Positions 1 through 64,000 of a stretch of DNA of 64,000 nt are shown here, piece after piece; positions within the stretch are counted from its first letter, which is position 1; every line of letters starts with the position of its first letter. The DNA comes from Botryllus schlosseri. Its lineage: Eukaryota. The notes below the pieces were generated by a model. That model saw nothing but the letters and a program-made list of their open reading frames with translations. It had not been told where the DNA came from and did not search any database. The translations under genes and the position numbers were made by a program. Location: positions 8,494,001 through 8,558,000 of the forward strand of contig CM119372.1 in assembly GCA_051294905.1 (NCBI GenBank), written 5' to 3'.

Positions 1-240
1 ACATTATCATTGGCAAGACACGCCGTGTATCGTATCTCTTCCTCAATTTCGGGTCGGTCCGAACTCTTGAGATCTGAAAATACTAACGTGGTGTTGCGCT
101 GCTTGTAAGCGGAAAATCTGGTTTTATTCATGTGACTAAGAAGTTTACACTTTACATGTTAGCTTTGCCGTGGGGATTGAGAATGCTTATCGTGACAACT
201 CGATGCCTTGAGTTGGCCGGAATTCGAACGGTCTTAACAG

Positions 241-1171
241 AAGGGATGGTGTGAACGTGAGGTTCACGTTCGCGTTCTGTGTGTGAACCTCGGAAAATTT
301 GAGGTTCGCGTTCACAACAGAACCTTGGTAGGTTCTGCACTGTGAACCTTTTTCATATATTGCAATTTTCACTTCATTATAACATCTTTGGTTCAAATTT
401 ATTGACTTTCAACTGCGGGCCACTCTATGCATGGAGCTGGCAGGATAAACATTCAACACTAAACGAGCATGCCCCTGACAATCTCAAAAATTTACTTGTA
501 TTGTTACAAAAGTTTGCTCGAAATATCCAGCATTCCGTTTGTGCATATTTAGTGTCTCTGTGCTGTGAGCTTGACCCGCAATCACATGACATCAAGAGCG
601 AAATACACTGTATTTTGTCAGCAAATGATCCTTATTCAACCAATCAATGAGATTGATATCGTTTTCTGATGTAAAAATCTAGCAGGCGTACGGGGTCGAT
701 CTTGACTACATATGCATACTGTATCATAAAAACCAAATCCGTGCGACTGGGGTGTTGGCTATACTGCTGTATGACTTGTTAAAACCCATTTTACACTCTG
801 CTCAATATCCATGTGGCAATACTCAGACGCCGAACACATTGTCCGATCAGGTCGAAATTGCTGGCAAAGCGACGCAAGATACTGATTTTATGGGATTATT
901 ATATCATTTGATTGCCCCAGTTGATACATTTGGCGACGTTTCAAACGTCAATATGTACTTAAGTACTGAGCTATTATGTGGCCCCGAGTCGTCGCTCGGT
1001 ATCGTGTACAGTAGATTAATATAGGCAATCACCTAATTGAAATATGGGATTGAAATTACCAATATGACGTCACGTGACGTCATGAGGTTCACGTTCGTGT
1101 TCACACAGAACCTTTCAAAAAGGTTCACGTTCACACGAACCTGAACCTTTCAGAGGTTCACACCATCCCTA
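241..1171. mobile_element. hAT-type MITE, family A (GTGAAC/GTTCAC subterminal repeats), copy 1
   Basis: Termini (A)AGGGATGGTGTGAAC...GTTCACACCATCCCTA; exact 8-bp TSD CTTAACAG at 233-240 and 1172-1179; homologous inverted copy at 32428-33424. Confidence 0.9.
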
Positions 1172-1726
1172 CTTAACAGCATATGCGGTTCAGACACGCA
1201 GTAGTTAAAATCCGGAAAAACTTGACAATTACACCCTTGCGATTGAATATTTGGTACCAATGGGTTTATAGTAAAACATGTAGTTCACCTAATTAAGTTA
1301 TTATCACTATATTTCACAGTATAAAGCTATACAGCACAGCTAGACATATATAATTGGTATATTGCATTATAATAATAAAATAATTATCAAAGCAGGCTTT
1401 ATTGTATAGAAAAATTTCGTTACAAATGCCAAGCCATGAGTGACAGTTTGCGGTGGTAGATCGACATCGCTATTGAGATTATATTTGTAAACCGTGGGCA
1501 GGCCTATTGTGATTCAAACATGTAGTGTGTGAAGACTGCCGTATGATAGTTACTACATAGTGGCTCTACTACTGCTATGCGATGTTACAGGCACGGACAG
1601 ATAGATAGATATTGGTATCATTGCAAGGCAATAACTCGGATTATATAAGATTGCAGTAATCGTCTGGTATAGGCAGAACCCGAAATATGGTTTAATTGGC
1701 ACCGATGGTACAAAGCGTAATAAGGC

Positions 1727-1734
1727 TATAAATA
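1727..1734 (+). promoter_or_regulatory. Possible TATA box for Tbx1/10
   Basis: TATAAATA about 590 bp upstream of the ATG; motif match only. Confidence 0.25.
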
Positions 1735-2319
1735 GTGGAAAACTATAGCTAGTCTTCGCAGCCTAATTCATGTCCCCTATACCTTACCTTTGTCAGAAAG
1801 GGTGTCTTTCGTTGTCGTGAGAATAGTGTCAAAATATTTCGCCATTTTGACGGTGAACCTGAAGCGTAGAGAGAATCGTGGAAAAATAGATCCTTGAATC
1901 GACAGAAGATGTTGCCTGCTGATTCTGTGATTTATTATACTGTGAATACTTAGACTTACTTTTATGTGCATAAATTCAACTTATTACGGCAAGAAATTAA
2001 GTATTTGCTCTTGTGACATACATTGCTCAGAGTGAATTGTTTTACTCTGGGATAACAATCCAATACGTGTCGTATGCAATCAGTCAGCTTGTCTTGAATG
2101 GGTCCTTGGAGAATAGATGACTCACAATCACACTGCTGGGAAAAATCACAAAGATGGACGTAACTCTGATTTTTAACAGCTTACGTATATCGGTAGCGTA
2201 AATCGAAAATACATTAATTCGCAAATTCATCGAGTTGTCTTCGTATCGGGCCAGGACAGAGACATTTCCCGGCGATCTTCGTGTGGGAGAATCTGATATT
2301 ACGGCATAATTTGCGTACC

Positions 2320-3308
2320 ATGACCGCAGTTGTAGTAAGTCATAAGTACGGAAACGCGAAAGGAAGCTTCGAAGAAAGCAACTTCTCCAGAGGTCGCGAT
2401 TTCTATGAGGAGTACGCCGCCGGGAAGAGCGTTGAATCCAGCACCACCGACGATTCGTGTTCGGACAATTCAGCCAGCGTGTCAGGCCGAGAGTTACAAG
2501 ACTCGCCGTCTCACGTCCACCAATTACAGACAGGTGGTTTGGGCTCGGGGCACGGCAAGGAGATGAGTAGTAGGGTAGGGATTCCCCCTCTCGGTTATTA
2601 TCCGTACGACCACCACCAATTCAATCAAGAACAGTACCGGGCGAGGCATCAAATGCCGTTTGCGGTACCATTTCCTCAAGAAGGTTACGGTGTATCGGCG
2701 TTTAAACAACAGGAAGACATTGGCAGAGAGAGATCGAACTGCCAAATAGAATCAAGACAACACTCCGTTGATGAAAAGGACTTTAAACGAAACGGTCATC
2801 GAAAATACGCGTGTCTTGAGAGTACAGCGCAGGGTACCGGGAAATCGGACATCTTGGATAGCAACGGCGCATATCCGGTGTCGCAACACTCGCGTTTCGA
2901 CAGCTCCGGTCAAATTCAGGAGACTGCGTCGCAGTCTGAAAACATGGACACTTCCGCTATAAATTGTCTCATATCAACGGCTGATTCATACCGCAGAGAC
3001 ACTGCCCCGGCGGAGTCCATAAATAACGTTGCGCTCTTAGAAGCGAGCGTGTCCAAACCTTTATCGCCCTTCAACGCACAGTTTTCCCTTTCAAACAAAA
3101 GCGCTAATCAATCCGACGACACCGGATTCTCGTCGCCACAGTCTTCATCCGGCAGGACGTCACCGGACTTACTGTCGAAAAAAGACTCGAAGCAACCGGT
3201 CCCGAAAAACCCGAAAGTCAGCTCCATCCAAGCAAGGCTGGAAATGAAGCCGTTATGGGATCAGTTTAACGACTTGGGAACGGAAATGATAGTAACGAAA
3301 GTCGGGAG
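2320..3308 (+). CDS. Tbx1/10: Tbx1/10 T-box transcription factor, coding exon 1
   Basis: First ATG at 2320; ends ...[23 protein letters not shown](R), the T-box start; phase-2 donor AG|GTAGG at 3309. Confidence 0.93.
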
Positions 3309-4763
3309 GTAGGCGGAATTACTTATGTAACGATTGCCATACATTCGTCTTTTTACTGCGGCTTAATACCAAAAACAACAGTTGATTACTACAGATAAGA
3401 TAAGTGTCCAGGTGTTTATTGGCTGGTAATGGTAGGGACGCCGATATCAGAATTAATCGTTCTTGGTAAATCCGAAGTTTGAAACAAAGATAAAAGTAAG
3501 GCGTGTTGGTTCGGAATTAAAGTCGTAAACATTAATGGCCGATGTTTGGACCAACGGTTTCGTAATTCAGAAAAGGCCATTTGTTCAAACTTGTGAATGT
3601 AGTAGATCTTGCTTACTACAAATTAGCCTTTCTTACCGTTGCACACTATACTATCTTACACCACAGACCTAGCCATTGAACAAATTTCTTACCAAGCTTA
3701 CTATAAGGGTTAGACATGACCAAATTTCTCAGAATTGTTATATGGGCCGTACGCACTGGAGACACAACTCTCATTTATACCAAAAATATTATTTCTAATG
3801 GTTTAAAAAGCAATGGTTATATACTTAGCTTTTAATTCTGGATGTTTGTGGCTCACAATGCCACAATCAGGGATGTCCCCTATCACCCGAACCCACCAAT
3901 AGTAATGGTGATTCTTCTCCGGAAAATAGCTCAGAGCGATATATTTATACACCATCATTGACCGTGTTGCATTTCTTTGTACGAAAGTTTGGAGCGTGGT
4001 GCTGAATACCAGCAGGCGACTTGCTTAATAACACACAACCCAACAAAAACAACAGCAACATTGCTACGCAAAACATGGGTGACAAATTGGGCATTGTGGT
4101 GCCGTTTCGATTTATAATTGCTTATTTCGGACGATTCATATCGTCAACATTTCTTATCTTTTAATCTGTCACCTCATGTGACACTGACCAGTATGGACCC
4201 AAAATTTACGCCGCAGGTCCCGTCGAAGAAGATTGTGTGAATTCTATACATATCAGGGACATAGGAACAACAGTCATATACCGTTTAACTTTCTCCACGA
4301 CCTCTTTTTGTTACAGTGACACCAGCTATACACTAAATTGAATTCAGAATTCACATTAGCTATCCATATATTTCGTATCACAATGATTAGAAACAATTTT
4401 TGGTGGTTTGGAAACTATGTACTTTATTATGCAAAACGTAAATTCATAATACTCCATTCCTTTATTCAATCATATAACGTACCGGTATCGCACAATATCG
4501 AGTATGTCAATATCTAGTTTACTGGTACATTGATCCATCATTCTGTTCAAATTGTTGTATGACCCATCCCTCCAGTTGTGTCTGGTAGTCGATGTTATTG
4601 CTAAATAACAACGGCTTAATTCAGAATGATATACTCTCCCGAGTGATTGATTGATCGCGGTACCCGGACGCAAACAAGGTAAGAATCGCGAGCTGTATGC
4701 GCTCGTGTTCAGAACTTCGAATACACAGCGAGGAAACGAATTCTCTACTAGTTGCTGACGATT

Positions 4764-4797
4764 ACCCCTGACGAGTGTCAGCCGAAAATATTCGGGT
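4764..4797 (+). ncRNA. Minimal type I hammerhead ribozyme, intact core (repeat copy 1)
   Basis: ACCC-CTGACGA-G(TGTCAGC)C-GAAA-ATAT-TC-GGGT: all core nucleotides present, stem I ACCC/GGGT, palindromic AATATT stem III; upstream GCTGAC (4754-4759) is complementary to loop II GTCAGC (4777-4782). Confidence 0.8.
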
Positions 4798-7700
4798 TCA
4801 TTTCAATATGAATATACTATTTAATTGTATATTGAAGTTCTGTACCTCCAAGAAGCACTTCGTCCTAACGAATATTTCGCTAGTGTTCGAAAATTAAATT
4901 GTAACGGCAAACAGGACTTCATCTCACCAGTCATAGAAAACGCCATATAATAGTCAGATAACTGTATTGCAATCGTGCGTGTCGTTTAATATATTTCTGC
5001 GAGAATAATTTAGTCTTAGTCACAAGACTCGACTCTGCGTATATACACACTTTTGACACCTCATTTTGGTAGTAATGTACCAGTCGAGGGGGCGTTAAAG
5101 TCTCGGAACTGGTAGACAAAAGGTCTTTTATTGAAACAGTTGGCCAGATTTGCGATAAATTCCGGGGGATTGAACCAGATATAACTAGGCAAGTAGGCAT
5201 ACATTGGTATTAGGTGATTTATTTCGTAACGCTGGCATTGAATTTGCGTTTGGCTTTGAAATAGAGTGTTGTCATTGTCCGTTGACACTAGCAATAATGT
5301 ATTGTTACTCAAATAGGAAGTATATGCAACGGTGCATGTCTATTTTGTCCGATTGATGCCATCATTTCAATTTTTCAAAACTGTTTGCTCTAGCACCCAA
5401 ATCAAATATTGCATCTAGTTTGTTGATCGCTCGAGTCACTTTTCCTGCAATGTGCAGTGGTAAGATTTTGTATATTTGGCATGACCTATTTTACAAATAA
5501 TAATAGGACATATAATAAGAGCAATTATTGCTTATAATTATGTTAATATTATCTTAAAATAAATATTCTTATATACCCTGCCAAATATGTCGCAAACGTT
5601 GTAACATGATATGTATTGTCTCTTGCTAATGCGACACGTCGAATATTCAGTGGCTTCAAACTTTAGTCAACCTGTCCCAACGTCTCTAAAACGCAATAGG
5701 ATATATCTCGTTCACATAATATGCGACCTTTTCAGCGTGCGATATGCACCTCACAATAATTATAGACGCACATATTTCGAATAACAGCATATCTCATTCG
5801 AAAAATCTTTTCTTTCAGTGGTCAGAATTCACGCATGGTACATTACCGCGATAATCCGAAATAAACATTAAAAATACGCATGTCTTTACGAAACGTGATG
5901 CTGCGTGTGGACATTTTTTCCACACGCACGATTTATCTGGAATGTATATGGGTCCATTAATTGCTGTCTCCAATGTCGCTCCGGCTTACAGAAACCATAA
6001 CCAGTATCGACTGTTTATTATACCAAGCCTACTCGCGGAATGCAAACTTGCCAATTCCTGATCCCTTGCTCAGCCCATTTTTAAACACAAATTTCCAGCA
6101 AACAGAAGAGACGATCGCGGGCCCCTGGAACCCATCTCGCCAGCGCACCGCATCTTGTAGCCTATCAAGGAAATTGTCCGATAAGAATAATTTCGCATTT
6201 TATTGTTTACACGCGAACCTGGCGAGGCTCTGGATAAGTTTGACACTGGCGCGATGGCCGGGCGCGGAATATTTACGGGCATCAGACTTATCGCTCGAAA
6301 TCTGTGTAATGCGAATGAAATTTAAACAACGGACGGACAACGTCGGCCGGAGCAGATAACGCAGCGCGATGTAATACTTCTATCTGTTATACGTATTATC
6401 ACATTGACGAATTAGGCCACCATTTTGAATTTTGACATCAGGCGATTACACGTACAATCTTAAAGTGGTATATATGTTTTAAATGAAGATCTTAAATGTT
6501 AGTTCATCAGATTAAGTATAGGTTATCGTAACCAACATTGATAAATAACACACACATCGATGTATCCTGGACACATTTTATACTATGCCCTGTTGGGTCG
6601 TCTCGTGTTTGGTGTCAACAGGACATATAGTATAACATATCCTGGACATATTTGACTTAGTGCGTTTTGATAATAGATCAAAAATGCTTTCTGAACATAC
6701 CTTGTTGTGACTTTCATGACTAATGATTAAAACTAGTTATTATGCGCCATATGCCGCATTCGTAATTGGTAACAATGTTTAGTAGTATAGGTTGCATAAG
6801 GAATTTATTCTGAAAGGTAGGGATGAGCTTGGATCTGGATTTAATAATTAATTATAATAATAATAATTGGTTACTTGCGGAGTACAATTTGGGCATATAG
6901 AAATTGATAAAGACATTGTGCAAATCTATAGATTCACGAGTCAGTAATTTTGTATTTTGAAATATCATTTACGCCGTCACGTGACAGGATTTGTTCAAAT
7001 ACATGCCACAGCAATATATCGCGTAAATACTGAGGAATTATACCACATGTATTCAAAATGCTGTAGCTCGATCTAACTCAAACAAGCCTTTATTCATAAG
7101 GCTTGGAATGAAATGTATATATTTGCCAGTTTAAAATGAAACTAATTGGAAATAACTACACTTTATCACATAAACTATGGGAGATTCATACATGCCCACA
7201 ACCGCCTGAGTTCTATGCTACAAATCTGGTCATCGTAACAGTAGAGTTCACGCCCTTGTCCGCACTGGCAGTTTCGATTTCCCGTATACCTGTTTTTGTT
7301 ACGGATGCTTGAGCGTTACCCAAAATAAGAAAGAGAACAGTCAATTAGGAGTCCAAAGCTTTCCATATATGTCTCGCGCTCCAGTCAAACTCTTAGCGGC
7401 GGTCCGGCTGTCAAAATTCCGCGGCACGCGAACCAAGTGTGAGTCTTGCGAGATCGTAATCACCATTTTCCGCCGTGGCGAGTTAGGGCTGTACTTACGA
7501 AATATGATGAATGAAACTTTGGATTATATAGGAGACAGTGACGTTGTTATCTTCTCTTCTCGTTTTGCAAATTGGATCCGTTGTTTAGTATTCGTTTGTA
7601 AAGATCTCTATGAAATCAGTCCATATCTATATCCGAAATTTCGTAACTTACATATTATGCATAGAGGCGTAGCCAGGATAAAAATGGTGAGGGGCGAATT

Positions 7701-8675
7701 ATTACTACAATGTCATGACGTCACGGATTGTGACGTAGTGTATACAGATGATATCCCAATTAATGGGTCGAAAATTTGGAGAGGGCAAATGCGTATTTCG
7801 TCCCCTGGCTGCGCCAGTGTGCATTTAGTATCCCATATAGCGGATTCGTACCTCGCAAATCGGATAACTTTGCATGTATAATGTATATTCTATATATGGA
7901 GAAACCATCCCAATGACTCGATTTGGAGCAGGATTATACGAAAAGACTATTCGGCTTATATATTTTCGCGTAGTGAAGTAGCGTCCGGAAAAAATAGGGC
8001 ATTTCCAGCAATGAGTATTACGTCTTCACTGTGACGTCACACCTAAAATTGAGAGGCTAATTCCCCGCGGGAAAGTCCACGCCGCACTGCGATCACCCGT
8101 ATATAATGGTACGACAAGCCGAGTGAATTTGTATTTATGTGTGCGATAAACATGCCATGTAATGACCCTTTTTGTAGCTGAATAATATGAAACTTGATGA
8201 ACATTGTGAGGTCATGATGATATTTACATGATCTTTAACACAATCCATTTGTGAATACCGAAATAGTTGATGTTATTTGTCGAATTCATGGTGTTTTCGA
8301 CTACAATGGTCAATTGGTCATATACAACCATATATTAGGCCCATATTCTTTATCATGATAACGTAGTTACGGACTTGTAGCACGACCTACTTCTAGGCTT
8401 TTTGTAGACAGTAGACACCGCTTAGGCGGATCAGATGGTGAAATAGGTGGTCGGTGGTACAGAACTTGAGGGCTACTATTGTTACAATATTCATTGCCTC
8501 CTCGCCATCTGATACGGAATCATAATATAGGATACGGGCCTGGTGTAAACGACCAATGCAGTCGAAACACCACGAATCCCAAAAACAACAACAACAATAT
8601 TCATTGTAGAAACGCATTTATTATAACGTTCGAATCTGTGTGTTTGTGATGAAAACAAGCTATACCCGTCCACAG

Positions 8676-8792
8676 GAGAATGTTCCCGACCTTCCAAGTT
8701 AACCTATTCGGAATGGATCCTTCATCTGAGTACATACTGATGGTGGATTTCGTGCCGGTCGACGACAAGCGATACCGATACGCTTTTCACAG
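8676..8792 (+). CDS. Tbx1/10: Tbx1/10 exon 2 (T-box)
   Basis: CACAG|G AGA ATG TTC...: [38 protein letters not shown]; phases 2/2. Confidence 0.97.
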
Positions 8793-8858
8793 GTGGAATC
8801 TCTGTCATAATTCAATTTCTCCCTGCAATGGCTGACTCATCGCGTTTTGCTTTTTCAG

Positions 8859-9015
8859 TTCAAGTTGGCTTGTGGCCGGCAAAGCCGATCCGTCCATGCC
8901 CCCTCGAATACATCGACATCCAGACTCTCCCGCCAAGGGATCGCATTGGATGAAGCAGATCGTGTCTTTTGATAAGTTGAAGCTCACCAATAATCTGTTG
9001 GACGATAAGGGCCAT
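8859..9015 (+). CDS. Tbx1/10: Tbx1/10 exon 3 (T-box)
   Basis: [53 protein letters not shown]; TNNLLDD is the Tbx1/10 subfamily signature; 66-bp upstream intron; GTGAGT donor. Confidence 0.97.
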
Positions 9016-11901
9016 GTGAGTTGGATGTGCAATGTGCAATGTGCATTGTACAATGAGTACTTACCCGGGTCGATGTAATTTATTAGTCACAACTTCTACA
9101 TGAGTGTTCTGGTTTTTGAAAGCAGGGTTAAAATTCGGGTCTGGCTGTTCTGGTTCAGACCGGATTTAGGCTCAATTTTGGAAATTATACTTCGGACTGA
9201 AATCGGGCTAATTACCAGCTCAACTCATCCAAAATGTAATATTTCAAGAGTTAGGGTTCATATCTGGCTTAAATCAGACTGCTATTTTAATATTCGGGCT
9301 CAGGTTGTGTTTGGGTTCATACATATTGTGTTCGAGGCCAATATACACTCACAGTTGTACATGGTCCGCTTCCACCTATGTTTGAACGATATATTTTGCA
9401 AAGAACTTGGTTTTTTTATCCACACATCGAGTCCAGAAATATGTTGAATCATGGCCTACTAAAAACAAGGCCATGGTTGAATAGACTGCGCGCTTCTGTT
9501 TTGCAACGCTTTTGTATAATCTTGTAAACCATTTACTGGTCACCACATATTTTCTATATTCTCTTATAAATCGCATGAAATATAAAAATATCCCAACATG
9601 AAAGCGCACAGTATATATTACCGTATTCATAGTCGCTACACGGTCTTTTACGATTACTTTTTAATAAATCGACTCGGTTCTGCGCGGTGCGTGTTCCCAG
9701 ACCTCCCTCGCGTTGCGGTTTGTACTCTATCTCGTAAATCTGTCCGTGGAAGCAACAATGATTTGATAGCGCAAGCGCCTTACCATGCTCTGCGCGACGC
9801 ACAGCCAAGTGTAAGGCCTGCCTAATCAGAAATCAATTATCGTATACCTGCAGCCTGTTCCAAGTCGGAAGGTCACCAAAGCAGATCGCATCCTAACGGC
9901 GTATGACTGACGCAGGAAATTGCGCTGTTATCGACGCCTGCGCTATGCTGGGATGTTGTTCCTGCCTCTAAACTATGTCAGATTAGCGTAATTAAATGCA
10001 AATGTAACTGGCCAGTGGCCATTAGTAACTTTGCATTTAGGCGGGGTCGGCTGATAGGTTTGGCAACGCGTGAGGCTATAGTCCTAAGCGTAAGTAGCGT
10101 ACAGTATCTCATGGTCTCCCGCATGTTGTACGGTTGTATAATATTTAGTAATTACATATCCGGCGTATTTCCCAGTCTATAACATACACATTGCACAGTA
10201 CACGTGCATGATGAGGTTCGTGTCACAGATGTAGCAGATATATAGGCGATGATTGATGATTAAGAGCTTCTCTCGGATTGACGCAACTATTTTGTTTCTG
10301 TGGTTTGATGCGACTTGTTAATTGTAAATGATATGTATGTGACGAGACCTTGCACTGAAGCTTACTCTACTACACGACAGACTACATTAAATACGAGCGA
10401 TATCGAAAGGCATTGGGAGAATGCGTTGTGTAGATTTGCAGATACAACAATGTTTATTGGTTACAGCTGGCGTATTTTTCCTTCAATAGCATTCGATGAA
10501 TATTATTTAGCTCATAAAATTCCCTTCTTCGTCATCATCTCATTAAAAGGCAGGATCTTAGTCATGCCGTATACATGACGAAACTGAATAAATAGTCACA
10601 ATCTACGTCACACTCGCGCTTGTTTACGTCACAGTTACACATAATTGGGAAACATGTGAAGTTTGACAAATTCCCTTTGCATAAATTTCGTCCGTTTAGC
10701 TCGTAACAACACATCAAAAGTGACTGGATAACACCCGTTTTTACTCAATAGCAGTATAGGTAGCCTTATCATAAATTGGCTTAATCTCAAGGGAGATGAT
10801 GAAGAAGCTTAATCTGTTTGTATGCCTAATGGAATGACAAATCGCTCTGGGATTAGGTACTTGTAGTGCGGTCAAGATTTCGACGTAACAGTAGGTATAT
10901 GTTTTCAACTACAGATGATTGATAGCTGTGACGCCGAGGGAAATGAATTGAAAGTCAAAATGACAACGCTACTTCACCGTGCCACCACCTCGCAGATATG
11001 CCTGCCATTGCTACGCAGGGAGATTTTGTAACCTCGCGCTGTTATTGTGTGACGTCATTTCGATAATATACAAATTACGAATTGTTGCTTAGGATTGAAG
11101 TAACCGCGTCGATCAGTGCAGACCGCGAAAATTTTTCGTTGATATCTGGTGGTGATGCTGATATAATTTGATGAATGCTTGGGATATGGTGTAGCGATAG
11201 TGTATTGCTTTTTGCATATTTCCGTGCCTTAAAATGTGACTGAGTTTGACGTTGAGTGATTATGATCAACTGTTACTAAATGATCTATTGAGATTAGCTT
11301 GCTGGCGTCGCCATTTTGAAAAGTGGGTGTCGTTTATAAATACGTAACTCTGGAGTAAAACGGATTTAATATTTCTGAATCCGGGCTCCGAATGTAATTC
11401 CAAAACCAAGTTGAATTTGTTTGATATCAGTCCAGGGCTACATCTTGAAAACACACTTGGCCCCATGGTCATTCCAAAATCCATTTAATTCTAATTCAAT
11501 TTTCGTTCCATGAAAACACAAATCTAATCCCTACCCGGCCATAATTTTAAAATATTTTTGTTCAGCCCGCCGGCGTGCTCATCTCTGTTATGACGACTTA
11601 GATATTCGAGGGCTTTTTCTTTCAGCTTTGGTGTCCATATCTGTGAGCATTACACAATAAAGATCCCTTAACTATATATTAAAGTCTCATATATGGCTTG
11701 AACACCAGATGCGGAACACGATTACAATATCAAGTTATAATTTGCCTCGAGGAAAGTTGATAGGTGATCAAGTTGACACGGTGCATCCAATAACTAGTTA
11801 AATAAATTAGGTTAAATAAGATAACTTATTATAAGTTATCGTAAGCCCCAGTTGCTACAATATATTGCTAATTTCTCACACTATACATACTTTATTTTCA
11901 G

Positions 11902-12057
11902 ATTATCCTCAACTCGATGCATAGATTTCAGCCGCGGTTCCACGTGGTGCTGGTCGACCACTCCAAGGACAGCGTTCAGAACGCCGAGGCGAACTACAAA
12001 ACTTTTGTATTCGAAGAAACGAAGTTCATAGCGGTCACGGCGTATCAGAATCACAGG
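11902..12057 (+). CDS. Tbx1/10: Tbx1/10 exon 4 (T-box)
   Basis: TTTTCAG|[52 protein letters not shown]|GTGAGT. Confidence 0.97.
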
Positions 12058-12416
12058 GTGAGTTGATGCAGCGGCGTTGATTGTGCTAGAGTCGGGGAAG
12101 TGCGAGTGTGCGCATGCGATTAAGTAGCTGAAAACAACACGAAAATAGCAAGAAAAGCGAGAGAAGAAGCGCGTTCGATATATTTGCGTCCTCTGTCCGT
12201 GGCTTATATCCATGGGCAATGGGCATTACCAATGGCGTAATAGCCTATGAGGGGACAGGCTTGGACATTGCGTCGTCCCTCTTTCCCCTGTGTCACGATG
12301 GATCTGTGAGGTCGCGTTATTGTTAAAATTGTTCGCATCCGCACTCGATATTCTCCATGTCTGCCGATGGATGTGTCATAAACCTTGCCAATTGTGTGAC
12401 AATTTTAGGTCATAAC

Positions 12417-13285
12417 TAGGGCGATTTTTTGACATGTCAAAATGAGTTACAAATTTGTTAAAATTGTAGCGTTAGGTCAAAAAATTGTCAAAATTGTTTA
12501 CTAAGTCCAAATTTTTCTGCCACCTGCATTTCGTTTGTATCGTAAATGTTTGCACTGTCTGTGAGCTTATCATACGACATTTTACAGCTTTTAGCCTGCT
12601 TTAATAGACCTACCGTTGTAGACGGCACATTATCTGCTCATTTTGAATCATAACGGTCAAATGAAACAAATATGTTGACATATGGTGTTATGCTGAACGT
12701 ACCGCAATATCTTAACTGCAGCAAGATTGCGTTGGCATTGATTCTTATATCAAGAAGCGCATGATGTAAAATTGTGATGCAGACACCATTGTCAGAATAA
12801 AGCAACACGATGTGTCACCACTCACCAGCAATGTACGCACAACTTCAGTACTGTAAGCCAACAACGGCTGCTGTTGGACACTCTTTCTCCATTCTTGGCA
12901 AGCTACTTAGTAAGGACAGACACTTTCTACCCGAGAATGCAGTACAGTGTCTTTCGTTGTACTTCAACAAATTATAATTATTTCTACCATAATGCGTGAT
13001 GTAACTTAGAATTCTTCGTAGGTCCAGATTTCGTTAAAATAAAGTTTTTTCATGTAAAGATTTGTCAGTTTCCAAGTTAAATAAGTTTTTTTTCAGGCCA
13101 AACTACTTCGTAAGGACAGACAGTTCCAACCAGAAATGAAGATAAGTAGCACAATTCTAACATTATGTGGGAAACACCTAATTTACATACACGAGGTCAA
13201 AATTAAGTTTTGTAACGTCAATAAATGTCAAAATTGTGATATTTTAGGTCACAATCTTCCCTTTTTAGGTGCAAATATCGCCCTA
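12417..13285 (+). mobile_element. Internally deleted hAT transposon retaining the transposase C-terminus
   Basis: TIRs TAGGGCGAT...ATCGCCCTA; GTCATAAC on both flanks (4 extra nt on the right); 12831-12977 encodes MYAQLQYCKPTTAAVGHSFSILGKLLSKDRHFLPENAVQCLSLYFNKL*, like the hAT dimerisation region (PTSA.VERSFS). Confidence 0.75.
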
Positions 13286-14221
13286 TATAGTCATAACTAA
13301 ACGGAAAATGGACGTGTAAACAGGTTTTTAGAGCACCTACTCGGAAAAATGACCTTATTTTTAGTCAATTCACCAGCGATCAGGGTTAGATGAATAAATT
13401 TCTCGTATATATGTCCTTATTTTTGGATCCGTAAATATTGGCGGGCGAAAATTTGTGTCGAGAAGGGGGTGATTATTCGAAAAGAGTTTGGAACCACTGC
13501 TATAGAGTCTCGTGTCACCGGCATTCCCAGTGGAGTCTCTAGCAAAGTTACAGAGGTGTTCCCGTTCTCTGATCACTGACAATATCTGAGGTGGTAAACC
13601 TTCGACACGGTGGTCATGTGACCACTTCCGGTATCGCGATTTAGCAAATAGTCTTGACGGTTTAAGTATATACGGATTGAAAGTCACAAAACACTATATT
13701 AATCAGTGCATTGTGAGTTTGTGACAATATATATTGATGAGCCGGATTTTGCCTGAATGGTTGAGATCCAGGGGATTTGTAGGAATTTAAAAGCATAACA
13801 TAGAGTCATAGACCCATCACATCAGTTATTAAATGATACAAAATACTGTTGTACCAAATATTATGAAAACCGCATGTATTACTATAAATCAAAATTCTTA
13901 TACGGAATTGTTCTTCAATTCCACCTATACGACAGGGACCCATATCCAATCAAAGCGCACATCTAGTCCAGTTCAAAGGCAAGGGCATTTTGTGACGTTA
14001 GCATCACTGCGATCTAGTGGATTGTAACATGCATATTGCATACGTATATCTGTGCTTGTCACATGGGCGCGTGTGGCATCAGGCGCCGGGCGGGGCACAG
14101 TAGGTTATTATCTAATTCTGACTATTACGGCCTACTCCTTTATCATTTACATCGCATATTTTATTCTATGTATATGATGATTGGTTCGTAAACTCTCAGT
14201 CAAGTAGAGTTGGGTATGGAC

Positions 14222-14541
14222 TAGGCTTACCATACGTCCTCGGAGTGTCTTCGTAGGACGGCCTTTTGTCCTCTTTTTTGAGATTTTGTCCTCTTTTTTG
14301 AAAAATGTAGGTCAGATTTATAGCAAATTGCGAGTGATAAGCCGTAAATTGGTACAGAGGGTATTTCGGAGCGAAAAACGCTATATTGAGCTCCGAGCGG
14401 AAAGATGACTTTTTTTTTTTAGTCAACCGGTCACCAAGTGGGAAAAATTCACCGGTTTTTGAGAATTCTACTCCAGTTTTGCAAGTCTCAAATTTCTGAA
14501 AAAGCGTCCTCTTTTTAGATTTCCAAAATATGGTAAGCCTA
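14222..14541. mobile_element. hAT-type MITE, family B (GAGGACA subterminal repeats)
   Basis: TAGGCTTACCATA...TATGGTAAGCCTA; exact TSD GTATGGAC. Confidence 0.9.
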
Positions 14542-17500
14542 GTATGGACAAGTGTGATCGGACGACTTCACATACACTGTACAAAGTGTACGTGTACAAT
14601 TGTACATTGTACAATTGCGTTGCCTGTAATTGACGTACCGTGACTCAACGTTGTATCATCATATCGTAAAGGTATTCGGGAGGCAAGCATGTCCGTCCAC
14701 GTCAGTGTGGTATACGCTAGCCCTCCGGCACGGCTTGCTTTTGGATATGTTGAGGTTTTGTGAATCGGTTACCTACATTGTACATATGCACTCGACCTAA
14801 TTACGATTTGCCGCCTTTTTGGAAATGGATAATAACTATGGACGCGTAACGGCAAATGCTTGTTTATGGCAAGAGGGAGGGAAAAATTAGTAATACATCC
14901 ACGGTTTTGGTGTAATCTAGTCGTAGAGTTGAAATCCGCGGATAAGATATATATAAGTTGGTTGACATCGACTGGGTAGCTATTTTCGATCTGACCATTC
15001 GTCGCAATCAAATAATTTCGGCACATTTCCGCGTGCGTTCTGGTTCATTTACAATACCATACTTGGGAATATAATACGAGCTTAATATAACCACTAACCA
15101 GGTTTCAAAGCAACGCCGCGCGGCTCGTATTATATGTGGTATTGTAATAACAATCAATCAGAACTGTTCACGTCAGGATTATAAAATATGTACCAGAAAA
15201 ATATGAACGATTTCAAGCATTGCTGTTGAGCAAACCGCAATCCAGATCATTTATGATTTCCAATTCACACACATTACTAATAGCGACAGCGATTATAATA
15301 TTATTGCCTAATTTTCAATCTCCCAAAATCGAATTGCCGTACGTTCACCGAAATATCTGCGACTACATAATACAAGGTATAAATGCTCGATTGCACCTGT
15401 ACTCCGCCGCACCACCAGTGGGAAAACGTGTTTAATCCGTTAAATAGCTATTCGACTTTTGAGCTGTATCTGTTTGCGGTACCTAACACGCTGTACGGGA
15501 GCAGCTTTCACTCTTGTTTGCCTAATATAGATGAGGGGAGGAAAATTATTTGTTTTATTTAGCGATAATTCGGCAACTGCCTATTCAACATTGTTCCTCC
15601 CAGAATCTGGTTTTGGGTGATTAACGCCATCGAGAAGTCATATACGCCGCACGTGTCTTTTTCTATTTCGAAACAGCTATGATCCCTTACCCTACAGAAG
15701 CAGGGGGTTAACAGGGGTAAAGCTCTGGTGGTTTGTGTTTCGTTCTCTATACCGGCGTGCATCTTTTTAACGTTTGGAAAGCGCCTTTATGGCACGCAAA
15801 TTCCTTTTACGCGTAACGAAAAGGGAACTCATAATAACTGGCGTTAGAAATTATAGAGGGGCACAGACCATCTGAATTGTGCACTCTTTGATACTGGAAA
15901 GGCGAAGTAGATACGATCATTGTTTTCATTTGATAATGTAGGATAATGCTTGTCTTATGCGGTTACGCACCATACGCCCGCGACCCCTTCCGTCAGTGCA
16001 ACAAACTTTGCCCTTATAAAATCATTAATGTGTTTGTTCGCACTTGCCCGTACGCCAGGTGTTGATAGAAAAAGGCAAGCTACAGTATATTGTGTTACGT
16101 CGGTGGCCGTGCCATTCTCTTTCGTGTACGGTGGCGTTGGCACGAAACGGCTTTCACACACACTGTCTATTTCACGTTACTAGTGTTACTGGCGGTATAC
16201 AGTCACTTACAATCGAATGTCAATCAGTACGTTAAAACGTTCGACAGCATGAACATTAGAAAATGCACGCTTAAATTCCGATATCTTTGATTTTTGTTAG
16301 TTGCTATAGATTGAGATAGACTCAGCGCGTGGTTTGTTTGTTTGTGATATTCATGATGTGTTTCAACTACAATACTCATTTACACCAGGCTGATATTATT
16401 TTTTATCGTGATTCCGTATTTGCCGACTTGTAAGCACGGCAAGATACCGCCTACGCGGATTTAATGGCGAGGAGGAGCTTTGATAAACATCCAACACTTG
16501 GGAAGGGAATCTGGATTCGGCGGGGGCGGGGGGTATTTGATCAGTAAAACGTATTTTAAAAATGACGAGACATCAATAAATCATGATGACGTCATAAAAA
16601 TGGCCACATAGCGATATTTTTGCATATATATTTATGCAGCTTGCGCGCCTGGCTGTGTCCAATCCCAGTGATTTCTATATATATAGATATCCGTGGTCCA
16701 GTCCATATTCGCTGCTTCGACAATCGTCGAAAAACAAGGCGAGACTTTAAACAGTGCTTTTGTTACGAATTTTGCGCCTCATTTCTAGACAATGTTACAA
16801 AAGTCTTCTGGCATACATTTCTTGGGTTTACTATCCAAACTTCCCAGATTATCAGCAGTATCGTGCATCTGTTTCATCTGTTCAAAACTAAAGAGAGTAA
16901 GTAGTATTACATTAGAGATTACTAACCGTAATTACATCATGCCGAACGTGTTTCGTAATGTTTTGGATATAAACAATTCCGACGGGCAGAAACATATTGC
17001 ACTCGACCACAACAACAGAACCTGTTTACATAAACATGCGTTCCTAAACTGACAAATCGATACTGTTGATATCGAGTTCACACGCGAGAACGCACTACAA
17101 ATCTAAAGTGCACGTAAACGCGGAATTTTGCGGTGTCAAAACGAAACGTGCCTTCGCGAGAGATGTACCGCGGGAGGTCCGCATGCCTTTTTGAGGTCCA
17201 TTCTATCTCTTGAACTCCGCGCATGGGTTCATTTATCTCGTCGCTACCAGACAAACACGTGCATTCAGTATTGTGAATATTTATACATCACGACGAATGC
17301 CACTGCGAATGTTACAAGAGCTATCGATGAAATAAACAAAATGGTGGCCTCTTCGTGATGCAGGCGGAAATTTAGAAAGACGACGTACTCGCTTATGCGC
17401 GTCGACGTAAGGACGCACTGGTAGGCCCCCGGCAGAGCATTTTACATCGAGCATATTAATATATGCGATGGTGCCACTCAGTGTCGTTACACCAGATTTA

Positions 17501-20477
17501 GTGTATTCTGAGTTGAACTCGTTTTCTATCGTAATATTTTTCAAACTTTTGCTAACCTATAGTCAAACTAGGATACTAGTTTGATGTCAGTTATATAATA
17601 GGCTATGCTATATACTTGAACGGATGGCAATTAAAATCGTCTACAATTGTTCACGTAGCACAAGGACGAGATCCAGTCAACTGTTTCGCCTAGCCTGCCA
17701 TACATTTTTATCAGTAGCAGAGAATTTATTACCCCACATTTACGAACTGCCAAGTCAAGGCGCGCGTCAAAATATTAACATGGACTCGAGAACTTATACC
17801 ATATAGTCCAGACGCGATTGCGTAGTGCGCATAAGCAGGGCAATACTGTGTAATGTCAAAAGATTAATTCGTCATTTGCCGAGTCTTCTTGTAGCTTTAT
17901 TGGTCTTAATCAATGCATTACTTCATAGTTTATAATTGACTTCATGATTTTTCAACTAGTCTTCTGTGGGTCTATCTAATGTTATTTAGTATGCGAATCA
18001 AGTATTTTGTTGCGAACCTCTAGTGACGACACTGCCAGCAAGAGATGACCAGCCCGCGGCCTTTAATTCCTGTCAACGCAAACCAATCGTCAATCACAGT
18101 CTTCAGGTTTCTTTCAACATTGTCGGCGCTTACCAGCTAGAATACATTCTGACACACTTTCTCCGGATAAGATTTTCAAAGCCTCTGGGATACAGAGACC
18201 GTCGGCATGCGTCTAAAGTACGGCCCAGACAAAATTAGTCGCGTGCCGTTGAAATCCATGGATCTTTCACCGGCACGCTATATTACAGAATTTGCAATCG
18301 GGAACAACTGCTGATTAACGTAATGCCGATGGATCCAATTCACTGCGCAGCTGATGTTTAGCCGCATGTCTGCCATTATAGAAGTATTTCTAGGCGGTTA
18401 GATGTCATTGATGAGATATGATACGGAATCTTTCAACATATGCGGCCTTATTGGTGTCTATACTGACTGAGCAATTGGCATTCATACCCTGCCGCCCTAC
18501 TGGGGGTTAAAGATATGCAATGTTACCCGGCTCAGAAAACCGGAACTTTGGGCAATTTATATAAAATACACGAGTGGTGCTTTATGATTATTGTAAATCG
18601 GACCAGGCATAATTATTTACAGTGATTATTCCGGTGCAGTTCAATTATAATAATATTCAACGATCGATAGTGTATTTTGTACAATAACACGGTCATTTTT
18701 ATCGCCTGCATCCGCCATTTTAACCCTGTTTAGGATGATAACTTCTTTTTCGCTTGTACCACTAATCTTCGCTGGGAGAAATGCTTGGTTAAAATATTCT
18801 ATTTTGCCCACACGACCTCGCTTGCCACGATTTGTCATAGTAAATTCAATAATTTGGCTCTGCTCTTCAATTCGCCTTGGAACATCTATTTTCAGATATT
18901 TTGTAACCACATATAACAGTCTTCACAAATATACATTTTAAGTTAACAATTGACTATTGAAATGACAACTATTACAGATATATGATTATATAAAGATGCG
19001 GGGAATTTATGTCATACTTCTCGCAATTTCACCTCACTTTAGGAAACTGGTTTGCCTTGCACACGTATCAGTACACAATATAAAATGCGCTACACAAGAT
19101 GTAATGCGATGAACGCAGACAGGATTCATGGGAAGGTGTCGGGAAACTACCATGCGCGGTATATCAATCTAGCATCCCCCTGACCAACTGGTATATATAG
19201 GCTAGTAATGATAATGCTTGACATAACGGCACCATTGGTATTCTCCGTGATTGCTATCTCCTTTCTTGTTGGCGCTATAGCTATATATGCGTCCTTCCCC
19301 GGGTATTTTTATGTACTTTTTTTGCAAATCCGCTGTAATACCAGGGATGTATGGAGAAGGAGACCACACATCGAAACGTTTCAAACACTTCCAAACGTAC
19401 GGTTGGTGGAAGATTAACCATTTTTGCTTATTGGATTTGCACATGTATCTATCTGCAAGGCAATGAATATTTTAAAATTATAAAATATGTGTGAACATGA
19501 TCATCTGTACCGACCATCACTAGACGCATTATCACTTGATCACCCGAATTCCGGTGGGAACTCTCCTCCGGTTGTTGAGGTCATAAAATATATATCATTG
19601 GAACCAGCGCAACAATTAATGTGCATGCGCGACTTCGTCGTTGCTGTAAAAATATTTTCCTAAACCGCGCTACGTGATCTCCGTTTGGTACGTGATAAAA
19701 CCGGACGCCGGACGCGTTCACTCGTGCGCGATCGCTGGACTTCGTATTATTCTTCTTCTACAAATAAACAGGCAAATAAATTCAATATCGCTTTCCAGTG
19801 GCCTTCGTCCCGTACACTGGAAAATAGAGTTTGTAGCAGGCAAATGATCTGCGCCGAAGCCCGTTGACGGACATCTACGGTAAAGTCAACAGCGCGTCTG
19901 TCGGCAAGTCTATTCTTCGTTAGAGCGAAATTTATAATCTTCTCCCGGCTGGCATTCCGGTTTGTATTTTTTTAATATCGCTCCTTGCTTGAATCGCGGG
20001 TGCGAAACAACGCCCTTCCGCAGTGAATTGTATCCGCACAATCCGTATTCAGAGCGCTGTTCTTCTATTTTTATAAATTAAAACAGGGAGAAGACACCTA
20101 AGTTGAACATTTTCCTGCTCCTATACATGCACCGAGATCTTATACGCTCACTGCGTATAGTTTATGGAATAGAATTTTAACATGCATCGAAGTGTATACT
20201 TCGGTGTATGCATATATAGTTAGTGCTGTTGTACACTCTCACAAAATCGTGCTAAAATTGCTACTGAATCCCTAACGTGTGTGATGAAATATACGTAGTC
20301 AGTGCTGTTGTACACTTTCAGTACATCTTGTCGGGCTTCCTACTGCATCACTAATGAATTTCAAATGGGTCTCGTCTTTCGCACAATATCTATGTGCCAA
20401 CAATGTGATCATGTGAGGTACGACTGTCACGTTTTTATACTGTCACGTGTGTAAGTATTTTAATGTCAGGTCATATC

Positions 20478-20990
20478 TAGGGTTGGGCAAAATCGAGTAC
20501 CTGAGTGATTCGATTCTGAATCACGTAATATGCTTCGAATCGAATTATCGAGTATCACTCATTAGGACATCATCACATAGTGTGATACGTTAAAGTTCAA
20601 ATATGTACCTTTTGTGCCACCACAAAGAATACAATGTCTGTTATCCATCACATAAAAGATATTTTGGTATTTTTTCGACCATACCGATTTCGTTCCACTT
20701 GGTGCCAATGTTGTGGGATAATCATGACTTCGGAAATGTGCTACGTCAAGTAACCTTGGTAGCTTTTCTACTATATGTTTCGTATGCTACGATACCGCCG
20801 ATCAAGGGTTCAAAGCTTCAACGGTGAAAATTAGTATCAAAACTATGATTCTCGTTGATAAATTAACTTTCAATGGTGAGAAGCGTATAATTTCGCTACT
20901 CGAAAAAATCGTCTTTTACTACTCGACTCGAATCATTAGAATAAATACTCGATTATGATTCGAGTACTCGAATCATTGTGTCCAGCCCTA
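20478..20990. mobile_element. hAT-type MITE (TCGAGTA/TCGAATC subterminal repeats)
   Basis: TAGGGTTGGGC...TCCAGCCCTA termini; imperfect flank duplication TCATATC. Confidence 0.6.
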
Positions 20991-22609
20991 GACTCATATC
21001 TCGGGTAACTGTGGCATTGTGGCATAACTCCATCTATAATTATGTGCTATCAAACATCAATTTATTAATTATAGACGCAGAGGAATAAAAATAGGCAAAT
21101 TGCGGCGGAAACCACTGTATGATGGTCGGTGATTTTGCTATCAAATGCCTAGCCGGGCATGCATTTTCGTGCACCAGCGGCACTCATAACAAGAGCTGGC
21201 CAAAATCGAGCACCTGAGAGATTCGGTTTGCAATAGACTATTATCGGCTTCGAATGGAGTGTACCGGTATCACGACAGTATGGGTGATTTGGAAAGTTCA
21301 AATCTGTACTTACAAACAATAATGCGAGCTAAACCCTACTATAAAGATAATTCGGCAATTTTTCGACCATGAAAATTTCATTGTGTTTTGAGAAAATGCT
21401 GGGGATTATAGGCACTATATATATTTCACATAAATGTCGTTGCTCTTAACGTACATGACTTTGTGTTGTTGAGGGTGTTGAAAATCGATCGATGGCAATA
21501 TGGTTTTTGCAACAAAAATGAGATCATGTATGAATAAACGAGATCAGTGCCCCTTTCCAAGTTCTATTTATGAATGCGATACTGGATCTTTAGATGACCA
21601 AATTCCACTATAGCTCTCGCCTTCAAATTTGAAATCTTTGCCAACTTAAATTGTAATTAAGGACATCATTATTTCTCCCGGTACTGTGTGCCATCTCAAT
21701 AAACTTCTCATTCCGTCCTGAAGACGGATGCCCGAAGACAAACAAACCGGCAACCTCAGTTTAATCCCATTATTTGCCTATAGTCGCATGCGCATTCATT
21801 CTAGCGAACAGCTTCTGCGAGAGTGTCATAATCGCGCGCGCACACTTGAAATTTCTCAACTCGGAAAATCTTCGGCAAACACCGGTCCAGATATGCGCCT
21901 AAAAAGCTACTCACCGCGGCTTCGCACGTTTAGCGGCAGCGCGAAAACTTCGGTTCGCCTCCGTTCCAACAGCCCGCGCAGATGGGTGTGTTTGTCTACG
22001 TGCGTGTCGGTCCGTGACTGAGATTACCCGGTACGGTGCGACCTCGCCAATTGGAGTTGAGCCCGGGAATTAGCTCGACGTTCGGTAAACAAATCGCATT
22101 CGACATAAATCGCGTCACCTTGAAAAGGATAACGGGTGCTGGCGATCGCGCGGGCGATAATCGCAACAAAAAGGAATTTCTTTAACACCTGTATGTCTAA
22201 GCTCCACGCTTGGCCGCTAAGGGATGCGGCGCGGCCGCGGGCAGGCCAGGTGTAACCGGAATCGGTGGTGAAGGATGGGTAAAAGCTGTTGCGTTGGGCG
22301 TTCGCGGTATGGGAAGTGGGGATTGCGGCCGTTTTTACTCGGAAACGGTGCCTTTGATAAAGGTGTGAATCTTTACGTTGCGCTCTTGCGATGTATTGGT
22401 TGATTGACGCGTATAGTCGGCGGTGGTATCGTTTTGCTCATTGATATTTTACTATTTCAATAATGCTCCGACAAGACGCAATATTTTCGAGCTGACACTC
22501 ATCGGGAACAATCGCCAGTGTGTTTGTTCGAATTTTTATGCATGCGACGTCGTAATTACGGCTGTTGATATACAAAATAGATTCGAATTCTCTACAGTTG
22601 CTGGTGATT

Positions 22610-22644
22610 GCTCGTGATCAGTGTCAGCACGAAAATGTTCGGGT
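22610..22644 (+). repeat. Degenerate hammerhead-bearing repeat, copy 2
   Basis: GTGATCA-GTGTCAGCAC-GAAA-ATGT-TC-GGGT; CTGACGA box mutated; flanks 22562-22715 homologous to the other copies. Confidence 0.7.
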
Positions 22645-24567
22645 TTATTTCGAGTATATGGATAATGAATTATTCAATTGTGTATTGAAGTTATGTGCCG
22701 CCTAGAGTCACTTCGAAAAATGAAATTCTCCTTTTCAAATGGGGCCAACCAACGTCAAAGCAGTGTGGAATTGTGTGATCGCATATTGTGAGCATTTAAA
22801 ACTCTATAAACACTTCATTTTGGTATACCTCAATCTCACAAATACCACAATCTAATTAAACCAAGGACATCACTCCAATCTTCGCAAGCGACGATGCGAA
22901 GAATTTCTGCAACTATATATGCCGAATCAGAGTTCGACAACTTGAAATGTTCTGCTTTTCCAAAATAGATTAGACTTAGAATTATAGCTACATAGTTTTT
23001 TTTCCCAAATTAAACTAGAACTAGGATTATATACTCAGTTTTTTTAAAAATGAGATTATAATTAGAATCACTGAATTCGCGATAACTTGGAAATTGAATT
23101 CAAGTTCAATTCATATCGTATCTAATCAGAGTTCATTATCATAAGCAGAAACAGTTTGAGCCTAAAAACATTTCACAAATTATTACATTATAATTAGATT
23201 ATTAGATTAGGCATTTCGCTCTAATTAGTATAATAAGAAAGCCACTCGCGATACGCTTTATTCGCTTCTGAAATATTTCGTACATAACTTCAGTCGGGCA
23301 CATTTGATATTCGACACCGTGCACACCCGATACTTGTCATACACATGTCATACCGCCACGGGAATATAGTCACTAGCGCGCTGGTCCGCTTACATCCGTT
23401 GCGTTCAAGCTGAGATATTCTTGGAGAGAGAGATAGGGAGAGTAAAGGGTATCGTTCGGTGGGCCGGCGCGGAACTCAAACGCACGAGAGACAGCGGTAC
23501 CTGAGCGTGAACTGAATCATCAGAAATCTTCGTGGGTGTCTGCGTAGCGAGATGCGGTTTGGTTTTTAAAGCGAGCGGCCGCGAGCGTCTTAATTTAAAA
23601 CATTAACAATGCTTCTCCGCGCTAAACTAACAACAGGTGGACGGATTCCAACCAGTCGATCAACTTATTTGTCATCGAATACTAAACCCTCACTCATCCT
23701 TGACATCTATTCCCGTCCCATATTCTCCTACGGCAGAACAAGGTCGCGTCGTATAGGGCGATACCGCACAATAACAACAACAACAATTGCGCAACTCGCC
23801 TTTTTGCTTTCAAGGTTGTTTATTCGATTCCAAATATATGAGAATCAAGAATAACACACAGGTCGCGACTTTAATACACTCGTGTGAATACAGAACATCA
23901 GCTGACCAGCATAGGACATTGGGACACGGGCGTAAAGCCAAGCCAAGCCTAGTTCATTTTTTATGTGAAGTGACGCCAGGCATAGATTAATACCTTGACG
24001 CAATGAGGTAATATGACATCACAATGCATAAAGTGATGAATTTGGGAAGTGTTTTTTCTCTCTTGCTGTTGAGCTTGAAGTCTAACTTATATTATAATGA
24101 CATTGCTAGTTAAGGTCATAAATTTTAGAAACCTATACATTCGACGAACAGTTGTATCTTTCAGTGCCTTCTGTCTTTGTGCATATTTGTGGCGCATTAG
24201 TAGCCTATATACGTGGCGATTATAGGTAAAATATTTGAGACTTGAAATGATTCCAGTGCTAAACTTAGTATATACAAATGGTAACCAGAGTTGTACAAAC
24301 TATATCAATCTAGTTAGTCAACTAACTACTGGATATTTGAGGAGTTCTAGATCTAGTTCTAGCTACGGATGGATATTGACAAGTGAGTATAGTTCTAGTT
24401 CTGGTTCAAAATTTTAAAATACGGTAGTTTGTACAAGCCTGATGATCAGTAACGCATTCGCTACAAACAAAATAACCTCAAACTCGCTGTACGTACGGTA
24501 CCGATGTACCCGCGAGCACGTGAATATTGAAGACGAAGGCAAAAATACTTCTTTAACCACCCATAAG

Positions 24568-24959
24568 TAGGGTTACCATATTTTGGAAACGGGAAAGGAC
24601 GACACTTTTTCAAAATTTTCAGAGATATAATTCCGGAGAAATTTCTTTAGAAAATGGTAAATTTTCCGCACTTCGTGGTCGGTTGACTAAAAATAAAAAA
24701 TAAAAAAAGGTCAACTTGCTCGCTCAGCGACCAAAATACAGTTTTCATTCCCGTTTACAGGTGGTTGACTAAAAAAGGTCATCTTTCCGGCTCAGCTCCC
24801 GAAAAAGCCGCTGGTACGGTATCTCCCTCCAATTTCACAGTAAATTTCACCGAAATCTCAAAATGGAGGACATTTGGGCGTCCTCGGATGACATTTTCAA
24901 AAACCTGAAAATGAAGGACAAATCCTCCTAAGGGAGGACGTATGGTATTGGTAACCCTA
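24568..24959. mobile_element. hAT-type MITE, family B
   Basis: TAGGGTTACCATA...GGTAACCCTA; 6/8 TSD CCCATAAG/CCCGTACG. Confidence 0.8.
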
Positions 24960-27301
24960 CCCGTACGAACAATGCTTTCTCCAGCGTGCAAGTACAGCGC
25001 GAAAGCGAAGTTATTCTTGCTAATCACCCCTCTTCGCCGGTCGCAACTTTCTTTACCGGAGCGACTGGCCCAGGCGGTTGGTACAAGCCCTATTGTTTAG
25101 CGGACTTGTCATCCCTGAGAGGAACAATAGCCCGGATTAAATTTACCGCCTATCGCCTCTATCCACCGGCCGCGACGCATAAAAGACATCCGATTTGTTG
25201 TAGTTGGCTCGAAAGGCCGAAGCATACATATTTTCAGTGCGGAGAGGGCCACTCAATCATGTTTTGATTTCGTTGCGCGACGCGCGGCCGCTGACGGACA
25301 AGTTGATTCAGCGCACGTCGATGACAAACAGACGCTAAATATTACGCTTACAAGTTCTGTGTGTGCAAGTTATTTAACTCGCGCCGGAATACGTGACGAA
25401 GTAGAAATTTTCTATTTGTACTCACGGAGTTTCGTGGCACCTGGGTCTTTTCCTAAATCGCGCTGCGCATCGATCAAATATTCTCAGGGCTGCGAGGAGT
25501 CCTGTCTGTTAGGCTCTGGTGACGAAGTCGCTGTGTCACGCGCCGCTGTCGCTTGTTTGCTGATCTCGCGTTGAGTCGATGAGGATTGGTGTTATCACAA
25601 TCGCGCATAAAGTGTCGATTTGTTTATACCCGGTGTCACTTAATAGGGTTAATTTTGTAGTGGTGCGCGCTGCGAAATGAGTGGCGATTTAGGTGTTAGA
25701 TTGTGACGCAATCGGTACCTATTATGAAATTGCTCATGCCCGCTCGAGAGTGTAATCTACTAAAGGAAAATTATCTATTGGGATTTCAGTAATCGGTAAT
25801 CACGCTGCGGTTACACTTAATGCTCTAATCTGGTCGACATATTATGTCGGAATTCCCGGTACATATACATATGGAAGACTTAGAAATGCCTTGAAATTTT
25901 ATTTATTCGTCTGACTTGGTGTGAATTGCGAACGTGACTCGTGCCTTTTCAGAATTGACCGACTATCAGAAGTTCGTGGTTTTCTGTCTGCTTACAATGC
26001 CTCGTAAATCTTAATACCTGAAGACCCTGTCGCTGATAGTTTTTCTGTAACTTAGCCCTTGCATCTGCTCTTTCAGCTGCATAAAAATCGAATTAATGTA
26101 CGGGATTCCCCCGTAATTTGAGTGCCCGCGCATTTACTTAGCCAAGTAAATGTAATTAATACCAGGGTTTATTCAGCTGTTATAGCATGCTGTGCTACAA
26201 AACCTCACTGTAGAAAATATTTTTTGATTTCAGGGCAATATTTGCCTATTGCACAGTGCCTTAGAAATCCTCAACCCAATCTAAGACTGATCATCATTTT
26301 GTAGGACATCACTGTAAACCGTCTTACCGTTATATACAATTTTGGTTGGCTAAACTCTAAACAGTTTATGAAACAAGAAACGCTAGTGTGGTTGATGTCG
26401 CTGAAATTTATACTTCGTAATATTTTCACTGCACAGTGCACATCTTTATTTCATTAAGCGGGATATATAAAAATGGCTCCCAACCTTTCCAGTGATGGAC
26501 TCCTAATCAGGATATTTTCATGATCACGGACTGATAAATCCTTTAAGTTAGCGATAACGCGGAAGATTTTAAAAGGCATATCATAGCTGTAGCTGAGCAC
26601 GAAGCAAATTTTTAAGTACCCTTCTAACTGCGAGAATAATAGCGTTGTCGTGAACCAGTGGGAACCACTGCTTTTACAAAATATTGCCGCGCATGAGGAA
26701 AGACTCGTCGTTCTTTTCGGACAGACGGGCCTCGAATTTGAGCAGGTACTTGGAATTTCTACATCGGTGCATGTGATACAGCAAATCCCAACCACACTGC
26801 ATCAATTGTCTTACCAATGATAGGAACTCCTGACCAATTTTCGACTTGACCCACAGTCGAACCTATAACGAATCTCTCGAGAAGGCTGCACGTGCACATG
26901 TGTAATGTCTATACAGTACATCTTGGTAACACGAAAAACATGCCATTTTAATTGACTTGCCCTATTGAACCACGTACTTACCGATTGTCTGCATCAAACA
27001 ACTGTACAGCGTAGCCTACATTGTACAACAAACCCTCCAGAATTTAATCCCGTAATTCGCGCGGGCTCGTGGGAATAAATTATCAGAACATAGCCCTTCC
27101 TGTTGAACTCTCGACATTGATTTCAATGTAATTCTCGAAAGCCGGCGGGAAACGCGTCCGTTTGAAGCAGTACATAACGAGAAAAACATTCCTCATCTGC
27201 GCCGAGATACGTAACGTCCGTAATTGCGGGAATACATTCAGAAATATCGGTGGCTAGGGTCAGTACGATTGTAAATTCATTATCTGCCATTTCGCTCGCA
27301 G

Positions 27302-27369
27302 ATCACATCGATGAAGATTAATCATAATCCGTTTGCGAAAGGCTTCAGGGATGACGACCCAGAAGAATA
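27302..27369 (+). CDS. Tbx1/10: Tbx1/10 exon 5 (T-box C-terminal helices)
   Basis: CGCAG|ITSMKINHNPFAKGFRDDDPEE TA|GTGAGT; follows a 15.2-kb intron. Confidence 0.95.
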
Positions 27370-27429
27370 GTGAGTTTTAACGAGGTATTGGTACGCTGTG
27401 TCTCGGCGATTAATGGCTTTTGCATTTAG

Positions 27430-27542
27430 CAGCTTGGAAATACTCGGCAATTTGCCTTTCGGAGGATCGCGTAAGCGAAGTCATCACAGGCCGAGCTCTC
27501 TGCAGTTGATGGGCGTCGCTGCGAGGCACAGGCAACTTACAG
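27430..27542 (+). CDS. Tbx1/10: Tbx1/10 exon 6
   Basis: 60-bp upstream intron; (Y)SLEILGNLPFGGSRKRSHHRPSSLQLMGVAARHRQLT G|GTAAAT; phases 2/1 join exons 5 and 7 in frame; tandem TAGCAG acceptor. Confidence 0.8.
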
Positions 27543-27787
27543 GTAAATTATATTTGATTATGATTGCGTTCAATAAAGTTTAAACTTTATTTCATTCGCG
27601 ATCAAATGGAAATTACTTAAAGTAGATACATAAAATTTAAGTGTCAAAAACATTCAAGCAAGTGGTTTCAAAAAGTACATATAGAGTTGCGAGGTCGCAT
27701 AATATTATCGCTCAATCGGAGATGACTCCTTCAGAAATCGTAATAGAAATATTCGCTACTAATGCAAAGTTACTGATCCGTGATCAC

Positions 27788-28290
27788 CAGAGGTGGTCAA
27801 AGTAGTCACCGTCGCTACTCACTACGAATGGATCATGTGGAGCAAGCCGACTTACCGCATTGCCCGAAGGCCGCGATATAAACAATGAATTGCCCGAAAG
27901 GGTGACGAAGCTCCGAAGGCCCCGACGCGAATTATGGATTAAGCATTTTCCATGTTCTTGCAGAACGAAAGCGAATAAGGCACGCTTAGGAATATAGCAT
28001 TCGCATGGTGTGTTAGGAGTGCCTGTGACCGAGCTAGCACAGCACTGTATACTGCACTAAGCCTTTATAAGCAATAAACCTTCGAAGTAGAAGTAACGCC
28101 GGAATTTTTACTCAAGTAGAAGTAGGAGTGGCGGTTCACAAGTAAGTAAGTAAGTAAGTAGGTATTCTACGCCTATTTGTGCCTAAAAACTGGAAACTGT
28201 CAAGTAGAAGTAGTCTAAAATCATAACTACTTAATAAGTAGTGCGAGTAGGCAAAATCTACTTCAAGTACACTACAAATAAGTGCGATTT
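27788..28290. repeat. Dispersed repeat with AAGTAG-rich subterminal motifs and CAGAGGTGGTC end (hAT-like fragment)
   Basis: Related segments at about 38260-38408 and 47935-48565; internal (AAGT)n tract; boundaries approximate. Confidence 0.5.
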
Positions 28291-28706
28291 TCGACGATAT
28301 ATTGCGTCACCGTGATACAGAAGCTATTTCAAGTAATTATCATGAAAATTTCATTCACAAAAGTGATACAAAGAAGTCATGAAATATCGATCGGTCGTAT
28401 CGCAGCCTGCGAGGCATGTAGTACAAAGCTACGCTCGTTAATGGAAATGACGTAACTGCGAAGACGGGTTCATCCCACAGCATTGTCACGCGATGCAATG
28501 AAATAGGCATAGTCGAAAAAATTCCAAATTACCTTTGCAATGTAATGTAGAAATGACAATATATTCTTTGCAGTAACATAGTAGGTACATATTTGAACTT
28601 TCCTTGTCTTTCATAATGTTATGACGTCATAATGAGTGATACTGAAACACACGACTTGATTGGAATCCAAATTCAGACCAACTTACCACCTCGGCTATTA
28701 TCACAG

Positions 28707-29287
28707 ACTCCCAATCCGCAAGAGAAAGCCCGATATCGCCCAAAAGCGAATGCCGATCTCAGCCCGCCCAGTCGCCGTCCATGTCCTCGCACGGCGCCTC
28801 GGCCTGCAGCGCCATGAGCCCGAACATTTCCACCGCCGGAAGATGCGCCGCCGAACTGGCCAGCGCCCTGGGCGCCGAATCATCTCACCCACTTAACACA
28901 TCATATTCCGCCAGTGGGTTCACGGCTGGCCACCATCCGCACGGATTTTCGCCTTACTACAGTCCGTCCGGATCCGCGATGCCGTTGTCTATGGCTCCAG
29001 AGGACCAGGCGCGTGGCTTCTTAGCTTCCGGCCACCATTTTACTTCACAAGCAACGCCTTACGCTGGATCCGTGGCGTTTGACGATGGTCGTACTTCCAG
29101 TTATAAGTATCATCACCCGAGCTCGCACAACCATTACGGCGGGTATTTTTCGACGGCACACGCCAGGACTGCGCCGTATCCGCTTGCCCCACACGTGCGG
29201 ACGCCGTACGAACACGCAGCCGACATGTCGCACGCCGGGTTTTACCCGGAGTATTCAAATATAAATCCTTACACGTTCGAGAGATAA
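28707..29287 (+). CDS. Tbx1/10: Tbx1/10 last coding exon (Ser/His/Tyr/Pro-rich transactivation tail)
   Basis: Phase-1 acceptor TCACAG|AC (in-frame alternative at 28677); contains YKY...ARTAPYPL, resembling vertebrate TBX1 YKY...SRPAPYPL; TAA at 29285-29287. Confidence 0.88.
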
Positions 29288-29980
29288 AGATGTTCTGAAT
29301 GGATATAGTTGGTTGTCGCTTGCATTTTGCATTAAAAAGTCTCGATATTATATCGGATTGTGTGTGTGTGCCTGCCTTGGATAAAGTTTTGCAGTACACA
29401 TTTTGCGCTTATATCGCGCAAGGGCCATATGTTGTGTCCGACTACAGTCGCTGCGTATACTGAAATAGAGGAAGTATAGTCGGATTACATATCTTGCATC
29501 TCGATATAGTGTATAGTCAGGGATGGCTAACCTTTTTTATGCAACTGGTCCTTAATGACATAATCAGGAAAAACAATGTGGGTATAGCCTATAGTAGAAT
29601 TTATGCTGTGTCAACATCAAGGTTAAACCTGCTGCAGAACACTGATTGTTAGTTGTTACAATACGTACTTTTCTCAAATTCCTGACACTCGCTCCTTCTA
29701 AATTTCATGTGTGACAACAAGGGCTCGCGTGAATATGTACGACCGTACATAGTTCGCAAAGTTTCCTATCTAGTTGCAAACGAGGTTGTAAAGGGACTTC
29801 ATCATGAGAGATTTACTGTCGATATGTTATGCCCTCCGACGGTGAGCAGATTGCAGCATTGCCGATCGAATAGCGAGTTTCTGAATTCTAACCATTTTCA
29901 ACCCATATATAAATCTGAAGAGCTTCTTGGAGGTACATAACTTCAATATACAATTGAATAGTATATCCACATTGAAATGA

Positions 29981-30014
29981 GCCCGAATATTTGCGGCTGA
30001 CACTCGTCAGGGGT
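29981..30014 (-). repeat. Hammerhead-bearing repeat, copy 3 (GAAA>GCAA core mutation)
   Basis: ACCC-CTGACGA-GTGTCAGCC-GCAA-ATAT-TC-GGGC on the minus strand; homology spans about 29917-30091. Confidence 0.8.
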
Positions 30015-31289
30015 AATCGTCAGCAACTAGTAGAGAATTGGAAAGAACATTGCATATCAACAATGGCATTTCAAAATATCACGTCACCAGCATCAAATTT
30101 CGAATAAAAGACAATTAAATGTACTATGAAAATACACCCTTGTAGGTGACGATGCTATGGGATTCAAGCGTATCTGGGTCACCTTAAAACAGGGATGGGC
30201 AAACTTTTTACTTCGTGGTAAATTTACCATTTTTTCCGGATTTTACTCCAGTATTGTAAGTCTGAAAATTTTGAAAAAGTGTCCTCCTTCCCTGATTCCA
30301 AAATATAGTAACCATATTATATAGTGACCGACGACATGGAAATAATATATATGTATTTGTATATTTAACACAAACCAAACATTGATTTGGTGATAACGTA
30401 TACGCGTCAGAAGCATTAACGAGAATTTATAAGCTGATCGTCCTGATTGCCAAAATTAGGGATGGTAGTCGGTTGTCCCACCATGGGTGTAAATTGGATT
30501 CTGTGACCAGCGATCTGTTCATAGATTTGCTGATTGTACTTTTGATTTAATCCCAGGACATACGACGCTGACGGCGTCATAACCTACCATGTTACCTTCA
30601 AGTAATACGCTTTTACAATATATCAATATTATAAATATAAATACTTCTACATACACAAAGAACGATGCTCTCTAACACACTCGCGAATCTCTTTTGCCAT
30701 TGTACAGCACTAAAATTACTAAACTTGCGCTCTTGTTGCCAATCTAATCACACCCGTAGTCCGAATTAAGTCATTTATGCTTCACTTACAGCAATTGAAA
30801 CCTTTAAAATGCATGGCACTCGGGGTCGGGCTATGGCGTAATCAATGAAATATAAAAATATTATGGTAAGAATATAACTGATCCTTATCATGTAGAAATA
30901 TATTTAAAAAAAAAGTTTAATCAAGTAGCCTATACCCACAGTAATTTGATTTTTAGTACGCATTTTATCAATGTTTTTATGTTACTTGAAGATTTCGCGG
31001 GGCCACCCCTGCCTTAGAACGTGTTTGAATCATGGTGAAAATCACTACCAGGGTCCAGGCGTGCAGAGGTGTTTTGCTTCTACTATCTTTGGAGATGTGG
31101 CTGCGCATGTGCACCGTATTCATACAGCATGGTGCTTGTCGTTCTCGTTCTACGAGCTAGCGGTAACTCTCGACGACCAGAAATATGACACAACGGGTTT
31201 TCTCAATCATGCTAGCAGGTCGAATTTGTACAATGTTCAAACTACGCAGCGAGTGGATAATTCATTACGACCAGATTGATGAGCATATA

Positions 31290-31672
31290 TAGGGTTGCAT
31301 TTAAAACTAATGGTTGTCTTAAACAAAGGTCTTTAAAAAATGTGTTTTTTAAAGTTGTATAATTATGCCATAATGGTGTAAATACTTTCGAAAAACATGT
31401 TGTATGAGCCTATAGACGACTACCACCCTATATAGCCGATGTATACGATATGGGATGATTGGAAATCTCAAAATAGTCGGTTCAACAGCTGTAGTACGTA
31501 GATATTTCGTCAAAACAGCTACGTTTACCCAATATTTTCAATTGTGAATGTCAATTCCCTATGGCGTCACAATCGAATAGTCGTGACGTCACCGCTTAAA
31601 AAATGTTTTAAACGAGGGCCTTGCTCTAAATTTGCTTGTCTTAAATTAATTTTTGTTTTCAATTCAACCCTA
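31290..31672. mobile_element. hAT-type MITE, family C
   Basis: TAGGGTTGCATTTAAAAC...TTCAACCCTA; TSD AGCATATA/AGCATACA. Confidence 0.85.
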
Positions 31673-31889
31673 AGCATACAGCTGATATCTGTGATCCACC
31701 TCCACGAGGTTCGCAAATAGGACATTTTTATGAACAATAACTTGATTCATTGTAGTTCGGATTAAAGTCATCAAACGTTGATTAATCCTCTTTTTACAAG
31801 CAACCCACTGAATAGGCAAAACAATCGATTGCGATTGCGATTACTTTGAATTTTTTTAATCTCATCGATTACGATTAGGCCTGAATATG

Positions 31890-32260
31890 TAGGCTTACCA
31901 TATTTTGGAAATGTAAAAAGAGGACACTTTTTCAGAAATTTCAGACATGCAAAACTGGAGAAGAATTCTCAAAAACCGGTAAATTTTTCCCACTTCGCGA
32001 TCGGTTGACTAAAAAAAAAAAAGGTCTTCTTTTCGCTCAGAGCTAAAATCACCGCTTTTCCCTCCGAAATACCCGCCGGAGCTTCACTTCTGCGCTAATT
32101 TGCGGCATATCACTCGCAATTTCCTCTAAATCTGACCTAAATTTTCAAAAAAGAGGACAAAATCTCAAAAAAGAGGACAAAAGGGCGTCTTCCGAGGACA
32201 CTTTCAAAAAAGTCAAAAAAGAGGACAAATCCTCTTAAAAGAAGACGTATGGTAAGCCAA
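31890..32260. mobile_element. hAT-type MITE, family B
   Basis: Exact TSD TGAATATG; near-identical inverted copy at 33852-34303. Confidence 0.9.
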
Positions 32261-32427
32261 TGAATATGCCAACCGATTACGAATACAAATCACGATTAAC
32301 ACGTGTCTGTGGCACGCTGTGGCAATCGCTGCATGGGAGACCTGAATGACATAGTAGAAGAAAATCACATTATGTGTAGCTGTGGCCATTTAAAGCATGC
32401 ATGCTTGTCGAAAAGGGAATTACTTCC

Positions 32428-33424
32428 TAGGGATGGTGTGAACCTCTGAAAAGTTCAGGTTCGTGTGAACGCGAACCTTTTTGAAAGGTTCTGTGTGAAC
32501 GTGAACGTGAACCTCATGACGTCATGTGACGTCATATTGCTAATTCCGACTCTACATTTCAGTGAAGTGATAGCCCTAGCGACGACTCGGGCCACATAGT
32601 GCCACAATGCTGAAGTACATATCGACGTTTGAAACGTCTACAGATGTATCAACTGGGGCAATCAATTGAAATAATCATCCCAGAAAATCAATATCTTCCG
32701 TCGCTTTGCCAACAATTTCGACGAGGACTTGCAAAGGAATATAAGCTTATGCCTTAACGGTATAGGCCAGACCGGACAATGTATATTCGGCGTCAGAATA
32801 TTGCTGTTGATATTGAGCAGTGTGTAAAACGGGTTTTTATACTTGCTACCGATATTATATAGCATTAACAAGTCGTACAGCAGTAGCCAATACCCGAATC
32901 GCAAGGAATTGGTTTTTATGATACAATAAACATATGAAATCAAGATTGATCCCGAACGCCTGCTAGATTTTTTACATCAGACATCGATATCAATTTCATT
33001 GATTGGTTGAACAACCATCATTCGCTGACTACCTATAGGTATACCTACATGTAGTGTATATCGCTCTTGATGTTGTGTGATTGCGGGTGAAGCTCACAGC
33101 CGAGAGTCACTAAATATTCACAAACGGAAAGCTGGATATTTCGAGCAAACTTTCGTAGCAAAGCAAGTGAAATTTGTGAGATGACCAAGGTGCATGGTCG
33201 TTTAGTGTGGATGTTTTTATGCTGCCAGCGCCATGCATAGAGTGGCCCGCAGTTGAAATGCAATAAATTTCAACCAAAGATGTTGTAATGAAGTGAAAAT
33301 TGTAATATATGAAAAAGGTTCACAGTGTAGAACCTATCAAGGTTCGATTGTGAACGCGAACCTCTAAATTTCTGAGGTTCACACACAGAACGCGAACGTG
33401 AACCTCACGTTCACACCATCCCTA
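32428..33424. mobile_element. hAT-type MITE, family A, copy 2 (inverted relative to copy 1)
   Basis: TAGGGATGGTGTGAAC...GTTCACACCATCCCTA; exact TSD TTACTTCC. Confidence 0.9.
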
Positions 33425-33851
33425 TTACTTCCTTCATCCATTTTGTGATATAATAGTGCCTTGTGCAATATTTAAGTAGGTTCACATTCAAAATTTGATT
33501 GATTCCTGGCTTTAACTACTAGTCTCTTATATTCGATTGAACTTTGCATGAATATATTTTAATTTGTTCACGATAGGAAACGTTTCACCTACGAATTACA
33601 TAGGGATACTCTGTCTTTATGCGTATGTTTTCCGGTTACTGTGTCATTGCGGTCGAGATTCCAAGTTTGAGCAGGCTATATTTACGACAGGTTCTATATT
33701 CAGTGAAATGCTTGTAGCATCATAATCTCAAATATCATGATAAGAATATTTGGATGGGAATTTGGTTGGTGTGTGGTCAGATCATAATATGTAGCTTTAT
33801 GGTTGTCGCTCACTCGCTGCGTGATTTTCGTCCAGGATATCTATATTATAT

Positions 33852-34303
33852 TAGGCTTACCATACGTCCTCTTTTAAGAGGATTTGTCCTCTTTTTTGAC
33901 TTTTTTGAAAGTGTCCTCGGAGGACGCCCTTTTGTCCTCTTTTTTGAGATTTTGTCCTCTTTTTTGAAAATTTAGGTCAGATTTAGAGGAAATTGCGAGT
34001 GATATGCCGCAAATTAGCGCAGAAGTGAAGCTCCGGCGGGTATTTCGGAGGGAAAAGCGGTGATTTTAGCTCTGAGCGAAAAGAAGACCTTTTTTTTTTA
34101 TTTTTTAGTCATCCACCTGGCAATGTGGAGAGAAAAACGTTATTTTGAGCTCTGAGCGGAAGTGATGACCTTTTATTTTTTTAGTCAACCGATCACGAAG
34201 TGGGAAAAATTTACCGGTTTTTGAGAATTCTTCTCCAGTTTTGCATGTCTGAAATTTCTGAAAAAGTGTCCTCTTTTTACATTTCCAAAATATGGTAAGC
34301 CTA
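33852..34303. mobile_element. hAT-type MITE, family B
   Basis: TAGGCTTACCATA...TATGGTAAGCCTA; exact TSD TATTATAT. Confidence 0.9.
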
Positions 34304-34472
34304 TATTATATAGGTTGGATGAAAGTAGATATGTTGGGCAGTAAACAATGGATTATATAGGCTAGATATGTGTTGGTATTTGGTTGATATTGAAGTCTTT
34401 ATTTTTGCCAGGCGTTCGAATCAGCTGGGTTCGAAAAGGAGATACCGCACGCCGATGCCCAGTGTCGATTTA

Positions 34473-35569
34473 TCGGGTTGCATTTAAAACAAACGGTATT
34501 TTAAAACACTTTGTTTAAAACATGTTTTAAACAGTTTTTAAACAAAGGCCTTTAAAAAAATTGTGTTTTTTAAGTTGTAAAACTAGGCCATAATTGTGTA
34601 AATACTTTCCATAAGCATGTTGTATGAACCTACGGACAATTACCACCCGATACAGCCGACGTATATCGATATGGGAGGGTTGGAACCCTCAAAATAGTCG
34701 GCTCAACAGTAGGGCTCTTCAAAAATGACTTTTTTTCAAATCGTACTGGCTACTTGATAAAAGTACCTAATTTAAGCCTACACACAAAATTTGGTTCAAT
34801 TCCAGCCAGTAACCGCTTTGCTACAGGAGAAGAAAGTTTCTATTTATTATATAAAAATAAATGTACAAAAATTTGAAAATTCTCTGTTTACCCCATGAAA
34901 GTGTTAGGCTGTCTATAGAAACGATCCTCACCAAATTTGGTTCAATTCCAACCAGTGAAAGCGGAGTTATTGCTGTCGAAAACTTTTGATTCGAATAAAA
35001 TAGTATTTACGGTGAGCACAACTATAATAAATAAACAAAGAATAGGTCACCGTAAATACTATTTTATTCAAATCAAAATTTTTCGACGGCAATAACTCCG
35101 CTTCCACTGGTTGGAATTGAACCAAATTTGGTGAGCATCGTTTCTATAGACAACCTAACACTTTCATGGGGTGAACAGAAACTTTTCAAATTTTTGTATT
35201 ATTTATTTTTATATAATAAATAGAAACTTTCTTCTCCTGTAGCAAAGCGGTTACTGGCTGGAATTGAACCAAATTTTGTGTGTAGGCTTAAATTAGGTAA
35301 CCTAACAATTTTATCAAGTAGCCAGTACGATTTGAGAAAAACGTCATTTTTGAAGAGCCCTACTCAACAGCTATATAGTACAGATATTTCGTCAAAGGAT
35401 CTATTTACCCTATATTTTCAATTGTCAATGTCAATCCAATATGACGTCACAGTTGAATATTCGTGACGTAATTGCTTGAAAAAGCAAAACAATGAAAAAC
35501 ATATTTTAAACAGGGCCTTGTTTTAAACATGCTTGTTCTAAATTGATATTTGTTTTAAATGCAACCCTA
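34473..35569. mobile_element. hAT-type MITE, family C, interrupted by a nested palindromic MITE
   Basis: Homologous to 31290-31672 once 34710-35362 is removed; flanks GTCGATTTA/GTCGATTA. Confidence 0.8.
34710..35362. mobile_element. Palindromic (foldback) hAT-type MITE, family D, copy 1
   Basis: About 310-bp inverted arms around a spacer of about 30 bp; TAGGGCTCTTC...GAAGAGCCCTA; exact TSD CTCAACAG. Confidence 0.9.
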
Positions 35570-35700
35570 GTCGATTATGTTATGTCATCCGTGCGATCCG
35601 CAGATGATCCGACACGGACAACCGTGCCGAATGACTGTCAGATTTCGGACTTATTATTCTGAATTTCTAACACTTTTCAACCAACACAGAATTCTACAAA

Positions 35701-36561
35701 ATGTCAATTCCTTTGAAAATAGGACGACAGAATGATTACAGCTCAGATGAGGCAGTACAAAAGTACCTCGGTTACAAAATCGACGCATTTCTAGAAGGAC
35801 CGGTTCGCGTGATCGTCGATCGGCTGAAACGACTGGGGAAAATCAACAACCAATCCGGATGCTTACTGGATGTAGGGTGCGCCGAAGGCGCAAGGACCGG
35901 ATTGCTGGCACAGCACTTTCGCCATTCGATCGGGGTAGACCCTAGTGCTCCGCAGATATCTAGAGCAGTAAGCCTTAACAAGTCTAAAGACATCGGATTT
36001 AAAATAGCAAAAGCAGAAGAACTACCTGTAGAAAATCACTCCGTCGATGTCCTTACTGTCCTGTTTGCATTGCACTTCGTTGACATGAAGTCGTTCCTAC
36101 CAGAATGCAAACGAGTTTTGAAGCCAGGCGGGGTTGCACTGTTTTATCGGGAAAATCTATCGAAAATAATATCCGGCGATGACGAAGCCCTACCCGTGAT
36201 CGACTCACCGGTGAAACGCATGATTCGAAGGAGCTTAGAAAAGGCACGAGAAATGGCACACCCGTGCTTTCACGCCTTCGAGCTCCATCGGTCGCAATTC
36301 GACGCGATGGAATGGGCGGATAAAAGCAGAGACGTACATGAAATAGAGAACGCTGGTGCTGGTGAGACGATCTTGAGTCTCGGGTCGTGGTCGCGCTTTT
36401 ACCTCTCTCTTCCGTTCTATCAGCAGCTTGGCGAAGGCACGGAAAATCCGATTATTGAGCTCGTGGAAGCGGTGAAAAGGAAATGGTCGAAGCAGAATAT
36501 GGATTCAGATGACATTAAAGTTAAATTGGTATCCGAGGTCGTAGTAATTACTTTGCGGTGA
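35701..36561 (+). CDS. Class I SAM-dependent methyltransferase (Methyltransf_11-like), single coding exon, 286 aa
   Basis: Motif I LLDVGCAEG, then GVDPSAPQI, AKAEELPVENHSVDVLT, ALHF, KRVLKPGG; acceptor-like CCAACACAG 11 nt upstream of the ATG. Confidence 0.9.
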   Translation: MSIPLKIGRQNDYSSDEAVQKYLGYKIDAFLEGPVRVIVDRLKRLGKINNQSGCLLDVGCAEGARTGLLAQHFRHSIGVDPSAPQISRAVSLNKSKDIGFKIAKAEELPVENHSVDVLTVLFALHFVDMKSFLPECKRVLKPGGVALFYRENLSKIISGDDEALPVIDSPVKRMIRRSLEKAREMAHPCFHAFELHRSQFDAMEWADKSRDVHEIENAGAGETILSLGSWSRFYLSLPFYQQLGEGTENPIIELVEAVKRKWSKQNMDSDDIKVKLVSEVVVITLR

Positions 36562-38454
36562 TATGCTGTTTCCTGTCACTTCTGGGCTATACTCAAAAGA
36601 TTTGACACATGCACCTACCAGATAGCAATGGCCGGAGAAAACTATAAATTGCAACACGTACGTATCGTTAGGCTTATCAATCAGTCGCTCATAATCATAA
36701 TCAATTAATCGTGCAATGGGGGTGTTTGCGTACTTGGGTAATCCACCGCTATCGGCGCGAAGCTGTTTCGAAGTGTTGGAGGTTTATCCTCCCCGCTGAG
36801 TCGCTGTTTTTCTATGCCAAAATCACATAGAAAAACAAGAAGGACCAATACTAGGAAGCGAATTGAAAGAGCAAAACGTCGAAAAAAAGACAAGTCGAGA
36901 GAGATCAAGATCTACCACCAAGCTGAGCTGGATGTGAGGTTGATAAACCCTAGGCCTGCTTGATCGGTTCGGTAGCAAAGGTTCGAAGAGTCGGGTGTTT
37001 ATCTGAAATCCTCCTCCCATGTTCTGTTTTCTCTTTATTACGGCGTATTTACAAAATACGTCCCAAAAAAGACCTTATATGAAGGACACATACACGGAAT
37101 CGAATGAAAAAAAGCAAGAAAAACAGCCGAAAGTCTGTTACGTCGGGTACGAGACCGCGGCCAGGTTTATGTTAAGACGCTGTAATTGGTCGTTTCAATA
37201 TCCTCCATCTGTTCATTACATCGCATTGTGTCTTGCGTAGCTCATTGTATATTGTGTAAGTTCATTGTATATTCCATAGCAACCCAAAACCATTTGAAGT
37301 ACAATTGACCGACTTAAAATCTACTCAAGTCAGTAAGTAGTTGTGAAAACGATCGTAATTCGTTCGCATTGATTGTCCAAAAGCTGCAATTGAGCTATGC
37401 GAAAGGTGCAGAGCTTGATTCATATTGATGCATACCATGAAGTATCCATAAGCGCTCGTCCGCATGATGGGATGAAAATGATAGTATTGATATGGAAATG
37501 CGATACTAACCCGCACTTTACTCGAACAGCCCGTTTTAGGAAATGGTATGGCACCCTCCCCGTTATTGTAAGGCCCATAGTTTAGTCGAATAACAATACG
37601 GAGAAGTTGTATCGGATACGGTGTAAACAATTTGCGCGATTAGTAAACGTTAATATAAAATATGGTGGATAGTAAAAATGCCATATTGTGTAGCTTTATT
37701 TCTGGAAATTAAAGGCATTTAGTTCCTTTTATGATGTTCTCCAGACAAAATAACTGATACTAATTAGAACTCCAAGTATGATACTGGGAATTGAAAGTGA
37801 AATATAAATCCTACTTCTAAAAGCGGAAAATGCATTTCATGTCTTTAGTCCAGAAAGTTTAAAAGGATGTACTCTAAAACAGGTCTAAAGCTAAAAAAAG
37901 TCAGAGTCCACTGTTCCAGATTAGGACGATATATGAACTAGGCTACTTGACTACGATATGATAAGTATGCTAGATTGCAAAACATCAGTTTCAAACGTTG
38001 TGATGGGCCATCATATATATTGTGATGAAATATTTGATATGGGCGAAAATGCGGTGTGAACGCTCCACGCAACCCTCTACCTAAATTATATTCACCGATA
38101 CTTTCATGAAATCACATTGGTCACTCCGGCGACAATTCTGGGCTGTACTCGACTTCTCTGATTATTAAACGCTGATACTCTGTGAAAACAGCCCCGAAAT
38201 TCCTCAGGCTATATCTACCTGATTGGAGGATTAAACTATTTCTAATTGAAAAAATGAAAATAGCGAAAAGTAAGTAGCCTAGATAACAAAATATTGTGAA
38301 GTAGAAGTAGCAAAAATTAGTTTTACTTGAGTAAGTACTAGAAGTAGAGGAAAATTACTTGCGGCGTACTTTGCAAAAGTAGAAATACTTCGTTACTGAC
38401 CACCTCAGTATCAGTCAGACCTATATCAGATGCTCGGCAATACCCGTTATAGAC

Positions 38455-38777
38455 TAGGGTTATCATACGTCCTCGTTTAAAAGGATTTGTCCTCTTAGTA
38501 GAATTTGTCCTCTTTATTGACTGTTTTGAAAGTGTCCTCGAAGGACGCCCTTGTGTCCTCTATTTTGAGAGTATACGTCATATTTATAGCAAAATGCGAC
38601 TGATATGCCGTAATTCAGCACCGAAGTGATGCTAAGGCGGGTATATCGAGAGCTGGGCGGAAAGTTGACTTCTTTTTTCAGTCAACCGACCACAATGTGG
38701 GAAAAATTTATCGTTTTTTAAGAGAATTCTAGTCTTCAAAAGTGTCCTCTTACGATTTCCAAAATATGGTAACCCTA
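38455..38777. mobile_element. hAT-type MITE, family B (older copy)
   Basis: TAGGGTTATCATA...TATGGTAACCCTA; 6/8 TSD. Confidence 0.75.
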
Positions 38778-38880
38778 ATATAAACTCGTCACAAAACGAT
38801 GCCGCTCAACCTGTCCGGTGTCCACTGCCGCCTCGGCGAGACGTAGGCTACAGCTGCTATATAAAATGATGCATGGCCGT

Positions 38881-39543
38881 TAAGGCTCTTCAAAAATGAC
38901 TTTTTTTTTCTCAAATCGTACTGGCTACTTGATAAAATTGTTAGGTTACCTAATTTAAGCCTACACACCAAATTTGGTTTAATTCCAACCAGAGGCCGCA
39001 TTGCTACAGAAGAAAGTTTCTATTTATTATATAAAAATAAATGGAAAAAAAATTGAAAATTTTCTGTTCACCCCATGAAATTGTTAGGTTGTGTATAGAA
39101 ACGATGTTCACCAAATTTGGTTCAATTCCAACTAGTGGAAGCAGAGTTATCGCCGTCGAGAAATTTGGATTTGAATAAAATAGTATTTACGGTGGGCACC
39201 ACTATAATAAATAATTAAAGAATTGGTCACCGTAAATACTATTTTATTCATAATCCAAATTTTTGGACGGCCGTAACTCCGCTTCCACTGGTTGGAATTG
39301 AACCAAATTAGGTGAACATAGTTTCTATACACAACCCAACAGTTTCATGGTGTGAACAGAAAATTTTCAAATTTTTTGCTATTTATTTTTATATAATAAA
39401 TAAAAACTTTCTTCTCCTGTAGCAATGCGGCTACTGGTTGGAATTGTACCAAACTTGGTGTGCAGGCTTAAATTAGGTAACCTAACAATTTTATCAAGTA
39501 GCCAGTACGATTTGAGAAAAAAAGTCATTTTTGAAGAGCCCTA
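38881..39543. mobile_element. Palindromic (foldback) hAT-type MITE, family D, copy 2
   Basis: Long inverted arms; exact TSD ATGGCCGT; homologous to 34710-35362. Confidence 0.9.
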
Positions 39544-39775
39544 ATGGCCGTGTACTGTGCAATCTGTACGTCACAGTAAATCCCTACCAATGCACACACT
39601 GAGCCGTCTTTCGTCGTCGCTCGCTGACCGCCAAAGCCAGATCGCCAACTTCCCATACGTGACGCACGCAAAGTCGACAGACCCGAAATATGCAAAACAG
39701 TCATCACAATATATTATGTATCAAAACGATTGCAAAAATAGAGATCTAGCTAAGAAGTACAAAGGCGACGAAGCG

Positions 39776-39993
39776 TCAAAAATACGTAAGAGCACGAGAG
39801 GAGAGCTCTCGGCAAGCGAGAGAAAGAGAACTTTTCAGATGCGGCGAACACTTCAACACTTCCGCCATCAGCTTGTAGTCCGGCGTCGTCAAACGCTGTT
39901 GCAGCAGAGAGTCCGCGAGCTTCAGCAGGCCGGCTACATTTTCGCGGGTGATATCCGCGGGCACCAATCGCGAGACAGCTTGTGAACATATTC
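39776..39993 (-). CDS. CDAN1: Codanin-1, last coding exon
   Basis: TTCAG acceptor, phase 1; GICSQAVSRLVPADITRENVAGLLKLADSLLQQ...TYF*. Confidence 0.65.
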
Positions 39994-40481
39994 CTGAATC
40001 GAAAAGATGCTTCGGCGTCGGACCAAATACATAAACTCGTTCTCTCGAAGCGGATGATTATGCACAGAACGACCTTCCTCGACTAATAGTCTCTAGTTGT
40101 TATGACTATTTCACTAGCAAAAGTGATGCAAACATTTTCCAAAACCGCATTCTAAATAATACAAAATCGAAAATGTGGCTTCCAAACCATAACATCGAAT
40201 TTTGTAATCATAACCCCTCTGGAAATCAGTGGCAGGAGATAAAACCCACTTCAGTAATTCGAATAGTAGATATAAACCGCAAATGACTCGTCATCATAAT
40301 CTTTGCAGCAATTCGTTGCGTTGCGTGAGGTAGGACCGGGGGCAGAGTCCTCTCCGTCCCTACAAATTGCCGCAGAATTTGTGAAATAACAGGGCATGAC
40401 ACAGCAGCTATCAATTGCAGTGAAACAACCATTTTTCAACAATCCAATATACAATTGATCAGTATACTCCTATTGAAATAA

Positions 40482-40515
40482 ACCAGAATAATTTCGGCTG
40501 ATACTCGTCAGGGGC
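40482..40515 (-). ncRNA. Hammerhead-bearing repeat, copy 4 (core intact, stems weakened)
   Basis: GCCC-CTGACGA-GTATCAGCC-GAAA-TTAT-TC-TGGT on minus; sense within the last CDAN1 intron; homology spans about 40441-40591. Confidence 0.65.
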
Positions 40516-40631
40516 AATTGTTAGCAACTAGTAGAGGATTGGAAAGAACATTGTATATCAACAATCGTATCACAAATACGACGTCACCAGCACGAACAAT
40601 CTCGCGGTTTCGCATGGCCAAATCCACTCAC

Positions 40632-40788
40632 CATTTTCTTTTTTAAAAGTCATCCTGACGCAGTACTCCTTCATGACCTGCAACAGCGACGAGATCGACG
40701 TAATATCAGGCACTGCGCAATCTTCGCAAGCCCCTACAAAATCCGTAATCTCCATCTCACCAAGATCAACTGCTACAGTAGTCAACGA
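40632..40788 (-). CDS. CDAN1: Codanin-1 exon
   Basis: TTGTAG acceptor and GTGAGT donor; phases 0/1 consistent. Confidence 0.75.
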
Positions 40789-40850
40789 CTACAAAGGAAA
40801 TAGGGGTCAGAACAAAAAATACTCGGCCCGGCAATCACCCTTAAGCGAAC

Positions 40851-40976
40851 CGTGGAAATATTCGTCAGCCTGGCCTTCACCGACATTGAAACGAGCTCGT
40901 CGAGACGCGAGCTTAGCCAGGCGCGAACGCTCTCCTTGGACTTTCGAGTGGCGATGGTGGTGGCCAATTGCACAAC
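40851..40976 (-). CDS. CDAN1: Codanin-1 exon
   Basis: VVQLATTIATRKSKESVRAWLSSRLDELVSMSVKA, similar to human [29 protein letters not shown]; donor position has an alternative 12 nt away. Confidence 0.8.
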
Positions 40977-41143
40977 CTGCAGAGTGATGGGCGCATGGTA
41001 GATATTTTCCGGCAACAGGGAGTAGTCACCTAGGACGGATGAAAATTGAGCGGGAGGGACAGAATTTCTATAAACAATGTCATGTCGTCATTTTCAACCT
41101 AACAAAAATTTTTAGGGGCATTTGCTTTGGTCATGACTCAGCA

Positions 41144-41509
41144 TTGGGTTGTAACCAAGTCACAAGTCCAGAGCAACGAGTCGAGTCCGAGTCATAGTGT
41201 TAACACTCAAGTCCGAGTCCAAGTCACGTGTTTACTGTCAATTTCGAGTCACACACAACCCGCTCTGCTACAACTCTGCTTATACAATATCATATACCTC
41301 GCATTCATAATATGGTCATTTTTGCATCCGCACTCTTAACAGTTTGTGATACTATTTTTCAAGTACCAGTACTGTCAAACGAAATACCAATAATGTGGGA
41401 ACTTTGCTAAACTTCGAAATTACAATGAATCGGCAGTCATGGCCATCCGAGTCTCGAGTCATATGACTTGGTCGAGTCATGCAAAATGACTCGAGTCACT
41501 ACAACCCTG
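41144..41509. mobile_element. hAT-type MITE (GACTCGAGTC subterminal repeats)
   Basis: ...GGGTTG / CAACCCTG termini; TSD ACTCAGCA/ACTCACCA; relatives at about 45875-46400, 60927-61114 and 61129-61499. Confidence 0.75.
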
Positions 41510-41626
41510 ACTCACCATCGTAAAACATGTTGCATACGACTAATAAACATTCGAGATATGACATTTCTGTCAATGACTGTGAAGTTACACAGATAAATGC
41601 TACGAAGTTTGGTAAATGCACCTCAA

Positions 41627-42250
41627 AGGAGCTCTGCACTCTAAAAATGATGTGGTCTCAAATTGAAGGGCAAAACGAAAAAAAAGTTTTTGGCCGCAGC
41701 CATTTTCTTCAGAAAGCCACCTTAATGGAGCTGCAATTAATTGAAATTTCCACAAGTGTTTCACGCTCCAGCAGTCACGCAGAGATTGAGCTTTATACAG
41801 TTGTCAGCCGATGTTATGAAGGAAATATGTCGTACACGCCAAGGTGGTTTAGATACCGCGTTCAACGGAAAATGTTCAGTCAGGAGATTTATGTCAAAAT
41901 CGGGCCTAGTCTAACAATATTTTATACATAAACAATGTTTTATACACTAGAATAGAATAGAATACACTAGGCCCGATTTTGACCTAAATCTCCTTACCGG
42001 ACATCGTCCATTGAACGGGGTATCTAAACCACCTTGGCGTGTACGACATATTTCTTCCTTAACATCGGCTGACAACTATATAAAGTTTGATCTCTGCGAG
42101 ACTGCTGGAGTGTGAAACACTTGTGGAAATTTCAATAAATTGCAGCTCCATTACGGTGGCGTTCTGAAGAAAATGGCTGCGACCAAAATTCTTTTTTTTT
42201 GTTTTGCCCTTCAATTTGAGACCACATCATTTTTAGAGTGCAGTGCCCCT
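41627..42250. mobile_element. Palindromic MITE, Kolobok-like
   Basis: About 280-bp inverted arms; AGG(A/G)GC termini flanked by TCAA and CTAA, read as a decayed TTAA. Confidence 0.6.
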
Positions 42251-42475
42251 CTAAGGTAGTTGCTACGTCTTTTGAATACCGGGTTATCGGTGAAGGTGCT
42301 AGTTTTATCAGTATCAAAAGTCTGATACCAATCGGGCTGTAGTTACAATAGGTGGTGCTCCAATGCTCTATTCCAAATAGCATCACTCCGGCTCTCGATT
42401 TCGCCGAGCCCCACGAGTAGAGAACAACCAGATGAATGCTGCATGAAGTGAGAACATTCCTCTAGTATGAAGTAC

Positions 42476-42599
42476 CTCAGGAGCAGTTTCACACGAGGAC
42501 AGGCATCGCAAGCATTCCGTCACCGCCGCGGAACAAAATTGGTCGCATTCGTCACGCATCCTTCTCCCGGCGCAGGCCTTGACGTCTTCGACGATATCC
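42476..42599 (-). CDS. CDAN1: Codanin-1 exon
   Basis: DIVEDVKACAGRRMRDECDQFCSAAVTECLRCLSSCETAPE; canonical splice sites; phases 2/0. Confidence 0.8.
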
Positions 42600-42851
42600 C
42601 TGGCGGAAAAATAGAGCTCAAGGGGACTAGCACCTCAACAGGGTTAACTTTCGAAGGGCTACACTCCCATCACCACAGAATATCTAAAATTGTAGTTCTA
42701 CCCCATATAATTTGGATTTGACAAGAGAAATAGTGCTCGGACACGCCAAACACTGTACCTCAAAATTGTGATGTTCCTGGTCCGCTCCAACGCCTGTTTT
42801 AGGAAGAGCTAGGACGGTTCTATATGTTGCTAAAGTTCGAAGGATTGATTA

Positions 42852-44649
42852 CACTGGTCTACAAATTTCCACTTTTTTTTTCAGGTTTGGGTTTTGACAA
42901 CTGATTTTGGCTAATTTGGGGGCGCTGATTCCGAAAATGGCCTCAGATTTTCTCCATCACATCACGTTTTTGAGATATGAAATATCCCTAATTTGAAGAA
43001 AAAATCAATTTTTGACCCCCCTCTGTTTTCAAAACAAGGAAATCTGATGCAATAAACAAGGTTTTATCTGCAATAATCCAGCTTTAGTTAGCAAACAAGC
43101 ATTCTATATTATATTCAAACAAATTTGCGTTGCATTTATTAAAATTTCATGCCTTGGAATAAAAAATAAGCAGGCAAAAGAGCAACTAACAAAGCTGGTA
43201 CAAGCGTGACATTTTAACGCAATGAGCAATGAAAGAATATTATCAGAACATCAAACCCGTTCTCGAAAAGTTGTAGTAGCATGACCATGGCTGGCTCATC
43301 TGTCTAGATTTGAAAATGGTGAACTTTTTGCTGGGGCTACACCGAATACCCATGTTTCCTATGCTACCGGGACAGCAGGGTCAAGGATCACCACTACTGG
43401 AACAAAGATGAGTGGCCTCCAAGGCTCACCTTGAAGCCTGGAGACAACAATATCATACGTGATCAGTTTGTTGTTATAAAAAACCACCTCTTGCCTCCTC
43501 TTCACGTCAAACCTGGTCCCATGAAACAATATGTAAAAGCTTTAGATTGTGAAGGGGGGTGTTTTAAAGGATATATGTTATGCTTTTTATGGTCTCAGTG
43601 AAGAGACAAAAGAACTGGGATTTTCAATGGACCTCAAATTAGGCAATTGTTAAAGGATTAAAACCTTGTATATAATCAATGTTGCCATTCGAGGCTAGAA
43701 CTTGGAATGCTTTCAGTGCTGTTTTTTGGGAAACAAAAAAGCAGAAAATTATAAAGATCTCTCAAGGGAGCTACCGCTTTGTTATGAAGATTTGGGATGC
43801 AGGATGAGCATCAAATTAACGATTTGAAGAGCCATGCGGATGAGTTTAGACAAAACCTTGCGAAAGTTAGTGAAGAACAGGGTGATGAATGTTTCAGCCA
43901 AGATATTAAAATTTTGGAGGCACGTTATCAAGGTCGGTGGGATTTATGGATTCATTTATTTCCCACACCAGTAAAAATCCGCTACCAGCAAGGACAAGGA
44001 CACAGTTGCCACATGTACCTGGATTTTCGTATGATAGCCGACTATTGATGGAGTTGGAAAAGAAAAATTCCAGATGCTGTTCGTAAAAGAAAGTCCCCCA
44101 AAAGATAATTTTTAAGCTTATAAGTGAAGACTTCATATTTTATGAAAGGTCTTTTTTTACTGTTTCTGAACTCGCCCTGTCCAAGTCCGTCGTCAGAATT
44201 TCTGCACTTCGTTGGAATGTCTATGTGCATATTGTGTGAACTCTAGGCTGTAATTCAGATAATACCTTGCTACTGTCCTATCCACATGTTCGTCAGCATA
44301 ATGAAGCATTCAATTTTATTATGGTTGCTCTTTTGCACGCCTATTTTTAATTCCGGGGCATAAAACTTTAATAAAGACAACACAAATTTGTATGAATCTA
44401 ACATAGAATGCTTGTTTGCTAATTAAAGCTAGATTATTGCAGGTAAAACAGTGTTTATTGCATCAGAATTCTTTGTTTTGACAATAGAGGGGGGTCAAAA
44501 ATTGAATTTTTAAAAAGAAATAGGGATATTTCATATCTCAATAACGTGATGTGATGGAGAAAATCTGAGGCCATTTTCGGATTCAGCGCCCCAAAATTAG
44601 CCAAAATCAATTGTCAAAACCCAAACCTGAAATTTTGTGTAGACCAGTG
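42852..44649 (+). mobile_element. Decayed Chapaev3-like (CMC) DNA transposon
   Basis: About 330-bp TIRs CACTGGTCTACA...TGTAGACCAGTG; TTA TSD at 42849-42851 and 44650-44652; frameshifted transposase remnants GYTEYPCFLC, LPPLHVKPGPMKQYVKAL, GIFNGPQIR, VSEEQG...QDIKILEARYQGRWD. Confidence 0.85.
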
Positions 44650-45299
44650 TTATGTGCCACTCATCATGGAGAAATTTCAAATTTCAGAATTCAATATCAG
44701 CGAGCGAGTCCTTTATGACAAAAATTTCGTAAAAATTTTCAGTTTACGGCGAAGTGATATAATAAAGTTTTACAAAGGAGGAAAACCATCCGAACATTTC
44801 GCAATAAAAGAAAATACCAAACGAACGCTCAGAAAAATGGAAATTTTTCAATTTTTATACATTTTTTCGGTGACACAAGGCCATGACAGAAGGACCGTGT
44901 AAAAAATTCCTACCAAAAGAATAAACTGATAATTGATACTTTTTTCAAATTTTCTAGGTGCTAGAACTAGAGGAGTTGGACCGTTAACGCTGTAAATTTC
45001 TACTAACTTACAAGTTACAGTAGCAATTTTGAAGACAGGTGCAAGTAGAAAACGACGGAATGAAAAATACTCAAATAGTTTCAAAACCTAGATTTGATGG
45101 AGGAGTAGCACCAGGATTGTAACGACTCGAAGAATAACTGTCATTCGTAAAATACGGAAAATGACTTGACCGGAGGCAATTTGTGCAAGTAGGCACATTC
45201 TACTGGAGGACTTTGTACCCGAGTCGAAGCTCTTCGTCACCGACCGCCACTGGGCTTAACGGACCTGGAAAACTTTATATTTTGTCTGTGATGTTTTTG

Positions 45300-45516
45300 T
45301 CGTATATACACCGACTCATGATGCACATACACACGATCTGTGCATATGCCGTTGTATAAGGAAGGTGAAGAAATAGCCCTGTAAGACGTTCTAATCTTAC
45401 ACCACCCCTCAAGCCACATATACCAGTTTTACTAATAAATATCTTTGTCTGACCTGGCCGGAGATTGAACCCGCGACCGGACGATCAAGAAGCGGACGCT
45501 CCACCATTAGACTACC
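45300..45516 (-). mobile_element. tRNA-derived SINE (possibly Meta-domain type)
   Basis: A-box-like TAGTCTAATGGTGGAG and B-box GGTTCAATCTCC followed by GGTCAGAC-AAAGA; second copy at 62390-62540; 3' boundary uncertain. Confidence 0.65.
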
Positions 45517-45549
45517 TTGTCAAAAACGTTATCGTCGACAAATAATCAC

Positions 45550-45773
45550 CTGATAAACGGGACTCTCGACGAATGGTTGGACAAGTCCACGCTCCCCTCT
45601 CTTAACCGCACCCTGAATATCTCTTCAGCCTGGTCGCAGACACCCAGCATGGACACAGACCGGATTTGCTTTACGCAGTTAGACGCGCAACGCTCCGACA
45701 CGAATTCCACGGTACGCTTCAAGGACGACGGTTGTCCACGGAAGAAATGCTCTTCCAGCTTGCGCTGCACTTG
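45550..45773 (-). CDS. CDAN1: Codanin-1 exon (Codanin-1_C domain)
   Basis: KLEEHFFRGQPSSLKRTVEFVSERCASNCVKQIR, similar to human [33 protein letters not shown]. Confidence 0.92.
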
Positions 45774-46590
45774 CTGGAAACAACAGAAAGTTAAGAATCA
45801 AGAAGTGCCGACCACTGGGGCTGGGCACAATCATTTGTGTACTCCGATTCGAATCGAATATTGATAGCAGGCTTGCAATGACTCGATTTGTGTTCTTTTG
45901 GTGACCCGACTTGACTTGAGTCATCTTCTTAAAATACGGAAAATGACTCAACTCGGGACAGTTTGTGTATTGACTCGATTTGCACTAGATTCATTGCGCA
46001 CGACTCGAGACTCTGACGGCCAAGACACGCATTTCATTGCAACTTCGAAGAATAGTAAAGATACCACATTATCGTATTTCGTCTATCAGCACTGGTTCTT
46101 GAAAAATAGGGCCCGGACTGAGGAAACTACTGTATTATGAATGCGTGGCATTCTACATCACCCAAGAGGTGTAAAAAGTGGGCTGAACGTTGAACATATC
46201 CCGAGCTTGAAATTGAACATTCAACACAATGACTTGGACCCGAGGCTCGACACTATGATTCAGACTCGACCCTATGCAACCCAGCTTGGTTCCGAACTTG
46301 ACTCGATGGTGAATTGAAAATCGCACGACTTGACTCGAGTCCAAACCATAAAAGGGAGATTGACTTGTGGCTCGAAACCTTGCGACTTCATTACAACCCT
46401 GCGTACTCGGCACGATACTACTATGAGCATGCTCCACTTCAGCTTGTGGATGGAAGTTAGGTTTAGGGTAGGGCTAGTTTTTCGGTTATAACATCACATG
46501 CTCAACTGTCGTTTTTCATCGTGTCGCATGCTCAGATGGCGGGCAACCCAATTACATGTAGAAGTATTGATTTCCAAAAGTAATCGCGAC

Positions 46591-46794
46591 CTTCTCCTTC
46601 TTTTCGGCAACACTTGGCTCTTTTTCGGTGTTGGGCTTGATTTTTCTGGACGGCGTTTGCGATGCTTTCGACGAGCCCGTATTGCAAGTCAGTATCGATG
46701 TCGTCATCTCCCTTGTCGCCGGGAAGGAATCGTAAATTGCAGTGCACGAGATCAGCTCCGCGCAGAGCGAATCGAACGATGATGTTTCCGACGC
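46591..46794 (-). CDS. CDAN1: Codanin-1 exon
   Basis: IYDSFPATREM...GSS...SRKIKP, similar to human LYTCCPYIGEL...GSS...MRKITP; weak donor. Confidence 0.75.
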
Positions 46795-47125
46795 CTGACA
46801 GCAAAGGAAAAATTCAACGCATAAAAGGATATATCGCAACGAACAATATGTTTAATAAGCTTCTCTAATGTCGATAAATGTGGTTAACCGAACTCGGAAT
46901 GTTAACAGAATCTCGTCGCTGTGACGATCATACAACGATGCATTTTGTCACAGTGTGCTGTCTCAAGATTTCTTTACTCGATTTTCTTTACTATTTCTAG
47001 TAACTTAACCGGCTAACTGTTTACGTGGTGGAGCCTAGCTCAGAAGTATGCAAGATCGGTCACAGATCCATACCTAATAATCAATGTTTTTGCATAACTA
47101 GGTTTGAAGAATTCACATCCCTTAC

Positions 47126-47315
47126 CTCTTTCCTTTTCCTAGGCGCCAGGTCCATTTTCATCACCCCGGAAGGGGCGCATTCTGGGCCGGGAAGCCCGGC
47201 AAAGCCACTAACACGGTTGCCGGGCTGAACGATCGTTTCCGAAAGGTTGGAGACAAGCAAGACCATGTAAAACTGTCCGGTGGATAGGGCGTTGTTCGAC
47301 AGAAACACACTTTTC
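47126..47315 (-). CDS. CDAN1: Codanin-1 exon
   Basis: TTAAG acceptor and GTAAGG donor; phases 2/0 consistent. Confidence 0.7.
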
Positions 47316-47691
47316 CTTAACGCAAAATGTATCGTCGCATTCCAAAGTAGGTAGTCGACCGGAAAGGGTCAAGCATAACAACTTGAATAAGCGGTTCAAG
47401 TAGGGAAAACATTTTCGAGCACTCTGAAATAGCGGAGATACCAGCCAAGAGCCATTAAAATAGAGATTTATTAGAGCCGCAAACAAATTTCGATGCTTCT
47501 ACTGATAACTGAATGCGCGAATAGATACGTGCTGATGGGATACCCTTCACAATATGAAAAATATCAGAATGCATTCAAAAGAACAGATAACTAGATTAGG
47601 ATAGGCAGGTTACAAGAAGGGCTTTCAAAAGGGAGTCCAGCTTGGGAAGGGTGTTGTCTTCGATTCTAGTGGCCCACACGAATATGCCTAC

Positions 47692-47887
47692 CTCAAGACG
47701 GAGAATAGCGTTTCTATGATGGCGGCAAGCTTTGCCGATCCAGACAACGGCGTACTTGTTGCACCTCTCAAATACTCGACCGCCCACGGAATGGTGACGA
47801 GCGCGTGCTGGCGCTCGGCGGCCGCGTGAATCGCGGGAAGAACACGATCGAACACGGAAAATTCGGTGACATCCGTAGAAATACCGT
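47692..47887 (-). CDS. CDAN1: Codanin-1 exon
   Basis: RQHALVTIPWAVEYL, similar to human RGRAVLTVPWLVEFL; phases 1/2. Confidence 0.85.
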
Positions 47888-48585
47888 CTGCGAACGAAAA
47901 AATAGTTGTGATGATATTCCTCAGCAACCAAGCACTCCTGCTTTACCGAAGTACTCAAGTAGGTTCCGCCTTCTCGCACTTTTACTTACTGAAGTGGTAA
48001 TGTTTTTTGACTAATTCCACTTCTACTCGTAGTTTGTTAGGAAAAACTAGTTACTTTTAAAAAGTCGAATTAGAAAGTGGTTCTGGGATAAGTTTGCATT
48101 ACTTTGATGAATGAAATAGTCCAGAACATATTTTGGACAGTTTTTTTCGCATTCTACTTTTTTGGAGCCCTTAATCACATTTTGCCTGCATCGCACCCCT
48201 TACTCAAACGGATCTGCATTTCGACCACGTCCACTTCCACCCGACGAGACTTTGTATTTTATCAAGTAGAAAGTAGTTTCGGAATACATTTCCATCTCGC
48301 TTACAAATGACATAGTGACATAGCGACTGGGTGAAATAGCCCCAGAATAACTCTTAACTAAATATTTTCCGAAAATTACGTCAATTTGTAATGGTTTTGA
48401 TCAAAGCCACTTCCATATTTTTCAAATCTCCGTTTTCCAAGTCCTCTCGAAGTAGTTTTGACACGACTCGAAAATCACAACTTGTGCTTGTAATTGGATA
48501 CAAATACCCACCGCTACTTTTAATTCTACTTGAGTACCAACGACGACTACTTCGACCACATCCAGCGGACAACCCGCGTACTTAC

Positions 48586-48674
48586 CACAGCGGTAAGGTC
48601 CGAACACAACGCTGCCTAATAAATGTCCCAACAGTCGGACGGATGATATCAGTCTCGTCAACGACGACGTGACA
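48586..48674 (-). CDS. CDAN1: Codanin-1 exon
   Basis: VRLLGHLLGSVVFGPYR, similar to human LRLLAKFLGFVAFLPYR; GTAAGT donor. Confidence 0.88.
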
Positions 48675-48736
48675 CTAAAACGATACAGATGACAGTGAGA
48701 TTTGGAGAGATTAAAATTTTCACACAGTCCGTTTAC

Positions 48737-48875
48737 CTTGGAATGTCGACCGATTCCGCCAGAAGTTCGCCGAGGATTAGTTGAACCTGCACGGTCTCGG
48801 CGTCTGATATCCTGTTCCGTATTTCGTTGCACAGGTGGGTGTTCAAGGAGTGGTTATCGGCGCACAACACAAACT
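48737..48875 (-). CDS. CDAN1: Codanin-1 exon
   Basis: EFVLCADNHSLNTHLCNEIRNRI, similar to human [23 protein letters not shown]. Confidence 0.85.
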
Positions 48876-49811
48876 CTGCAAATGTTGCGAATTTTGATCA
48901 AAGGACATAGCTATATATTCACCGAGATTCGATTGTGTACAATAACATCAAATTTGACTTTTTTCAACTAAATGCTGGTAGCGATTTCGCAAATATATTG
49001 CATTACATCAAATGATCTACGATTTGTTGTCAAGAAATTACCAAGAACCAGATGCGAAGCCAGCCAAGAAAAAAAAAGGGGCAGAACTGAATAAAGGGGG
49101 CAGAATAAACATCTCTGAGTCATATCTTTTGCGACTTCTGTATTCGGTACATTACGGTAATAACCAGATGATTGGCTGGAAAGTGTACCTAACTGGCGAA
49201 TCTAATTACTGAAAGCGAGTTAGCAATCAACAACTTCCACAGGGATCATGTTACAAAGTGCACACACTCGTCTTGTAACAGAGCAGCAGATCTCATTTGC
49301 ATTCAAATAAGCAATCGACCGTGAAAATATACAAGAACATTTCACAGCTAACAATTACAATCTATGCAGCGCGAAATCTGTTATATCGTGATGAATTTTG
49401 ACATGATTCAGTTCGAGTGTAAGAGTAACACGTCTGTTAGGTGTATTAATTCTATTCATTTCGAACATAGCGCATATACTAATTGTACCTGCATTATAAT
49501 GACTTGGAAAGGGGTAGAACATTCTGCAATTCTGCCCCCCTGGCTACGCCCCTGGTATTAACGCATGACATCGCTTAAAACCAACAACATTCTGTCTCAA
49601 CAGTTATCGAACCACGAATAACACAAACTACTGGACAAGTTGCATGTACATTACCGGTACCCATGTCTGGGGTCGAGAAATTGAGGCGCAAAACCAAAAT
49701 CGGTGAAATTGACCCCTTCTCATGGGCACATATAGGCAAAATATACACAGATGCCTGCCTACATAAGGCATATATTGGGCCCAATAACCTCAACAGCCAT
49801 ATCCTACCAAC

Positions 49812-50029
49812 CTTTATAGAAGAATATGCTATCCAACAAGACGTCACGATCCTTATTTGAATTTTGAGCGTTTGATCCGAAAAATCTCGATTGCAGTCTT
49901 TTGAATTTTTCCGGATCGCCCTGTCTGAATTTGACTAGTATGTCGGCTTTATTGGCGCAGGCGAGTCCCGGGTCCGAGTCTCCGCGACAGCCTGACGTCA
50001 CTTCCTGCAGAATTTGGTTGACGAAAAGC
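49812..50029 (-). CDS. CDAN1: Codanin-1 exon
   Basis: RLFVNQILQE...DPEKFKRLQSRF; phases 2/1. Confidence 0.8.
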
Positions 50030-50091
50030 CTTGAGGAAAAAAACCTTGTAAACTTTTACTATCTGATTTTATTATTTTACGCACGAGTTAC

Positions 50092-50179
50092 CTGACGAAA
50101 TGTCTACACGTTCCCGACACAAGAACTTGCTTCACGATGCTGTGGATCTTGTTGTACAGGTGTTCCTGCAATCGGAAAT
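50092..50179 (-). CDS. CDAN1: Codanin-1 exon
   Basis: KIHSIVKQVLVSGTCRHFVR, similar to human [20 protein letters not shown]. Confidence 0.82.
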
Positions 50180-50488
50180 CTGAAAATAATCAAACGTACC
50201 AAGGTTGTTCCTGTGGGAGTGCTAGATTTCAGAGCAAGGAAAACTACACAGGAGCAGTGGTAAATCGAGGCAGCACTGGTGGGTTGAAAAATCAGCCAGG
50301 AAACTCCATCAGCGGATCTTTTACCGCACCAGCCTTCAATATCAACAAACTATAGTTAGATTTGATACTGGCAGACACTATTATTCTCGTCAGTTAAAAT
50401 ATTTCCAAGGCTCAAGTATAATGTATATTTGTATCACGTTCGAATTCTGGCTTGCCGTATAAAATTACACTATTAATCAATGTCATAC

Positions 50489-50657
50489 TTGGATCGTGTT
50501 TCCTTTCTTCGTACTCTCTCAGAATAACGTAGAAAAAGTCGCGGTGCTTCCTGAACGAATGAAACGCGCCGTCCGTCGAAAAGTTGCTTCTGTCGTCGGT
50601 ATCGGCATCGAAAATGACGCTCGAAAGCCCGCGATGCCTTTGCTCATCTTGGTAACT
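50489..50657 (-). CDS. CDAN1: Codanin-1 exon
   Basis: SVIFDADTDDRSNFSTDGAFHSFRKHRDFFYVILREYE, similar to human [36 protein letters not shown]. Confidence 0.92.
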
Positions 50658-51088
50658 CTTCACCGAAAAAAAAAGAAGAAATTTTAGTGTCACCCCTTGA
50701 TACCGATCAACGGTTAACCTTACCTAAGCAATCGTCAACGACATAAAACGAGTCTAGAACATGAATGGCACACATTTATACAAACTATTACGACGTTGAC
50801 TTGACAAACTATAATACTTCGCCACTGCAATTGAAATATTCCTCTTGTAGAGGGACAGGGAGAGACATTCCACGTAGTTGATAACTACGGAACTCACAAA
50901 TCGATGAATACCAACATCTTAGACATTTTGGTCAAATTTTCTCTACATTTCAGTGCTAAACCAGCTAACTTAGTCAAACCGTCCAAGCACTTACAATTAA
51001 CAATTTCTCGAACCAGTTAAACAGTTCCAACTCGATAAAATGGAACTAAATGCTCGATTTAAATCTAAGAATCGCCAAAACCCAATAC

Positions 51089-51172
51089 CTCAGACGATGT
51101 ACCATCACAGCCTCGGCGTTCCATAGAGCTCACTAGTGTCTGAAGTTGACTTGGCAGCGTTGGAAGAAAAGT
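51089..51172 (-). CDS. CDAN1: Codanin-1 exon
   Basis: TFLPTLPSQLQ...; phases 0/0; canonical splice sites. Confidence 0.75.
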
Positions 51173-51233
51173 CTGAATAAATCAGAGACCACACAGATGC
51201 ACAACTTACCGACAAATTTTAATCATGCTTTAC

Positions 51234-51397
51234 CTGGATTCCTTGGTTTTGAGATAAAAAGCTCAGAGTCGAGCAGTTCAAGACCGATATGAAACCACTG
51301 TCGGTCAGGCTTTGTATCGCGTGTGCCGCAAAATAGACACAGTTGGCAGCGTTTGCCAACAAGGCATGGTGGGGAGAAGTTTGTTTCGCAGTAACGT
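51234..51397 (-). CDS. CDAN1: Codanin-1 exon
   Basis: NCVYFAAHAIQ...LNCSTLSFLSQN, similar to human DCVFFAVQVLE...LDKGTLKLLAEN. Confidence 0.88.
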
Positions 51398-51465
51398 CTG
51401 GAAACACATAAGTTCCGAAGTAGCCCAGGAAAAATCGTAGGAATGAATTGGACGGCATTAGGTAC

Positions 51466-51593
51466 CTGAACGTAACTCTTCAGCGGCATTCCATCGCAAG
51501 CCACAGATAAGAAGATCGATGACAAATTGCAGCTCTGATAAGAAACTTGGCACCAAAAATGTGTTCAAGTAATGGCAGTAGAGAGCGCAAAGC
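51466..51593 (-). CDS. CDAN1: Codanin-1 exon
   Basis: LCALYCHYLNTFLVPSFLSELQFVIDLL, similar to human [28 protein letters not shown]. Confidence 0.88.
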
Positions 51594-52143
51594 CTGAAAT
51601 AACAAAACCAGTGTTGCGGAGTAATTCCAAATCAGAAAAGTATGCTGGATAGCCTAGATTTCAAGGTTTCAACAGTTTTGCACGATTCGGTGAGAGTTCT
51701 TTAGTGAGCACAAGTTTCTTGAAACAAAAGCTACATGTTTCAGTACCTGAGTTTTGCAATACTCTTACAAAACAATTCTACAAATAGTGAAGAAAACAGT
51801 TACTATTGTGACTAGCAGAATAAAGGGCAAAACAACTGATAAAATAGGGTTCTCTAATCCTTGAACGAGATATATACAACTAACAGTTAAAACGATTTGA
51901 TAAACCACGGTTTTGGAACCGACGCATCCAAGAGAGTAGGGTATGTATAGGAGTCAACACAACAACAAAAACATTTGGGCTACGCATTTGCACATCTAGA
52001 TGATAACCAGAAAATGTACGAAGATATACACATACACTTTCCTAAAGTTACCTTGACGGCTATTAAACTGAGGAATAGTAGATAGATGGAGAATCAAAAA
52101 ATAATGCTCATGACAAAATGAACAGTATTGACTAATTGGTTAC

Positions 52144-52247
52144 CTGTGCAACTTTTCCGGCAGGTAGACTTGTTCCACAGTAACTGTTTTGCGGCAGGAT
52201 TTTAAAAACGCATTATCATCAGCAACAACGGACACTGCCGGGGATTC
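52144..52247 (-). CDS. CDAN1: Codanin-1 exon
   Basis: ESPAVS...VTVEQVYLPEKLH(R); phases 0/2. Confidence 0.75.
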
Positions 52248-52309
52248 CTGAAAGCATAAGATGCGATATTCGTCATGCCATCGAGGCGCGAGAATTGGAA
52301 AAAATCCAC

Positions 52310-53204
52310 CTTTCCCAGCATATTAGCGCATGGCTGTGATCCCGATTTCATTTTCAGAAGGAGATCGCGTTCGTTTTCGGCGACGTCAGCTTCGGTGCCA
52401 TTCAAAAACGGATTACCGACATTCGAAGCTCCTTTCATCGATGTCTTGGTACCAGGCACAGACATTAAAGCTGGGCCAATTCTTTTCGTTTTTGCATGGC
52501 CGCCGACTTCGATCAACGTCGGCTTGATCCTACGAGACGGCTTTGAAGATTTTTCTGGTGCGGCATTGGACAACGATGGGAAATCTTCTTCTCCAAACAA
52601 AGTTTTCGAACAGGAATTCGTATCACTCGACAAATTATCGCTGCGAGACCCTTCGGGAGAGTGTATCGTGTTCGCCCGTTTCCCTTTTCTGCCCGCTTTC
52701 TTTCTTTGCGAATTTTGCTGAGCGGGCTTCAAATCACGCACCATAAAGTCCGTTAAATGAATCGGTTCGCGTCGACTTTGACGAAAATGTCTTCCTTGAT
52801 CGGACCGCGGCGTTACGCAGTCTTGAGTTCTCGGACTTGTCCTCCTACGCAAACCATCAGCTTCTTGAGTTTTTGCTTTTGGCTTCACCACCATATGATT
52901 TATTTTACCGCCTGGCTGACGGAAGGAAATATTCGCTGATTTTGCGACCGTCTTCTCATGTGCTTCATTACTTTGTGATGACAGAATGCGTGACGCCGAC
53001 TCGCGGAGGAAATCGAGAAAGAAGCACACAAAATCTTCATCGTAGAGCGCTCGCTTAAGAGATAAGTCTAAACCGGTCAAGCTTTTGAAGTCGACAACAG
53101 GATGGAGTTCCGTGTCCAAAACGTTGTCGAGAGCAGTAAAAAAACAACCGTCAGACATCCCATCGGGGCAGTGGTCGGATGGCAGAACCAAAGCTAGAAT
53201 ATCT
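52310..53204 (-). CDS. CDAN1: Codanin-1 large N-terminal exon (likely ATG at 53158)
   Basis: DFVCFFLDFLRESASRIL similar to EFVPFLLNFLREQSSRVL; EEDFPSL...SRRIKPT similar to LEEFPPV...SRRINPT; acceptor TTCAG at 53205; true start uncertain. Confidence 0.88.
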
Positions 53205-54297
53205 CTGAACATCAAAAAAAGGCAGTGAGAGATGAATATCGATGAAACAGGGATGGAAAAGTGTCAGAATATGTTGGTAACTGAAAGAGCAAGGTTTCCC
53301 TATCAGTAGCACACTCTACTACTATAACATACATACACTGAAACGGGAATCACTCCAGATAGTTTTGAGGAAGAAGATGACACATTTGCGCAATAATACA
53401 AAAGGTACAGTAGGCATTAAAAAGAAATGATGGTCAGATAAAGGTAAGACATAACGACAAAATATACAAATCTTTGAACATGAAAAATGTGCACAAGGTA
53501 TACGAAACATCACGTTCCCGTTATGACAAACAATGGAAGGGTCACGTGCCTTTAAGCATTTCGCACGCCAGTCTCACTGTAGCAACCAAAAATTCAGGCA
53601 TGTCTGTACTTCGTCGAGCGTGACGAATGAATTACGATAAAGAATACTGACACTTGAAAAAAAGGTACAGATCGTCATCAGCCCTGAATGCTTGCAACCG
53701 ACTCTGTCATGACACTGAAACCAAAAAAGATGCTGGCTCAATGGCATGTTTTGACACCGCATACTACATAGTCATCGGTCAACATTGGTCATATTCAACG
53801 ATTTAGATTTTATCAATGCAGACTCCTACGGGAATGAGTAGAAGACGTATCAAACCCTAGTAAGGAAACCAGCGTCCTGTTATATTAGACCACTTCAACT
53901 ACAATATAGCGCGCACACAGAGCATTGAACGAAATTATAATCAATAGCATGACATCAATAACTCCATAACAACAATAATTGTGACCAAACATATGTAAAA
54001 AATGTGGTTTTGACCTATTTTAGGCACTATATCCGTACATTCGACCCCAATCCATGACGGCAGCTTGTCACCAGACCTCGTGTGGCTTACCAAGCATAGG
54101 ATAACATCATCATTAACATGTGCCTTCATTTCGAACATCCAGATTCTGACAGGTGAACGATGTCAAGACTTTGCAAACCTCTGCGAATAGAACAATCCTT
54201 GAAATAGGCACGCCTAGTACGAAGCACTACCATTTCCGCTTCGATTGTGACTCAGACTTAGACCCGGTGGATCGAGAGAATATCCTTTGCAGTTAAT

Positions 54298-54801
54298 TTA
54301 AAAATCATTGTTCATCGGCATATTCAAAATCTCATCGTCCGTGTCACGGTCTTCCGTCAACGGCGCGTCCTCTGTAATGACAGTGCTGTCGCCTTCGGTA
54401 CCTAAAAGCGGCATACCCATCCTCAACTTCTTCATGCAAACCTGAATCTCTTTCTTATGTCCCAGGCGTTCGATTTTTTCCAGACAATCGTCAAACGTCA
54501 TTCGCGGATGGAGCCTGTGCGCCCAATGCTCCAGCCGCGCAAGTAGTAAGTCCAAGTCTTCCACCTCATGCCCGCGGCCTTTGAAAAGAACTCCATCGAA
54601 TTCGTTCTGCAACGCCTCCAAGCCGCGGGTTCCCATCAGTCTTTTGGTGTCTAGTTTCGGCTGAGGTTTGAGAGTGCGTTTCTTTTTCACGGCAGCCAAA
54701 GGGATGTCTTCGAGTTCTTGCGGTTTAGTTTCCGAAGTCGCGTTCTCGCCTTGTTCGTCTGCCCCGACAGCATTATCGAACAGATTATCTAAATCGTCCA
54801 T
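54298..54801 (-). CDS. TIPIN: TIMELESS-interacting protein (Swi3/Csm3 domain), 167 aa, single coding exon
   Basis: KPQPKLDTKRLMGTRGL...GHEVEDLDLLLARLEHWAHRLHPRMTFDDCLEKIERLGHKKEIQ is the Swi3 domain. Confidence 0.93.
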   Translation of the reverse strand: MDDLDNLFDNAVGADEQGENATSETKPQELEDIPLAAVKKKRTLKPQPKLDTKRLMGTRGLEALQNEFDGVLFKGRGHEVEDLDLLLARLEHWAHRLHPRMTFDDCLEKIERLGHKKEIQVCMKKLRMGMPLLGTEGDSTVITEDAPLTEDRDTDDEILNMPMNNDF

Positions 54802-55659
54802 GACGGTTGGATACGTAAAACTGAGAAACGCAAGGAATATGAGGGATCACTGCTTGGTAACTTGATTCAGGCGGCAATTATAGTACGACACAACACAAAT
54901 TTGCGCAATAGCATATTGGCAGTTTTTATGAGAGTCAGTTCCCAAAGCTGCAACCGAGGGGTCCACATAAACACCGTACAATTCTATAAAGTGAACAATG
55001 AATATTAGTGAATCGATCGCTTTGTTGCCCCCTAATAGGATTTGCAGATTTTGTAGGTTTCAACAGTTTTCTTCAATAATTTCATGAAAAATTTGACATT
55101 TCTCAGAAGAATTGGCGCATAGATTCAGACTCAAATCAGCATACTCTGGACTAGAAGAGCTATAAATGAATTTTCCATCGTTAAAGTGACAAGCAATAAT
55201 TCTTGGAATTGGTGAATAAGCGTAAAATCGGCAGTATGCACATGGCTATCCACATAGGTTAGGTTTTCAGGTGGCAGAAATGTGCACTAGCTCTCCAGCA
55301 CGTGATACGATATATGCTGACCTTCATCAATTTTCAGTATTACCATAGGCCTATATAGTGCCAGTGCAGTGCGTATTGGTTTTCATGGTCAATCGCAGCG
55401 AATTATTAGAAATGCCATTTTAAAGCGGCACACAGAGAAATTATATTCTTGAACTGTTTTAAAATATAGCCTACATGCTCATTGCTCAAACCATAATTGA
55501 AGCCTGACAAAAATAGGAAACGCAAGTATTCACATGTCACCTGGTGATTTTGCTCCGTGAAGCCGGATTCAAGTTATTAGAATGACGGATATCTAATGGC
55601 GAGAATGATAAATTGATGAATGTTTACTCAGATCATTATAAATAGGGATATATTAGTAT

Positions 55660-57063
55660 TCACCTCCACCCCAGTTTAAAAGGCGAGGCTTTGTTTAGTC
55701 GAGGATAATTGGGGTACTTGGGCATGCTTCTTTGGTCAATCACACGACTGTACCACTTCATAACATCGTCTTCACCGGTGCATTTTGACAAACCTAATTC
55801 TGTTAGCCCACGATGGAATCGCTTGGGTGTGTGGACAAACGCCTTCACCCAACTACCAGTGTCCCGATATGTGTGGAGTATTTTATAAGCAACGTCCAGA
55901 GTAAGCTCATCCCTGCCAGAACGATTACCCCACACCAGATATTTATGTAACGGAAATCTCACTTTTTCGACTCCGATCATGTTTGCGTAATTGTACGTGG
56001 CTTTCACAGAGCTGTTTGCCCCTATGTCAACGAGACCACCAATTACGTAACTCTTGGTATCGTCAAAAGTATCCATGTCGCCATTCGCATCAGGGGTGAG
56101 GTATATTAAATTTTCCAAACTCACTCCTTCTACATCCAACAGACTGTTTTCAGTCACAGTCCACAGACCGTTTGGAAAATTGAACGGGCGAGTTTTCATC
56201 ATCACCTGATACACGTGTGAGCTTTCTTTTAAATTACACAACACCACATTGAACGGAGTAGTGTTAGCTACATTATGATTCATAACGGCAACAAGTTGAC
56301 TGCATAAGCTCTTCTTCCCTTTATCGTTCATCAACGTTTCAAAAGACATATCGAAGATGAGAGGTTTCACATCGTTTAACGTATTTTGAATTCTGTACTC
56401 CGTGAGCCCGTGCTGTCTTCTCTTCAATCTGTATGTAGGCACGGGATCATTTCTCTCCGGCCTGTCCGGATCCTCTTTTTCTGTTTGTGCCTGTTTCTTG
56501 CTCTTGTTGATAGCGTCACGGTATTTCATCGCCGCTTTCCTTAAAATGAATGTCATTTGGTACTTATGGCGAAGACATTTGTCAATTTCCTCCATAGAGA
56601 AAGACTGAAACTCGCACGAGGGAACGTTCAACTTGTGAGTAAACTCGTGCGCCATGGCAGTTTGCTTTACAAATTCACGTTTCAATTCGTCACTCGCAAG
56701 CACACCGCTTGATTTTTCATCCAACAGCTTGTCCGGCCATGGTGTGTTTCCAGTGCTTTCCATTGCCTTAACAATCGGATGGCTTTTGAGAGTTTTATCT
56801 TCCACTAAATCCCCAATCGGTCTATCTGGTGGCACAAGAGGGCCTTGTTTCAGTTCTGTGAGACAGGCTTCCATTTTCTTTTGAAATTCCATCTTCGACA
56901 TGACTGGCGTTCCGCGCCTCACTTGGGCGCTGAGACCAGAGTTTTTTTGCGGACCCGTTCCCGATTTGATCCATACTCTGTCAGTGTATTTGGATCGCAG
57001 CGCCGACTTAATCCGAATTTGAGGACCGATTCTGATCAGCTTGTCAGTTTGCTTTTTCCACAT
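55660..57063 (-). CDS. TRMT10C: Mitochondrial tRNA m1R9 methyltransferase / RNase P protein 1, about 467 aa
   Basis: SPOUT Trm10 motifs IFDMSF, PFNVVLCNL, YLTPDA...YVIGGLVD, LTLD...W..A...PKR; basic N-terminus; first ATG at 57063 (ORF open to 57171). Confidence 0.9.
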   Translation of the reverse strand: MWKKQTDKLIRIGPQIRIKSALRSKYTDRVWIKSGTGPQKNSGLSAQVRRGTPVMSKMEFQKKMEACLTELKQGPLVPPDRPIGDLVEDKTLKSHPIVKAMESTGNTPWPDKLLDEKSSGVLASDELKREFVKQTAMAHEFTHKLNVPSCEFQSFSMEEIDKCLRHKYQMTFILRKAAMKYRDAINKSKKQAQTEKEDPDRPERNDPVPTYRLKRRQHGLTEYRIQNTLNDVKPLIFDMSFETLMNDKGKKSLCSQLVAVMNHNVANTTPFNVVLCNLKESSHVYQVMMKTRPFNFPNGLWTVTENSLLDVEGVSLENLIYLTPDANGDMDTFDDTKSYVIGGLVDIGANSSVKATYNYANMIGVEKVRFPLHKYLVWGNRSGRDELTLDVAYKILHTYRDTGSWVKAFVHTPKRFHRGLTELGLSKCTGEDDVMKWYSRVIDQRSMPKYPNYPRLNKASPFKLGWR

Positions 57064-58699
57064 CGTTACAGCTATAGATGTCAACTGGAACTGGAAGTTG
57101 CCCAGTAACGATGACGTGCCAAAACGATAAATTCTTCTGGTCACACCCCACCCCTTCGAAATACCAAACACTGTGAAAACACTCCCTTACTGTCAGTGTC
57201 GACACACAAAGCAATGAACAAAACACTATTTTCTAATCTAGTATTAGAATGAAAAAAGATTAGTTTCAATTTCAATTGTGTGTAAATCATACCATGACGA
57301 AAATATGTTATTTTAATAGCCATGCAGCCATGCAGCCATGCAGCCAAACAGTGAGACATTTCCGCTACATTTTCACACTAATCACTTCAACTCTCACGCA
57401 ACCTCGCAAGAACATCAACATCTTCGAAGTAAACAGTATATTTTTTCGCGCCTTGCGCGATTTACTCGCATTTCCAGGCCTGTTACAAAGTTTCATGTTT
57501 ATGAAGTTTCGTGAAATGCCAGGCAACAAGTCACCTCACCTCACCAAATACCACACAGGAAGGAGGGCATACCGTATACGCCGTACGGTAACATTGAAGT
57601 ATTGGGAGGGGATGTTGCGGTTCGCGGCGTGTGCCAACATGGAAAGTTGACCCCCCAGTCTGAGACTCACCCCTGCTTGTCTGGCGCTAAATCTAAACAT
57701 TTTTCGAAGAAGCAGAAATCGACAAATCAAATTGTCGATGGAGGCATACGTGGTACCAAAACCATGTTGTTCTGAAAGTCAACTCAAAAGTCGCGGTTTT
57801 CATCTGAACCAGCTCGTGTGTCTCCGACCACTGCCACCTTGACTGAGGCTTGGCCGGAAAGCACCTGAGCGGAAAGCATGTTTTTGGGACAATCATCGTG
57901 TAGGCATTTATATTTTCATATGAGAAGAGACACACTCGATTCAGTGCCATACATAACTACACAAGACAATATGCGATGTAATGAACAGATAGGAGGATAT
58001 TGAATCGACAAATTACAGCCACTTCGCATAACCCTGGCCGCGGCCTAGTGCCCGATGTAAGTCTTCCGGCTGTTTTTCTTCCTCATTTTCATTCGATTAC
58101 GTGTATGTGTCCTTCATAGGGTTTTTCTTTGGGCTTTATGTTGTAAAGACGCCGTAATAACAAGCAAAACATGGGAGAGGGAGTTCAGATGAAAATCCGT
58201 CTCTTCGAAACTTGCTACCGTTGACGAGAGTCGAGCTGGGGTGTCTCGTGAGTCGTGAGCTATGGATTAATCATATCCTTTATAAATGATATGGTTTATT
58301 CGCAATCGTAATAATCGTTAGATTATGTATTTTCATCAGATCAAGACACAATGTACAATGCGATTCGGTCAAAGTCAAAGCGGCTGTCGAGACCATCTGA
58401 CGAGACCAGACCATTTTCTGTTTTTTCATAATCCTGACCTGATAACACAACATCACATGGAGCCGACTCAATTCAACTCAGCGTATTCATGATTACGGGC
58501 CTTAACCCAACTCAGCCCAACAACACAAAATAATTTGCGATAATCGTTATCTTTACGCCAGGCTGCACCAACAAACACATAGTACAATGCGTAGGTACGG
58601 CGCAGCAGAGCAGCGTGATCTGATGATGCCCCGATTGCCAACAGGGGTTAAACCCGGTCAGAGGCCAAACGCCAGACGCCGAACGCCGCGCGGCGGCCG

Positions 58700-58860
58700 A
58701 ATGTCTATACGGCGTTTGGCGTCTGGTTTTCTGAGACGCCGAGTAGCTATACGGCGTTTGGCGTCTGTTATGTTCAGACGCCGAGTAGCTATACGGCGTT
58801 TGGTGTCTGTTCAGACGCCGAGTAGCTATACATACAGCGTTCGGCATCTGGTATGTTGAG
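58700..58860 (-). repeat. 42-bp tandem units of the left TIR
   Basis: About 3 units, reverse complement of the 61665-61830 array. Confidence 0.9.
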
Positions 58861-59169
58861 AATAGGGTTTGATTTGAAGGTTGAGGCTTGAACAGGAGTT
58901 GATCTGGCTGCTTGAGAACATACACGTTTCGTATTAGACAGATCGTCAGTCACGTTACTACAGCTACTGCATGATTTGTTGCTGGGAACTTAACCACCGC
59001 TAAAAGATTACAGTATGTGACTAGTAAAGTAACAAGATATTTTATTGTTTTCTAGTATAGTTAGTTAGTGATTGATTCTAGACTAGACTGAAACAGCTGC
59101 AAAATCCTTTGTATCTCCACTTCACGTATGCTATGGTAAATCAACAGTTCGCGTCACTGAGATCGTATT

Positions 59170-60605
59170 CAAGACACACCTAAAATTTCGTTTCCATATT
59201 ACTTCGCAAAATTCTACACAACACAAGTATACTCCAAATGATCTTCGGTTGTGAGAAGGATTGATGTTCAAAAAGATGAATGAAATTGTGGAGTACTTGC
59301 TTTGAAGGTTTGTGATGCATTCACGCATTGAGATTTGAGAAAATTGATTTGCAATATACTTTCACGTAATAGGCCGCCGAACTCTATCCGATGCAAACCT
59401 GGATTTTGATCATTCTCGACGAGCTTGCGAAAGCTACCGCCAGCAGTTTGGTCAAATCTTGCTTGATGCGACGGGTATGTTAGTCAATGTCAGATTGAAA
59501 CCATTTTAAATACGTAGCATGTTTTGCATGCAGATGAAAAAGAATTGGAAGATTATTGCATTGAATGCAGTAGTCCAAACCCAATAAACAAGACATGAAA
59601 TTGGTAGGGGAGATGTGGTACCGATGAGATAGTGGGACCGAAAATACTTGAAAAATTATCTGAGATAATCCTACGATTACAGTACGCGAATTTGTCTACA
59701 AATGCATGCTGGCAGAATCCATCACACTAACAAACCAGGCATTATTTTTAATGTGAAGTGTAGGGCTTGTATCAGGGTATATAATGCCACACCTTTTTTA
59801 ATTCAATACCATCCTCGAGTTGACTATTTTCAATTCAATTACAATATTTATCGGGTGGGGGGCCTATGGTACCATAACCAAATCAAGCAAAATCACTTAA
59901 CAACAGAAACACGCCTACACATATAAAGGCTGCAAATCATAGTTTCCTGTGGTGCTTTATCGCTATAACGAGGTAATTGAATGTCAAGATGTCGATTTAC
60001 GGGTAATATGTATGTGCCAATAATTTTGTTATTTTGGTCGTAAATCGAAAGGTGATTTTACTCCAACATTTGAGTTGATGTAATCAAATAATCTATTTTA
60101 TTCTTGAAGGTGGCGACGAAACATTCTTCATTGACTTGCTGTAGCTTAGATTATATTACAAAACAAAACAATACGAAAAATTTGAGTTTTTGAACGTATG
60201 TCTCATAGGTCCCATGGTCGTGTGCCTCTGTACCCACCCGTGGGGACCAATGATGCGTTCGAGCAACAAATTTTGAACGTTCATAAATATTTATAAAAAA
60301 CGGATATTCATGTAAATGTCCGAGATACGTAGAGCTTATTGCATCTAAGTGTTGAGCCAGCAAAAGATATATTCTCGGCTGAAGATTTGCGGGCCGGAGA
60401 TCATTTTGCAATTTTTGATCCATCGGTTTCACATCTCCCCTATGCAATTACGAGATTAAATTTGTCAGGTATATTGATTCTAACTTGTTTCCAGGTTGCG
60501 TGTGACGGCTGTGGTCGATGGACGCTCGAGCACTGTTGCCCGGGACAGCAGATACCTGATCCTGATTTTTATTGCATATGCTATGTACCCAGATGTAAAT
60601 TCTGA
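59170..60605 (+). pseudogene. Decayed spliced Ulp1/C48 cysteine protease + PHD finger gene inside the foldback element
   Basis: Exon-like pieces 59170-59307 (...DVQKDE*NCGVLALK), 59373-59474 (AAE...LDFDHSRRACESYRQQFGQILL), 59534-59603 (EDYCIEC...*NW) and 60495-60605 (VACDGCGRW..EHC...FYCIC); GT-AG introns of 65, 59 and 55 bp (MITE removed); stops and frameshifts. Confidence 0.7.
59607..60440. mobile_element. Tc1/mariner (pogo-like) MITE nested in an intron of the Ulp1-PHD remnant
   Basis: TA-GGGGAGATGTGGTACCGATG...CATCGGTTTCACATCTCCCC-TA. Confidence 0.75.
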
Positions 60606-60624
60606 TGTTAACATATTTGTTGGG

Positions 60625-60845
60625 GACATTTTACTGTGGTTTCGTTGCGTATTTACTAATGATTTTTACTGTGGTTCCATTGCTTATTTCTCGGTCACTT
60701 TTACTGTGGTTCCACTGCTGATTTCTGAATGACGTTTACTGTGGTTCCATATTTTATTTCTCTGACTTCTACTGTGGTTCCACTGTGACTTTTCTGTGGT
60801 TTCGTTGCTTGTTTCTTGATAATTTTTACTGTGGTCTGTGGTATT
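60625..60845. repeat. Degenerate minisatellite, core TTTACTGTGGTTCC, period about 35 bp
   Basis: About 7 recurrences of the (A/T)CTGTGGT core. Confidence 0.75.
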
Positions 60846-61128
60846 CGTTGCATATTTCTTATTATGGTTTCATTACATACTGTATCTACAGACTTGGGTC
60901 TGAAATTCATTGTGAGTGTACAGATATAGTGTTGGGATCAAGTCACTACCTTCGAGTCACGACTCATTTCGCATTTTGACTCGAGTGAAGTCAATCGACT
61001 TTTGAAGGTGACTCGAGTCAAGTCAAGTCATTTTAGCAAAGTGAATCGAGTCGATTCAAGTCATACGAAAAAGGTGACTTGAGTCAAGTCATGACTCGAG
61101 TCATCCCAACACTGATATGGGGTGGTGA

Positions 61129-61499
61129 CAGGGTTGGAACCAAGTCAATTTGACTCGAGTCATTTTCAATTCACCACCGAGTCAAGTCCGAGAGCAAATG
61201 GGTTGAGTCCAAGTCATGGTGTTTAATGTTACCCCATCCAGTTCAACTTTAGGTCACTTCTGTGGAACTCTCGGGGGTGATATCGAAGGCCTCGGATAAT
61301 TAATATATTCATTTTTTCCCACTCCGAACATGTTTATTGTAACAGATAAAAGGCAGGTTTAGGGCACATTTTTCATTTATCAGTCCTGATATACCATTCT
61401 TGAATAAGCCATAGAATGAGTAAATCCAATTTTAAGAAAATAACTCGGGTCAGCAAAAAAATTGTGAGTTGAGTCATGACTCGATTCATTGCAACCCTG
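61129..61499. mobile_element. hAT-type MITE (GACTCGAGTC family)
   Basis: CAGGGTTG...CAACCCTG; exact TSD GGTGGTGA. Confidence 0.85.
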
Positions 61500-61664
61500 G
61501 GTGGTGATACAATAATTTTAAACAGCTTGGCAGACAATCATTTGGGATTCTGCCAACGCTTATTATGAAAAAAATGTAACAATATGCAATCTTCGGTATC
61601 ATATAGTTGCGAGAACATAATAGTCGCGCCATGAAAGGATTTAGCCTCTGCTCAGTTTACCGAG

Positions 61665-61830
61665 ATACCAGACGCCAAACGCCGTATAGCTACTCGGCGT
61701 CTCAACATACCAGACGCCAAACGCCGTATAGCTACTCGGCGTCTGAACATAACAGACGCCAAACGCCGTATAGCTACTCGGCGTCTGAACATAACAGACG
61801 CCAAACGCCGTATAGCTACTCGGCGTCTCA
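61665..61830 (+). repeat. 42-bp tandem units of the right TIR
   Basis: 4 copies of ATA(A/C)CAGACGCCAAACGCCGTATAGCTACTCGGCGTCT(G/C)AAC. Confidence 0.92.
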
Positions 61831-62389
61831 GAAAACCAGACGCCAAACGCCGTATAGACATTCGGCCGCCGCTCGGCGTTTGGCGTCTGGCGTTTGGCCT
61901 CTGAGCGGGTTTAACCCCTACTCCCGATTGCCGCCGTAGTGGTGAGCTGCTGATCGGCTCTTGACGGCGTGTGGTGTGTACTGTGCAGCACGCCTGCACT
62001 GCTGTTGTTCTGCCTAATTCGTGGAATCTTGATGTGTTTCGGCGACTTTTCCCGTGAAATAAACATGGTATGTCGCCCAAAATATAATTGATTGGTAACA
62101 GTTACTCGTACCGATGGACTATGGTGGTAATCAAATGGAAATTTTGAAGCGCTTTCATCGTGTAAATTGTATATCTGCTATCTTTGTGGTTTCATTATCG
62201 AACGTGACTATGGTTGCATCGCCTTAACTATGTTTAGTTACGGTACTACCCATAAATTAGCCTTCATAAATTCCAGTCTTATGTCGTCTACTCTGGTCGT
62301 ATAGGCCCAGGGATTACATATTGTTTGCTAGCCGACCAGTAAACCAATCCTGCTGGTTTAGTGGTAGGCTAGTATAGAATGACTAACCG

Positions 62390-62540
62390 ACAAGATATCG
62401 TAATGGTGAAGCGTCCGGCTTCTTGATCGGTAGGTCGTGGGTCCGATCCCCGGCTGGGTCAGACCAAAGACCTGATTAGTAACACTGGTATCGATGACTT
62501 CACCGCTTGGTGCTCATGCATTGGGATATCATGGAGGTGA
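62390..62540 (+). mobile_element. tRNA-derived SINE, copy 2
   Basis: TAATGGTGAAGCG...GGTCCGATCCCC followed by GGGTCAGACCAAAGAC...CTGGTA...GCTTGGTGCTCATGCATT. Confidence 0.6.
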
Positions 62541-63067
62541 GTCCTCCCATCGTTTTTCATTTATCATCAGACATTGAGCAGAATATCCACTAAATCTATT
62601 ATTATCAGTAATTTTGCATTAGCCATAAAGAAGTGGTGGCAATGGCAAAGTCACTTGCAACTTGCATATTCTATCAAATAAATCCTTTGTCACGTCCTAT
62701 ATACTGAAATCTCTGTACGTTTTGCCTGATATTTCGGGTGAGCAGGGATGATTCTCCAGGTTAAAGTAATTTGATAAAAAATAATAAAAAATAGAACGTG
62801 GTGTGAGCACTGGACACCGATTCCATACAGGCTGTCACGTGCAACTTACTGCCGAAAACAACCATGGTTTCCAGCCTGGGCCGTGAATGTCTCTTTACTT
62901 TTCGTAATTGTAATCCAATTATTATAGCCGAAACGATGGTTTTATATTAGTTGTGAAGAGCTCACATTTACAGTTGAATGCCTCAATTTCAATACCAGGT
63001 ACAATATTTCACTTGTATATTAACTTTTCAAGATTCCCTAGGCAATCTTCACTTGAATCTATTCACG

Positions 63068-64000
63068 ATGCTGTCAGAAGATCATGCCGTATTTGAAGCG
63101 CCGTTCAGAACTGCTCGTATCGGAACGATGAAAGTATCCAGTAACGGGGAATCGAGTCCCATAAGATTCAATGAACAGTCTATGAAATTCACTGTGAAGG
63201 TGACACGCGATAAAAAAACGGAAAATATAAAAATCAAGATACCATCGGACCAGCTTGCAGTAGTGAAATCTTACTTCGGTCGGGGTTGTCCGATGCTATG
63301 CGTCTCAACTACACCAGAATATGCTGCCGTATTGCGTGATCTGTTAGGGATGCGTAAAGCTCCTGTTCCATCGCCGTACTATGATCCACAATCGAAAATA
63401 CAAGCTGAGTCGATTATTGTTGTAGTACTGGACTACGATCCAATTCCTTACACCGTCACATTCTACTTCAAAAAGGTGCTGTTACGACTTTGCAAAGATA
63501 GAAACATCGAGGAAAAGAAGTTGTTCTCGTCGCTGAATCACGATCAGGCAAACAGTCTTCTAGTTGATGTATCAGATATTTGTGACAGATTAGAATATCT
63601 CAAGAATTTGCAATCGCCAAGAAGCAAGTTATTCGGGATTTTGCAACAAAGCTCTAGCATCCCGCCAAAGAACGATGTGGAAAAACGTGGAAAAAAGCCA
63701 AAACCTCGTGAAATCATTTTGAATGACATCACACCCGAACAATCGCCAACAAAATCTTCCTCTTCAAAGGCCAAGAACCGTGCCCGGAAGACATTACCGG
63801 AAAATAGCAGCAGCGGTGTTCCGTTGCATGAAATAATTGAGAAAGCCAAGCACTGCAATCAACAGCCAACAAATAAGGCTGTAGCTTCTGGTAGCGATGG
63901 CCTACCGACTTTTAAGAGAAAACCGGGCAGGCCCAAAATTCAAAAACGCGCAAAGGCCCAAAAAGAGTACAGGACTTCCCATGACACAACACCAGTTGTG
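63068..64000 (+). CDS. 5' part of a gene (311 codons, open at the window edge): SENP6/7-like PH-type domain, then a low-complexity region with an AT-hook-like motif
   Basis: Manually translated with no stop to 64000: FRTARIGTMKV...PIRF...PMLCVSTTPEYAAVLRDLLGM...YYDPQS...IIVVVL...FSSLNHDQANSLLV, resembling the SENP6 CRSVRVGT...FAKIPFEEANGRLV region; KRKPGRPK at 63914-63937. Confidence 0.6.
   Translation, partial: MLSEDHAVFEAPFRTARIGTMKVSSNGESSPIRFNEQSMKFTVKVTRDKKTENIKIKIPSDQLAVVKSYFGRGCPMLCVSTTPEYAAVLRDLLGMRKAPVPSPYYDPQSKIQAESIIVVVLDYDPIPYTVTFYFKKVLLRLCKDRNIEEKKLFSSLNHDQANSLLVDVSDICDRLEYLKNLQSPRSKLFGILQQSSSIPPKNDVEKRGKKPKPREIILNDITPEQSPTKSSSSKAKNRARKTLPENSSSGVPLHEIIEKAKHCNQQPTNKAVASGSDGLPTFKRKPGRPKIQKRAKAQKEYRTSHDTTPVV

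What the first reader, a model, noticed from the sequence alone, without database searches (positions are those of the whole stretch)
4739..4861. Intact minimal hammerhead ribozyme with a pseudoknot, sense in Tbx1/10 intron 1
Seen: ACCC CTGACGA G-TGTCAGC-C GAAA ATAT TC GGGT contains every type I hammerhead core base (CUGANGA, GAAA, UH), a 4-bp stem I, a 1-bp stem II and a palindromic AATATT stem III. The upstream GCTGAC (4754-4759) pairs perfectly with loop II GTCAGC. Predicted cleavage is after C4793. Established: minimal hammerheads with short palindromic stem III occur in Penelope-like element pLTRs and non-LTR retrozymes and can cleave as dimers. Inference: this is a retrozyme or pLTR family of about 175 bp with four copies here, and the best-preserved copy could cut the nascent Tbx1/10 pre-mRNA.
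Basis: partly seen in the sequence, partly recalled or inferred. Interest (0 to 1): 0.85.

Follow-up and report, generated by a model that had tools for sequence, protein, structure and literature searches.

The report
Truncated Penelope retrotransposon end with hammerhead
The 123-bp repeat in the first coding intron of a Tbx1-like gene is a recent, dead, 5'-truncated copy of a very abundant Penelope-like retrotransposon; it carries that family's hammerhead ribozyme motif, one of about 2,500 identical copies in the genome, so the locus is ordinary, though the motif's knotted helix II may not have been described.

Summary
This is not a 175-bp retrozyme. It is the last 69 nt of the 3' UTR/pLTR plus a 54-nt ORF "tail" of a 2,692-bp Penelope-like element (PLE). 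That element encodes RT plus GIY-YIG and shows tandem units, a fixed 3' end, variable 5' truncation and inverted partner copies.

The exact 44-nt motif occurs 2,539 times in the genome, against 0 for the control. Other first readers of this scan flagged the same family elsewhere in this genome.

The upstream GCUGAC/GUCAGC pairing holds up. At least ten PLE families here keep a 6-bp helix at the same position, with compensatory changes at four of its six pairs. It sits where helix II should be, stacked on G10.1:C11.1, with a 1-nt crossing.

Stem I covaries, and helix III stays palindromic or near-palindromic.

There is no sign of efficient cleavage. Bulk RNA-seq reads span the predicted cut with no pile-up of ends, and the monomer's lowest-energy fold is inactive.

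Cleavage of Tbx1/10 pre-mRNA is unlikely to matter. Rfam models miss the motif. The knotted helix II may be an undescribed hammerhead variant.

The parts
4739..4861 (+). 5'-truncated insertion (123 bp) of a Penelope-like retrotransposon. It corresponds to positions 2570-2692 of the 2,692-bp unit.
   Evidence: 99-100% identical to family copies; fixed 3' end and variable 5' end across copies.
4739..4807 (+). Last 69 nt of the element's 3' UTR / pLTR, holding the hammerhead motif.
   Evidence: In the tandem array the same stretch starts 77 nt after the ORF stop.
4754..4759 (+). GCUGAC, the 5' strand of the pseudoknot helix (proposed helix II positions 10.2-10.7).
   Evidence: compensatory changes across families.
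4764..4767 (+). ACCC, the 5' strand of stem I.
   Evidence: Sister families extend stem I to 6-8 bp, with compensatory changes.
4768..4774 (+). Core box C3-U-G-A-C-G-A9. Its UGA (4769-4771) is also the in-frame stop just ahead of the element's ORF.
4775..4783 (+). G10.1, one unpaired U, GUCAGC (the 3' strand of the pseudoknot, 4777-4782) and C11.1.
   Evidence: a 9-nt spacing between A9 and G12 is shared by thousands of copies in several families.
4784..4793 (+). G12-A-A-A15.1, palindromic helix III AAUAUU (4787-4792) and C17. The predicted cut lies between 4793 and 4794.
   Evidence: Sister families have AAGCUU.
4794..4797 (+). GGGU, the 3' strand of stem I.
4808..4861 (+). PLE 'tail': the first 18 codons of the RT-EN ORF. 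The ATG at 4808 begins 15 nt after the predicted cut.
   Evidence: tblastn residues 1-18. The tail concept is from PMC11167929 and PMC8557442.
29917..30127 (-). Older copy (211 bp, 91%), with the core inactivated (GAAA to GCAA).
40445..40596 (-). Older copy (153 bp, 89.5%) that ends at the short-tail position (family position 96).
22527..22714 (+). Old copy (about 190 bp, 74%). Its core reads GUGAUCA, a C3G plus G8C double change.
2300..3309 (+). First coding exon of the host T-box gene (approximate start). It ends in ...[19 protein letters not shown] followed by a GT donor.
   Evidence: best match to a solved structure is TBX1, 4a04.
8863..9015 (+). Downstream T-box exon ([26 protein letters not shown]). 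Another T-box exon lies at about 8690-8790.
   Evidence: TBX1 E=1e-24 against TBX5 1.5e-18.

Best explanation
The stretch 4739-4861 is a young, dead-on-arrival, 5'-truncated insertion of an abundant canonical (C-terminal endonuclease) Penelope-like retrotransposon. It was made by target-primed reverse transcription that started inside the element's ORF, which explains the 54-nt 'tail', and stopped after 123 nt.

It carries the family's hammerhead motif by descent. That motif has the type I strand order. Stem I is short. Helix III is a 6-nt palindrome that cannot close on itself and would need a second copy. Helix II is not a hairpin. Only G10.1:C11.1 is local. The other six pairs are made with a strand lying 8 nt upstream of C3, and one nucleotide crosses back. 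This is an H-type pseudoknot that also ties the far ends of helices I and II together.

Shown here: the element's identity, the motif, and covariation of the pseudoknot and stem I across PLE families. Inferred: in active, tandem or read-through transcripts the ribozyme cuts 15 nt before the ORF's AUG to define the RNA's 5' end, probably with help from protein or a second copy, as reported for other PLE hammerheads. In the Tbx1-like intron the copy is most likely an inert passenger.
For: Element identity:
- A tandem array has a 2,692-bp period with units 100% identical, each holding an 859-codon ORF.
- The ORF matches RVT_1. It has a C-terminal GIY-YIG-like motif, with a weak Pfam GIY-YIG hit at the right place.
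- Its nearest Atlas clusters are animal RT/GIY-YIG proteins.
- Copies share a fixed 3' end at family position 121-123 and have 5' ends anywhere from 0 to -788.
- Inverted 5'-truncated partner copies end at position 85-96, the short-tail end.
- These are the published PLE hallmarks (PMC8557442, PMC11167929).

Motif:
- The core is exact.
- The 44-nt motif has 2,539 exact copies, against 0 for the reversed control.
- The layout YUGANRA-G-N7-C-GAAA is enriched 20- to 100-fold over the control in sister families, with both C3-G8 and U3-A8 cores.

Pseudoknot:
- 10 of 13 recurrent families have at least 5 of 6 pairs.
- Four pair types occur at positions 1 and 5, three at position 2 (C:G, G:C and the wobble G:U), and two at position 4.
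- Own-family strands pair better than cross-family strands (5.2 against 3.5 pairs), and 0 of 20,000 permutations reach the observed total.

Other helices:
- Stem I shows compensatory changes: A:U to U:A, and G:C to C:G at 2.1:1.1.
- Helix III stays palindromic in AAUAUU and AAGCUU. AAGUCUU is nearly palindromic.

ORF start: the AUG begins 15 nt after the cut, and the core's UGA is the preceding in-frame stop.
Against: - No Rfam hammerhead model matches, even at E up to 10.
- The helix II hairpin that defines published hammerheads is absent.
- The monomer's lowest-energy fold (-12.2 kcal/mol, z = -1.26) is three small hairpins. One of them sequesters the core (CUGAC/GUCAG).
- The AAUAUU self-duplex is worth only -0.2 kcal/mol.
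- Bulk RNA-seq at about 170-215x depth shows no place where molecules begin or end at the predicted cut.
- The 5' ends of about 55 unselected genomic copies do not pile up at the cut site.
- Three recurrent families lack the upstream complement within the 15 nt I could see.
- G10.1 and C11.1 were fixed in my search patterns, so their conservation is not independently shown.
- The families are related by descent, so the permutation count is not a true probability.
Confidence: 0.85

Rival explanations
1. The conserved 6-bp helix is not helix II of an active ribozyme. It would be a separate or mutually exclusive hairpin: an off-state, or a binding or priming site for the element's protein. The hammerhead core would then be a weakly active or inactive relic, like the 'HHR_core' motifs reported in some PLEs.
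For: - The helix alone is the most stable single element (-7.4 kcal/mol), while stem I is worth only -2.4.
- No read ends pile up at the cut site.
- PMC11167929 reports that hammerhead mutants do not affect insertion in vitro and that no RNA-seq ends lie at the cut site in Anolis.
- PMC8557442 reports PLE clades that thrive without canonical hammerheads, and cores that do not fit stem/loop descriptors.
Against: - The core, C3-G8/U3-A8 covariation, stem I covariation and the palindromic helix III are all kept across diverged families. That is hard to explain without selection on the ribozyme fold.
- The helix abuts C11.1 with 0 nt between. It leaves exactly 1 nt after G10.1 and spans 6 bp. By established pseudoknot geometry (my own knowledge), a single nucleotide can cross the deep groove of a helix of that length.
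Confidence: 0.25
2. One reading: this intronic sense copy self-cleaves, alone or as a dimer, and cuts the nascent Tbx1/10 pre-mRNA enough to affect the gene.
For: The motif and its upstream pseudoknot strand are intact, and the copy is in sense orientation in the intron.
Against: - It is one of 2,539 identical copies.
- Most RNA-seq reads over the motif run on into unrelated flanks, meaning copies embedded in host transcripts, and they cross the cut site without a break.
- The other window copies are 17-25 kb away, older, and either on the other strand or mutated, so there is no partner for helix III.
- The AAUAUU duplex is very weak.
Confidence: 0.06
3. A non-LTR retrozyme: a short non-autonomous tandem repeat of about 175 bp that spreads through circular RNA.
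For: It has a type I hammerhead with a palindromic helix III. A 2026 preprint (10.64898/2026.07.22.740005) derives animal retrozymes from PLE pLTRs.
Against: - The window copies are dispersed and on both strands. They have different lengths with a common 3' end.
- The only tandem arrays found have a 2,692-bp period with a full RT-EN ORF.
- No unit-length back-joined reads were seen (table 5).
Confidence: 0.03
4. A foldback or MITE-like DNA transposon, with the repeat as its terminal inverted repeat and a chance hammerhead-like string.
For: Many loci show two copies in inverted orientation, 130-1,100 bp apart.
Against: - The two arms end at different positions (about 90 against 123).
- Solo copies have variable 5' ends.
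- The sequence continues into an RT-EN ORF in tandem units.
- Inverted 5'-truncated partners are a known PLE feature (PMC8557442).
Confidence: 0.01

Closest known systems
Minimal hammerheads of metazoan Penelope-like elements (Cervera & de la Pena 2014, PMC4209133; Lunse et al. 2017, not readable here)
   Same: - It lies in the pLTR of an RT/GIY-YIG element.
- It has the type I strand order, a short stem I (4-8 bp) and G10.1:C11.1.
- Helix III is a tiny palindrome, implying action as a dimer.
- C3-G8 and U3-A8 core variants occur in the same genome.
- There are thousands of dispersed truncated copies.
- The total helix II length of about 7 bp matches the 'larger than usual' 6-8 bp reported.
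   Different: - Published motifs have helix II as a local hairpin, with an extra nucleotide between A9 and 10.1.
- Here only 9 nt separate A9 and G12, so no hairpin can form.
- Six of the seven pairs are made with a strand placed upstream of stem I. The single unpaired nucleotide follows G10.1.
- The papers I could read describe PLE hammerheads as lacking tertiary contacts (PMC6155905).
Poseidon PLE of Anolis carolinensis, PAc (Frangieh et al. 2024, PMC11167929)
   Same: - Tandem units, and a hammerhead at the pLTR-ORF junction.
- Copies end inside the start of the ORF (the 'tail') at two alternative sites.
- Both DNA strands are used, giving inverted copies.
- No RNA-seq ends lie at the cut site.
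   Different: - In PAc the start codon lies before the cut site (the cut is 26 nt into the ORF), and reverse transcription starts 111-118 nt into the ORF.
- Here the cut is 15 nt before the AUG, and copies end about 25 or 54 nt into the ORF.
- PAc has a conventional stem II and loop II.
Hammerheads with rearranged connectivity (type-SGC and others; Eckert et al. 2023, PMC10085705)
   Same: One strand of stem I is joined directly, by 0-4 nt, to one strand of stem II. This may hold the two helices side by side in place of loop-loop contacts.
   Different: Those RNAs reorder the conserved core segments and come from metagenomes. Here the core order is the ordinary type I order, and only the 5' strand of helix II is displaced.
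Animal non-LTR retrozymes (Cervera & de la Pena 2020, PMC7229834; Li et al. 2026 preprint)
   Same: Type I hammerhead with a palindromic helix III; evolutionary link to PLE pLTRs.
   Different: Retrozymes are short tandem repeats without an ORF that give circular RNAs. These copies are dispersed, truncated ends of an autonomous element.
Ribozymes placed just upstream of a start codon (HDV-like in R2 and other non-LTR elements; type I hammerheads in RNA viruses, PMC13725137)
   Same: The predicted cut lies a few nucleotides (here 15) before the first AUG of the element's ORF.
   Different: No test of translation or of cleavage was made here. This is only an analogy.

Membership tests
Hammerhead ribozyme (type I, PLE minimal variant) | Conserved core: C3-U-G-A-N-G-A9, G12-A-A, the A15.1-U16.1 pair, and H17 | tested here: met
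   every core base is present at 4768-4793.
Hammerhead ribozyme (type I, PLE minimal variant) | Positions 3 and 8 form a pair (C-G, or U-A in PLE variants) | tested here: met
   sister families carry CUGANGA or UUGANAA, each 20- to 100-fold over the control.
Hammerhead ribozyme (type I, PLE minimal variant) | Stem I formed by the flanks, supported by covariation | tested here: met
   ACCC/GGGU here. Sister families have AUUCCC/GGGAAU, UUCGCUA/UAGCGAA, ACUG/CAGU and ACUC/GAGU.
Hammerhead ribozyme (type I, PLE minimal variant) | Helix II as a local hairpin (4 bp canonical; 6-8 bp in published PLE motifs) | tested here: not met
   Only G4775:C4783 can pair locally, because 9 nt separate A9 and G12. 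A covarying 6-bp pseudoknot with the 5' flank occupies the position instead.
Hammerhead ribozyme (type I, PLE minimal variant) | Very short, palindromic helix III | tested here: met
   AAUAUU here; AAGCUU and AAGUCUU in sister families.
Hammerhead ribozyme (type I, PLE minimal variant) | Match to a curated covariance model (Rfam Hammerhead_1, _3, _II, HH9, HH10) | tested here: not met
   no hammerhead family is reported, even at E up to 10.
Hammerhead ribozyme (type I, PLE minimal variant) | Site-specific self-cleavage after H17 | tested here: inconclusive
   RNA-seq shows no pile-up of read ends at the predicted site. The test would miss cleavage below about a fifth of molecules, or cleavage products that are unstable. 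No biochemical test is possible with these tools.
Penelope-like element (canonical, C-terminal endonuclease) | Single ORF with reverse transcriptase followed by a GIY-YIG endonuclease | tested here: met
   RVT_1 scores above its cut-off. The C-terminal 'VVYEY...YVGRT...RL..R..QH' motif gives a Pfam GIY-YIG hit at E=0.02, below the cut-off. Atlas neighbours carry RVT_1 and GIY-YIG.
Penelope-like element (canonical, C-terminal endonuclease) | Tandem or partial-tandem copies that create pseudo-LTRs | tested here: met
   Array with a 2,692-bp period.
Penelope-like element (canonical, C-terminal endonuclease) | Frequent 5' truncation, and an adjacent inverted 5'-truncated copy | tested here: met
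Penelope-like element (canonical, C-terminal endonuclease) | Optional 30-40-bp 'tail' at the end of insertions | tested here: met
   Copies end either at family position 85-96 or at 121-123.
Non-LTR retrozyme | Short (about 170-400 bp) head-to-tail tandem repeats, each with a hammerhead, and no ORF | tested here: not met
   The copies are dispersed, on both strands and of unequal length. The parent unit encodes RT-EN.
Non-LTR retrozyme | Unit-length circular RNA | not tested
   No unit-length back-joined junction appeared among the joints, but the stretch laid was not designed for this.

The most novel reading that the evidence does not exclude
The Penelope-like elements of this genome use a hammerhead in which helix II is knotted. 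Its 5' strand sits upstream of stem I, and a single nucleotide crosses the groove from G10.1 to the far end of the 3' strand. One helix would then replace both the stem II hairpin and the loop I/loop II tertiary contact. If so, this is an undescribed natural hammerhead topology. It would explain why these motifs escape Rfam models and stem/loop descriptors, and perhaps why some PLEs are reported to have only an 'HHR_core'.
Probability: 0.4. Interest if true: 0.6.

Novelty: new variant of a known kind. Interest (0 to 1): 0.4.

Why it matters
As a locus it hardly matters. It is one of thousands of dead ends of a common retrotransposon, and nothing suggests it affects the Tbx1-like gene.

As a class it is more useful. 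A whole set of PLE families keeps a hammerhead core whose helix II is built as a pseudoknot with the 5' flank. If that fold is active, three things follow:
- It adds a new way to build the smallest known ribozyme.
- It gives a natural test of how tethering helices I and II substitutes for loop-loop contacts.
- It shows that current covariance models and descriptors undercount hammerheads in animal genomes.

The cut site 15 nt before the ORF's AUG also makes this family a convenient system for an open question: what are PLE hammerheads for? The candidates are 5'-end definition, translation, or nothing.

Tried and rejected
- **Rfam.** Scans at gathering scores (whole window) and at E up to 10 (4600-5000) gave no hammerhead hit.
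- **Diverged subfamily.** I searched for one using the 74% copy at 22530-22730. All hits were the main family, so its C3G/G8C double change is a single decayed copy, not a lineage.
- **Pfam GIY-YIG over the genome.** I tried this to collect other PLE families. It gave one unrelated hit only, because PLE endonucleases score below the model's reach.
- **Fetching more loci.** Sister families were therefore read from printed 35-nt matches, and the two flanks were joined by their coordinates.
- **'Fossil' test.** I asked whether genomic copies start at the cut site. Among about 55 unselected copies there was no peak (starts at family positions 54, 57 and 62, once each). RNA-seq loose ends at 3 nt after the cut (23 reads, mixed flanks) are suggestive only.
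- **RNA-seq read ends at the cut.** None were found.
- **Thermodynamic folding.** The active fold is not the lowest-energy one, and the pseudoknot cannot be scored by the tool.
- **Literature.** Lunse et al. 2017 (PMC5785218) could not be read, and the Cervera 2014 supplements are not held. I therefore cannot exclude that the pseudoknot variant was already drawn there.
- **Rejected readings.** The MITE/foldback, retrozyme and chance-motif readings were considered and rejected; see the rival explanations.
Full report
**1. Observation.**

Its parts are:
- stem I, ACCC/GGGU;
- the core box CUGACGA;
- G4775 and C4783 as the only local helix II pair, around the loop UGUCAGC;
- GAAA;
- the palindrome AAUAUU;
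- C4793 as H17.

GCUGAC at 4754-4759 is the perfect complement of GUCAGC at 4777-4782. The 34-mer never occurs in shuffles of the window, yet occurs twice at up to 3 mismatches. A BLAST of the region against the window finds four copies.

Rfam reports no hammerhead family, either at gathering scores or at E up to 10.

The copy lies between T-box exons on the + strand. The long first coding exon ends at 3309 with a GT donor, and further T-box exons lie near 8690-8790 and 8863-9015. Both exons tested match TBX1 best among solved structures. 'Sense, in the first coding intron of a Tbx1-like gene' is therefore correct.

**2. What the repeat is.**

The genome is a 495-Mb animal assembly; I did not verify the species. 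Genome-wide, the 123-bp stretch has many near-identical copies.

Aligning and cross-comparing 30 loci shows a sharp common 3' end at family position 121-123. The 5' ends fall anywhere from 0 to 788 bp further upstream. Extending the query shows hundreds of copies at 97% identity, and arrays with a 2,692-bp period.

One array (L043) has units that are 100% identical to each other. Each holds an ORF of 859 codons. The ORF has:
- a reverse transcriptase domain;
- a C-terminal GIY-YIG-type motif, with a weak Pfam GIY-YIG hit at the right place;
- nearest Atlas clusters that are animal RT/GIY-YIG proteins.

The 123-bp stretch starts 77 nt after the ORF stop and runs to the end of the unit.

Many loci also carry a second copy in inverted orientation, with the 5' ends facing each other. 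Those partners end at family position 85-96 rather than 123.

Tandem units forming pseudo-LTRs, heavy 5' truncation, an adjacent inverted truncated copy and an optional 30-40-bp tail are the published signature of Penelope-like elements (PMC8557442). The tail is explained by reverse transcription starting at two internal sites in the start of the ORF (PMC11167929).

In this family the first in-frame AUG is at window 4808. The window copy is therefore 69 nt of pLTR plus a 54-nt tail that encodes the first 18 residues.

The four window copies are separate insertions of 123, 211, 153 and about 190 bp, and of different ages (100%, 91%, 89.5% and 74% identity). There is no short tandem unit, so the retrozyme reading fails.

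**3. The hammerhead at family level.**

The exact 44-nt string, from GCUGAC to GGGU, occurs 2,539 times in the genome. The reversed control occurs 0 times.

Other PLE families of the same genome share the layout 'YUGANRA, G, 7 nt, C, GAAA':
- 1,473 matches against 76 control for the U3-A8 core;
- 1,447 against 15 for C3-G8 cores with N7 other than C.

I obtained two further families as loci by following positions given in earlier notes of this scan. The others I read from 35-nt pattern matches that include either flank.

**4. The pseudoknot.**

In all these families the six nucleotides just before C11.1 are complementary to six nucleotides that end 8 nt (9 in one family) before position 3. The sequences differ between families:

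| 5' strand | 3' strand |
|---|---|
| GCUGAC | GUCAGC (this copy) |
| ACUAAC | GUUAGU |
| ACUGGC | GCCAGU |
| UCUGGC | GCCAGA |
| ACUGAC | GUCAGU |
| CGUGCC | GGCACG |
| UGUGCC | GGCACA |
| UGUGCC | GGCAUA |

A small script on 13 recurrent families gave these results:
- Ten families have at least 5 of 6 pairs.
- Four pair types occur at positions 1 and 5, three at position 2 (C:G, G:C and the wobble G:U), and two at position 4.
- Own-family strands average 5.2 pairs, against 3.5 for cross-family combinations.
- None of 20,000 permutations reaches the observed total.

The families are related by descent, so that last figure is not a probability. The compensatory double changes stand regardless.

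Three families lack the complement within the 15 nt I could see. One of them always occurs as the inverted partner of an intact copy.

Geometrically, the 3' strand runs straight into C11.1 and the 5' strand would stack on G10.1. The one nucleotide after G10.1 (U, A or G) must reach the far end of a 6-bp helix. By established pseudoknot geometry (my own knowledge), a single nucleotide can cross the deep groove of a helix of that length.

The 3' end of the upstream strand joins the outer end of stem I through 0-4 nt. In sister families stem I is 6-8 bp, so the two helix ends lie at similar heights.

The simplest reading is that this helix is helix II, 7 bp in all. That matches the 6-8 bp reported for PLE hammerheads (PMC4209133). 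Here it is built as a knot that also tethers helices I and II.

Stem I covaries:
- the fourth pair changes from A:U to U:A;
- the pair next to the core changes from G:C to C:G.

Helix III is AAUAUU here. In sister families it is AAGCUU, or an interrupted palindrome such as AAGUCUU.

**5. Does it cut?**

I found no positive evidence.

*RNA-seq.* Raw reads from a bulk RNA run cover the pLTR end and tail at about 170-215x in both orientations. In 96% of them the read runs on into unrelated sequence, so they come from dispersed copies inside host transcripts. The start of the element's ORF has no coverage. No position qualifies as a place where molecules begin or end. This echoes the Anolis PLE, where no reads end at the cut site and cleavage needed the element's protein (PMC11167929).

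*Genomic copies.* The 5' ends of about 55 unselected copies do not cluster at the cut.

*Folding.* The isolated monomer prefers three small hairpins, including CUGAC/GUCAG, which hides the core. The pseudoknot helix alone is worth -7.4 kcal/mol, stem I is worth -2.4, and the AAUAUU self-duplex only -0.2.

Low intrinsic activity and a need for tandem copies or protein are what the literature reports for metazoan PLE hammerheads (PMC4209133).

**6. Mechanism proposed.**

*Shown:* the window element is a truncated PLE end. Its hammerhead-like motif, including the pseudoknot, is conserved by selection across PLE families.

*Inferred:* in tandem or read-through transcripts of active elements the motif cuts after H17. 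This leaves an RNA whose 5' end is 14 nt ahead of the AUG, since the core's own UGA closes the frame upstream. The role could be 5'-end definition or help with translation. Both have precedents:
- HDV-like ribozymes of non-LTR elements;
- type I hammerheads a few nucleotides before ORFs in RNA viruses (PMC13725137).

For the Tbx1-like gene, the copy is most likely a neutral intronic passenger.

**7. Novelty and standing.**

PLE hammerheads and their genomic spread are known. PLEs of amphioxus are in Repbase according to PMC11167929.

In the papers I could read, PLE hammerheads have a hairpin helix II and no tertiary contact (PMC4209133, PMC6155905). I did not find helix II built as a pseudoknot. 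The nearest parallels are:
- hammerheads whose stem I and stem II strands are directly linked (PMC10085705);
- PLE 'HHR_core' motifs that fit no descriptor (PMC8557442).

I could not read Lunse et al. 2017, so prior description cannot be excluded.

Several first readers of this scan noted the same family and the covarying pseudoknot in other windows of this genome. I tested that claim independently here.

Noticed in passing
window 22598-22650 (+): The oldest copy (74%) has the core GUGAUCA, meaning C3 to G together with G8 to C. Published work reports that this double change partly rescues cleavage. It also keeps stem I (GCUC/GGGU) and the pseudoknot (GCUGGU/GUCAGC) through wobble pairs. No other genomic copy shares these changes, so it may be coincidence in a decayed copy.
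   Followed up: partly
window 4768-4781: In this family only, loop II (GUCAG) is also complementary to the core's own CUGAC. This gives a core-sequestering hairpin (-5.4 kcal/mol) that is part of the lowest-energy fold. The upstream strand GCUGACGA also duplicates the CUGACGA box. Sister families with other pseudoknot sequences lack this, so it looks incidental rather than a designed switch.
   Followed up: partly
G000:C1:1187432/1187671, C2:2242969/2243246, C2:11863206/11863483 and others: A U3-A8 family recurs as a fixed inverted pair about 250 bp apart. One arm has an intact pseudoknot (..UGCC/GGCAUA, with a 3-nt UUG duplication before the core). The other arm has a broken one (GGUGCC/GAAACC). 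The whole inverted pair seems to have been amplified as a unit.
   Followed up: no
L043 7346 (3 nt after the predicted cut), table 7: 23 bulk RNA-seq reads match the element only from this position onward and carry mixed unrelated sequence before it. They may come from genomic copies, or RNAs, that begin next to the cut site. The local sample of genomic copies did not confirm a peak.
   Followed up: partly
L043 7321 to 7230, table 5: In a single-cell RNA run, 12 reads join position 7321 back to 7230 with a constant 22-nt insert between. This is probably a rearranged genomic copy that is transcribed, not a circle.
   Followed up: no
G000:C1:22034515, 22037293, 22040071: A second PLE family (pseudoknot ACUAAC/GUUAGU, stem I 7 bp, helix III AAGCUU, H17 = U) forms a tandem array with a 2,778-bp period.
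   Followed up: no
window 29884-29970 (-): A tblastn match with the element's N-terminus extends to residue 32 (56% identity). This is beyond the usual 18-codon tail, so the copy may have a longer 3' end than the family norm.
   Followed up: no
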